This document shows positions 1 through 51,365 of a stretch of DNA of 51,365 nucleotides, piece after piece; within the stretch, counting starts at the first letter, position 1, and each line of letters opens with the position of its first letter. The stretch is taken from the NCBI GenBank assembly GCA_048886685.1, contig JBHLKM010000023.1:1-51365 (forward strand), read 5' to 3'. The notes under the pieces are model-generated. The model saw only the letters and a list, made by a program, of their open reading frames with translations. It made no database searches and was not told the origin of the DNA. Both the position numbers and the translations under genes were made by a program. The stretch comes from Candidatus Hodarchaeota archaeon. GTDB taxonomy: Archaea; Asgardarchaeota; Lokiarchaeia; Sigyniarchaeales; SOKP01.

Positions 1-468
1 GATCACACGTTAAGTGGTGTTACACCAGAAATGATAGATTGGTGGTGGGATAATATAGATACGACTGAACGGTATAAATTATGGCACCCAAATGACCATC
101 AATCTTTTCAATGGGAAATATCCCCTATTAAAGGCCATATAGGAGCAATTCATAGGGTTGTTGAAAATATTGGGATCTCTACTACGTTAAGAATCCGATG
201 GGAAGATCCAAGTACTTCACCAATACCAATTGAGTATGATCACGCATTATTAGGGAGTATACTTGATCATAATGATAATCCAACAAGTTGGCTTTTACAC
301 GAATATGAATCAATTGAAAATGGAACGAAGTTACGCACAACATTTCGATTGCCTGCCAGGTTGCCAACACAGTTTATCGAAGCGTTACGTAAGCATAACC
401 AAGAAGAGATTGGTGAATTTGTCAATTTTTTACCCATTTTATTCGAAGAAAACAAGAACTCAACTTAA
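1..468 (+). CDS. DAPG hydrolase (PhlG)-like protein, probably 5'-partial
   Basis: Frame is open from base 1 (DHTLSGVTPEMIDWWW...RYKLWHPNDH). The GVTPEMIDWW and YKLWHP motifs are typical of the family. Confidence 0.75.
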   Translation, partial: DHTLSGVTPEMIDWWWDNIDTTERYKLWHPNDHQSFQWEISPIKGHIGAIHRVVENIGISTTLRIRWEDPSTSPIPIEYDHALLGSILDHNDNPTSWLLHEYESIENGTKLRTTFRLPARLPTQFIEALRKHNQEEIGEFVNFLPILFEENKNST

Positions 469-516
469 TCTCGTTCATAATTTCAAAGGACAGTATCTGA
501 AACGTGTAATAAAGTC

Positions 517-635
517 GATAAACTACGTGAGAACTACGAAACGGTTGAGTTTTTTCAAGTGAGTCGGAATAATCCCTACATTAAGAAATGCGATGAGCTG
601 TGTATATAAAATTAGATAATGAAGGAGTTAAATGA
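517..635 (+). pseudogene. RNase HI C-terminal remnant (copy 1)
   Basis: Translates as DKLRENYETVEFFQVSRNNPYIKKCDELC/(frameshift)LDNEGVK*, homologous to the copies at 1055 and 18173. Confidence 0.6.
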
Positions 636-661
636 TATTTTGAATTCAGTATTTCCTGAAT

Positions 662-870
662 ATTAATCCCGAAATCATCGGAAATATGATAAAAAATATC
701 TATGAAAAGAAAAAAATAAAAAATATTTTAAAATTAAAGATGTTTTAATTCTGAGAGCCTAAAATAGCCAATAATCATCAAGATGAAGCTTGTTATTCCA
801 AGAATCGCTATCACAATAACCGGTATGGCAAAAACAGCAATAGTACCTCCAAGTAATTCCGTTGAGGGTT
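662..870. repeat. Diverged copy of 6381-6582, containing the 3' end (734-870, minus strand) of the 6446-7219 membrane-protein gene
   Basis: Direct alignment from attaatcccgaaatcatcggaaatatgata. The remnant encodes PSTELLGGTIAVFAIPVIVIAILGITSFILMIIGYFRLSELKHL*. Confidence 0.9.
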
Positions 871-875
871 GACTT

Positions 876-1151
876 TTCTTAAATAAATATATTTCTTTTA
901 TAGTTCATTTATTATGGAACTTTATCCTGATATTCAAAAGAACTGAAGCAGAATCAAATTAGTAAAAGGATACAAATCTTTATAAGCTTAAGAAATTTAG
1001 ACCAAAATGTTATTTCAAACTGATAAGTGGAGATTATCTAAGAAATTTCTTACCAATTACCCACATTTATTTGAATTGTATAATGAAATCTACAAGCAGT
1101 CTGAAAAGTATGAGAAAGTTGATTTTTTTCACAGTGAGTAGGAATAATCCA
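876..1151. repeat. Diverged copy of 17956-18260 (first part also at 7266-7336), including RNase HI remnant copy 2 (1055-1151, frameshifted)
   Basis: Shared stretches such as gaagcagaatcaaattagtaaaaggatacaaatctt and caagcagtctgaaaagtatgagaa. Translation NYPHLFELYNEIYKQSEKYEKVDFFH/(+1)VSRNNP. Confidence 0.88.
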
Positions 1152-1288
1152 CAAAGATAATTGGTATTAAAAATCTTATAATCGGCTATTTTAAACCGGA
1201 TATTGGAGGTTTGCACCCGGATTATGTCTTATTATGCCCCAAGTTTGGAATACTTATTGTTGAAATTAAAGATTATTCAGAAAGATAT
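1151..1288 (+). pseudogene. NERD nuclease-domain fragment
   Basis: YFKPDIGGLHPDYVLLCPKFGILIVEIKDY matches the NERD PD...GhhhhEhK motif. It has no proper N-terminus, and the frame runs into the convergent gene. Confidence 0.6.
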
Positions 1289-1316
1289 CCAAATTTCCCA
1301 ACTCTTACCTTTATAA

Positions 1317-2078
1317 TTATGATTTCTCAATTGTATTTTTCTCTTTTGAAAAGAGAAATTTCAGAAATTTTCCAAATTTCTTGTACTTGGGAAAAATGGC
1401 ACCAGTTTCTTTAATATACTGTTGATGTTTCACTCCAAATCTTCTTATCAGCTCCCTATCTTCACATTTCATCGCAACCAAAAAAGGTATAAAAGAAATC
1501 ATAGCAATAAGAAAAGCAAATAGGTTATTTTTTAAAAATGCGAAACCTAAAGCAAGGCATAAATCTCCCGCATACATAGGATGTCGAATCAATGAGTAGA
1601 TATTGGAATCAATTCGAGTTCCTTCTTCCGGATATAACATATATATTCCAAGACCATGTCCAATTTCACTGAAACCAGAATTGCGAAGATGCCATTCGAA
1701 TAAAAATCGCATGAAAATAAAAAAAATTCCAAAAATTATAGCAAGCCATAGAGGAAATAAAGCTGGTCCCTTTACCAAAAGAATATTAAAAATACCAGCA
1801 TTTCCAGTTATAAGCATCAATATTACAATATGGAAGAAGAAATACCGATATGCTACATCTCCGTATTTTTTTTTATATTTGCTTGCCATTGTTGTAAAAC
1901 GATATATAAAAATTGAGGCTATAAGCGCAATAATTGACTGACTAATAAAAATCCCATACCATATCAACCTACCAAACCACCAGAAAAAAATCATAATACC
2001 TAGGAAAATAAGCAATCCAATAATAATAATAATCATTGTTTTTAATGGGCTCCTAAACTCTGGAACCTTCATTTTCAA
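1317..2078 (-). CDS. ICMT/PEMT-family membrane methyltransferase
   Basis: Multiple TM helices, IYSLIRHPMYAG motif, EDRELIRRFG..HQQY C-terminus. Confidence 0.85.
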   Translation of the reverse strand: MKMKVPEFRSPLKTMIIIIIGLLIFLGIMIFFWWFGRLIWYGIFISQSIIALIASIFIYRFTTMASKYKKKYGDVAYRYFFFHIVILMLITGNAGIFNILLVKGPALFPLWLAIIFGIFFIFMRFLFEWHLRNSGFSEIGHGLGIYMLYPEEGTRIDSNIYSLIRHPMYAGDLCLALGFAFLKNNLFAFLIAMISFIPFLVAMKCEDRELIRRFGVKHQQYIKETGAIFPKYKKFGKFLKFLFSKEKNTIEKS

Positions 2079-2139
2079 TAGGTCAAAACCTTTTTTCTGA
2101 TCCGTGTTTATCCCTTCTCATAATTGTTATCTTATTAAT

Positions 2140-3222
2140 TTATAGACTAGGTGGACAACCTGCAATAAATTCTCCATGATAAAGGTTTTTGGAACAGTTC
2201 CCAAAGAGAAAGATTTTTCCTTCAATATCTTCTTTCACATTCATGTTTTTACCCATAATGAAAGAAATCCTCTCTTTCTTTAATCTTGATTTCAATATAC
2301 GTAAAATTAAACCTAATTTATAATGATTGTTGTACCTTTTTGGAACTAAATAGTACACTAATGCAGATACACAATAACTACAACAATCATTAGCATAAAT
2401 ATCAATTTTACCAAAGCTGAATTTATCTTTTGGTGCGTTCCACTTTGCTAAAGATTCATAATCTCCAATTATTTCATAATTAAGCGGTTCTTTTTCAATA
2501 AGCGTTTTTAAGTATGGGATTTTATTTATATCAAAACCTACAAGTTTTGCGCAAAAATCATCAATAATAACCGGGTTTTTACTACAGATTAATAAATTAA
2601 ATTTAAATTTTTTTGATAGAAAATCCCCTTCGCATTCTTGACATGTAATCGCATCCACTAAAGTTAATTCCGGTTTTAAATTCACAAGAGTAGATAAATG
2701 TTCATGTAAACCATCTCTATGAAATTTTTTCTTATCTGATCGATCCAATAAACCTTTTAAGTTTTTAACTGCACATGTTAAGCCCACTTGTCCGTGACCT
2801 TTTAATACTGGAAGGTTTATCAAAGATCTCCCTTCTAAAATTTCAGAAACCTTAAAGTTATTGTCGAATTTCTTAAATTTTGTTTGATAAATATCCACTA
2901 AAGAGACGTTATTATATTTTTTCTTTAATTTAGTATATCCGACATACTCGAATAACTCCATAGGATTTTCCAGATGTAAAGTTGGTCCCTCAGCAATAAT
3001 TATCTTTTTCGCATTATAATATTCATTCAATATCTCTACTACAGCCCTAATAATTCTGATATCAGTGATATGCCCAGATCCCGACTTAAATTTTGCTACG
3101 ATATTAGGTTTTAAAACAAATTCATTAGAACTAGGTTTAAAGTCTACTGTTTCTAAGCAATATTTAATTCTATTTTGTAAGTTTTTCGACTCAACGATTA
3201 CTAATTTATCCATTTTAACCAA
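2140..3222 (-). CDS. DUF362-domain (Fe-S) protein
   Basis: VLKPNI, AEG, INLPVLKGH..T.AVKNL.G, K.FH and a C-terminal GCPP. Confidence 0.85.
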   Translation of the reverse strand: MVKMDKLVIVESKNLQNRIKYCLETVDFKPSSNEFVLKPNIVAKFKSGSGHITDIRIIRAVVEILNEYYNAKKIIIAEGPTLHLENPMELFEYVGYTKLKKKYNNVSLVDIYQTKFKKFDNNFKVSEILEGRSLINLPVLKGHGQVGLTCAVKNLKGLLDRSDKKKFHRDGLHEHLSTLVNLKPELTLVDAITCQECEGDFLSKKFKFNLLICSKNPVIIDDFCAKLVGFDINKIPYLKTLIEKEPLNYEIIGDYESLAKWNAPKDKFSFGKIDIYANDCCSYCVSALVYYLVPKRYNNHYKLGLILRILKSRLKKERISFIMGKNMNVKEDIEGKIFLFGNCSKNLYHGEFIAGCPPSL

Positions 3223-3362
3223 CCCCGAAAAATAATTAAAGATATAAAATAATCAACAAAAGTTATTAGTTTTTATTTTAAAATCTGTAAATTATTTTTT
3301 TTATTTACTATTCAAAATAAATAAACACTAATTAATAAAGAAATCAGTAAAAAGAAATTCAG

Positions 3363-3404
3363 ATACTTTACAGTTTTAAAGTATATATCATTATTGTAAA
3401 GTAT
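3363..3404. promoter_or_regulatory. Putative operator of the HxlR regulator
   Basis: Inverted repeat ATACTTTA-n6-TAAAGTAT (3363-3384) plus a third half-site GTAAAGTAT (3396-3404), in the divergent promoter region. Confidence 0.55.
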
Positions 3405-3425
3405 AAAAAAAAATGTGAAATTAAC

Positions 3426-3848
3426 TTGGATGAAATCAACTCTAAAAAAATTAAACCTTTAGATAAATTACTAAAGGATTCAAGAAATTTAGTTAAAGAG
3501 CTAATGGATTCACATTTTGAAAATATTAAGCACGATGAAGAACGTAAAATTGTAGAAATGAAGTTCTTTTTAAAGACGTTTGAATTTATTAGAAAAAAAT
3601 GGAACGTACAAATATTATATGAATTAGAGATTCATTCAGGAATGAATTTTAATGAAATGATGCGTCATATGGAAGGTATCTCTTCACGTTCATTATCAGA
3701 TCGTCTTAAACAACTTGAGGATCTTAATTTAATAACAAGAACTGTCCAAGATGGCCGACCCCCTAAAGTTTTATACGAATTAAGCGAAAAAGGTCAAGGT
3801 ATTATCGAGCTAATCCAATTCATTATTCTTTATTTAACAGGGATATAA
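3426..3848 (+). CDS. HxlR-family winged-helix transcriptional regulator
   Basis: KKW...IL..L, FNE, GISSRSLSDRLKQLE, PPKVLYELSEKG. Confidence 0.9.
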   Translation: MDEINSKKIKPLDKLLKDSRNLVKELMDSHFENIKHDEERKIVEMKFFLKTFEFIRKKWNVQILYELEIHSGMNFNEMMRHMEGISSRSLSDRLKQLEDLNLITRTVQDGRPPKVLYELSEKGQGIIELIQFIILYLTGI

Positions 3849-4256
3849 ATCTTTTTCTTTAAAAACCTTGAAAAGATTAAAAATTTGAAATCGATTATTG
3901 TTTTTAATACTTTTAATAGAGTGTTTTTCTCATCTGTGGATAAATCTTATACCTTAAGTGTTATAGTATAAGAGAATCCAGATCAAAGTTTATAATAATA
4001 TCTCATATCTTTGCACTATTATTAGAAAAGTAAAATCTATAATTAGTGTAGCAGTATATTAGGAAGAAAGAGACTCCAATATTGGCTAGTAGCTTAGTAA
4101 GTGACAAAAACAATGGATTTAGTACTTATATTAATAAAAAACAAGTTATTTCGTTATCAAATTTTGAGGGTTTATTAGAAGTAGAAATCGAAAGTTAATA
4201 TAAAAATTAATGTATTTAAAAAAGCTTATTATTAACTATTTAAAAAGTGTAATAAA

Positions 4257-4700
4257 ATGAAAACACTTAGGGAATCTATTGAAATAAATGTTCCTCCTGA
4301 AATTATTTGGGATTGGTTCTTACATATTGCAGAAAATTACCTTGAATGGCATCCTTCTTACATAAGAGCTAATTGGGAAACAGAGATAGTTAGTAAACTC
4401 GGCTCTATTTTGTATGCTGAAGAAGTTATTAATAAAGATTTTTTAAAAATGAGATCTATGGTGACGAAACTTATTCCAAACAGACTATATAGATTTAAGA
4501 CTTTAGGGGTTTTAAAACTCTTATTAGCAGGTGGTTCTTTTGAAATAGAACCTTCTGAAAATGGAAGCATTTTTACTGCAAATCTAGATTTTCATATGGG
4601 GAAATTACTTTCGAAACTTGTTAAGAAGAAAGTGCAACAAATATCCCAACACATGATCGAAGAAGGTCAAAATTTGAAAAAGATTTTGGAAAAACCTTAA
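4257..4700 (+). CDS. SRPBCC/START-fold protein (paralog of 47592-48032)
   Basis: SIEINVPPE.IWDW..Y.EWHP and EEG.NLKKILE; highly similar to the second copy. Confidence 0.75.
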   Translation: MKTLRESIEINVPPEIIWDWFLHIAENYLEWHPSYIRANWETEIVSKLGSILYAEEVINKDFLKMRSMVTKLIPNRLYRFKTLGVLKLLLAGGSFEIEPSENGSIFTANLDFHMGKLLSKLVKKKVQQISQHMIEEGQNLKKILEKP

Positions 4701-4871
4701 AGTGAATAAAGTTTTTCCCTTATTTTTTTTTTAGCATATCTACGTGTTTGTGATCTCCAACGCAAATTGACAATTACATTATAAAGAGTAATAAGTAGAG
4801 ACTTTTTCTTTAAAAAAACGAAAAAAGATAAGGAGGCTAGAAATACAACGTATTAAAAAATCAGAAATTGA

Positions 4872-6074
4872 TTATTGGATTCGACCTTTCAAATCTTCTG
4901 GTGAAAATGGTCCTGGATCTGCAATTAATTCTCGGGCTTCATCCACTTTTTCCCAAACATTCCATAAGAGGACTCCTTGAACACGTCCCTCCTTTAAGTA
5001 ATATATTACGCCTTCTTCAAAGGGTTCTTTCCAATCTTCCACTATTTCTAATTTTGAGTTTAAAATCCCTACTGCTTCATAGCCAAGTTCGAATAAGTCA
5101 GAGTAGAATAAGGATAAATGATCAAAGGGGATTTCTTTTCCTGTCATATTTCCACCTGCAATCTCCCCCATCATAAGTGCGTTATCTTCATGTTCCACAC
5201 GAATATATTTATCTAATGCCGCATTATGATAAATTGCAACATCTCCAGCAGCATAAATATCAGGATCATTAGTCTGGAGATACTTATTTACCAAAATTCC
5301 ATCCTTAACTTCTAAATTTGCTTCTTCTGCGAGTTTTATATTAGGTTTAATTCCTAATCCAGCAATTACCGTATCAAACTTAAGTTTTTTTCCGCTTTTA
5401 GTTTCAACCAAATAAATTTTATCCCGTTTTGTAATGCTAGTTACTAAATCATCTGCTATGACTGTAATATCATTTTCCCGGTAATAATCATTTAAATAAT
5501 TGCTTAATATTTTAGGAAAAATTAATGCGCAAATTCCACTCTCAGGAAAAATCATAGTTACTTTTGCATCTGATTTATACATTTTTATTGCTGCCGCTAT
5601 TTCTGATCCAATAAAACCACCCCCAATGACTCCGAAAGTATTGTTTTTATCAACAAGGGCTTTCAATTTCTTATAATCCGAGAGAGTGCGGTAATATATT
5701 AATCCTTTTTCTTCAACATTAGGGAGCTTTCTAGGCGTGCCACCTGTTGCAATCAAGAGTTTTGTATATGAATATACATTCCCTTTTTCATCCATAATTT
5801 TTTTATTAGGACGATCAATTTTCGTCGCTATCTGACCAAGATGCATTTCAAGACTAGCTTCACTTGTCCCCAAATCAATATCCTCAAGTTCTTCATCACC
5901 TGTCCAAAGTGCTTTGGAAAGTGGAGGACGTGCATAAGGAGGATCATCTTCGCTACTAATTAAACCAATGGTTCCTTTGGGATCATTATCACGAATACTA
6001 TGAGCTGCCGCATCAGCAGTCATTCCTCCTCCAATAATTAAATATTTATAAGTATAACTGGTCATCTCGTTCAA
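4872..6074 (-). CDS. FAD/NAD(P)-dependent oxidoreductase, AIF-like ferredoxin-reductase family
   Basis: IIGGG, PPYARPPLSK.LW, ATGG, GGGFIGSE, AAGDVA, RVEH, FYSDL..GYEAVG, GVLLWNV. Confidence 0.88.
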   Translation of the reverse strand: MNEMTSYTYKYLIIGGGMTADAAAHSIRDNDPKGTIGLISSEDDPPYARPPLSKALWTGDEELEDIDLGTSEASLEMHLGQIATKIDRPNKKIMDEKGNVYSYTKLLIATGGTPRKLPNVEEKGLIYYRTLSDYKKLKALVDKNNTFGVIGGGFIGSEIAAAIKMYKSDAKVTMIFPESGICALIFPKILSNYLNDYYRENDITVIADDLVTSITKRDKIYLVETKSGKKLKFDTVIAGLGIKPNIKLAEEANLEVKDGILVNKYLQTNDPDIYAAGDVAIYHNAALDKYIRVEHEDNALMMGEIAGGNMTGKEIPFDHLSLFYSDLFELGYEAVGILNSKLEIVEDWKEPFEEGVIYYLKEGRVQGVLLWNVWEKVDEARELIADPGPFSPEDLKGRIQ

Positions 6075-6445
6075 TAAAACCTCTTTTGTAGTTTTTCAGA
6101 TTAAAATCTTTCGTACACTTAGAATTTCTCATAAGTTTGTTTTAAGTATGAATAGTATAGGTTTATTTATTTACCTATATCTAATAAAATATTAGCGAAT
6201 ATAATTTCCATAGATAATGAACAATAATTCTAAAATTTAAGAAAATTAAATTTAAATGATAAATTAAATAAAATTTAAAACCAGCTTAGCTTATTCTCTT
6301 AATTGGAGATAGATACGTTGAATTAATTTGTTTATTTATGAATGTTTTATTTAGATTTAACATAAAGATTTTCAGTTTAAATTAATCCCGAAATCATCGG
6401 AAATATGATAAATATGAAAAGAAAAAAATAAAAAATATTTTAAAA

Positions 6446-7219
6446 TTAAAGGTGTTTTAATTCTGAAAGCTTGAAGTAACCAATAATCATTAAAATGAAG
6501 CTTATTATTCCAAGAACAGCTATCGCAATAACCGGTACGGCAAAAGCAGCAATAATACCTCCAAGTAATTCCATTGAGGGTTCAGTCTCTTCAATGAAAT
6601 GAATAACCAATTCTTCGATTTGAGGAAACATAAAAATCGCAATCAGGACCATAATAGCGCCAATTATGAGTGAAATAAGAAGATAAAGATACGCTTTCTT
6701 TATTTTTGCAGATCCTTCTATAGCTTTTGGCGCAACAGTATTTGGGAATAATCCAGAATTCCTTTCTAAGAATATATGGAATTCTCCCCATGCGATCGTC
6801 AGTAATCCTAACGAAACAGCCCCAACGGGAAGTCCTCCTGCCAATAAAACCACCAAAAGGATTCTAATTAATGGAGCTATATCTTGAAATTCCGATACTG
6901 TAATGGGATCGCTTATAGTAAATCCGGGGAGTGCTGAAATAAAAAGAAATCCTACGATAACACCAATAACGATAATAATCAGTGCTCCAACAATCCCAAC
7001 GATTACTGCATATATGATATATTTTCGAAACTTCTCTAGCTTTTCGTTTCCTAATTCTAAATTTGCGTCTCTGATATCTCTAAGCGATAAAAGCATAATA
7101 ATAAACATTACCAAGTTAATAAATCCCCCTGTAAAAATACTTATTATAGAAAGTATCGCTAGAACATACATCTTAATGCCAAAATCTTCAAATTGCCTTG
7201 TAAAATTCGATTTTTCCAT
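6446..7219 (-). CDS. Multi-pass membrane protein (possibly DUF996/DUF973-like)
   Basis: About 6 hydrophobic helices; GGAG-like RBS upstream. Confidence 0.65.
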   Translation of the reverse strand: MEKSNFTRQFEDFGIKMYVLAILSIISIFTGGFINLVMFIIMLLSLRDIRDANLELGNEKLEKFRKYIIYAVIVGIVGALIIIVIGVIVGFLFISALPGFTISDPITVSEFQDIAPLIRILLVVLLAGGLPVGAVSLGLLTIAWGEFHIFLERNSGLFPNTVAPKAIEGSAKIKKAYLYLLISLIIGAIMVLIAIFMFPQIEELVIHFIEETEPSMELLGGIIAAFAVPVIAIAVLGIISFILMIIGYFKLSELKHL

Positions 7220-7433
7220 AGCATTTTCTCCTTTATAAAATATTGTTTTGAATCAAGTGAATCTATTCCTAAATAAATATTTTTCTTTTATAGTCCATAT
7301 ATTATGGATCTTTATCGTGCTATTCAAAAGAAGTGATAATCTGAGTTTCAAGAGTCCATATTTTCCATAATAAAACTTATGAATTAATATCAGATTAAAT
7401 AACTTAACATAAAAACCGAAAAAATCGATAAAT

Positions 7434-9056
7434 ATGGTACTTGAAAAGTTAGAGCCGGAATTGGTGTGGTCGATATTTGAAAATATTATTGCTGCCACTC
7501 CTCATATTTCATATCATGAAGAAGAATTGCGTAATAGGTTAAAGGAATATGTTAGAGTAAAATCGAAAGAAAATGATTTATGTATTACTATTCTACAGGA
7601 TGATAAAGGGAATGTTTTATTTAGAAGACCTGCTTCGGAAGGCTTAGAATCCATTCCATCTTTGTGTTTGCAAGCACATTTGGATATGGTTCCTGCGACT
7701 GATTTACCAGATGGATTTGATTTTTTGAAGAATCCGATACAACCTCATATCCAAGAAAATAAAGAGTGGGTGGATGCAATAGGAACGAATATTGGGGGTG
7801 ATGATGGAATTGGGATTGCTCTCGCTCTGGCACTATTGGTGGATCCCTCAATAACATATAAGCATGGGTCACTAGAAGTTCTTGCAACAGTAGAGGAAGA
7901 AGTTGGGTGTTTAGGTGGGAAGGAACTCGGGGTGGATCAACTTGACATGCAAGATACCAAATATTTGATCAATTTGGACGGGACTTGGACGGGTACAATT
8001 GGATTTGGGAATGCTGCGGGAGGTAGTTTATTTTTCAACAAAAAATTTAATCGATTACCTAGAGATGATGAATTTTATACATATTTGCATCTTTCTGTAT
8101 CAGGTTTAATCTCTGGGCATCCTGGTAGTGAAATCCATCTCCCACGTGGGAATGCGATAAAAATTATATCCAGAATACTTACTTATGTTTCCCAAGAAAT
8201 AGAAATAGAAATAGGCAATTGGAATGGAGGAAGCCCTTCTATTATTGCAAAAACTAGTGATGTAATAATAAGGGTGAAAAATGAATATTATGCTAAAATT
8301 GAGAAATTATTATCAAAAGTTAAACAGAATATTCTTCGCTATTACCAAAATCAGGAAGAAGATTGGCAGTTTGAGCCTAATATGAAAATAGAATGGGAGG
8401 ATACTCAACCTGTTAAGGTTTTTTCTATTAAAGATTCGAAAATAATCATCTCGACGTTAAATATCATCCCTCATGGTCCTCTTGAGATATCTCCTTATTC
8501 TCTCAATAAATTATATGCTATGTACCTTTCAGGTAAGCCTGTAGAAGTTTCAGATAACGTCACATTGTCAAGCAATCTTCAAATGGTTAGAACTCAAGCT
8601 AATAAAATTATCATTACAATACGTTTTCAAGGGAATGATAGTGAGGAATTTGAAAGACTTTTTCACATTCTGAAACAAATAGGAGAGATTACAAATTGGG
8701 AGATCGAGTATTCAGAATTTCGTCCGGCTTGGAATTCATCTAAGAATTCCAGTTTTGTCCAATTCGTGAAGGAACAGTATAAGAATCGATATAACGCATA
8801 TAAGTTAAAATATCCGGAGTTAGGCTCTAATCATATCAATCTTTTCCGTTTTCATTGGGGGATGGAAACCTCTTATTTTCCAGAAAGGTTACCGGGAATA
8901 AATATGGTGTCTATCGGACCGGATGTTCAATATACTCATTCACCAAGAGAACGGATTCATATTCCGAGTGTAGAGTTGTTGTATAACATTCTCAATGATA
9001 TTTTAAAGAATTTCAAATCGATGTTCTCAATTGCTAACAAACTAAACAAGTTTTAA
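7434..9056 (+). CDS. pepD: Aminoacyl-histidine dipeptidase-like M20 peptidase
   Basis: LEP..VW..F, LQAHLDMV, GGDDG, TVEEEVG, LINLD, GH.G.EI, SIGP..HSPRER. Confidence 0.8.
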   Translation: MVLEKLEPELVWSIFENIIAATPHISYHEEELRNRLKEYVRVKSKENDLCITILQDDKGNVLFRRPASEGLESIPSLCLQAHLDMVPATDLPDGFDFLKNPIQPHIQENKEWVDAIGTNIGGDDGIGIALALALLVDPSITYKHGSLEVLATVEEEVGCLGGKELGVDQLDMQDTKYLINLDGTWTGTIGFGNAAGGSLFFNKKFNRLPRDDEFYTYLHLSVSGLISGHPGSEIHLPRGNAIKIISRILTYVSQEIEIEIGNWNGGSPSIIAKTSDVIIRVKNEYYAKIEKLLSKVKQNILRYYQNQEEDWQFEPNMKIEWEDTQPVKVFSIKDSKIIISTLNIIPHGPLEISPYSLNKLYAMYLSGKPVEVSDNVTLSSNLQMVRTQANKIIITIRFQGNDSEEFERLFHILKQIGEITNWEIEYSEFRPAWNSSKNSSFVQFVKEQYKNRYNAYKLKYPELGSNHINLFRFHWGMETSYFPERLPGINMVSIGPDVQYTHSPRERIHIPSVELLYNILNDILKNFKSMFSIANKLNKF

Positions 9057-9147
9057 TCCAAACAAATTTCTTCTTAAATTCTTTCGAAAATTTAAAATTA
9101 ATTCTATAAATAAGTTAATACAAATTTAAATCATAATTAAAGTAAAA

Positions 9148-9651
9148 ATGAACAGAGTGACCTCGATTAATAAACGAGGAGTAGGGAAAGAACATCCAAG
9201 AAGTAGTTTAATACAATTATCAGCAGCGATTATTTTTTTTCTTATATGGATTTTAGATTCTTTTATTTTCATGTTTTCCACAATATTAACCCAATATATT
9301 CCATTTATTATCCAGCTTATTTTATTTTTAATTCTCTTAATTATAGGCCTTGTTTTAATATTTACAACAGGTCACATTTTGTTTCATGGAGAAGATCCAT
9401 CAAAGTTAATAAAAACAGGTATTTTTTCTCATACAAGGCATCCATTATATCTCGGTGTTCTCGTAACATATCTAGGGCTTGTATTTTTATCACTATCGTT
9501 GCTCTCAATTATAGGATTTATAATTGTCTTTGTTTTATATAATTGGATCGCTACTTTTGAGGAGATTGATCTTGAAGAAATTTTTAAAAAAGAATATTTA
9601 GAATACAAAAAAAAGGTCCCTAAATGGATCCCATCTATTAAAAAACGATAA
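9148..9651 (+). CDS. ICMT/PEMT-family membrane methyltransferase
   Basis: LIKTGIFSHTRHPLYLG, EE..L...F..EY.EYKKKVPKWIP. Confidence 0.85.
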   Translation: MNRVTSINKRGVGKEHPRSSLIQLSAAIIFFLIWILDSFIFMFSTILTQYIPFIIQLILFLILLIIGLVLIFTTGHILFHGEDPSKLIKTGIFSHTRHPLYLGVLVTYLGLVFLSLSLLSIIGFIIVFVLYNWIATFEEIDLEEIFKKEYLEYKKKVPKWIPSIKKR

Positions 9652-10039
9652 ATTCCCTTGATATTTTATCAACTGTTTCACGAATATTATATATTTAACA
9701 GTCCATAGTAATCAAAATATTCTAGTTCTACTTAGTAATGGTGAAATTTTAGCTTAGATTCAACAAAAGCAGAAATTGTATGGTTCAATTCATGTAGTTA
9801 TCTCACCCGTACGAGGAACCTGATAAATTTAACGAACATTGCTTAAATTTCTGTAAATAATTCCTTAAAATTCTCTTAAGAAATTTATAATTAAAGGATA
9901 AGTGTGTTGTTTAATGAGTAAAAAGATTCAGGATCATTTTTTAAAGATTTGTATACTTGACTTAAATCAATTTCCTTGTGAAAGATATGAAAGACTGAAA
10001 GATTGTAAAAATATAAATTATTTTTGAAAAAGGAGAATT

Positions 10040-10573
10040 TTATTTCTTTCTTTTCACAAGTTTAATAACAATGACTAATAATATAGCCGCACTAAATCCT
10101 ATAAAAAAAGAAATAATCTCGTCTTTATATTTTAGAAAAAAATTCTCTTCTGCATCATTAGGACTTGGTAAATAAACATCTATTTCCATATCATATTGTG
10201 TCGAACCACTTGAACATGTAACTAATATTAGGTAAAAACCCGTATTGGATGCAATAATAGAGGCGCTCTCAATATCATTTGTTGTTTGTGAATTATTCAA
10301 CTCAAAGATAGTGCTATTAAAAAGTAGTAATTGTAAATTAGCTTCACTATTGTTGAAACGAATAGTTACTTCAAAAGTATAGTTTTCATATACATAGACT
10401 TTATACCAATCATCATCCGACCAATTAAGATTTGAAAAATCACCCTTCATTATTTCGGCTGCATTAGCTGGGATATCATTATCTTCATAACTATCGTCAG
10501 CAAATACTATTGGAGTATAAAAAAGAATTATAGAAAATACTAATCCGATAAGTATAAACCCTTTTTTTTTCAT
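10040..10573 (-). CDS. Secreted, C-terminally anchored PPC-like beta-domain protein
   Basis: Signal peptide, DDSYEDND, DDDWYKV, C-terminal TM helix followed by KRKK. Confidence 0.65.
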   Translation of the reverse strand: MKKKGFILIGLVFSIILFYTPIVFADDSYEDNDIPANAAEIMKGDFSNLNWSDDDWYKVYVYENYTFEVTIRFNNSEANLQLLLFNSTIFELNNSQTTNDIESASIIASNTGFYLILVTCSSGSTQYDMEIDVYLPSPNDAEENFFLKYKDEIISFFIGFSAAILLVIVIKLVKRKK

Positions 10574-10797
10574 TTCTTATACGATTAAAATGTTGATAAA
10601 AAGAAGAATATAATTATACTACTAATTAAAATAAACGTATTTAAGTATTTACAAAATTGAAACTATAAAATATAACCATTTCACGAAAAATTATAAATAT
10701 CGTGTAATAAACTTAGATAGCCCCATTTTCCATAGCCTAAGTATTATTCCCATTTAAATAGAAGTAAAATAAGTTTAAATTAAATAACTTTGAAATA

Positions 10798-11313
10798 GTG
10801 ATATTTATGTCAAATGGAAAAGGATTAGGTATTCTAGCATTTATAATAGGAATATCAGGTTTAGGGTTGGGAGTTTATACGATAGTTTTCCCCCAAGTCC
10901 AAGATGTTGACACTAATTTCGGAATTCAAAACACATGGTTCAAATATGATTCAGCAGCGTATGCCACTAATCCCCCTGCTACAGATATAGAGATAGCTGC
11001 CCTTACAATTAATTTTACAGTAAATTCAGGAGAATCAGTATATTTTCTTTTTGATACTTTTGCTCTTGTATCGGGAGCGGGATTAGCAATAATTCAATTT
11101 GCATTTGTGTTAGATGGATTAATAAAGTCTCCTCCTAATTATCCTGAAGTGTATTTCGCAAGTGATAGTGTAGATCAATACGGTTCAGTTACCCTTCAAA
11201 TTGCAAAAGTAATCTCTGCTGGTTCTCATAATTTAACAATTTGTATAAAAGGTTCGCATACGACTAATGGGATTAAAGATAGCACTTTGTTAGTTCAAAC
11301 ATTTATCCCTTAA
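10798..11313 (+). CDS. Hypothetical N-terminally membrane-anchored beta-rich protein
   Basis: Single N-terminal TM helix followed by a beta-strand-rich domain. Confidence 0.6.
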   Translation: MIFMSNGKGLGILAFIIGISGLGLGVYTIVFPQVQDVDTNFGIQNTWFKYDSAAYATNPPATDIEIAALTINFTVNSGESVYFLFDTFALVSGAGLAIIQFAFVLDGLIKSPPNYPEVYFASDSVDQYGSVTLQIAKVISAGSHNLTICIKGSHTTNGIKDSTLLVQTFIP

Positions 11314-11397
11314 AGTAGCAAGAGAATAGCATTTTGATTAAAAGTTAAATCATATTTTTTTTATTTTCTCTATATCAAGCAATAATAATTTTTATTT

Positions 11398-11580
11398 CGG
11401 ATATTCAACAATACTAATCACAGTATTTTATCGACGATATTATTGCATTTTTGCGTCAATTTTTTCGGAGAATTATTTTCAATGGGCGTTCAAGTCAGAA
11501 TAATTAGCAACATTATCGTTTTTATCTTTGCTATCTTGGTTGTGCTAATCTATGGATATAGACATCTCACTCGTACCTAG
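11398..11580 (+). pseudogene. CPBP (Abi/CAAX protease) C-terminal remnant
   Basis: RIFNNTNHSILSTILLHFCVNFFGELF...* matches the W.Y..T.S....hhH...N motif. An in-frame TAA lies at 11386 and there is no start codon before the motif. Confidence 0.65.
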
Positions 11581-11857
11581 AAAGCTATCATCTGATTGTA
11601 GAAAGATATAGGAACTAAATGAAAAAGAATTGTATTAAAACATAATAATATTAGTGGATCCTGCGCTATTCAATTTACAAGATGGCGTGGATTTAATAAT
11701 AATTCCTAATCAAACACCATACCGTTTAGCCTGCAATTTCCACCCAAAAGTACCAAATATTTTATAATTTATGGAACATAATGAGTAGAGTTATAAATTT
11801 TCATAGAAAGTAATAACATAATACTCATAATTTAATAAACTGGGTTAGAAAAAAACC

Positions 11858-13360
11858 ATGGATTATGAAAAGGATTTCTCTAAAATGAAAGAGGGTAATA
11901 CGTTTAAATACTTCTACAATGGAAACTGGTGTGAGTCAAACACTGGCAAGACTATAGCGCTCCGGAATCCCTATAATAATGAAATCGTAGGGAATATTCA
12001 GTCCTGTAACAAAGAGGAAGCTGATGAAATAATAAATTGTGCAAAGGAGAATGTTGCTTGTTGGATCGATACACCAATTAATGAGAGAGCTGAGGTTTTA
12101 AGAAAAGCAGCAAATATAATGACTGAATATTCTAAAGATTTAGGGGAAATTTTAATGAAAGAAATTGGAAAACCCTTGAATAGTGCAATTTCTGAGATTC
12201 TTAGAACAGCTGACATTTTTAATATGACTGCAGAATCTGGAACTCTTATGGGGGGAGAAACGATAATGGGAGATGCTTTTGAAGGGTTTACACGAGAAAA
12301 AATATCTTTAACCTATAGAGTGCCTCTTGGTGTTGTCTTATGCATTGGACCTTTTAATTATCCGTTCAATCTTACGGGTTCTAAGATTGCTCCTGCGTTA
12401 ATAGCAGGAAATTCCATAGTTATGAAACCTCCAACACAAGGAGCGATTACCCCTCTTCATTTTGGGGTGATTTTAGAAAAAGCAGGAGTCCCTTCAGGAG
12501 TTTTTAATATAATAACCGGACGAGGATCTGAGATCGGGGATTATTTAGTTAGTCACCCTCTAATAGATATGGTTAGTTTCACCGGTTCGTCAGAAACAGG
12601 GAAAAATCTTGCGAAAGTAGCAGGTATGAAGCCACTTCTTTTAGAATTAGGGGGAAAGGATGCCGCAATAGTGCTTGATGATGCGGATATAGAAATAACA
12701 ACTAAAGCAATTTTATCTGGAGCGTTTTCTTTTAGTGGACAGAGATGTACAGCAGTAAAAAGAGTGATACCTATGCCCAATATTGCAGATGAGCTGGTAA
12801 ATCGAGTAACAAATGAGGTTCGTAATCTTAGCATAGGTGATCCTGCTGAAAATAAGACAATAGGACCTTTAATAAATTCAAAACAATGTGATTATGTACA
12901 AGGATTAATTAATGATGCTTTAGATAAAGGGGCGTTATTAAAATATGGCAATCGAAGAGAAGGAAACATAATCTGGCCCACTGTTTTAGATAATGTCACT
13001 ACAGATATGAGAGTTGCGTGGGAAGAACCATTTGGACCAGTTCTTCCTTTCATTAGAGTTGAAAGTATTGATAAGGCTATAGAAATATCAAATGCTTCTG
13101 AATATGGACTTCAAGGAATGATATTCACTGCGGATATTGATCTTGCATTTAACATTGCTCAAGAATTAGAAGTAGGAACAATACAAATAAATGGTAAAAG
13201 TGCTCGTGGACCTGATCATTTTCCATTTTTGGGTACTAAATCTTCAGGATTAGGCACTCAAGGAATAAAATATTCAATTGAAGCAATGAGCCGTCCAAAA
13301 GTAGTAGTTATGAATCTTACAGAGAAGGGCAAACTTATTCGAGAGTGTAGGGTAGATTAA
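11858..13360 (+). CDS. gapN: Non-phosphorylating NADP-dependent glyceraldehyde-3-phosphate dehydrogenase
   Basis: PFNYP, KPPTQG, FTGS, LELGGKD, FSGQRCTAVKR, EEPFGP and RGPDHFPFLG.K.SG.GTQGIKYSIEAM. Confidence 0.9.
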   Translation: MDYEKDFSKMKEGNTFKYFYNGNWCESNTGKTIALRNPYNNEIVGNIQSCNKEEADEIINCAKENVACWIDTPINERAEVLRKAANIMTEYSKDLGEILMKEIGKPLNSAISEILRTADIFNMTAESGTLMGGETIMGDAFEGFTREKISLTYRVPLGVVLCIGPFNYPFNLTGSKIAPALIAGNSIVMKPPTQGAITPLHFGVILEKAGVPSGVFNIITGRGSEIGDYLVSHPLIDMVSFTGSSETGKNLAKVAGMKPLLLELGGKDAAIVLDDADIEITTKAILSGAFSFSGQRCTAVKRVIPMPNIADELVNRVTNEVRNLSIGDPAENKTIGPLINSKQCDYVQGLINDALDKGALLKYGNRREGNIIWPTVLDNVTTDMRVAWEEPFGPVLPFIRVESIDKAIEISNASEYGLQGMIFTADIDLAFNIAQELEVGTIQINGKSARGPDHFPFLGTKSSGLGTQGIKYSIEAMSRPKVVVMNLTEKGKLIRECRVD

Positions 13361-13461
13361 TCAAAAAAAAACTTTCTTTAAAAGTTATAAATCATCATAA
13401 CTCTATCGTCTAATAGAATATAATATCAACTTTTTTTAAACAAAATCTCCTACAGGATATT

Positions 13462-13830
13462 ATGACACTTGAAAGAAAAGATGTTCCTAAAAGCTTTATT
13501 CCCATTTTTATGATATGGATTTTCCTATGCAATATTATGGCGATAATCTTAGCAATTATTTGGAATATTCAATTTCCCCAGAGCTTTTATTTTGATGCAA
13601 CAGTCTCAATGTATATCATTATTGCGATCAATATTCTAAGTATCATTTTATTATATCCATTACCTCGCATGGATCCAATAACTCCATTTCTAAAGAGTGC
13701 GATCATTTGGTTTATAGTAATAACGATAGTTTATGTCATTTTGGGTGCTTACATTGCACTTATACCTGGAACCGCACAATTACTAGGAGATCTATGGTTT
13801 CATTGGAAGCGGAATAAGCTGATAGGATGA
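13462..13830 (+). CDS. Small membrane protein (paralog of 28357-28725)
   Basis: 3-4 TM helices; a near-identical second copy exists, including about 40 bp of upstream sequence. Confidence 0.8.
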   Translation: MTLERKDVPKSFIPIFMIWIFLCNIMAIILAIIWNIQFPQSFYFDATVSMYIIIAINILSIILLYPLPRMDPITPFLKSAIIWFIVITIVYVILGAYIALIPGTAQLLGDLWFHWKRNKLIG

Positions 13831-13927
13831 ACCTAGACAAGATAAACGATAAATTTACATCAATTATTATCAGATTAATAAATTGGATATTGTTATTCAC
13901 AACAATACCTTAGATTTTAACATTATG

Positions 13928-14008
13928 GATTTATTCAATAATTAAAAAGAAGAAAAAAATTATTCAAAATTAGATTAAAATTACGAATATAATATTGGAA
14001 AATAAAGG
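13928..14008. repeat. 81-bp direct repeat, copy 1 (copy 2 at 17821-17901)
   Basis: gatttattcaataattaaaaagaag...ggaaaataaagg; 2 mismatches between copies. Confidence 0.95.
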
Positions 14009-14049
14009 ATTTAGTATATACCAAATAAAAGCTCAGAACTAAGCATAAA

Positions 14050-15306
14050 TTATTTAACAATTTCTGGTTTTATGACTGCTCTAGAGACTTGCTCGGTAGT
14101 AATGGTTTTCCTATTATCATATCCAAATTTTAAAACCAGAAATCCGATAATGAAAGGCACGGTACTTAGAAGGCTTAAAAATAAGGCGTATGGTAGATTT
14201 CCATTGAACGAAAGCAAAATACCTCCAATTATAGGGCCTATAATCTGAGCTATATTATCTATTCCAGTTGTGATTCCCATTATTTTACCTTGATTTCGTT
14301 GGTCAACAGACCGACTTGTAAAACCAGTTATAATTCCTTGTGATGTTGATCCTGCAAAACTAAGAAAGAACAGAAGAATCACCAACTCCCATGCTTGAGT
14401 GACAAAAGCAAAGAATAGATATGTAAATATATAAGTACCTAATCCTACAAGTGCAGTATTTGGATCTCCAATCCTAGTTCTTAACCGATTGAACACTAGT
14501 AATCTGAATATTATTTGATATACACCTAAAACTGTTAACAGAATTCCAACTACTAAAGGTTCCAGACCAAGACGAATACCAGCGAAAAGACTAAAGGTTG
14601 TCTGAAGAATACCACCTGTAATTGCTAGAAAACTATATTGTATTACAAGAATTAAAGTTTTATTATTTTGCCAAATAGAAGATGACTTAATAACAATCTC
14701 AGGAATTTCTGAGAAATTTTCTTGCCATTCAGCACCCTTTAACTTGCTTGGTAAACTTTCCTTTAAATAAATTGATGTATAAACAAGGGAAAATCCAGTT
14801 AATACTGTTGCAAGAACACCAGGTCCTATAAAGCCGAAAGAAGCCAATAATCCCCCTATAGCAGGGCCTATTAAGAATGCTAAGCCGAAAGCTATTCCAA
14901 TATTTGTCATTTGTTTTGGTCGATCTTCGGGAGATACTACATCACCAATTATTGCTTTTGCTATCGGGAATTGGCCGCTAAATATTCCATCAATAATTCT
15001 TGAAATTAATAAAACTATAATATTGTTAGAAAATATTAGAATTATAAAACCCAAAAAAGTTCCCGCTAAAGAAATTAACATAATAGGTTTTCGACCATAG
15101 GTATCACTCAATTTACTAAGTATTGGTCCAAAAAAGAATCCAAAAATCGCATTTGAACTTAATAAAAATCCGATTATTGCTGGTGAGACATTAAATTCAG
15201 CAATAAAAAATGGTAAAAAGGGAAGGATAATACTAAATCCAAGAATATCCACAAAAACAGAAATCCAAAGAGGTTTGAGATTTGTATATTTATATTTCTT
15301 TGTCAT
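14050..15306 (-). CDS. MFS transporter, TetA/DHA1-like
   Basis: D.LGFSIILP.LP, LSDTYGRKP motif A, GPAIGG motif C. Confidence 0.9.
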   Translation of the reverse strand: MTKKYKYTNLKPLWISVFVDILGFSIILPFLPFFIAEFNVSPAIIGFLLSSNAIFGFFFGPILSKLSDTYGRKPIMLISLAGTFLGFIILIFSNNIIVLLISRIIDGIFSGQFPIAKAIIGDVVSPEDRPKQMTNIGIAFGLAFLIGPAIGGLLASFGFIGPGVLATVLTGFSLVYTSIYLKESLPSKLKGAEWQENFSEIPEIVIKSSSIWQNNKTLILVIQYSFLAITGGILQTTFSLFAGIRLGLEPLVVGILLTVLGVYQIIFRLLVFNRLRTRIGDPNTALVGLGTYIFTYLFFAFVTQAWELVILLFFLSFAGSTSQGIITGFTSRSVDQRNQGKIMGITTGIDNIAQIIGPIIGGILLSFNGNLPYALFLSLLSTVPFIIGFLVLKFGYDNRKTITTEQVSRAVIKPEIVK

Positions 15307-15569
15307 AGGAAATTAAAAAAAATAATAGCTAAAAGAATTAGGTTTATATTCTATTCACTTTAGTTTTCTTTCAATAACCTAAAATAGGTAATAACTGCCT
15401 CTAAATTTTATTTCATAAATCAGTATAAATAAAATTTCAGTAATTTTGTAAGTTTATATAAAATAAATAAAAACAGTAAATCGTTTTTTTACATTACAGA
15501 AATCCTTCAAATTTTGATCATTCATAAGCAGAATGCTTTTATCATTCAATCACTGCTCTATTAATATGA

Positions 15570-15646
15570 ATATTGCCATTCTACCGACAATGATCAAATT
15601 CAATGCATTTACTAATTACTACTTTTGGCTTTAGGAACACTTTCAT
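15570..15646 (-). pseudogene. DUF523/DUF1722 (YbgA-like) N-terminal remnant
   Basis: MKVFLKPKVVISKCIEFDHCR*NGNI, with a premature TAG at 15581-15583. It lies directly downstream of the photolyase. Confidence 0.7.
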
Positions 15647-15668
15647 AACAAGCCCCTTATTTTAATTC

Positions 15669-17012
15669 TCAGTCATTAAATCTTTCAATATATTTATTTA
15701 TATTAAATTTTCTTTTCATACCATTATAGCTCATATATCTTATTTTACCAAAGATCTTTCTTTCATTCCATGCTCTGTCATGGATACCTCCAATTGACCA
15801 CGCTATTCCCGCATACCCATTAGGATCTCGTCCATCAAGTTCATATTTATTATTCAAAAAGATCGCATATTCCATTGCTATTTCAGGAGTTTCAGTCCAT
15901 TCAAGTAACTTTTTGGCCCAATACATTCGTAAATATCCATGCATCTTACCAGTTTTTACCATCTGTAATTGAGCAGCGTTCCAGAGGTTATCATGAGTTT
16001 TGGCAGTTTCAAATTCTACTAATGAATATATATAATCCCTTTTATCCCTTCTATGAAAATTTAGGGTTGCTAAAGCCCAATCATGAACACCATTAATATT
16101 ATCATAATTAGGTTCATAAAAACAGAAATTATCGGATAATTCCCTCCGCACAATAATTTCATCATAAAAACCACCCTTTAGGTTTGAAATTTTCATAATT
16201 TTATTCGCTTCAAGCACCACTCGTTGAGCAGAGAGATGACCAAAGTGAAGATATGGTGAGAGATTAGAAGTTGCGTCTAAGTTAGGGTCATTTCTGTTTT
16301 GATTGTACAACTTTATTTTTTCCTCTAGAAACTGTTTTAATTTGAAACTTCCTTCTTTTTCCCCGGCATTAAACATTATATTCTGGACACTACTAGTTTC
16401 GACCTTTATATACGTCATCAAATTATCCCAATCAATCTTTTCAGCGCTAATTTTTCCTTCATAAGGATGATTTCTAAGCACAGGAAATTGATCTAGGTAT
16501 TCAGGTAACTTCTTTTGAATTTTGGAGCGTAATGTGTATGCAGCATACTCTTTCTTGTTAGATACTTCCCAGCAAGGAATAATATTATGAGTATCTACTT
16601 CATATAAAGGAATTTTTATTTGATTAAGTAATCCATTAATCCAGCTTCTTTTTAATTTCAAGGGAGAGAAATCAGTTATAACAATACCAATTTGATTATT
16701 ATTAATAAATTCTAATATTTTTCTTTCTGGATCCCCTTTTAATATAAAAAATGGTATATTAAATGATTTCAATCCCTGTTCAACTTGTTTCAAACCCTCA
16801 AGCATAAAATTATAAATACTTAGAGTAGCATCGAGAAAACTTTGTTGTAGTGTGAATATAACGATTAGAGGTTTCTTCTTCTTTATGGCCATTTCTTGAG
16901 CAAATATTAGTGCCCAATTATCATGGATTCTTTGATCTCTGCTCATCCAATAAACGATTGGACCAATACCTTCTTTTTGAACACTGAGTAGTCTAACTCT
17001 TTCCTTTTTCAT
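15669..17012 (-). CDS. phr: Class II CPD DNA photolyase
   Basis: YWMSRDQR..DNWAL, SNLSPYLHFG, RRELSDNFC, MHGYLRMYWAKK, LDGRDPNGY, RYM. Confidence 0.95.
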   Translation of the reverse strand: MKKERVRLLSVQKEGIGPIVYWMSRDQRIHDNWALIFAQEMAIKKKKPLIVIFTLQQSFLDATLSIYNFMLEGLKQVEQGLKSFNIPFFILKGDPERKILEFINNNQIGIVITDFSPLKLKRSWINGLLNQIKIPLYEVDTHNIIPCWEVSNKKEYAAYTLRSKIQKKLPEYLDQFPVLRNHPYEGKISAEKIDWDNLMTYIKVETSSVQNIMFNAGEKEGSFKLKQFLEEKIKLYNQNRNDPNLDATSNLSPYLHFGHLSAQRVVLEANKIMKISNLKGGFYDEIIVRRELSDNFCFYEPNYDNINGVHDWALATLNFHRRDKRDYIYSLVEFETAKTHDNLWNAAQLQMVKTGKMHGYLRMYWAKKLLEWTETPEIAMEYAIFLNNKYELDGRDPNGYAGIAWSIGGIHDRAWNERKIFGKIRYMSYNGMKRKFNINKYIERFND

Positions 17013-17022
17013 TAATTTTACC

Positions 17023-17742
17023 TCAATCTTTTAAACAAAAATCAACAGCAGACTTTAGATGGATTTTAAGGGTATCAAAAAGTGGTATATCAACATCTTC
17101 TTGTTTTATCAATAAAGGTAATTCGGTGCACCCCAAAATTATTCCTTCTGAACCTTTTTCTACTAAATCATTTATTATTTTCAAAAATTTATGTTTAGTC
17201 TTATCTATAAAAATCCCCTTAGCAAATTGATTGTAAATCGTTTCGTGAATATAATTTCTGTCTTTAGCGACAGGGATAATTGGATTTAAATTATATATAT
17301 TTTTTAATTTTTGAGTATAGAAATCTTGTTCCATGGTAAATTTGGTTCCTAATAACCCAATATTCTGAATATTCTTCAGCTTGATTTCTTTAGCGGTTTC
17401 ATCTATAACGTTTATTAATGGTATAGAGATTTTTTCTTGTATTTGATCTGCTACCTTATGCATTGTGTTAGAGCATATTAAAAGTACTTCACACCCTGAG
17501 TTCTTAAGCTGTGTGGAAATCTCAAATACAATCTTACTAATTCTATCCCATTCATTATTATTCTCTAAAAGAAGGATTTCTTCAAAATTAACAGAATAAA
17601 GTAAAATTTTAGCAGAATTCCAACTTCCAAGTCTTTCATTTACCATTTGATTTATAACCGTATAATATTCAATGGTGTTTTCCCAACTCATACCTCCAAT
17701 TAGACCTAATAATTTCATTTTCCTCGCTTCTTTAAATTTCAA
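17023..17742 (-). CDS. Aspartate/glutamate racemase (RacX/YgeA-like)
   Basis: GLIGGMSW, CSNTMH, LLGT, ILGCTELP. Confidence 0.92.
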   Translation of the reverse strand: MKFKEARKMKLLGLIGGMSWENTIEYYTVINQMVNERLGSWNSAKILLYSVNFEEILLLENNNEWDRISKIVFEISTQLKNSGCEVLLICSNTMHKVADQIQEKISIPLINVIDETAKEIKLKNIQNIGLLGTKFTMEQDFYTQKLKNIYNLNPIIPVAKDRNYIHETIYNQFAKGIFIDKTKHKFLKIINDLVEKGSEGIILGCTELPLLIKQEDVDIPLFDTLKIHLKSAVDFCLKD

Positions 17743-17820
17743 ATTAAAAAAGTCATTTTAATTCAAAATTACTCCTTTTATAAAATATAATAATAAACTG
17801 AGATGATAATATTTAGAATT

Positions 17821-17901
17821 GATTTATTCAATAATTAAAAAGAAGAAAAAAATTATTCAAAATTAGATTAAAATTACTAATATACTATTGGAAAATAAAG
17901 G
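17821..17901. repeat. 81-bp direct repeat, copy 2
   Basis: Matches 13928-14008. Confidence 0.95.
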
Positions 17902-17906
17902 TTTTG

Positions 17907-18260
17907 CATAGTATTTTCTCTTTTATTAAATATTTTTTTGAATCAAGCGAATCTATTCTTAAATAAATATATTTCTTTTATAGTTCATTTATTATGGATC
18001 TTTATCGTGATATTCAAAAGAAGTGAAGCAGAATCAAATTAGTAAAAGGATACAAATCTTTATAAGCCTAAGAAACTTAGACCAAAATGCTATTTCAAAC
18101 TGATAAGTTGAGACTATCTAAGAAAAGATTTTACATTGTTCTATTTTTAACTTTAGATTTAGATTTCTTACCAATTACCCGCATTTATCTGAATTTTATA
18201 GTAAAGTCTACAAGCAGTCTGAAAAGTATGAGAAGGTTGAGTTTTTTCATGTGAGTCGCA
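17907..18260. repeat. Orphan copy of the start codon and upstream region of the 6446-7219 gene (7217-7336), continuing as a copy of 876-1151
   Basis: catagtattttctcttttattaaa...aagaagtga aligns with catagcattttctcctttataaaa...aagaagtga. Confidence 0.88.
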
Positions 18261-18331
18261 ATCATTCTTATATTAAGAAATACGACGAGTTAGATAATGC
18301 TGAATTAGATAATGAAGGATTTAAAATTTAA
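18173..18331 (+). pseudogene. RNase HI C-terminal remnant (copy 3)
   Basis: NYPHLSEFYSKVYKQSEKYEKVEFFHVSRNHSYIKKYDELDNAELDNEGFKI* matches the F.HV.R....D.L.N..LD pattern. The N-terminal catalytic half is absent. Confidence 0.65.
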
Positions 18332-18435
18332 AGATACTAAGAGAAAAAAGATAGTTTTATGGATTATCCAACTTAGTAAATTTAATTCTAATATAGAAGA
18401 AGATGGATTATAAAAGAAAAAGAAAATTATAATTA

Positions 18436-19365
18436 TTAATAGAAAGGAATTGGGAAGATTGTGCTAAAAATTATCGAGAGTATGTAAATCAATAAACTAG
18501 CATGATAACGGGGTAGCATTTTAATGGCTTTATTTGATGTTTGATTTTTAAAAAGGATAATATTTGCAGTTATTAATAAGATAAAAGACAGGATAAAACC
18601 TATCAAGGCGATAAACCCAAGTTTAAGTAAGAGTAGTAATATAGCAAATCCAATTTGAATAAGAGTAAAATATGCAATCCATTTGACATTACCTTTAATA
18701 CCATATAAAGTTGTGATCGTTTTTAGATTCTTCGCTTTATCGTTATCATAATCTCCCAGATCATTTAATCCTAAATGAGCTTGTGCCCAGGGATAAAAAA
18801 AAAGCATGATAAAAACGATCGTTATTGAAAACTGTCCATAACATAAAAATCCGGCTACAGGAAATAACGTTAAATCTGTTCTTCCTACTAGTTGGGCGAC
18901 TGGGAATTCTTGTCGCGCCTTTTTCTTCTGATAAAATATTTCGACGGAATATGCATAGATCATGATAAGATACAAATAGAGGTTATTAGGAAATGGTAGG
19001 GTGGCAATTAAAGCTACAGTTATCCCTATAAAAATTATAAAAATAATTAGAGCTTCTTGAATAGAAACAATATCAGTAGATAATGGTCTCTCTTTAAACG
19101 GTCTCCAGTATTTGGTAAATGCATTATCATTTCCTAATTTATCTACCTTTCTATCGACTATATCATTAAGCACCATACCTGCTTCAAATCCAAATAACCC
19201 TATAAAAAATACAGTTATTAGCAAGGGTAAAGAAAAATAATTATATTCTCGAAAGGCGAGCAATAAACCGGAAATGAAGAGTAATGGCCATACTATCGCA
19301 AAATGGGCTCGAGTTAAATCTAAATAAGCTTTTACCTTATTTTTAAATGTCATATTTTTATACAC
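18436..19365 (-). CDS. UbiA-family prenyltransferase
   Basis: NDIVDRKVD, RPL, NDLGDYDND..T aspartate-rich motifs; multiple TM helices. Confidence 0.9.
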   Translation of the reverse strand: MYKNMTFKNKVKAYLDLTRAHFAIVWPLLFISGLLLAFREYNYFSLPLLITVFFIGLFGFEAGMVLNDIVDRKVDKLGNDNAFTKYWRPFKERPLSTDIVSIQEALIIFIIFIGITVALIATLPFPNNLYLYLIMIYAYSVEIFYQKKKARQEFPVAQLVGRTDLTLFPVAGFLCYGQFSITIVFIMLFFYPWAQAHLGLNDLGDYDNDKAKNLKTITTLYGIKGNVKWIAYFTLIQIGFAILLLLLKLGFIALIGFILSFILLITANIILFKNQTSNKAIKMLPRYHASLLIYILSIIFSTIFPIPFY

Positions 19366-19405
19366 CTTATATTATTTATTAAATTGAATTAAATTTAACA
19401 AAATT

Positions 19406-20002
19406 CTATCCATTTCTAACAATGTTTATCCAAGATGATGCAAAATTTTCAATTTGTTTCCAATTCCGAAAATCATTTTTTTGTCCTACTTTTACATTAG
19501 GATCTTTTTTATTTATCATTTTTATTATTTTTTGTTCCAATTTACCCATTTTAGTTTCCTCAGAGAGATCTAGAACACCCCCGAATACATCAAAGAGTTC
19601 CGATTTGAGGCCGTATTTATTTAGTTTTTCTTCAACGTATCTTTTTTTTAATTCAGGGATTTTTGAAGTGTCACTAGCTTCTCCACAAAGAATGAATATC
19701 CCACAGGGTTGATTTCTCTCTTTTACTTTTTCTGAATAATTTTTTAGAAATTTTTTTGCACTTTTGGCCCATTGTCCAGCATAAATACCAGTACCTAATA
19801 AAATGCCTTTATAATCATTTAAATTAAATTGTTTGTTTTTAATAATTTCTTTTAGATTATATACGCTAATATCAATCCCAGATTCTTTTAAAATCTCTCC
19901 AATTTTCACGGCTACATCTTCTGTGCTTCCATAACGTGAACCGTATAAGATAACTGTTTTTTCCATTCTCTCATTATACAATTGTTTAACACCTTTTTTC
20001 AA
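19406..20002 (-). CDS. Flavodoxin-domain protein (HemG-like)
   Basis: ILYGSRYGST, G.GIYAG, FGG, DFRNWKQI..FA. Confidence 0.85.
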   Translation of the reverse strand: MKKGVKQLYNERMEKTVILYGSRYGSTEDVAVKIGEILKESGIDISVYNLKEIIKNKQFNLNDYKGILLGTGIYAGQWAKSAKKFLKNYSEKVKERNQPCGIFILCGEASDTSKIPELKKRYVEEKLNKYGLKSELFDVFGGVLDLSEETKMGKLEQKIIKMINKKDPNVKVGQKNDFRNWKQIENFASSWINIVRNG

Positions 20003-20009
20003 ATTATCT

Positions 20010-20501
20010 TCATAAGGATTTATATCCTTGTATTAATTCTCTTCCAAAATCTTTGCATTTTGGGAGATCCTCATTTGCTATAGGTCCTTTCATACCATCT
20101 ACTTTTATGGACAGTCCTGGACTTAGTTTTGTTAAATTCGGCATCTTTTCACTGATCTGTTTCTCAATTTTATCCAACATTTTCGTATAAGAACATATTC
20201 CCTCTTCAGGTGTCTCAGAATCTCCTAGCATATAAGTATCAAATACAGAGTAAGTATGTACTTTTAATTGAGCTTTTGGAAGTTTATTAATAAATTTCTT
20301 TACCGAGCCTACATGCTTTCCAAAATGAATTGGAGATCCGATTAAAATTAAGTCATAGGAAGCTTCCTTTTTGAGGTTTACATCTTTTACATTATTAACT
20401 ATTACTTCATTTCCTTCAGTAGAAGTGATTCCTTCAGCAATTAATTTGGCTACTTTTTCAGTATTTCCATATTTTGTATCATAAACTATTAATACTTTCA
20501 C
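20010..20501 (-). CDS. Flavodoxin
   Basis: IVYDTKYGNTEKVA, IGSP.H.G, VFDT, KGP. Confidence 0.88.
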   Translation of the reverse strand: MKVLIVYDTKYGNTEKVAKLIAEGITSTEGNEVIVNNVKDVNLKKEASYDLILIGSPIHFGKHVGSVKKFINKLPKAQLKVHTYSVFDTYMLGDSETPEEGICSYTKMLDKIEKQISEKMPNLTKLSPGLSIKVDGMKGPIANEDLPKCKDFGRELIQGYKSL

Positions 20502-20751
20502 TTTAAATCCCTCTTTTTAAATTATATTTCATTCCTGTGATTTGTATAATTTTTATATTTAATTCTTTTTTTTAGATTTTTTTCAACTATTTTGAAAAAA
20601 AATTGTCAATCTTCTAATATAATGCCTTACATATAAAGATTTTGATTTTTTTCTAATAAATTAAATTTATCCTTGGAAAATATACAAGAAAAATCTTTAA
20701 AATTATAAAAATTCCAGATAATTTTAAATTCTAAAAAAATATTACTTAATT

Positions 20752-21207
20752 ATGGATGATCTTGATCTTCAAATTATAAAAAAATTGCAAGAAAATGCTA
20801 AATTATCTTATCAGCAAATAGCGAAAATGCTAAAAACTCCTACAAGTACTATTCACTTTAGAGTTCAAAAGATGATCGAAGAGAAAATAATTGTAAGGTT
20901 TACTTCTATTATAGATGTAGGAAAATTGGGTTATGAAACAGTTGGTTGGGTCGGATTATCTATAGATCCTTTAAGAACAGAGGATATGGCTAAAAAGATA
21001 GCTTCTTTTAGTGAAGTAAGAATGGTGACCACTACTGGTGGGACTCATAATATTGTAATTCAGATTTTAGCTAAGGACGAAAAAGAATTATGGAATTTCA
21101 TACGAGATAACATCCAAACAATTGAAGGCGTAAAAGAAATTGATGTTAGTTCATCCTTAAAAGTTTATAAATGGGAGACCTGCTATTTTTTTAACCTTCC
21201 AGATTAA
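20752..21207 (+). CDS. Lrp/AsnC transcriptional regulator
   Basis: MDDLDLQIIKKLQENAK HTH followed by a RAM domain. Confidence 0.92.
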   Translation: MDDLDLQIIKKLQENAKLSYQQIAKMLKTPTSTIHFRVQKMIEEKIIVRFTSIIDVGKLGYETVGWVGLSIDPLRTEDMAKKIASFSEVRMVTTTGGTHNIVIQILAKDEKELWNFIRDNIQTIEGVKEIDVSSSLKVYKWETCYFFNLPD

Positions 21208-21266
21208 AAATAAAAATGTACAAGTCTGAATACTACCCTTATGAAGAAAATAGGGTGATATAAGAA

Positions 21267-22631
21267 ATTACTTCCTATGATCTAGTAATTGTTGGGGCTG
21301 GAACATCAAGCACAATTGCCGCCCGATTTGCTGCATCAAATGGATTGAAAGTATGTTTAATTGATGCAAACAAGAGAGAGGAGATCGGTAATAAGGTGTG
21401 CGGAGATGTGGTTTTAGCCTCCATTTTTGACTTTTTAAAGATTGGTCCGCCTCAAGGAAAAGAAATATTAAGTATGAAGAACGCGATCAAGTTATATGGC
21501 TCGGATCTTCAACATCATCTTACAGTTAACATGCCAATTTACTTGGTGGATAGATTACGATTTGGGCAAAAACTTTTAAAGGATGCGCTTGATTCGGGAG
21601 TGGCAGAATTTTTAGATAACTCTAAGGTTATGGATTTAACATATAAAAATGGGAGCGTTAATGGAGTTACGGTAAGATTAAAAACTGGGGAAAAAGTGAC
21701 TATAAACGCTAAAATAGTAATTGATGGCAGCGGAGCTCATTCTATTGTACGAAAAAGAATCAAAAGCGATATTATACAAAAGGAGATTTCAAAAGATGAT
21801 TTAGTTATTTGTTATCGGGAAATCATTCAACTTAATGATAACTTGACTCCAAATATACCCATGGATTCTTTAACGGTTGTGTTTGATTCTGATAATGTTC
21901 CCGGAGGCTATTTCTGGTACTTTCCCAAATCAGACACAATAGCTAACCTAGGACTAGGTGTTTTATTACATCGAGAAAGTAATTTGAAACAAATTTATCA
22001 GAACGTTGTTTTAAATAAATTTTTAGGTACAAGGAATTACAAAATATTATTTTCAGGTGGAGATATCGTTCCTATTAGAAGACCTCTTCCTTCCTGTGCT
22101 GACAATGGTATTATGTTTATAGGAGATGCGGGATGCCACGTTAACACATCTAGCGGTGGAGGAATTCATACCGGAATGAGAGCTGGTTATTATGCTGCCA
22201 TGATCGCTAAAAAAGCAATTGAAGCTGAGGATTTTTCATTACATGAATTATGGGATTATAATTATCTTCTGATGAATGATTTTGGGATAGGACATGCAAC
22301 TAATGATATTGCTCGATTTCTCTTACAACACCTCACCACAAATGATTTTAATTATATTGTAAAAAAGAAATTGATTGATGATAATGAGCTCACACAAATG
22401 TTTTATGGTAAAATGATCTCCCCATCGATTAAAAAATTGGTATTAAAATTATCTAAGGGAATATCCAAGCCCAAATTGTTGCTTAAACTAAATTATCTTT
22501 TCAAACAGATGAAGAAGATTAATCAGCATTATTTACAATATCCTCAAGATGCCAATAGTTATGAAGCTTGGCGAGAAATTGAAAATGACATGTTTAACAA
22601 TGTTTTTCTAAAAATAGTTCCTAATAACTAA
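21267..22631 (+). CDS. Geranylgeranyl reductase (DGGGPL reductase-like)
   Basis: The frame extends upstream of the ORF-track start to YDLVIVGAG. It also has K.CG, DGSG, GYFWYFP, GDAG and GGGI. The start is uncertain (ATT). Confidence 0.85.
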   Translation: MTSYDLVIVGAGTSSTIAARFAASNGLKVCLIDANKREEIGNKVCGDVVLASIFDFLKIGPPQGKEILSMKNAIKLYGSDLQHHLTVNMPIYLVDRLRFGQKLLKDALDSGVAEFLDNSKVMDLTYKNGSVNGVTVRLKTGEKVTINAKIVIDGSGAHSIVRKRIKSDIIQKEISKDDLVICYREIIQLNDNLTPNIPMDSLTVVFDSDNVPGGYFWYFPKSDTIANLGLGVLLHRESNLKQIYQNVVLNKFLGTRNYKILFSGGDIVPIRRPLPSCADNGIMFIGDAGCHVNTSSGGGIHTGMRAGYYAAMIAKKAIEAEDFSLHELWDYNYLLMNDFGIGHATNDIARFLLQHLTTNDFNYIVKKKLIDDNELTQMFYGKMISPSIKKLVLKLSKGISKPKLLLKLNYLFKQMKKINQHYLQYPQDANSYEAWREIENDMFNNVFLKIVPNN

Positions 22632-22823
22632 TACATTCTTTATAACCTTAATATTAGATAATTGCATGAGCGCAATATAATCAACCTGGTGTTCCACCAT
22701 CAAATCGATAATCATAGTAAAAAGGAGAAAAAGTTATTATTATATACAAGAAAAATTATGAAAAATTTATTTATTTTAATGGAAAAGGAAGAAAAAAAAT
22801 CCTAAATAGGCTTAATTTAGAAT

Positions 22824-24095
22824 TTAGTTAACAATTTCTTCTTTTCGATAATCCACACGTGGGAGTCGTGTTATATCATAAGGAAGGGGCGCATCATCTG
22901 GTATAGGATCAATATAAAAATAGCGAAATCTCGCATTCTGCATCCTACAGGATGTAACACGATGTTTATAAGCAGGATGATGGATCATTATTTTCCAGAT
23001 TTCTTTCAATGGCATATCTCGAATATTCCCAAAAGATAAAGGGGTAAAATCACAAGGAGTTACATCCCCATATGCTGAAATGTAATATTGAATATATGCT
23101 GCTAAACATCCAACACCAGCAAGATAAGATTCAATAGAATTTTGCCAAGATTGTGAAGAGAGTGGCGGAATAATTTGATTTTTACTTATATTTGAAGAAA
23201 ATTCACGAATTTCTTCACGTTGTTCAAATGTTAGGAGTTCACTTGTATCTTTCAAGATTTTTCCCGTTGGAACTCCATCAAATAACATTACATTATGTAA
23301 TCCCAATTGTTTTGCGAGCTCATGAATTTTTTTATAATTTCCCTCTTTAGTAGATGATTGGGTTGCATAAGATGAAAATCCAACAAATATACCTTTCTCT
23401 TTCGCTCGTTTAATCCCTTCTATTGCTGTTTCAAAAAGGCCTGCTACACCTCTTAATTTATTGTGTTCGTCGGGAAACGGACTGTCGATGCTTACAAAGA
23501 GGGAGTATAATCCCGCCTTAGTTAATTTATCTATATTATCTTGAGTAAGAAGTAGACCATTAGTAAATAATATCGGAACCGCCTTTTTTTGATTGACATG
23601 TGAGATCAACTCAAAAATATCTTCGCGCAATAAAGGTTCCCCACCCGTAAAAGCTAGGATTGATATACCCAGCTTTTGACTTTCTTCAATCACTCTTTTT
23701 GCTTCTTCTGTAGTTAATTCGGGAATATTTACTTTTTTATGCTTTCCTGCACTACAATGAACACAATTACATTGGCATTTATAAGTAACCGCAAATGTCA
23801 TTGCAATAGGCCTAAAATGTCTTAGTATTTTTCCTCTAATCACGTTCTTTATGGCTCGGAACATAGCTCGGCTACCTATAGGGGGGGAAAATGTATTTGC
23901 TACTCTATTTCCACGCCATTGACCTAAATTATAATTTTTATAGAATTTAGCTTGGAAAATAAGCATAATTATTAGGCGAAATCTATCTACAATTGGGTTC
24001 AAAAATCCAGTACCTACTGTTTCTCCATTCTCAAGCTGTTTATAACTCACTAATCGCTTACCAAAAAGTTTCCAAAATATGCGTTCTCTTACCAT
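22824..24095 (-). CDS. Radical SAM protein with SPASM/twitch domain
   Basis: CQCNCVHC, TGGEP, TNG, SID, C.A....YI...GDV.PC. Confidence 0.9.
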   Translation of the reverse strand: MVRERIFWKLFGKRLVSYKQLENGETVGTGFLNPIVDRFRLIIMLIFQAKFYKNYNLGQWRGNRVANTFSPPIGSRAMFRAIKNVIRGKILRHFRPIAMTFAVTYKCQCNCVHCSAGKHKKVNIPELTTEEAKRVIEESQKLGISILAFTGGEPLLREDIFELISHVNQKKAVPILFTNGLLLTQDNIDKLTKAGLYSLFVSIDSPFPDEHNKLRGVAGLFETAIEGIKRAKEKGIFVGFSSYATQSSTKEGNYKKIHELAKQLGLHNVMLFDGVPTGKILKDTSELLTFEQREEIREFSSNISKNQIIPPLSSQSWQNSIESYLAGVGCLAAYIQYYISAYGDVTPCDFTPLSFGNIRDMPLKEIWKIMIHHPAYKHRVTSCRMQNARFRYFYIDPIPDDAPLPYDITRLPRVDYRKEEIVN

Positions 24096-24250
24096 TTTAA
24101 GGTTAAAGCTCTTTCTATAATTTTATTATGTCTATTATGTATAAATGATTTGATCTATATCTTCTTTCCGATAATCTATACCCTGGTAAACATTAAAAGT
24201 TTTTTGCTTTAATGTATTATTCAACCTATTAACAGGAAATTAGAAGGTAA

Positions 24251-25003
24251 TCACTTATTTAGAAATTCAATGAAATTCTTCATAGGTATTCCTGTTCCCA
24301 TAAAAATAATAGGTTTTTCATTGCTAGAAAGGTCTTCAAACTCTTCACTGTAGAAAAATTGGCACAATTGGGAGAATTTTTCTGAAAATGAATTAAATTG
24401 GCGGGGAGATAGATACACATATGCAGAAATTAGGGGAAATTCTTGGTTTGCATTATGTTCCAAATCGACTTCTGAATCACTGTTATAATAAGGGTTAAAT
24501 AGCCCATAAATAAGTTTTTTTATAAGATTTATCATTTCTTCTGGTCTGCTCTCAAGATCGTTATTGATTTTCTCAAAGAATTGCTGTTGGATTTCGAGGT
24601 TCATAATACGTATTTTAGTCATAAATAGCATTACGTCAAGTACAGTTTTGGCTTGTTCGGTAGTAAGAGACTCTGGATTAAGTCCGGGGAGAATGGCATT
24701 AAATTCAGTCTCAAAATTAGGATTAATAGAATACATATTCTCAAATACCTTAGGTTTAGCTGAACCCGGATCTGTGAATAATGGTCGTTTTTCTTCTATT
24801 ATAACATCAAATCCTTTCATTTTTTGTATATGACCATGAATCGTGGATTTACTTTTATTTAGCTTTTGAGCAATTTCGGAGAGGCTTAATTTACCGTAAA
24901 TATTTAGAAAACTATATATTTGAAATTTTGTCTTGCTGAGGAGATCAACAATCTTAGCCATTCTTTTCTTTTTTGAATTTTGGTTTTTCATTTTTTTAAT
25001 CAC
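24251..25003 (-). CDS. Winged-helix transcriptional regulator
   Basis: LSLSEIAQKLNKSKSTIHGHI HTH; divergent from the MFS gene. Confidence 0.75.
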   Translation of the reverse strand: MIKKMKNQNSKKKRMAKIVDLLSKTKFQIYSFLNIYGKLSLSEIAQKLNKSKSTIHGHIQKMKGFDVIIEEKRPLFTDPGSAKPKVFENMYSINPNFETEFNAILPGLNPESLTTEQAKTVLDVMLFMTKIRIMNLEIQQQFFEKINNDLESRPEEMINLIKKLIYGLFNPYYNSDSEVDLEHNANQEFPLISAYVYLSPRQFNSFSEKFSQLCQFFYSEEFEDLSSNEKPIIFMGTGIPMKNFIEFLNK

Positions 25004-25032
25004 TATTAATAGATAATATTCGAAAATATAAA

Positions 25033-25137
25033 AATTGATCGAATTCGATTAATTAAAGAAAATACGAACCTTTAAATATTATCGTTTTAATTTAATAATT
25101 ATTGAATTCGGAATTAACAATAAAAAACGAATTCGAT
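25033..25137. promoter_or_regulatory. Putative operator sites (GAATTCG core)
   Basis: Near-palindrome aattgATCGAATTCGATtaatt at 25033-25054, with related copies at about 25104 and 25128. Confidence 0.5.
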
Positions 25138-25170
25138 AAAACTGATAAATAAAAAATAAGGTAAAAAACA

Positions 25171-26637
25171 ATGAAAAAAAACAAGAATATAAATGAAAAT
25201 AAAAGTAAAAGTGAAAAAAAAACCAATGGAATGAAAAAAACTTGGCCTGCATTTGTTTCAAAGGCATCGTATGCGATGGCTATCAGTGCAGTTTTTTTGA
25301 ATGTAATTATTATTTCAGACTTGCTTTGGCCGAATGAGTCATTTCATAGTGCTGAATTAGGATTGTTAATAGGAAGTTCGATGTTTTCAACAGCATTTTC
25401 GGGAATTTTCTTTGGGTATTTAGCAGATAAATATTCCCGGAAAAATCTCTATGTGATATCAGTTAGTCTTTATGGAGTTGGATTAATTCTGACGGGATTC
25501 ATTCCAATCGGCTTAGGAAATACGTCATTTTATTTATTTGTTGCTATGCTAATACTCCAAGGATTTTTCAGTGGAGCTTTTAATCCAATTGAAACCTCAT
25601 ATATTAATGACATAGTGGGGCAATCAATGCGATCTAAATTTTATGGGTCGATAAATGCGATCTTTCAGTTGGCTCAAGTGGTTGGAATGCTATTTTCTTC
25701 GTTTCTATTTCAGAATTTACTATGGAGACAATTCTACTGGATCTTGGGCACTTTGATTGTATTTGAGGGTATATTGATAGCATTTAAAATCACGGAACCT
25801 AGAAGAGGAATTCAACAAGAAGAATTAAAGGAAGCTTTAAATTCGCCCGATATTGAATATAGATATCAACTCACAAAAGAGACTGTTCGAACAACAATCT
25901 TTAGGAGCACTAACATTGTTGCATTTATCGAAGGAATTTTTACCACAGTGTTGCTTGCGATACCCGATTTCTTGCTAATTGCATATATCTCAGGACCCCC
26001 TCATAATATTGCTCCCTTTACTATGACAATTTTCATGTTATTGACGGGATTACCTGGAGCGATATTTGGTTCATTAATTTTTGCAAAATTATCTGACAGA
26101 CTCGCAGAGAAAAATTATAAATTTCGGGTATATCTGATTATCTCATCGATAGTTGGGATGTTTGGATTATTCTTAGTGATCTTTATACTGCCTGTTCCAA
26201 ATTTTAGTTCTAGTGAAGGAAAGAATATCATGCTACTTTTTACGAATCCAGAAATTATAGCATTAGGAATTATGGCATTCTTAGCGAAAATGATAATTAC
26301 GATATATTCAATTAACCAACCTCCGATCTTACAAAAAATTAATCTACCTGAAGCGCAAGGGAAAATAAGTTCTGCAAACCAATTTCTTGAGTTAATAGGC
26401 TCAGGGCTTGGTCCAATGATAGCAGGAGTTCTATTGATTAATTTTAATCAAAATTACCAACTTACGGTTCTTGTTTCAGTACTCATTGGCATGATTGGTT
26501 GCATGGCATGGCTTTTCGGAGCGAGATCAATAAACAGAGATATTCAAAGAATATCATCAATATTGGATAATCGAGCAATGGAACTAAAAGAAAAAAATCA
26601 AATTGCCAATGAATTAAGCATAATAACATCTCGTTAA
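25171..26637 (+). CDS. MFS transporter
   Basis: GYLADKYSRK motif A and about 12 TM helices. Confidence 0.88.
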   Translation: MKKNKNINENKSKSEKKTNGMKKTWPAFVSKASYAMAISAVFLNVIIISDLLWPNESFHSAELGLLIGSSMFSTAFSGIFFGYLADKYSRKNLYVISVSLYGVGLILTGFIPIGLGNTSFYLFVAMLILQGFFSGAFNPIETSYINDIVGQSMRSKFYGSINAIFQLAQVVGMLFSSFLFQNLLWRQFYWILGTLIVFEGILIAFKITEPRRGIQQEELKEALNSPDIEYRYQLTKETVRTTIFRSTNIVAFIEGIFTTVLLAIPDFLLIAYISGPPHNIAPFTMTIFMLLTGLPGAIFGSLIFAKLSDRLAEKNYKFRVYLIISSIVGMFGLFLVIFILPVPNFSSSEGKNIMLLFTNPEIIALGIMAFLAKMIITIYSINQPPILQKINLPEAQGKISSANQFLELIGSGLGPMIAGVLLINFNQNYQLTVLVSVLIGMIGCMAWLFGARSINRDIQRISSILDNRAMELKEKNQIANELSIITSR

Positions 26638-26774
26638 AACCTTTTCTAATTTTCTTTATTAATATTTCTTATTTTTAAATTAGAATTTTTTAATCAAAAA
26701 AATCGGTTATTTCACGAATCTTTACCTAATAAGGTCTAATTCAGCAAAACTCATTAAATCAAACAATTAAAAAT

Positions 26775-26936
26775 TTAGATTTTAAATGCTGTCATATATG
26801 TGTGTCTAATTGCCCAGAATGTTTTAAAAAAGATGAAGAACAAAATAAAATAATATTTAATGATCCTCAGAACCAATATAGTTCAATTGGTCGCTGTATC
26901 TGTAAGTGTCAAGAGGATTCGATTCTCCATGAATTT
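26775..26936 (+). pseudogene. Degenerate 2x[4Fe-4S] ferredoxin-domain remnant (possibly a nitroreductase N-terminus)
   Basis: CCHICVSNCP...SSIGRCICKCQEDSI; several cluster Cys residues are lost and there is no start codon. Confidence 0.5.
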
Positions 26937-27027
26937 TGCTATTTCAAAAAAAAATTTTAGTTTTGGACAATGGATTGCCCAAAAAAGTAAGAAGGTGTGA
27001 AAAATTAGTATTATTAAATCTTTCCGT

Positions 27028-28122
27028 TCAATATACGGTTAAAACTTCGAATACCTGGTTAGTAAATTCCGCTATTTTGTCTAAAGCCTCTTTGGCTTCT
27101 GGTAAAAGTTCAAATCTTGTTTGTTGAAACACATGCGGCATCTCGTCCCATGCCTGTAAAGTTGCGTTCACTCCTGCTTTTTTAGCTTTTTCCACAAAAC
27201 GGGAAGCATCGCTATAGAGCATTTCACATGAGCTAGCTTGGATTAATATAGGAGGTAATCCACCTAAATCTCCGAACAATGGTGAGACAAATGGATTGCG
27301 AGGGTCTTCTCCAGCAAGATAGGCGGCCATCCACCAAAATGTTCCCGCATCTCCCAATCCAGGATCTGTTTCGCCATTTTTAAAGAAGGAATCATCTGAT
27401 AAAGAGCAGTCAGTTACAGGTGATAAACAAAATGCTCCAGCGGGTAAATCAATTCCCTGATCTTTTAGTTTTAAAAGAGTAGCAAGGGTTAAATTACCTC
27501 CAGCAGATTCTCCCGCAATTATTATATTCTCACTCTTGAATCCATTAGATAATAACCAATTATATGCGGTAACACAGTCCTCTAATGGTGTAGGAAATGG
27601 ATATTCCGGAGCTAAACGATAATCAGTACTAAGAATCTTTAAGTTAGTCACTTTAGCTATAACAGAAGTTATCCTCCGACTCTGTGAAGGAGAACCCATT
27701 ATAAAACCGCTCCCATGAATATGTAAAATTAGGTGATCTTTTATAGAATTTGGGGGAATAACCCATTCAGCGGGAATATTATCAAGCATGGTAGACTTGA
27801 ATTCTATATCACTTGAGATAGGAAAATTTTCCAAATCCTGCTTTGCCATATTTTCAGCCATATATCGTAATCCTCTTTTGAAATAATCTCTCTCCTCGTC
27901 AGTTAAACAATCATGGAGCTCAACTATTCCCTTTTCTTTTTTAAAGAACAATTCATTTAAATCCATAGTTTTCTTGTAGATTTCTTGAAAATTATATCCT
28001 TTGTTTTCTTCGAGAGCTGCAAATTGTAACATAAATTTCACAACATTGTTAAAAAATTCGTCCTGAATTTTGAGGATATCAGGTCGTACTTTATTTCGAT
28101 CTACAATTGGCAATTTTTTCAC
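27028..28122 (-). CDS. HSL-family alpha/beta hydrolase (esterase)
   Basis: HGSG, DYRLAPEYPFP, GESAGG, SP, HVF. Confidence 0.92.
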   Translation of the reverse strand: MKKLPIVDRNKVRPDILKIQDEFFNNVVKFMLQFAALEENKGYNFQEIYKKTMDLNELFFKKEKGIVELHDCLTDEERDYFKRGLRYMAENMAKQDLENFPISSDIEFKSTMLDNIPAEWVIPPNSIKDHLILHIHGSGFIMGSPSQSRRITSVIAKVTNLKILSTDYRLAPEYPFPTPLEDCVTAYNWLLSNGFKSENIIIAGESAGGNLTLATLLKLKDQGIDLPAGAFCLSPVTDCSLSDDSFFKNGETDPGLGDAGTFWWMAAYLAGEDPRNPFVSPLFGDLGGLPPILIQASSCEMLYSDASRFVEKAKKAGVNATLQAWDEMPHVFQQTRFELLPEAKEALDKIAEFTNQVFEVLTVY

Positions 28123-28356
28123 TCTTAAACATTAAATTTCTTATTAGTTTGTGTATAAGATGGCTTTATATATAAAAGAAATGGAAAGTAGTTATCATTA
28201 GAGATTTAATGCCTATATATTTTTGAATTTACTCGGAAATAAGGGAATTCTATTTTTTAGATATTAACTTAATACATCCTGCCTAAGCGTGAAGAATAGA
28301 TCCTCTAATGGATTATAATATCAACTTTTTTTAAACAAAATCTCTTCCATGATATT

Positions 28357-28725
28357 ATGACACTTGAAAGAAAGGATGTTCCTAAAAGCTTTATTCCCAT
28401 TTTTATGATATGGATTTTCCTATGCAATCTTGTGGCGATAATCTTAGCAATTTTATGGAATATTCAATTTTCCCAGAGCTTTTACTTTGATGCAATGGTC
28501 TCAATGTATATCATCATTGCGATAAATGTTCTTAGCATCATTCTATTATATCCATTACTAGGCATGGATCCAATAACTCCATTTCTAAAGGGTGCGCTCA
28601 TCTGGTATATTGTGATATCGATAATTTATGTCATTTTGGGTGCTTATTTTGCACTCATACCTGGTACTGTCCAATTACTAGGAGACCTTTGGTTTCATTG
28701 GAAGCGGAATAAGCTTATAGGATGA
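28357..28725 (+). CDS. Small membrane protein (paralog of 13462-13830)
   Basis: Same length and near-identical sequence. Confidence 0.8.
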   Translation: MTLERKDVPKSFIPIFMIWIFLCNLVAIILAILWNIQFSQSFYFDAMVSMYIIIAINVLSIILLYPLLGMDPITPFLKGALIWYIVISIIYVILGAYFALIPGTVQLLGDLWFHWKRNKLIG

Positions 28726-28845
28726 ATCTAAGCAAGAGAAATGGAACTATCTGATAAAATCTATTAAAATATATAATTGTCTTTCCATATTAGTAAGAAA
28801 TATATATAAAAAAAAGAATTAAATTTTAGATTTTCATTATTCCTT

Positions 28846-29160
28846 TTATTCTTTTATTTTCTTTGCCAATTTCATTAGTGGTGGAAGTACTTTAACTACT
28901 TCTATTGCAGGAGTGGTTTTAACTAACTTAAAAATACCAGGTTTAGCAATTCTCCACATGCCTGTCATCTCTATCAATTGTTCTTCACTATCGGCTTCTA
29001 CAATGGTTATACCCCAATAATCAGAAGTGCTAACATACCACGCAATTTCTTTCATACCTTCCACTGGCCACAGTTTTTTGCTTATTAATGATTGGGCAAG
29101 TCCTGCTAAATCTGATGGGTCAAAATCTGTATTAAGTTCCCAATAAGCCATAAAAATCAT
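28846..29160 (-). CDS. DUF3303-like small protein
   Basis: F..YW, G.K...WY, G..IVEADS.E, TPA; GGAGG RBS. Confidence 0.6.
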   Translation of the reverse strand: MIFMAYWELNTDFDPSDLAGLAQSLISKKLWPVEGMKEIAWYVSTSDYWGITIVEADSEEQLIEMTGMWRIAKPGIFKLVKTTPAIEVVKVLPPLMKLAKKIKE

Positions 29161-29307
29161 TTTATAACCTCCTTTAAATCCTTTACATTAGATTTTTACT
29201 TTTGTGTAGTTTTTTAAACTACATTGCTAAAATATTAGATATTAGTATTTAAGGATTTCTAGAACATTATATCCAGAAAAGAAAAAAAATAATTAAATAA
29301 GTGAAAG

Positions 29308-29428
29308 TTAATTGGTAAACATTTTATTAAGATTTAGGAGAAGATTCATATCTCCTTCAATTGTATACAACCCGTCCATGAAAGCTTTTTGTCTACTAAC
29401 TTCTCCGGTAACAATCTTCACCCACAAT
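29308..29428 (-). pseudogene. 3'-end remnant of the flavodoxin-SCP2 gene (copy of 31164-31284)
   Basis: 121-bp direct alignment including the stop codon. Confidence 0.88.
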
Positions 29429-29641
29429 CATTTTAAAATTTTTAATGTCTTTCTTAGGAGATAATAAAAATACCTAAATCTAATTTTAGGTCTGTTAGAG
29501 CAAGAACTAATTTTGGTATTAGAGGAAAAAAACCACAAAAAAATCATATAGAAATGAAGCATTTTATTTTGAGATAAACTTAATAACTGAGAAAATCCAT
29601 ATTATTATGAAATATTAAAAGAAATCAAGTGATCATAATTT

Positions 29642-30181
29642 ATGGCTGAATCCGATTTTAAATTCAAAATTTGCTTGTTGGGGGAAGGAGCTGTTGGGAA
29701 AACCTCTTTGGTGTATAGATTTATAGAGAATAAATTTCAAGAAGACTACAAGACTACTTTAGGAGTAACTATACTTCAAAAACATTTAGAAATTGATGAC
29801 TATTCCGTTTCACTTAATATTTGGGATTTTGGTGGGCAATATAGTTTTAAAAAACTTCGAAAATTATATCTAGAAGGTTCTAAAGGAGCATTAATAGTCT
29901 TTGATCTAACTAACAGGGAATCGTTTGAAAAACTTGGAGAGTGGATACAAGATTTTAGAGGACAACGAGGAGAGAAACCATTTTGGTTAATAGGGAACAA
30001 GGTTGATTTAAAAGACCAATTAGTTGTTACAGAGGAAGAAGCTAGTCTCTTAGCTAAAGAACATGGCGTGAATTTGATTATAACTTCAGCAAAAACAGGT
30101 GAAAATGTAGAAAAAGCTTTTGTTAATTTAGGTAAAGAAATATTAGAAGAAATAGTAAAGGAACTAGTAATAGCCGAATAG
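29642..30181 (+). CDS. Rab/Ras-like small GTPase (eukaryotic signature protein)
   Basis: G1 GEGAVGKT, G2 T, G3 WDFGGQ, G4 NKVD, G5 SAK. Confidence 0.95.
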   Translation: MAESDFKFKICLLGEGAVGKTSLVYRFIENKFQEDYKTTLGVTILQKHLEIDDYSVSLNIWDFGGQYSFKKLRKLYLEGSKGALIVFDLTNRESFEKLGEWIQDFRGQRGEKPFWLIGNKVDLKDQLVVTEEEASLLAKEHGVNLIITSAKTGENVEKAFVNLGKEILEEIVKELVIAE

Positions 30182-30366
30182 ATTTACGTAAATTAATTTA
30201 CTGCAGCGGTTTTACTAAGAAAAACATTTAAATTTTGAAAGTTAAGAAAAAAATAATCAAAAGTAAAAAATTTTAAAAATCATTTTAGTACTTATTGAAA
30301 AATTCAAGGAGATTTATCAAACTAATATGTACGAGACTTTCAATTCTTATTAGTTTAATATAATCC

Positions 30367-31110
30367 TTAAGTTATACGATTTCCTATTTCTAAGGCATTT
30401 TCTACGGCCCAACCGTGAGCATCATTATTAAAGTAAGCAAAAATCTTGATATTTTGTTTTAACCATTTAATAATTTTCTCAGCCCATTGATTAAGATGAT
30501 CACTTGAATATTTTCCATAATAAGGACCTACAGGTCCATGAAATCGTATATAAATGAAGTTTGCAGTAATCTGCTCTAGTAATAAATCTCCTGTAAAGTC
30601 ATGAATACATAGAGCAATATTAAATTTTTTAAATAAATCAATAAGATCCTGGATGTACCAACTGGGATTCCGCATTTCAAAGGCAAAAAGGTATTGCTTT
30701 GGGAGAATTTTAACAAATTCTTCTAACCTTTCAAGATTAACTCGCCAATTTGGAGGAAGTTGGAATAAGATTGGGCCTAATTTATGTTTTAATAAATCAA
30801 TAACTTCAAAGAATTTTTTAGTGGTTTCTTGACCGTCTTTAAGATACTTTCTATGAGTAATAAATTGATTTGCTTTTATAGCAAAAACAAAATGTTCAGG
30901 TGTTTCATCCATCCATTTTTGAACAGTATTTGCTTTTGGAATTCTATAAAAAGTACTATTTACTTCAACAGTTTCAAAATGCTTTACATAATATTTAAGC
31001 ATTTTATTATTAGGAAATTTTTCTGGATAAAAGGGACCTTTCCAATGATTATACATCCAGCCCGATGTACCAATTAAAGCTTTAACATTACTATTTTTTA
31101 CAATATTCAA
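30367..31110 (-). CDS. DUF72 family protein
   Basis: IGTSGW.Y, VEVNSTFY, ITH, LFQLPP, E.RN, YIRFHG, YFNND. Confidence 0.92.
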   Translation of the reverse strand: MNIVKNSNVKALIGTSGWMYNHWKGPFYPEKFPNNKMLKYYVKHFETVEVNSTFYRIPKANTVQKWMDETPEHFVFAIKANQFITHRKYLKDGQETTKKFFEVIDLLKHKLGPILFQLPPNWRVNLERLEEFVKILPKQYLFAFEMRNPSWYIQDLIDLFKKFNIALCIHDFTGDLLLEQITANFIYIRFHGPVGPYYGKYSSDHLNQWAEKIIKWLKQNIKIFAYFNNDAHGWAVENALEIGNRIT

Positions 31111-31163
31111 GTTCTAATCTATTTACTATAATGAAAGTTGAAGAATAATTTAAAAAATTGAGG

Positions 31164-32258
31164 TTAATTGGTAAACAGTTTATTAAGATTTAGAAGAAGA
31201 TTCATATCTCCTTCGATTGTATACAATCCATCCATGAAACTTTTTTGCCCACTAACTTCTCCTGCGGCAATCTTCATCCACAATTCTTCTGGGCTCATAA
31301 TTTTCAGTGTAGGCGAGGGATAAGAACCGGCAAAAGCAGTGCATTTATCCTCATCTATGAGTAAATAGTATGAATCTGTTTCGAACTCAAATTGGATAAT
31401 GCTTTTCATACCTGGAAATGCATTTGGATTATACTGAGATGCCATTGTAGCAAAGTAGGCTGAAGTTCCCCCATCAGACATTTTCAAAGACTTTTCATCT
31501 ATTTTTGTTATTTCTCCCTCGGTATAATCTTTTTCAATGAAGGTATCCCAATATAGATTTGCTATTTTCTGAAAATTTTTGATTTGTTCTGGGGTAAAGG
31601 ATGTGAGTTCTTCAATCTGCGTTAGTGTGGATTGAGAAACTTGCTCATTTTTAGAAACTTCAAATCCAGCTTGTTGAATCAGACCATAAAGTTCACTATA
31701 AACTCCTTGAGATGCATCGTCAGCCATTTGATTTGCCCCACCAATTAAAATTTCACCAAGATATCTCTCGTTATTTGGTTTAAAAAGTTTTTTATACATA
31801 GCAATCATCGCATCAAAATGAGATTTTTCAGGGAAGCCTGCAACACTCAATATAAAAGCTTTTAGAATTTTATCTTTATTTCTTCTTGGATGGGATGTTA
31901 TACCCTCTTTTTCGATTAAATAAGGTTCTGCTAAAGGAAGCTGACGATCAAGAAACATCTTCACAGGACCCGGAACAGAATATATATAAAGAGGAATTGC
32001 ATAAACAATAAGATCAGCATTATCAATAATTGGTAATATTTCTTCCATATCGTCATGGTGGACACACTTTCCCGGGGTTTTAGTCCAACATGTAAAACAT
32101 CCTAAGCAAGGTTTTATATTCTTTTTATTGACCATTATTTCTTCAACACTGACTCCCCCTTTTCTCAAACCAATGGCAAAATTTTCACCAAGGTGAAATG
32201 ACCCAGATTTTTTCAATCTAGGACTCCCATACACAATTACCGCATTTTTAATTGTCAA
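31164..32258 (-). CDS. Iron-sulfur flavoprotein/FMN reductase fused to an SCP2 domain
   Basis: GSPR, C.GC..CW..PG.C...DDM; C-terminal FM.G.Y.IEGD SCP2 pattern. Confidence 0.85.
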   Translation of the reverse strand: MTIKNAVIVYGSPRLKKSGSFHLGENFAIGLRKGGVSVEEIMVNKKNIKPCLGCFTCWTKTPGKCVHHDDMEEILPIIDNADLIVYAIPLYIYSVPGPVKMFLDRQLPLAEPYLIEKEGITSHPRRNKDKILKAFILSVAGFPEKSHFDAMIAMYKKLFKPNNERYLGEILIGGANQMADDASQGVYSELYGLIQQAGFEVSKNEQVSQSTLTQIEELTSFTPEQIKNFQKIANLYWDTFIEKDYTEGEITKIDEKSLKMSDGGTSAYFATMASQYNPNAFPGMKSIIQFEFETDSYYLLIDEDKCTAFAGSYPSPTLKIMSPEELWMKIAAGEVSGQKSFMDGLYTIEGDMNLLLNLNKLFTN

Positions 32259-32526
32259 ATTAATTTCCTTAAAATGTTTTAAGTATATTAATTACTGGTT
32301 AAATTTAAGTTTCCTTATATTGTATTTAGAGAAAGGAAAAATTATTTAAAAAAACATAGGAGTCCAATATTTAATCTGAGCTTTCAAGATAGACTTAAAA
32401 GGATATGAAAAATCGGAGTACCAAATATTGATAAAAAAGTCTAAATTTGTTCTTAAATAAGTGTAAACCTTTAAACACTAAATTAATTTATATAATGAAT
32501 TAACAAAAAATTTGTAGGAATTAGAA

Positions 32527-33648
32527 ATGACAGAAGTAGAAGAGAGTTATGAGCATATTCGTAAATTATTTAGTTCTGGATTTGGAACGCGATTACCAAA
32601 ACATGAACTCACATATAAATTAATCAAAAATATGTATCATGATGAAGAAGCATTAATGATCTTCTCAAGCTTTAACGAAATTAACGAATATCATACTGTT
32701 GACCAGATCAGCGAAAAATCAGGCATAAAAGATAAGGAAGAATTAAAAAAAATGCTTGATCATATGGTTTATAAAGGTACTCTTATGAAGAGAAGAGATT
32801 CAACTTATTATATGTTTTCCTATTTACCTGGAATGTTTGAAGCATATTTCACAGCTGTAAGGGATACACCCGAGAGATTAAAAGAAGCTGGAAAAGCCCA
32901 CAGAGCATTACGTAAAATTAATTTCAATCCCACAGGAAAGTGGCCAGTTCCGTTACCAACAGATTTTAATAAAGAGAGCGCGTGGAGATTTGTTCCTGCT
33001 ATGGAACCCGTATCAAGAACAATAGAAATCAATGAAACACTTGAAGTAAAAAATGAAATACTACCATATGAGGTTCTTGAGAAATATTTATCTGTATATG
33101 ATGTTTTTTCAGAGACTCCGTGTAGTTGTAGAGAGGCAGCCAAATTGGCAAATGAACCGTGTCAAAGAACAAGTGAAAATTTTTGCATACAAGCAGGAGA
33201 TTTTGCTAACGGTGCTATTAGAAATGGAACGGGAAAAAAGCTAAGTTATGATGAGGCTATGAAACGCTTGAAAGAAGCAGAAAAGAATGGATTAGTCCAT
33301 TCTACTATGAATGAATTAGATCCTTCAATGTTCGTCTGTAATTGTTGCCCATGTTGTTGTATGGCATTAGCTCCAGTAGTAAAAGGATTTAAGCTTGGTG
33401 TGGCACAATCGAATTTTAATCCTGCGATTGATCATGATCTGTGTATTTTGTGCGATACTTGCGTAAATATTTGTCCAGTGGGGATTATTGAACACATCGA
33501 TGACTCTGATGGTGAAAAAATTACTTTCAACCTTGATGGGTGTTTAGGATGTGGTTTATGTGCTTCTAATTGCCCTGAAGAAGCAATTGCTTTGGAAAAA
33601 GTTAGAAATCATATTCCTCGTCAATCTTTCGGTAATATTTTCGGTTAA
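32527..33648 (+). CDS. 4Fe-4S binding protein
   Basis: CSCR, GLVH, CNCCPCCC and two CxxCxxCxxxCP motifs. Confidence 0.88.
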   Translation: MTEVEESYEHIRKLFSSGFGTRLPKHELTYKLIKNMYHDEEALMIFSSFNEINEYHTVDQISEKSGIKDKEELKKMLDHMVYKGTLMKRRDSTYYMFSYLPGMFEAYFTAVRDTPERLKEAGKAHRALRKINFNPTGKWPVPLPTDFNKESAWRFVPAMEPVSRTIEINETLEVKNEILPYEVLEKYLSVYDVFSETPCSCREAAKLANEPCQRTSENFCIQAGDFANGAIRNGTGKKLSYDEAMKRLKEAEKNGLVHSTMNELDPSMFVCNCCPCCCMALAPVVKGFKLGVAQSNFNPAIDHDLCILCDTCVNICPVGIIEHIDDSDGEKITFNLDGCLGCGLCASNCPEEAIALEKVRNHIPRQSFGNIFG

Positions 33649-33760
33649 ATTATACCCTTATTTTTATTTATATTTATTTTAACGAATTCTAAAAATTTTA
33701 AATCCATTGGATTATACTTAACTAAGTATAAATTGTCAATATAATTGCCCATAAATATTT

Positions 33761-34774
33761 ATGATTCAGCCTAACGAAAAAAGCCCAGAGCAGATCAGCG
33801 TTAAACTGATAACTTATCTAAGAGATGAGCTTCATGATATCAATGTAAATTATGCCTCACCCATAACTCAATTAAAGGGTGGTTTTGAAACATTCATGTA
33901 TTACTTTAAGCTTAAGAACGTTAAAGAAGAATTGAATCAGTATCTGGTACTGCGGTTATATCCTGAACATTATGGTCCTGAAAATGCCGTCTGGGAAGGG
34001 ATTATACAGAATACTCTAGCAGATGAAGGATATCCTGTTCCCAAGGTGCACCTGATCTGCACTGATAAGTCAATACTGGGTGGTGCATTCCTTATTATGG
34101 AATTCTTGTCGGGGGAACCCATGATGACGGCTTCTAAAAATGTACCTGAAATATTGGGAAAAACCCATGCCAAACTTCATAAAATTGATCCGAAACTTTT
34201 GATCAAGGCTCTTAAAAAGCATGGTTTTAATAAGAATCAATATCTGTTCATCAAAACATTTCGTAATGATTTAAAAACCGCAAAGAAATCAGAATTACCC
34301 TGGATCCTTGAGATTGCAGAGTGGCTTATAAAGAACCGCCCACCTGAACCGAAGAATCTCGCAATCTGCCATGGAGACTTTCATCCATATAATATTCTCA
34401 TCCAGGATGGGAAAATTTCAGGTGTTTTAGATTGGGGAGGCACTCTCATTGCCGATCCAGCTATGGATATCGCCAATACAATTAAGCTAATTACGATATT
34501 TCCAAAATATTTCCCCTTAGGATCGGAATATGAATCAGTCGATTGGGATAAATTCTCACGACTGTACTTGGATGCATATCATGCACAGAATCCCTTTGAT
34601 AACATAAAAATAGATTATTACGGAGTTGTGCGAAGTCTTCACAGTCTTATAGATGGTTTAAAGGGGAATCAAATAATGCGTTATCCTCCACTTATAAATG
34701 ATTTACTCGAATTCATTCATGAAGTCACTGGTATAAGAATCCCAGAGTCATTGGAATTCGATATTAATCTATAA
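33761..34774 (+). CDS. APH/choline-kinase-like phosphotransferase
   Basis: VLR, PVP, IME, HGDFHPYN, LDW, D...D.A. Confidence 0.88.
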   Translation: MIQPNEKSPEQISVKLITYLRDELHDINVNYASPITQLKGGFETFMYYFKLKNVKEELNQYLVLRLYPEHYGPENAVWEGIIQNTLADEGYPVPKVHLICTDKSILGGAFLIMEFLSGEPMMTASKNVPEILGKTHAKLHKIDPKLLIKALKKHGFNKNQYLFIKTFRNDLKTAKKSELPWILEIAEWLIKNRPPEPKNLAICHGDFHPYNILIQDGKISGVLDWGGTLIADPAMDIANTIKLITIFPKYFPLGSEYESVDWDKFSRLYLDAYHAQNPFDNIKIDYYGVVRSLHSLIDGLKGNQIMRYPPLINDLLEFIHEVTGIRIPESLEFDINL

Positions 34775-34866
34775 TTAAAATTTATACTTATCTTTCCATA
34801 TTAGCTGGTATCTAATGTCTCCTTTTCAATTATAATTTAAATACAAAAAAACATAAAAAATTATTA

Positions 34867-35802
34867 TTATTTTGAAATACCTAATAGCTTTGCTGCATTG
34901 TTACCTAAAATAGCTTCGACTTCCTCTTCAGTAAATTTTATTCCTTTCGGTGCATTCTTCGGAAGGTCTTTAATTAGTTGAATGTAATCCTTGGTGGGAA
35001 TAACTATATCGTATACGGGTCCATCTGATGCGAACAATACTTTTTCCAATCCCGCATAGTCTATTAAATCCCTTAATTCTCTACAGAATAATTCATATTT
35101 CCCAAATGCGTATGCTTGCCACATTGCCATATCCCCATATAAGTTTGGATAAAATGCTGCAAGAGCTGCCCACTCCCTCCATTTGGGCGGACTGCCCATA
35201 TGAGCGGCGATGATCTTTAAATTTGGGAGTTTATTTGATGTTTCTGAGAGTAAAAGTGGTTCGGTATATTTACATATTGCAGGAGGTCCTAATGGACCTG
35301 TATGTGTAAGTAAAATACCTCCCTTTTTCTCCACATATTTCAAAATTTTGATTGATTCAGGACTATTTGGGTGATATCCGCTATCACAGTGGTACTTCAA
35401 TCCTTTCATCCCAAATTCTTCAAAACATTGCTTTAACATGTCTAATGCGTTTTCTCTCCTTGGGTCAATACCTGCAAAAGCCATTAAACGATCAGGATAT
35501 TTATTAGCTATATTTGCAATTCTCTCATTAAGCATCAGAGCTATTTTTTCTGTTATTACTTCATTATCTACATTATCCACAGTATTGACACATGTAAAAT
35601 CAATCTCTGCTTCATTCATCCATTTAATTATTTTCTCCCCAGTCTCATCAGGATATCGTTCAGAAGCTCTACGAGCTAAACTTTCCTTATCGATTTTTAT
35701 CCCAACCACCTTAGCCAATCTAGATGGTTCTCCCATACGCATCAATACATTTTCATATTTTATTGAATAAGGACTTAGGTGATAATGCACATCAATAATC
35801 AT
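34867..35802 (-). CDS. Amidohydrolase_2 family protein
   Basis: IDVHYH, GLK, HTG, AHMG, LFASDGP, ILGNNA. Confidence 0.9.
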   Translation of the reverse strand: MIIDVHYHLSPYSIKYENVLMRMGEPSRLAKVVGIKIDKESLARRASERYPDETGEKIIKWMNEAEIDFTCVNTVDNVDNEVITEKIALMLNERIANIANKYPDRLMAFAGIDPRRENALDMLKQCFEEFGMKGLKYHCDSGYHPNSPESIKILKYVEKKGGILLTHTGPLGPPAICKYTEPLLLSETSNKLPNLKIIAAHMGSPPKWREWAALAAFYPNLYGDMAMWQAYAFGKYELFCRELRDLIDYAGLEKVLFASDGPVYDIVIPTKDYIQLIKDLPKNAPKGIKFTEEEVEAILGNNAAKLLGISK

Positions 35803-35930
35803 TTTTATACCTCTTTCTTATTAATTTTACTTGGTATCCTTTAATTCTCATAGAATGTTATAATTTCTGAATATTCTTTCCCTATTTATAGTTTAATATT
35901 AGAATAAATAATGATTTATATTTGATATTG

Positions 35931-36350
35931 TTAAGGTGACAAAACAGCAATTAGAGTGACAAGTGCTTTTGATACTAGTATCTCTTTTTCATCTGTTCTA
36001 ACATATATCTCAGATTCAGCAACTATAATCTTCTTTCCTCTGCTAACTACCTTAGATTTGCATATAATTTCATTTCCCTTAGCTGGTTTAAAATAATTTA
36101 TTTTAAATTCAATTGTAAGAATACGTTCATTTTCGGGTACAATAGTATAAGCAGAATATCCGGCTGTATGATCAGCCATAGTAGCTATTACCCCTGCATG
36201 AACAAACCCATCTTGCTGTTGATGCTCAGGACGAATTGTGAGATGAGATTCAAAAAATCCATTATCTACATTTCCAACAACAAATCCACAAAAGGCTGGA
36301 AATCCCTGAATAAAATCCTTTTTTAAGAAAGCAACTCGCTTTTCATTCAT
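35931..36350 (-). CDS. PaaI-family thioesterase
   Basis: G.VHAG.....AD, T.E.KINY..P. Confidence 0.9.
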   Translation of the reverse strand: MNEKRVAFLKKDFIQGFPAFCGFVVGNVDNGFFESHLTIRPEHQQQDGFVHAGVIATMADHTAGYSAYTIVPENERILTIEFKINYFKPAKGNEIICKSKVVSRGKKIIVAESEIYVRTDEKEILVSKALVTLIAVLSP

Positions 36351-36413
36351 AGCACTAAACCTTGTATTTAGTAAAATAACATTTTAATTGAATATTATTT
36401 TTGATGTTTTTAG

Positions 36414-36926
36414 TTATAAATCGAAAATGATTTCTCCAAAACATATTTCCTGAGAATATAGGAGACATTTTTTAAATTTAGGGCTAATTCGATGCTTTAT
36501 TCCCAATATATTGAGCCAGCAACTTACGCGATATAGAATTCCACATTCATAGAGGTCACTTATTCCAATACGTTTCATACCCTCATGGGCAAAGCATCTA
36601 TTCATTTCCCAATGAAGGCAGTTTTCTTGAGGGAATGAATAGATGAAATTCATGAAATCTCCTTTTACAACGCTAAATATGTTATTTATGAATGTTTTAA
36701 ACTGTTCGAAAGTACTGATTGTTTCATTTTCCATTCCCATTGCTTTTTTAACTCTTTGAACTTCAATGGCAGAAAGATTTTTGATAGCCAACTTATTTAG
36801 CTTATTAGCAGCCTTAATACCTAGTTCATTATAACAATTATAAAACCATGCTCCGTCATGAGTCATCCAACATTTAATTAAGAGTTCTTTTAATTGGTTT
36901 TTATCAAGCTGGTCAAATAAGGTCAA
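36414..36926 (-). CDS. DUF6125-like protein
   Basis: K.W..HDG.WF motif and conserved Cys residues. Confidence 0.65.
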   Translation of the reverse strand: MTLFDQLDKNQLKELLIKCWMTHDGAWFYNCYNELGIKAANKLNKLAIKNLSAIEVQRVKKAMGMENETISTFEQFKTFINNIFSVVKGDFMNFIYSFPQENCLHWEMNRCFAHEGMKRIGISDLYECGILYRVSCWLNILGIKHRISPKFKKCLLYSQEICFGEIIFDL

Positions 36927-37116
36927 AACGATCCCTTATAAAATTTTATGGATATTAAATCATTTAATTTTTAATATAACTTATTTTTATCTTAAATATT
37001 TTTAATCTAATTGATTTCGTTTTGAATTCACTGTTATCTACTTATTCATATTCACTTGATTAAAGGAGTAAAAAAATATTTTAATTGAATAATAAATTTG
37101 ATGTTTTTAAGGTGGT

Positions 37117-38556
37117 ATGTTGAATCAAATCGACTTTTTTGAGAAATTGTTTTATCCAAAAACGCTTGCCTTTATAGGTGCCAATCCAAGAAGAGTGAGG
37201 CATTTGAATGGTTACATATACAGATTTCCAAAAGATTCTCTCTATATTGTTACAAATTATTATGATGAATTTATGGAAAAACATGCAGAATTATTCGAAG
37301 GTGTGAACCTTCACACAGATATTTCAGAGATTCCTGATGAGATTGACCACAGTGTAATTTCGGTAAGCAGAAATAGGTTAATAAAAACAATAAAGAAATG
37401 TTTAGAAAAAAAATTTCATACTATTCATGTATTCTCTGCAGGAACAGGTGAATTCGATGAGAAGGGATTTGAAATTGAAGCGGAATTATATGAACTATTT
37501 AAGAACAATAAGAATAGCCTACTTGTAGGTCCAAACTGCATGGGAATTTACAGTCCAAGGGGAAAATTCTCATATAACAGACGTTTTAGTGAACAAGCAG
37601 GCAATTTTGCATTAGTTTCACAAAGTGGGGATCTTTCTAATCGGATTGTTTCCAGTCTAAATAATAAAGGTGTTTATTTCTCTTTTGCGGCGAGTGTTGG
37701 TAATTCCATTTCCCTTAGATCTTCAGATTTAATAGATTTCTATAATAAAGACGAAAATACAGATGTTATATTATCCTATATAGAAGGTTTCTCGCAATTT
37801 CGACAATCAGAATATGAGGGCAGAATATTTTTCGATTCATTGAAGAAGAATAAAAAACCACTACTTTTATTGAAAGGTGGAATTTCAGAGTTAGGAAAAA
37901 AAGCAGCAAGCAGTCATACAGGATCATTAGCATCACAAAATGCAATTTGGAATTCTATATTCAAACAAACAAATGCAATCCCGATAGTATCTTACGAAGA
38001 ATTAATAGATACTGCTGTTTTGTTTAGATTCTGTTCCGATTGTGAACTAATACATAACAGCATCCTAATGGTAACTTATAGTGGTGGATCTTCAGTACTA
38101 GGTGTAGATTCAATTTCTCGTTTGAATGCAGGAATAGAGATTCCTGAAATTCGAGAACCTACTCACTCCAAAATGAAAGAATTAATCAGAGTAGGATCTA
38201 TAACAAATCCTTTGGATCTCCCGGATCTTAGAGATGAAACAATCCGATTTGAATTGTTCAAATTAGCTGTTAGTGAAGATTATATATCATGCGCTATTCA
38301 ACTTAACCCAGGACCTAAATGGAGAGGAATAGATCAAGATGAAGAAGCATTAGAGAAATTTTATGCAGATTTAATAAGATACAAAGAACTATGCAACAAA
38401 TTGGGAAAACCCTATATGGTAAATTGTCCTCATTCAAACGACATAGATTTCAAAGAAAAGCTAACTGAATTGGAAATACCTGCTTACCCCAGCTTTGTAA
38501 GAGCAGCTAAAGCTTTTTCGAATTTGTATCGTTATAAAAATCCTAAACATTCATAG
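37117..38556 (+). CDS. ADP-forming acyl-CoA synthetase alpha subunit
   Basis: GPNCMG, SQSG, GN, Y.EG, KGG, SHTGSLA (phospho-His), NPLD. Confidence 0.88.
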   Translation: MLNQIDFFEKLFYPKTLAFIGANPRRVRHLNGYIYRFPKDSLYIVTNYYDEFMEKHAELFEGVNLHTDISEIPDEIDHSVISVSRNRLIKTIKKCLEKKFHTIHVFSAGTGEFDEKGFEIEAELYELFKNNKNSLLVGPNCMGIYSPRGKFSYNRRFSEQAGNFALVSQSGDLSNRIVSSLNNKGVYFSFAASVGNSISLRSSDLIDFYNKDENTDVILSYIEGFSQFRQSEYEGRIFFDSLKKNKKPLLLLKGGISELGKKAASSHTGSLASQNAIWNSIFKQTNAIPIVSYEELIDTAVLFRFCSDCELIHNSILMVTYSGGSSVLGVDSISRLNAGIEIPEIREPTHSKMKELIRVGSITNPLDLPDLRDETIRFELFKLAVSEDYISCAIQLNPGPKWRGIDQDEEALEKFYADLIRYKELCNKLGKPYMVNCPHSNDIDFKEKLTELEIPAYPSFVRAAKAFSNLYRYKNPKHS

Positions 38557-38761
38557 ATATAAAATCTACTAACAAGGATAGAAGCTTTCTATGTGCTTCT
38601 GTATATAGTAATACAGAGGATACTCGTAACCAATTTCTAAAGATAATAGCGCCAATTCTGCTTATGTTTACCATTAAATAAGTTGGAAATTGTTTTATAA
38701 ATTTGAAATTTATGAATATATAACAAAATTAAAATTCACGAAAAATAAGTGGTTAAAAAAA

Positions 38762-41020
38762 ATGAACAATTTTGAAGATTTTAAGGGCAAAATAGGAAGA
38801 ACTCACAAAGAATCAACACCATGGTGGCCTGAACCGAAAGGATTTGGGAAAGACTACCCGAATGTAATTATAATCTTACTTGATGATACGGGATTTGCTC
38901 AATTCGGTTGTTATGGTTCTACTATTGAAACTCCTAATTTTGATTGCCTTGCAGAAGGTGGTCTAAGATACAATAACTTTTATACAACTCCATTATGTTC
39001 GCCTACTCGAGCTTGCTTACTGACAGGTAGAAATCATCATTCAGTTGGTATGCGATCACTTGCTAATTTCGATTCTGGATACCCACATATGCAAGGGTAT
39101 ATTACACCACATGCTGCAACTATCGCAGAAATTCTTCGAGAAAACGGATATTCAACATTTGCGGTTGGAAAATGGCACCTAGCACCGCCATCTCACGGAT
39201 CAGCTGCTGGACCTTTTGATCATTGGCCTATACAACGCGGTTTTAATCGATATTATGGTTTTTTGGATGGAATGACAGATCAGTATTATCCCCAATTAGT
39301 CTATGATAACCATCCTATTCTCCCACCTAAAGGACCTGAAGAAAAATATCATCTCACTGAAGATCTCGTTGATAAATCTATTGAATTTATTCGTGATCAT
39401 ATATCAATTTATCCTAATCAGCCTTTTTTCCTATATTTAGCATTTGGTGCCACACATGCACCATTTCATGTCCCAAAAGAGTATGTTGACAAATATAAAG
39501 GACGTTTTGATGCAGGATGGGACGTTATTAGAGAACAATGGTATAAAAGACAACTCGAAATTGGTATAATACCTCCCAATACCAAATTAGCTCCACGTAA
39601 TCCAGGAGTAGAGCCTTGGGAAACATTATCAGACAATGAAAAAAGATTTTTCTTGAAATTACAAGAAGTATTTGCTGGTTTCCTCGATCACACTGATCAT
39701 CATGTAGGGAGATTATTAGATTTTCTTGATGAATTGAAAATTTCTGATAACACAATGATCTTTTTACTTTCTGATAATGGAGCTGCTAATGGAGGAGGTA
39801 AAATGGGATTGATTAGTGAGATGAAAAATTTTAATGGATTACAGGATGATATTGATAAAATTCAAGATCGAATTGATGATATAGGAAGTCCAAATACCAA
39901 TCCCTTCTATCCTTGGGGGTGGGCACAAGCTGGTAACTCTCCTCTCAAATGGTATAAAACGTATACGTTTGGAGGAGGTGTTCGTGATCCTTTAATAATT
40001 TATTGGCCAAATCATATCAAAGATGGAGGTACTATCCGAAACCAATTCCATCATGTTTCTGATATTGTTCCAACCATTCTTGATGTATTAAAAATAGATC
40101 CTCCTTCTACTTATAGAGGGCTTGCTCAAATACCAATCTCTGGGACATCAATGGCGTACACATTTGATTCTGCAGATGAGCCATCACATAAAAAAGTTCA
40201 ATATTTTGAGATGATTGGACATAGAGGTATATATAGTGATGGATGGAAAGCTGTTACAAATCATCAACCAGGAAAACCATATGATGATGATGAATGGGAG
40301 TTATACAATTTAATTGAAGACTTTTCTGAGTGTAATAACTTAGCAGAGCAATATCCCGAGAAATTGCGGGAGCTAATCGATTTATGGTGGATTGAAGTAG
40401 GTAAATATGGAGTATTACCATTAGATGATAGAAGAGCTGAACTATGGAGAACCCCACCTCAACCAGGATCACCTCATTATACGCGTGAATATACTTATTA
40501 TCCTCCAATTACTCATTTACCTGCTGGTGCTGGCCCACCATTTGGATCTCATTCTTGGATAATGCAAGTAAGCATTGAGAGAATAAATGAACAAATTGAA
40601 GGAGTAATAATTACCTCAGGAACGCATAACAATGGTTTAAGCTGGTATATTAAAGACAATCGCTTAGTCTTCGATTATAATGCATATAGAGACCATAGTG
40701 TAATACGTTCCAGTGTCACTGTTCCAACGGGACAAAGCACAATAGGGATCAAGTTTCAAAGAAAAGAAAGAGGAGGAACTTTCACTCTTTTAATAAATGG
40801 AAATGAATGTGGTTCCATTGATGTACCGTTAGCATTAAGAATAATTTCAACAACAGGACTACAAATTGGCATTAACAACTTATCTCCTATCACAAATGAC
40901 TATAAAGCTCCCTTTAAATTCATGGGAAAGATAAAATATATTAATTTCAAAGTAGAACCTTCCAATCCAACGATAGGGGAACTCAAAAATAAGTTTGATG
41001 CAGAAATGGCTAAACAATGA
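38762..41020 (+). CDS. Arylsulfatase (type I, Cys-FGly)
   Basis: DD.G, CSPTRA.LLTG, GKWH, SDNG. Start placed at ATG 38762 by alignment to the paralog. Confidence 0.93.
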   Translation: MNNFEDFKGKIGRTHKESTPWWPEPKGFGKDYPNVIIILLDDTGFAQFGCYGSTIETPNFDCLAEGGLRYNNFYTTPLCSPTRACLLTGRNHHSVGMRSLANFDSGYPHMQGYITPHAATIAEILRENGYSTFAVGKWHLAPPSHGSAAGPFDHWPIQRGFNRYYGFLDGMTDQYYPQLVYDNHPILPPKGPEEKYHLTEDLVDKSIEFIRDHISIYPNQPFFLYLAFGATHAPFHVPKEYVDKYKGRFDAGWDVIREQWYKRQLEIGIIPPNTKLAPRNPGVEPWETLSDNEKRFFLKLQEVFAGFLDHTDHHVGRLLDFLDELKISDNTMIFLLSDNGAANGGGKMGLISEMKNFNGLQDDIDKIQDRIDDIGSPNTNPFYPWGWAQAGNSPLKWYKTYTFGGGVRDPLIIYWPNHIKDGGTIRNQFHHVSDIVPTILDVLKIDPPSTYRGLAQIPISGTSMAYTFDSADEPSHKKVQYFEMIGHRGIYSDGWKAVTNHQPGKPYDDDEWELYNLIEDFSECNNLAEQYPEKLRELIDLWWIEVGKYGVLPLDDRRAELWRTPPQPGSPHYTREYTYYPPITHLPAGAGPPFGSHSWIMQVSIERINEQIEGVIITSGTHNNGLSWYIKDNRLVFDYNAYRDHSVIRSSVTVPTGQSTIGIKFQRKERGGTFTLLINGNECGSIDVPLALRIISTTGLQIGINNLSPITNDYKAPFKFMGKIKYINFKVEPSNPTIGELKNKFDAEMAKQ

Positions 41021-41087
41021 AATAATAAGACATTTTATTTAATTATATATTCAATAATAAAATTAAAAAAATTATAAGGTATAAAAA

Positions 41088-43349
41088 ATGAACAAATTTG
41101 AAGATTTTAAAGGTAAGATAGGAAGAACACACAAAGAATCAACACCATGGTGGCCTAAACCGAAAGGATTTGGGAAAGACTACCCTAATATAATAATTAT
41201 CTTGTTTGATGATACAGGATTCTCTCAATTTGGCTGTTATGGGTCAAATATTGACACACCTAACATTGATCGTCTTGCTGAGGGAGGGTTACGATTTACA
41301 AACTTTCACACGACTGCTTTATGTTCCCCTACTCGAGCGTGTTTACTGACTGGAAGGAATCACCATGCCGTAGGTGTACGGGCAATTTCTAATTTCGATA
41401 CTGGGTTCCCACATATGCGAGGGTCTATTACACCAAACGCTGCAACAATAGCAGAAATCCTTCGAGAGAATGGGTACGCTACATTTATGTCAGGGAAATG
41501 GCATCTAGCACCAATGGCTCAAGCCTCAGCTGCCGGACCTTTTGATAACTGGCCTTTACAACGTGGGTTTAATCGGTATTATGGATTTATGCAAGGAGAA
41601 ACTGATCAATTTTATCCCCAATTAACATATGATAACCATCCCGTCGATCCTCCAAAAGGACCTGAAGAAGGATATCATGTTACAGAAGATCTTATTGATA
41701 AAGCTATTGAATTCATTCGTGATCATAAATCTATATATCCTGAACAACCCTTCTTCCTATATGTGGCATTTGGAGCTACTCACACACCCCATCAAGCACC
41801 TAAAGAGTTTATTGACAAGTACAAAGGTCGATTTGATGATGGTTGGGATATTATGCGAGAAGAATGGCATAAAAAACAATTAGAAACAGGTGTCATTCCT
41901 CCTGGTACGAAACTAGCTCCTCGTAATCCGGGAGTAGAGCCTTGGGATTCACTATCAGATAAAGAAAAGAGATTTGCATTAAAATTGCAAGAGACTTTTG
42001 CTGGATTTCTCGACCATACAGATCATCATATAGGAAGGTTGTTATCATTTCTTGGTGAAATGAATATCTCAGATGATACAATGATCATCTTACTATCAGA
42101 CAATGGCGCTGCTCCTGCTGGGGGCAGATTAGGTGTTATGCATGAATTCAAATCCTTCAATGGGATACCTGAAGACATTGACAAAGTTCAAGATTTAATT
42201 GATCTGATTGGAGGGCCCCATAGCTATCCAAATTATCCTTTAGGATGGGCACAAGCTGGAAATACACCTCTTAAGTGGTATAAGGGGTTTACCTATGGAG
42301 GAGGGATTCGAGATCCGTGTATAATTCGCTGGCCTAATCGAATTAAGGATCGTGGTGGGATCCGACATCAATTTCACCATGTTTCTGACATTGTGCCCAC
42401 GATTCTTGAAGCATTAAACATAGATCCCCCTACTACTTATAAGGGATATGACCAAATGCCAATCTCTGGAACTTCTATGGTATATTCATTTGATTCGGCA
42501 CATGAACCCTCAAGAAAAACTACACAATATTTTGAGATGTTTGGTCGTCGAGGAATTTGGGCTGATGGGTGGAAAGCTGTTACAAATCATCAACAAGGAA
42601 AACCATATGGTGATGAAGAATGGAATTTGTATAATTTAAATGAGGATTTTTCTGAGAGTGAAAATTTAGCTGATAAATATCCAGAAAAACTGCGAAAAAT
42701 GATTGATTTATGGTGGATTGAAGCGGGAAAATATGGAGTTTTGCCTCTTGATGATAGAATGGGTGAACTTTTCGCACCTCGATTCCTCCCTGGATACCCT
42801 CATCATGAAAACCGTGAATATATTTATTATCCTCCCGTTTCTCAATTGCCTTCTGATGCATCTCCCGCTATTGGAAATCGTTCATGGGTTATGACTGCAG
42901 AAATCGAAAGAGCTGATGAAAATGTAGATGGTGTAATTTTCGTTTATGGTACTCAAAATGTAGGATTGGGCTGTTATGTTAAAGATAATAAACTTGTATT
43001 TGATTATAATATATACAAAGACCATTATATAGTACGGTCCAATCTTCCAGTTCCAACAGGTCTAAGCACAATTGGGGTAAAATTTCAAAGAATAGGTACA
43101 AAAGGGGTAATTACTCTTATAATTGATGGAAATGAATGCGGTTCTGTTAACACTCCATCAGTATTAAGGATGATCTCAGCTTCAGGGATGCAAATTGGGA
43201 GAAATCATTTGTCTCCTATTACCAATGATTATGAATCTCCCTTTAAATTCAAAGGTAAAATAAAGTATGTTAAATTCACACTCCTGCACTACAAACCAAC
43301 TTCAGAAGATAATCAAAAAAAGTTTGAAGCAGAGATGATAAAACAATAA
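41088..43349 (+). CDS. Arylsulfatase (tandem paralog)
   Basis: Same motifs; colinear with the previous gene. Confidence 0.93.
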   Translation: MNKFEDFKGKIGRTHKESTPWWPKPKGFGKDYPNIIIILFDDTGFSQFGCYGSNIDTPNIDRLAEGGLRFTNFHTTALCSPTRACLLTGRNHHAVGVRAISNFDTGFPHMRGSITPNAATIAEILRENGYATFMSGKWHLAPMAQASAAGPFDNWPLQRGFNRYYGFMQGETDQFYPQLTYDNHPVDPPKGPEEGYHVTEDLIDKAIEFIRDHKSIYPEQPFFLYVAFGATHTPHQAPKEFIDKYKGRFDDGWDIMREEWHKKQLETGVIPPGTKLAPRNPGVEPWDSLSDKEKRFALKLQETFAGFLDHTDHHIGRLLSFLGEMNISDDTMIILLSDNGAAPAGGRLGVMHEFKSFNGIPEDIDKVQDLIDLIGGPHSYPNYPLGWAQAGNTPLKWYKGFTYGGGIRDPCIIRWPNRIKDRGGIRHQFHHVSDIVPTILEALNIDPPTTYKGYDQMPISGTSMVYSFDSAHEPSRKTTQYFEMFGRRGIWADGWKAVTNHQQGKPYGDEEWNLYNLNEDFSESENLADKYPEKLRKMIDLWWIEAGKYGVLPLDDRMGELFAPRFLPGYPHHENREYIYYPPVSQLPSDASPAIGNRSWVMTAEIERADENVDGVIFVYGTQNVGLGCYVKDNKLVFDYNIYKDHYIVRSNLPVPTGLSTIGVKFQRIGTKGVITLIIDGNECGSVNTPSVLRMISASGMQIGRNHLSPITNDYESPFKFKGKIKYVKFTLLHYKPTSEDNQKKFEAEMIKQ

Positions 43350-43360
43350 TTTGTTTTTTT

Positions 43361-44815
43361 TTATTTTACACTTTTAAGTGATTCTTTTAGGACATCCTCA
43401 AATTTATCGCAAATAAAATCAGCATCTTCTTCATTTATTATGATTGGAGGTTTGATTTTAATTAGATTATGCATCAAAACTCTTCCAGTTGTGCTTAAGT
43501 ATGGCATACTTGGACCAAACAGTATCTTTTGTCTCATTCCTTCAGCAAGCATTTCATTCATTAAGTCTGAGTGTGGTTCTCTACTTGTTTGATCCTTTAC
43601 CATTTCAACACCAATAAATAATCCTGGTCCCCGAATATCTCCAATGACCTCATAATTTTCTTGAAGTTCTTTTAATCTTTTTGTTATTTGTTTACCTCGT
43701 TCCTCACAATTTTCGCCGAATTTGGCTTTTTCTATGACTTTTATTGATGCTAATCCCGCTGTTAAACTTATTGGAGTATTACAAAAGGTTGTATGATCCT
43801 CCGAAGGAGAGAAGCGCTTTCGCATCTTTTTTGAAGCAATCATAGCTCCAAGTGGAAATCCACCACCAATAGCTTTCGTAAAGCACATCATATCAGGAGA
43901 CACATCAAGATTTAATTCCTTTTCGTATCTCTCAGTCAGGGTAAAATATTTTCCAGTTCTCCATACTCCAGTTTGACACTCATCATATATCCTAAAAATT
44001 TTTTCTTCATCACAGATCTCTTTTAGTTTCTCTAAATATTCTGGTGGAAATGGTATGTGGCCTCCAGGACCTTGACAAGGTTCAAGTAAAACTGCTGCCA
44101 ATCTCCTTGAGGTTAATCCCATTAAATATTTATTTACTAATTCAAAACATTCCATATTACAATGGGGATCCTTATTTCCATACAATCCCTCTTTATAGTT
44201 CCACAGACATCGATAACAATATGGTTGGGGAACTCTTGGGAATACATCTACTCCAAATGAACGGAATCTTGTAATCGAATGTATGGGGTGTGACGCTGTT
44301 ATCATTGCTAAACTATTTCCATGATAGGCTCCTTGAAAAGTTAGGATTTGTTCACCCTCTTTCGAAGCAATTAATGACAGTTTTATAGCTGCTTCGATGG
44401 CTGCACCCCCACCAGAATTATTTACATGTACTCTTCCATCCTTTAATCTTCCCGGTGCTAATTCCGCTAGCTTGTTAACAAATTTAACCCTAGCGGGTGA
44501 AGTTCCACTCGATTTAATATGAGTTAATCTTTTCATTTGTTCTGAAACAGCATAATTAATATCAGGATTAGCAAAACCTAATGCTAGAACCCAATTTTGC
44601 GATGTACAATCAAGCATTTCAGAAAATTCACCACTTTTAAGATTCTTCACCACAACCCAAGGAGATCCCGGTTCTTTTGTTTCGATAAATACGTTAGATT
44701 CATAGTGGACATTTAGGCAATGATCTTCAAAAAGTAGCAAATCCTCCTCATTTACTCCTGCCGAAATTTGGCTTAATTCTTCTTTACTTAATATTTTTGG
44801 ATTAAAATCTACCAT
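43361..44815 (-). CDS. Class III PLP-dependent aminotransferase
   Basis: AYHG, EP.QG.GG, DECQTG..RTG, TKAIGGG, IRG.GL..GVE. Confidence 0.92.
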   Translation of the reverse strand: MVDFNPKILSKEELSQISAGVNEEDLLLFEDHCLNVHYESNVFIETKEPGSPWVVVKNLKSGEFSEMLDCTSQNWVLALGFANPDINYAVSEQMKRLTHIKSSGTSPARVKFVNKLAELAPGRLKDGRVHVNNSGGGAAIEAAIKLSLIASKEGEQILTFQGAYHGNSLAMITASHPIHSITRFRSFGVDVFPRVPQPYCYRCLWNYKEGLYGNKDPHCNMECFELVNKYLMGLTSRRLAAVLLEPCQGPGGHIPFPPEYLEKLKEICDEEKIFRIYDECQTGVWRTGKYFTLTERYEKELNLDVSPDMMCFTKAIGGGFPLGAMIASKKMRKRFSPSEDHTTFCNTPISLTAGLASIKVIEKAKFGENCEERGKQITKRLKELQENYEVIGDIRGPGLFIGVEMVKDQTSREPHSDLMNEMLAEGMRQKILFGPSMPYLSTTGRVLMHNLIKIKPPIIINEEDADFICDKFEDVLKESLKSVK

Positions 44816-44935
44816 GATCTTCTTACCATTTAAAACTTTTTAGATTAAAGATTACTTCATTCAAAAATCTATTCCTTTTTGTTAAAAATATCCTAAATTT
44901 TTGATTATAAGAATAAAATAGAAGAAGATAATCTA

Positions 44936-45250
44936 TTATAAAAGAAGTATTTTTCCATCCTTTATGATATATCGTTCTTTTATTAAATTCGGATTCTTGC
45001 TAATTGTTTGAACAACCTGTTTTTGAATTTTTTTCATATTGTCAAGGATATTAAGCGAAGGACGCTCCCCTGTTACCAGTTGGGCTAAATCTGTGATATA
45101 GTACGACTTAATATTACTTTGGGTGGCATAGTTAGAAAGTGTAGAATAGCAACCTGTACAGATATGAGTGATTACCTCCGCACTTACTAGTTCTGCTTCA
45201 GCTATTCTTTCTTTGGCGATATTTGCCGCCAACGATCGATTTCTTATGAA
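44936..45250 (-). pseudogene. C-terminal fragment of a CCG-domain Fe-S oxidoreductase
   Basis: IAKERIAEAE...ITHICTGC...ITDL. The preceding CCG motif and N-terminus are missing, and in-frame stops lie upstream. Confidence 0.65.
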
Positions 45251-45259
45251 AATTTAATT

Positions 45260-46387
45260 TTATGATTTTTTTTCCAAATTTTTTTTGGTAACGCAATATA
45301 CTGGACCTGTTCTCATTATTACTAAGCAAGAATTACAGCTTATACACTTTGCGGGGGTTAAATCACCATTTTTCCAACGATTAGGTAAATCAGGTTCATA
45401 TATCAATGGACGACACATCGAAATGAAATCTGCTTGGTTGTCACGTAATATTTTTTCTGCAGAGAGTGGATTTTTTATCCCTCCCACCAGAATCAATTTT
45501 GATTTCTTCATTAGCGGTTTTATAATTTTGGCTGTTGGTAAAAAATAATTTTCATCCTCAGGTGATTTAATCATTTTACAAGGATAGGGATTTTTATGGG
45601 CTAATTGGCTTTCATAAATCCCTCCACTAGGTTCAATCGCATCATATCCAATATCGGCAAGAATCTCTACTATTTTTGAACTCGTGTTTAATGTAAGGCC
45701 TCCAGGTACTGAATCATCAGTTTGGAGTTTGACCGTTATAGGGAATTCTTTTCCAAGCTCATCTCTGATTTGATTGAAGATTTCTACAAGGATTCTAGCC
45801 ATATTTTGAACAGTTCCCCCAAATTCATCCTTACGTTTATTTGTATAAGGTGAAACAAAATTACTTAGAAGATACCCATGAGATGCATGGAGTTGGACCA
45901 TATCATATTCGCATTCATAAGCTCGAATGGCTGTTTCCTTAAATTTTTTAATTAATTCATAAATTTCTTCAATACTTAGTTCTCTTGGTGTTAAACCTGT
46001 CGTTTTTTCAGGAATCGGAGAAGGTGCGATAGGGGTATATTTTGGATGCTCACATTGCCGTCCCATATGAACAATCTGTATAGCTAGCTTAACGTCAGGT
46101 TGATCATGAACTGCTTTAACTAATTTTTTGTGTCCTGGAATATAGGAATCATTATCTAATCGAAGTTGATACGGGCTTCCTGTTGCACTCGGATCTATTC
46201 CTGTAAATCCAGTAATAATTAAACCTGTTCCTCCACGTGCTAATTCATCATACATGTCAAATATTTTTTGACCAACATATCCATATTTTTCAGCCCTATG
46301 CTCAAAAGTAGCCGATCTGACAATTCGGTTCTTTATTTCTACATTGCCAATTTTTTCCGGGCTGAATAGGGTTTTTAACTTCATCAT
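45260..46387 (-). CDS. NADH:flavin oxidoreductase (OYE family)
   Basis: KNRIVRSAT, Q..H.G, LHASHGYL, N.R.DEFGG, RP...PDL, CISCN.C. Confidence 0.92.
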   Translation of the reverse strand: MMKLKTLFSPEKIGNVEIKNRIVRSATFEHRAEKYGYVGQKIFDMYDELARGGTGLIITGFTGIDPSATGSPYQLRLDNDSYIPGHKKLVKAVHDQPDVKLAIQIVHMGRQCEHPKYTPIAPSPIPEKTTGLTPRELSIEEIYELIKKFKETAIRAYECEYDMVQLHASHGYLLSNFVSPYTNKRKDEFGGTVQNMARILVEIFNQIRDELGKEFPITVKLQTDDSVPGGLTLNTSSKIVEILADIGYDAIEPSGGIYESQLAHKNPYPCKMIKSPEDENYFLPTAKIIKPLMKKSKLILVGGIKNPLSAEKILRDNQADFISMCRPLIYEPDLPNRWKNGDLTPAKCISCNSCLVIMRTGPVYCVTKKNLEKKS

Positions 46388-46698
46388 TATCTTTCATCAA
46401 TTTCATTCGTTTAACTACAATTTCATCCTATCTTTGATCTTTTTGGTTTACACATTGTTAAATCTCCATCTTTCCTATGCATAATAGAGGTGCCTTTAGT
46501 TAAATGTATATAATTATTTATAGAGATAAAAACTTCAACATCAAAAAATTTGGATGGGATCCATGAGTAATTCTAATTCTACTAAAATAATTAGTGAAAT
46601 AAAATTAGAATATTTAAATATAGTTAAAACGAATTACTAGCAACAAGAAAGCTTAATATGTTAAATCCAAAAACATATAAATTGAAGTTGATTTAAAT

Positions 46699-47496
46699 TT
46701 GCCAAAAGTTAAAGTAGATGATGTGAATCTTTATTATGAGATTCATGGAGAAGGTGTTCCTCTCTTAATGATTCAAGGTTTATCTGAAAACGTTTATTGG
46801 TGGGATCCTCCTATGATAGAACAGCTCTCACAACATTTTAAAACAATTATTTTTGATAACAGAGGTGTTGGGAGAAGTGATAATCTGGAAGGAGACCTCA
46901 CAATAGAAATTATGGCTTTTGATGCATTAGGATTGATGGATGCTTTAAATATTGATCAAGCTCATATCCTTGGTCATTCTATGGGAGGAATGATAGCACA
47001 AGAACTAACCCTTAAATTTCCCGAACGAATTAACAAGCTAGTTCTTTGTTCAACAAGTTGCGGCGGATCAAGGGCAGAATTGCCTTCAATAGAAACACAA
47101 AGGTTATTGGGTAAATTATCGGTAAAAGGTCATACAAGAGATTTAGTCGAAGAAGCTATGCCTCATATATTCACAAAAAAATTCATGAGTGAAAATCCTG
47201 AATTTATGGAGAAAAAAGTTGATGATATTCTGATAATTCCAACAGGACCAACCACCTTTAAAGCCCAAATGACTGCATGGATGAGGTATAACTCCTATAG
47301 AAAATTAAAAGACATAAATATCCCTACTTTAATAATTCATGGTAACGATGACATTCTTGTTCCACCTCGAAATGGTGAATTATTAGCTGAGAAAATACCG
47401 AATGCTGAAATTACATACTTCGACTCAGATGCTCATATGATTCACACTGAAGAGCCTGATAAGTTTAACGACACATTAATTAAATTTCTGAAGTAA
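46699..47496 (+). CDS. Alpha/beta hydrolase
   Basis: DNRG.GRS, GHSMGG, G..D, H. Confidence 0.92.
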   Translation: MPKVKVDDVNLYYEIHGEGVPLLMIQGLSENVYWWDPPMIEQLSQHFKTIIFDNRGVGRSDNLEGDLTIEIMAFDALGLMDALNIDQAHILGHSMGGMIAQELTLKFPERINKLVLCSTSCGGSRAELPSIETQRLLGKLSVKGHTRDLVEEAMPHIFTKKFMSENPEFMEKKVDDILIIPTGPTTFKAQMTAWMRYNSYRKLKDINIPTLIIHGNDDILVPPRNGELLAEKIPNAEITYFDSDAHMIHTEEPDKFNDTLIKFLK

Positions 47497-47591
47497 ACAG
47501 TTAAGTAATAATGCTTAACTTTTACTATTTATTATTTATTTTTATAATATATTACATATATAAAAACTAAGTATTTAAAAAGTAAAATAAA

Positions 47592-48032
47592 ATGAAAACC
47601 CTTAGAGAATCTATCAAAATTAATGTCTCTCCCGAAGTAATTTGGGATTGGTTCCAACATATAGCAGAAAATTACCTCGAATGGCATCCTTCTCATATAA
47701 AAGCTCATTGGGAAACAGAAACGGATAGTGAAATTGGCTCCATTTTGTATGCTGAAGAAGATATTAATGGAGAGTTTTTAAAAATGAGATCTAAGTTGAC
47801 TGAGCTTATTCCACACAGATTGTATAGATTTAAGACCGTAGGGGCTTTGAAACTCATCTTGGCTGGTGGTTCTTTTGAAATTAAACCTTCTGAAAATGGA
47901 AGTATCTTCACCGCAACTCTAGACTTTCACATGGGCAAATTGCTTTCGAAACTTGCTAAGAAGTCAGTACAAAAGATATCCCAACATATGATTGAAGAAG
48001 GACAAAATTTGAAACAGATTTTAGAAAAATAA
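47592..48032 (+). CDS. SRPBCC/START-fold protein (paralog of 4257-4700)
   Basis: Highly similar to the first copy. Confidence 0.75.
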   Translation: MKTLRESIKINVSPEVIWDWFQHIAENYLEWHPSHIKAHWETETDSEIGSILYAEEDINGEFLKMRSKLTELIPHRLYRFKTVGALKLILAGGSFEIKPSENGSIFTATLDFHMGKLLSKLAKKSVQKISQHMIEEGQNLKQILEK

Positions 48033-48228
48033 GAATGATATTTAATTTACTTTTAGAATAATTATAAAGTTTCATTTTAAAGAATATAATCTTTACTTCT
48101 TATATAGAATAATAAATAACACTTTTAAGATAATTTTGAATATTATAGTTTAAGGAAAAAATCTTAAGGAATCTAACTAGTATTAACTATTAATTTTCTT
48201 TTTCAATAAGCGAGGTGTTGTTCTTATA

Positions 48229-48741
48229 GTGAAATTAACGTGTCCAAAATGCGGAAAAGTTTATCAAAGAGGGGGTATCTATTATCAAAATCATATAAAA
48301 AGCTGTACTGGTAATGTACCTCTAAAAAAAACAAAGAGTACCTCAATTAAACCTAAAAAAGTTGAAATATCATCAACAATCTTGAAGAGATTAGATTCGA
48401 TCGAAAATCGATTGTATAATTTAGAACAAGGTTTTAGGGCATTGAAATTAACAAGAACGGTAAAATCTGATATTAAAAGTGAAGATCAATTATTAGAAAT
48501 TGTTAATCAAAAGATCCAAGAGCTATCACAGAAGACTTTAGGTATTCAAAAAGTACTTTTAAGAGATTTATATGAAATTATTAGTAAAGATTATAATATT
48601 TCAATAGACAATTTTTCTGAATATTTAATTAGACTATATAATAGGAATAAAATTCAATTAGAAGCTGGAATGAGTAGCGATAAATTTTCCATTGAAGATA
48701 ATTATGGAAACGTGTTCAAGCTCATCAGGATTCTGGATTAA
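48229..48741 (+). CDS. C2HC zinc finger + coiled coil + predicted winged-helix protein
   Basis: CPKC-x13-H-x3-C, heptad ILKRLDSIENRLYNLE, helical/wing C-terminus; GAGGTG RBS before the GTG start. Confidence 0.7.
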   Translation: MKLTCPKCGKVYQRGGIYYQNHIKSCTGNVPLKKTKSTSIKPKKVEISSTILKRLDSIENRLYNLEQGFRALKLTRTVKSDIKSEDQLLEIVNQKIQELSQKTLGIQKVLLRDLYEIISKDYNISIDNFSEYLIRLYNRNKIQLEAGMSSDKFSIEDNYGNVFKLIRILD

Positions 48742-48761
48742 ATTTCTTTAAGGGAATTCAA

Positions 48762-51053
48762 ATGGAAAAAGGGCTATTTTCAAAAAAATTATTTCCAGAT
48801 AAAAATAGAATCGATGAAATAATTCTTAGAAATCCAAGTCCATTTATTCTTCAAACTACCACTAAAAGCAGTATTCCAGAAGTTTTTGTAGGTAGAAATG
48901 ATGAAATTAAAATAATTGTTGAAACTATAAAAAGAGTAGTCGAAAATGAGAATTGCATTGCGCTATACATCGAAGGTGCTGGGGGTAGCGGTAAATCAAC
49001 ATTGTATAGTCATATTTTCAGAGCTATCAAACAAAAAAAATATCGATTAATAGATTTATATGAGGATTACAAACTTGATTCAGTGTTTATGGATTCTCCA
49101 GAAGACCCAGAATATTGTAATATGCTATATATTTATAGCGAAATTATTCAAAATTTGGGTAAAACTTCCTTTTTTGATGAATTATCATTTCTTACATTAA
49201 AAAAATTATTAGGAGTTATAGAATTCAAATATGGAGGAGAGAATCCATTAAAAGATGTGAAAGATATCGAAGAATATATTAATTTATCCGATTGTCATGA
49301 TAGATATAAAAAATGTATTGATATTATAAAAAAAAATTATAGAATCCTTCGATCAAAAGAAGATTTTAATTTTGAATGGCAATTTTTAGAGATACTCTTA
49401 TTGGTTCTAAATCCAGATTTTGACATCTCTATTAAAGCTATAAACGAATTAAGTGCTGTTGAATATGGAGTAGATAAATTTATCAAAAATAAAACAGATG
49501 CTTCTAAAATATTCAATATAGTTACAAATCTAATAGGGTGGTTATACGGTAATAAGAAAGTAGGAATTGTGGTAGGAATTGATAATATAGAATCTTTATT
49601 GGGTTCTAAAAAAGAGGAAAAATTCATTAATTTTATAAATATGCTCCTTGATTTTCGCAATAAAATTTCTCGGACTCTTCTAATAATTATTGGAACATCA
49701 TCTACATGGATGGAATTCATATCATTTTTAAAGAATAGTGATTATTACAACCAATTTCAAGGTTTATTTTCATCTAACAATATCTCATTGAAATTTTTGG
49801 AATTAGTCCAAGTTAAACAAATTGTTAAAAAACATTTAGATCGATTATATAAGGAGTATTCTGTTACTTTGCCTGTTGAATATTCATTATATCCTTTTAG
49901 CCCTGAGGCAATAGAATATCTTTACAGAATTTCTGCTAAGAATATCCGAAATGTTAAAATTTATTTAAATGATTATTGGGAGGAATTTCAGAAGTTAGGA
50001 ACAATAGAATATATTTCCGATGCTTTTAAAATAATGAAGAAATTCAAGAAAGATATAATTCTGGATGATTATGAAGTGGATATTTTGTTTGAAAAGTTGT
50101 GGAGTGAGAAAATTAAAACAACGGGAATGCGATCAGCTCTAGTGGAAAAAGCACTTCAAAATGCATTTGAAATATTGAGGACAGAACCTGATTATAATAT
50201 TTACAGCGTTGAAAATAACCCTCAAGTTAGAATAAAAGACAATTCAAGGATTAAAACAGTAAGACCAGATATTGTTGTTAGTTTAGCGTCAAAATACAAG
50301 ATAGGAGAAATGAAGAGAATTGAATTTCAGGTGAAAATTTATGAGAAAAAAAGTAGTGTTTTAAGAAGCCATATAGAGACATCAAAGAAATTACTGGAGC
50401 AAAAACAGATAGATTTTGTTTATTTTGTTACTACTTCTGACTTTTCAAAAACTTTAATTTCTGAATTAAAAGAAACTTATCCAGAAAGAATTGGAGGTGT
50501 TTACCCATTAACAAAAACTCAGCAAGCTTATTTGTCATTATTAGTATTTTATGAATCCATTTTTAACCAGAAGATAAATCCCTCCTATACAAAGATTTTA
50601 TTAAAGAATAGTTTAGGAATAGATATCGGAGAATTCTTCGAATTTATTAGCACTTTACCTAAGATATCAATAACTCCAACCATTCAACCGACCCTTGAAA
50701 CTTTTACACTTCAGATAGATGAAATACCTAAAGTTGAACTATCAGAAGCCATTCCTTCAGAAATTGTCAGTGAAGAAATCCCAATACAGGCAGAACAACA
50801 AGAATTAAAAAAGTCATATCCTCCTGCTATAGAGGATATCTTGTTGTTTATGTATAGGAGAACTGGAAGATTCAAAGGGCAAACCACATTTAATTTTTTA
50901 AAGGGAAAAATCTTGAATTTTAGGGATGAGGAAGTAAAAGAAGGATTTAATTGGTTGAAAAAGCAGAGTAATTACATAGATAATATTTCAAGTGCATCAA
51001 TAAAAGTTAATGATAATGGAATTCAACTTTTAAAGAGTCTAGGCAAAATATAA
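48762..51053 (+). CDS. AAA+/P-loop ATPase fused to an Mrr-like PD-(D/E)xK nuclease and a C-terminal wHTH
   Basis: FVGR, Walker A GAGGSGKS (aa 72), Walker B IVVGIDNIE (D274), YPF..EAI lid, E462/PD503/Q523-x-K525, FVTTSDFS. Confidence 0.78.
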   Translation: MEKGLFSKKLFPDKNRIDEIILRNPSPFILQTTTKSSIPEVFVGRNDEIKIIVETIKRVVENENCIALYIEGAGGSGKSTLYSHIFRAIKQKKYRLIDLYEDYKLDSVFMDSPEDPEYCNMLYIYSEIIQNLGKTSFFDELSFLTLKKLLGVIEFKYGGENPLKDVKDIEEYINLSDCHDRYKKCIDIIKKNYRILRSKEDFNFEWQFLEILLLVLNPDFDISIKAINELSAVEYGVDKFIKNKTDASKIFNIVTNLIGWLYGNKKVGIVVGIDNIESLLGSKKEEKFINFINMLLDFRNKISRTLLIIIGTSSTWMEFISFLKNSDYYNQFQGLFSSNNISLKFLELVQVKQIVKKHLDRLYKEYSVTLPVEYSLYPFSPEAIEYLYRISAKNIRNVKIYLNDYWEEFQKLGTIEYISDAFKIMKKFKKDIILDDYEVDILFEKLWSEKIKTTGMRSALVEKALQNAFEILRTEPDYNIYSVENNPQVRIKDNSRIKTVRPDIVVSLASKYKIGEMKRIEFQVKIYEKKSSVLRSHIETSKKLLEQKQIDFVYFVTTSDFSKTLISELKETYPERIGGVYPLTKTQQAYLSLLVFYESIFNQKINPSYTKILLKNSLGIDIGEFFEFISTLPKISITPTIQPTLETFTLQIDEIPKVELSEAIPSEIVSEEIPIQAEQQELKKSYPPAIEDILLFMYRRTGRFKGQTTFNFLKGKILNFRDEEVKEGFNWLKKQSNYIDNISSASIKVNDNGIQLLKSLGKI

Positions 51054-51365
51054 TCCTTATTTAAATGATTGTTTTAAAAATTTAATTTATTAATTATGAC
51101 GATTTTACCACAAAGACTCTTTCTCGAAATTACATCAGAATGTAGGCAAAAATGCTTCCATTTATCTTTAACATATATTTTTATAGTGTGTTATCTTGTT
51201 TGAGAAGTAGTTATCTGGTAGCGAACTTATTTATCTTTACAGAAACTTTCGAAATTATTTAATAAAACCAAAAAATCAATCCCCCTCCTCCTTATCATCA
51301 AAATCTGCTGCTAAAAGTTTATTAGTTATTTGTTGAATACTTAAAGAAACCATATCTAAGTTAGC

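Follow-up and report, generated by a model that had tools for sequence, protein, structure and literature searches.

A gene pair of patchy distribution in Asgard archaea couples a zinc-finger/coiled-coil protein to an ORC/Cdc6-like ATPase with an Mrr-type nuclease domain: a candidate DNA-targeting defence module

Comparative genomics has revealed mobile neighbourhoods that encode an Orc/Cdc6 ATPase with a restriction endonuclease (REase) domain inserted before its C-terminal wHTH, often coupled to HerA/FtsK (PMC10853773, section 22). These Orc/Cdc6-REase-wHTH systems are predicted, by computation only, to act against selfish elements (Aravind and Krishnan groups, NAR 2024, PMC10853773), and the partner mentioned there is a DndG/SspB-like protein with two to four wHTH domains. 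Members of the BrxC_BrxD family are likewise ORC/Cdc6-type AAA+ proteins, in which strand 2 is followed by a helical insert (PMC12839542). Here we compare with these systems a gene pair found in a 51,365-nt stretch of Asgard archaeal DNA (the whole of this stretch is referred to as the window).

Both open reading frames of the pair lie on the + strand and are separated by a 20-nt spacer, as the initial annotation had proposed. A Shine-Dalgarno-like motif, GAGGTG, precedes the GTG start of gene 1 at 48229. The features of the pair, with the evidence for each, are as follows.

48229..48741, + strand: gene 1, small partner of 170 aa with a GTG start (open reading frame; a homologue immediately precedes the large gene at 27 of 28 distinct loci)
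48241..48306, + strand: C2HC zinc finger (C5, C8, H22, C26) at the variable "head" position (sequence reading)
48364..48462, + strand: coiled coil, about residues 46–78, RLDSIENRLYNLEQ... (PDB profile matches, weak Pfam matches)
48481..48738, + strand: conserved C-terminal domain, residues 85–170, probably a winged helix (alignment of 23 partners, hhalign)
48762..51053, + strand: gene 2, ATPase-nuclease-wHTH protein of 763 aa (open reading frame; AlphaFold model with pLDDT 86 and pTM 0.69)
48879..49796, + strand: ORC/Cdc6-clade AAA+ core, residues ~40–345 (AAA_16, Foldseek, invariant residues)
49095..49547, + strand: all-helical insert of ~150 aa between ATPase strands 2 and 3 (DSSP on the AlphaFold model)
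49797..50006, + strand: AAA+ lid, residues ~346–415, with YPFS and the NIR sensor-2 arginine R396 (alignment)
50121..50486, + strand: PD-(D/E)xK (Mrr-type) nuclease, residues ~454–575, with E462, D503, E521, Q523 and K525 (model, Foldseek, VIA-align)
50670..50810, + strand: disordered Glu/Pro/Ile-rich linker, residues 637–683 (pLDDT 35–38; length and sequence vary among homologues)
50829..51038, + strand: C-terminal winged helix, residues 690–759 (topology in the model, pLDDT ~90)

The ATPase part of the large protein was identified by both sequence and structure. AAA_16 was matched by all 23 family members searched with Pfam. With the whole-protein model as query, Foldseek placed Cdc6/ORC at the top, and RdrA, PAB2304 and TnsC were also retrieved, at E values of 3e-6 to 2e-4; a PDB profile search with the large-protein family returned Cdc6/Orc4 at E 1e-4. 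The AAA+ assignment of the initial annotation is better narrowed to the ORC/Cdc6 (BrxD-like) clade. The core residues are Walker A (G72-AGGSGKS-T80), D274 of Walker B (VVGID274), R299, T312 and Q331. In the 54-sequence family alignment that underlies all of our catalytic-residue counts, G75, G77, K78 and D274 were invariant (54/54), and both Walker motifs are intact in every member. The annotated lid with its NIR motif (YPFSPEAIEYLY...NIR) is also supported by conservation, P378 being invariant and F379, Y386 and R396 nearly so. An insertion of about 200 aa had been described between the Walker motifs; this is correct for the distance, since Walker B sits 195 aa past the P-loop, but not for the insert itself, which occupies only residues ~112–262 of the model. 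An acidic residue was present at D274+1 or D274+3 in 47 of the 54 members. The other seven have none next to Walker B, and residue 275 of the window protein is Asn, so the ATPase may serve as a slow switch and not as a motor.

The nuclease domain was modelled with high confidence (pLDDT 93). Residues 455–570, for which a PD-(D/E)xK fold had been anticipated, adopt this fold according to both Foldseek and VIA-align. Foldseek matched the domain to MspJI, AspBHI, Cap4, N.BspD6I and AF1548 (E 2e-4 to 2e-3), while the VIA-align matches included VC1899 (Z 9.1, rmsd 3.2, 129 residues aligned), Can2 (Z 8.3), AF1548 (Z 8.2) and McrC (Z 7.4). Restriction-endonuclease-fold proteins made up almost all of the 50 VIA-align entries listed, every top structural match was a restriction-type nuclease, and the Mrr-like domain of LlaBIII was among the matches. 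Searching the PDB by sequence alone, with a profile of the nuclease domain, returned nothing meaningful, the fold being recognised only through structure comparison. The window protein scored 16.4 bits against Mrr_cat (PF04471; E 0.01), below the Pfam gathering threshold of 21, and a Thermoproteota relative, P0137, passed it with 26.4 bits.

The motif reads E462...P502-D503...E521-F-Q523-V-K525...D551...VTTSDF, and the E..PD..QxK..VTTSxF core that had been noted as intact is indeed so. Forty-nine of the 54 relatives, the window protein included, retain the catalytic set, either as E462-D503-E521-x-Q523-x-K525 (36/54) or as E-D-(A/G)-x-E-x-K (13/54). The acidic residue occupied either position 521 or position 523, but no member had it at both, a pattern that speaks for selection to maintain the active site. 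Judged from these residues, the inserted Mrr-type nuclease is apparently active. The Pro/Glu linker and probable wHTH of the initial annotation correspond to the disordered segment and to a domain of α1-β1-α2-α3-β2-β3 topology in the AlphaFold model, respectively, and HTH_45 was matched by four of 23 family members. The order of ATPase, Mrr-type nuclease, linker and wHTH agrees with the model and its structural matches.

The small partner is built of a changing head and a constant remainder. In relatives the place of the zinc finger is taken by C2H2/zf-met fingers, SAP/Rho_N, HhH or wHTH-like heads, and the coiled coil and C-terminal domain stay constant. PDB matches of the family profile over the coiled-coil stretch were almost all to coiled coils (designed proteins, GCN4 fusions, HA2 and fusion glycoprotein stalks), and this stretch of gene 1 also gave weak HSBP1/FlaC Pfam matches. 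The C-terminal domain was the only part that aligned in all 23 partners, with G147 invariant and L136 and G160 nearly so. With hhalign, matches were obtained to the small protein from Caldisericum (94%, E 1.3e-7) and to that from Thermoproteota (78%, E 1.8e-5). The C-terminal domain is probably a winged helix; individual members gave weak Pfam matches to that of MCM. The idea that it is a copy of the large-protein wHTH was dropped because the family-versus-family hhalign probability was 0.5%.

Prediction of a complex between the two proteins scored as weak support, which we weigh neither for nor against their binding. The median ipSAE of the predicted complex was 0.54, against 0.00 for the best control; in the calibration of the method, 58 of 80 solved complexes but also two of 110 mismatched pairs came up to the mark, and 0.54 falls in the low calibration band (≤0.60), which held only seven of the 80 solved complexes together with both mismatches. 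At least 84% of contacts agreed between runs, and the partner pLDDT was at least 72.

We found 29 close homologues of the large protein, and those that are named all come from Asgard MAGs. Of 1.84 billion cluster representatives searched with a large-protein profile, 68 matched at E ≤ 1e-30. Outside Asgard archaea, the pair is found in the bacterium Caldisericum exile and in Thermoproteota, as read from the source names of a few clusters. The expectation that the two genes would co-occur elsewhere was confirmed by their adjacency in 27 of 28 distinct loci, even at identities of 16–30% for the small gene and down to 20% for the large one. The sole locus lacking the partner, L028, also has a degenerate nuclease motif (KHAED). 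The family is carried by 23 of 300 Asgard genomes, and its sites vary; the locus is not the universal single-copy housekeeping locus that the annotation had named as a refuting outcome. Only three of 21 other members of the genus carry it, at 27–30% identity, and orthologues of 74–79% identity occur in other genera. In congeners, both genes that flank the site are kept, and the space between them is empty or holds a gene for a membrane protein or for a reductase. Together with the low G+C content (values below), this marks the pair as accessory, with a patchy, site-variable distribution.

The surroundings of the pair in this genome are metabolic, as had been noted: the flanks encode an aminotransferase, an OYE reductase, an alpha/beta hydrolase and an SRPBCC/polyketide cyclase, and other neighbours include a Roadblock/LC7 gene and an Arf/Roc-PAS GTPase. 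No defence island surrounds the pair in this genome, which counts against a role in defence. At other loci, family members lie near type III CRISPR-Cas, beside McrBC, TIR and SLOG, or beside pAgo, and Cas6/CRISPR-Cas is found near the Caldisericum pair; this association with defence genes is qualitative.

We consider an accessory, horizontally moving, DNA-targeting defence module to be the best explanation of the pair, with a probability of about 0.6. As a computational prediction only, the two genes probably encode an ATP-gated, adaptor-directed DNA nuclease that acts against invaders. The small protein would be an oligomeric adaptor, multimerised through its coiled coil, whose C-terminal domain would dock on the ATPase. 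Contact with nucleic acid would fall to its exchangeable head, C2HC in the window pair and SAP/Rho_N, HhH, C2H2 or wHTH-like elsewhere in the family. In this way the adaptor may recruit or hold on DNA the large protein, a BrxD-like ORC/Cdc6 ATPase in which an apparently active Mrr-type nuclease is inserted between the lid and the C-terminal winged helix. ATP binding could then lead to ORC/TnsC/RdrA-like oligomerisation on duplex DNA, with the wHTH as a clamp, and the oligomer would allow the nuclease to cleave the DNA of invaders. Accessory NurA-HerA, present at a minority of loci, may degrade the DNA after cutting. To our knowledge, all Orc/Cdc6 proteins carry a C-terminal winged helix.

The NurA-HerA genes bear on a different explanation, that the pair is a DNA-repair or end-processing accessory which senses damaged or broken DNA, cooperates with NurA-HerA-type resection and serves its own genome. 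Accessory NurA-HerA adjoins the pair in four of the loci examined (co-directionally in L040, with a 14-nt gap, and in L045; adjacent in L004 and L046), a linkage that could equally mean DNA-end processing or repair. A NucS-like gene lies downstream in L040, and SAP, HhH and zinc-finger heads bind nucleic acid without sequence specificity. The adjacent HerA, however, is a rare accessory paralogue, present in only two of 300 Asgard genomes, each of which has the large gene as well. No copy turned up in the genome studied here, whose sole HerA (526 aa, 30% identical) is encoded on another contig. Together with the absence of the pair from most genomes, most of its own genus included, and with CRISPR-Cas, McrBC/TIR and pAgo as its other neighbours, this makes a repair function unlikely.

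The pair could also belong to a selfish mobile element, for instance as a target selector of the TnsC/MuB kind that has a homing or addiction nuclease and is kept since its loss is toxic. TnsC and other transposition ATPases share the AAA+ clade and appear among the fold matches, the insertion site is variable, and the G+C content is low (0.255–0.26 across 48–50 kb, versus 0.325–0.346 in the five preceding 1-kb windows). In two genomes, moreover, divergent versions (~24% identity) lie beside the same methyltransferase-radical SAM-glycosyltransferase cluster. We nevertheless regard such an origin as quite unlikely: the locus contains no transposase, integrase or tRNA gene and no convincing terminal repeat, the flanking direct and inverted repeats are only short AT-rich chance matches, and the large gene is single-copy in the genome. 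Queried with the window protein, IMG/VR (close-relative patterns), PLSDB plasmids and GenBank phages (single-protein query) yielded no relatives. The presence of three true Orc1/Cdc6 genes elsewhere in the genome makes it very improbable that the large protein is an Orc1/Cdc6 paralogue specialised for replication, for organising the chromosome or for controlling transcription, and that the small protein serves as a loader or organiser. The same is indicated by the weak TIGR02928 match, confined to the P-loop (26 bits versus a cut-off of 181), by the conserved nuclease active site and by the patchy, site-variable distribution, even though an ORC/Cdc6-type AAA+ and a terminal wHTH are present and some partners, taken singly, resemble the MCM winged helix weakly.

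The immunity of archaea, and of Asgard archaea above all, is poorly charted, and the pair is a compact two-gene candidate overlooked by standard tools, with catalytic residues that are clear for mutation. The natural series of head-swapped adaptors could show what the system senses. The pair also connects non-replication ORC/Cdc6-type ATPases, predicted Orc/Cdc6-REase conflict systems and accessory NurA-HerA modules. If active, it would show how the prokaryotes closest to eukaryotes can convert a replication-initiator-like ATPase into a gated nuclease.

Pfam and PADLOC gave no significant system-level match for either protein, and PADLOC did not recognise the pair, in line with the earlier view that it is not BREX, McrBC or Avs. 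PADLOC-DB v2 matches to DrmB (E 1.8e-4, zinc-finger/coiled-coil region) and mad8 (E 2e-3, P-loop region) were short and weak, and were rejected. The PF01637 archaeal ATPases with DUF234, exemplified by PAB2304 of Pyrococcus abyssi (PDB 2qen), are single-chain AAA+ proteins of the same broad clade. PAB2304 ranked 14th among the Foldseek matches, five of 23 family members gave weak ATPase_2 matches, and a PF01637-type ATPase gene adjoins the Caldisericum pair. However, DUF234, a restriction-endonuclease-like fold plus wHTH, was matched by no family member, and sequence similarity is confined to the P-loop region. PAB2304-type ATPases are not known to have a large helical insert or a conserved small partner.

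In outline the pair would work like McrBC and other NTP-dependent type IV restriction enzymes, in which an AAA+ NTPase ring gates a PD-(D/E)xK nuclease and the DNA is read by a module of its own, and the catalytic domains of McrC, MspJI and AspBHI structurally match the window nuclease. In contrast, McrB belongs to another AAA+ clade (AAA_5, GTP-specific) and its nuclease is a separate subunit; Pfam, PADLOC and family-model searches of the window proteins gave no AAA_5, McrB or McrC match. The whole-protein model also matches heptameric RdrA of RADAR (PDB 8hr8, Foldseek E 4e-6), but over the ATPase region only; RdrA has no nuclease, and there is no RdrB deaminase here. BrxD/BrxC (PF10923) is the Pfam family nearest to the ATPase outgroup matches (410–440 aa, E 1e-10 to 1e-20), with weak matches in three of 23 family members and none for the window protein. 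BrxD, however, has neither nuclease nor wHTH, and no BREX gene (PglZ, PglX, BrxHI or other) lies near the pair; PglZ and PglX were also absent from the neighbours in every locus examined. The pair belongs neither to BREX, McrBC or RADAR nor to the replication initiators.

The nearest published class is that of the Orc/Cdc6-(inactive)REase-wHTH "HerA/FtsK capture" systems (PMC10853773). Shared features are the ORC/Cdc6-clade ATPase (Foldseek, Cdc6/ORC at E 3e-6; Cdc6/Orc4 at E 1e-4), the REase fold between the lid (to ~415) and the wHTH (690–759), a mobile, patchy distribution, linkage to HerA at some of the loci and, in certain cases, a further DNA-binding protein that evolves fast. The family profile reaches distant relatives with degenerate nuclease sites, P0116, P0256 and P0146; the site of P0116 reads QxT and a PDDEXK_1-HerA fusion comes after this protein, and P0256 has a C-terminal NucS nuclease. 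The term "undescribed" used for the pair in the initial annotation was too strong, because Orc/Cdc6 neighbourhoods with an inserted REase, to which the family profile search links the pair, are already described in PMC10853773. The differences are nevertheless clear. The inserted REase is inactive in the capture systems, whereas catalytic residues are kept here in 49/54. The window pair lacks a separate active REase, and HerA is absent here and at most loci (neither HerA/FtsK nor such a REase was found in the window or in the downstream 8 kb of a sister assembly). The constant partner here consists of a head, a coiled coil and a single C-terminal domain. A more far-reaching proposal, to which we give slightly less than even odds, is that the pair represents a distinct immune family, mainly of Asgard archaea and sporadic in Thermoproteota and bacteria (Caldisericum), in which a dimeric or trimeric head-swapping adaptor programs an ORC-like ring on foreign DNA and fires the Mrr-type nuclease, with NurA-HerA as an optional finisher. 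On this view the Orc/Cdc6-iREase capture systems would descend from this "active, self-contained" family, and the ORC-NTPase-REase effectors reported in eukaryotes would be its cousins.

Both open reading frames of the co-oriented pair proposed in the initial annotation were present in the window:

48229-48741, + strand: gene 1, small partner of 170 aa, with a GTG start downstream of a GAGGTG motif
48762-51053, + strand: gene 2, large protein of 763 aa, 20 nt past gene 1

The genes upstream in the window have metabolic roles, encoding an aminotransferase, an OYE reductase, an alpha/beta hydrolase, and an SRPBCC protein, and the window stops 312 nt past gene 2. In a sister assembly with identical proteins, a gene of the Roadblock/LC7 type and one for a large Arf/Roc-PAS GTPase come after the pair. 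The G+C content over the pair is 0.255-0.26, compared with 0.325-0.346 in the five preceding 1-kb windows. The SRPBCC/polyketide-cyclase-like gene next upstream (47592-48032) has a second copy 43 kb away, at 4257-4694, with 82% protein identity. An antisense ORF of 127 aa (49337-49720, - strand) lies within gene 2, and orthologues at two other loci (L005 and L010) show comparable antisense ORFs of 102-108 aa; most likely these merely reflect a conserved, AT-rich coding sequence and are no real genes.

Library matches of gene 2 were weak (AAA_16, E 4.5e-5; Mrr_cat, E 0.01). An AlphaFold model based on a 54-sequence alignment (pLDDT 86) consists of an AAA+ core, whose strands 2 and 3 are separated by a ~150-aa all-helical insert, a lid, an alpha/beta domain (residues 454-575), a disordered acidic linker (637-683), and a canonical winged helix (690-759). 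Foldseek matches to the full-length model were Cdc6/ORC subunits, RADAR RdrA, PAB2304, and TnsC, and these place the modelled ATPase in the ORC/Cdc6 clade. Across 54 family members (19-77% identity), no member departs from G75, G77, and K78 in Walker A or from D274 in Walker B; R299, Q331, P378-F379, Y386, and R396 are near-invariant, and 47 members have an acidic residue at position +1 or +3 after Walker B.

The claim of an Mrr-type PD-(D/E)xK fold was borne out by a separate model of residues 425-640 (pLDDT 93). Foldseek matched it to MspJI, AspBHI, Cap4, N.BspD6I, and AF1548 (E 2e-4 to 2e-3), and an all-against-all structural scan to VC1899 (Z 9.1, rmsd 3.2, 129 aligned), Can2 (Z 8.3), AF1548 (Z 8.2), LlaBIII, and McrC, with restriction-endonuclease-fold proteins making up almost all 50 entries listed. 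Though the Z values are moderate, we consider this model-based assignment secure, because the match list is uniform and the motif positions fit. The residue set E462-D503-E521-x-Q523-x-K525 is found in 36 of the 54 members and a variant, E-D-(A/G)-x-E-x-K, in 13, while five are degenerate. The acidic residue occupies one of two neighbouring positions, never both together, which looks like the pattern expected of an active site under selection.

In the gene 1 protein, a C2HC finger (C5, C8, H22, C26) and its linker, rich in Lys, Ser, and Thr, precede a heptad-rich segment, which is followed by a C-terminal domain of ~85 aa. When the family profile was searched against the PDB, matches over the heptad segment were almost exclusively coiled coils; weak MCM-type winged-helix matches are the sole support for calling the C-terminal domain a wHTH. 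An alignment of 23 partners from different loci covered the coiled coil and the C-terminal domain and nothing else. The heads vary, comprising C2H2/zf-met fingers, SAP/Rho_N, an "ETGKNAIWR" motif, wHTH-like modules, and, in the relative P0237, HhH. We infer from these alignments that the protein is an adaptor: one end would be constant and used for docking, the other exchangeable and used to bind nucleic acid. Gene callers begin the orthologous small genes at L042:9800-10360, L004:4557-5069, and L010:2899-3402 at an internal ATG, which leaves just 119-133 aa; yet an in-frame zinc finger is encoded upstream of that ATG, and the counterpart of the window's GTG is CTG (L004, L010) or possibly ATA (L042). 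Non-ATG starts seem habitual for the small gene, perhaps keeping its level low, and public annotations cut it short.

The two genes also co-occur elsewhere. Every close homologue (60-90% identity) is from an Asgard MAG and has the small gene 20-22 nt upstream. Gene 2 matches were found in 23 of 300 Asgard genomes searched, most at 20-31% identity, again with the small gene directly upstream. HMMs detected the partner at 27 of 28 distinct loci with a full-length large gene, most of these partners being HMM training sequences; the one locus lacking it, L028, encodes one of the five degenerate nucleases. Outside the training set, the genes upstream of the large relatives in the bacterium Caldisericum exile (hhalign 94%, E 1.3e-7) and in Thermoproteota (78%, E 1.8e-5) are homologous to the partner. 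Judged by these homologies, the pair is a real conserved unit.

The pair is accessory and not, as would have undone the initial proposal, a universal housekeeping locus. Gene 2 is single-copy in its own genome, and most of the genomes searched gave no match; in its own genus, 3 of 21 other genomes match it, at only 27-30% identity, and orthologues at 74-79% identity sit in other genera. Three congeners retain the flanking SRPBCC and Arf/Roc genes, with nothing (~0.5 kb), a membrane-protein gene, or a reductase gene between them (one each); the cargo carried at this site is therefore variable.

Elsewhere, the pair adjoins a type III CRISPR-Cas cluster (Cas10, RAMP), McrBC, a TIR protein, an SLOG/DprA-like protein, pAgo, and, in Caldisericum, Cas6/CRISPR-Cas; this association with defence genes is qualitative. 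Inside the Caldisericum exile CRISPR-Cas locus, an ATPase_2-DUF234 protein (L054:9149-10531) is encoded 1.2 kb downstream of the pair homologue, which puts two ORC-like ATPases, both of them joined to a further domain, side by side. A NurA-HerA pair adjoins in four loci and is read as an optional add-on; the neighbouring HerA type (~626 aa) occurs in 2 of 300 Asgard genomes, both with the large gene, and was not found in the window's own genome. On the same contig as the pair at L001, a 418-aa protein (1714-2970) has a significant Mrr_cat domain (E 4.9e-5, over the Pfam cut-off), and the gene before it, called at 762 aa, extends past the locus start; both are additional indications of an island rich in nucleases. 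In two genomes the pair has the same methyltransferase, radical SAM/SPASM, and glycosyltransferase cluster immediately downstream (L042:12713-16751 and L046:13268-17284), even though the two pairs are only ~24% identical and differ in their heads; this suggests a hotspot exchanging module versions. A protein of 1010 aa that combines an N-terminal P-loop with an RNase_Zc3h12a (NYN) domain recurs with a 203-aa partner beside the pair in several Asgard contigs, and the two look like a candidate conflict module in their own right, of the NTPase-RNase kind:

L001:3771-6812 and 3114-3725
L005:3596-7321
L006
L046:17951-18556

In the mechanism we propose, an adaptor oligomer would contact nucleic acid via its head and the ATPase via its C-terminal domain. 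ATP would then drive the large protein to assemble on DNA much as ORC does, its wHTH engaged, and this would license the Mrr-type domain to cleave; NurA-HerA, in loci having it, would resect the product. Rival readings, all judged unlikely, make the pair a repair accessory or a selfish-element component; no repeats, tRNA, or recombinase were found as insertion marks at its site. Least likely of all, the large protein would be an initiator paralogue; it scores 26 bits against Orc1/Cdc6 TIGR02928 (cut-off 181), and the genome encodes three bona fide Orc1/Cdc6 genes elsewhere.

A PADLOC search of gene 2 gave no significant match, and membership of the pair in BREX, McrBC, RADAR, or Orc1/Cdc6 was rejected. 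The nearest outgroup in a profile search of 1.84 billion proteins was Pfam BrxC_BrxD, with matches including BrxD-like ATPases fused to Mrr_cat or NucS nucleases. The nearest kind is the systems predicted, by comparative genomics only, in PMC10853773 (section 22), mobile neighbourhoods with an Orc/Cdc6 ATPase, a separate active REase, and HerA/FtsK among four elements, in which an inactive REase domain sits ahead of the C-terminal wHTH of the ATPase. Two distant relatives fit that description: P0116, which has a QxT site and whose next gene encodes a PDDEXK_1-HerA fusion, and P0256, with a degenerate site and a NucS domain. The system is thus not wholly undescribed, its domain architecture having been predicted there. 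The window family, in contrast, keeps an inserted nuclease predicted to be active, usually lacks HerA and the second nuclease, and has a constant coiled-coil adaptor that is absent from the paper's description. Because the architecture is shared but these three differences remain, we file the family as a variant of that kind.
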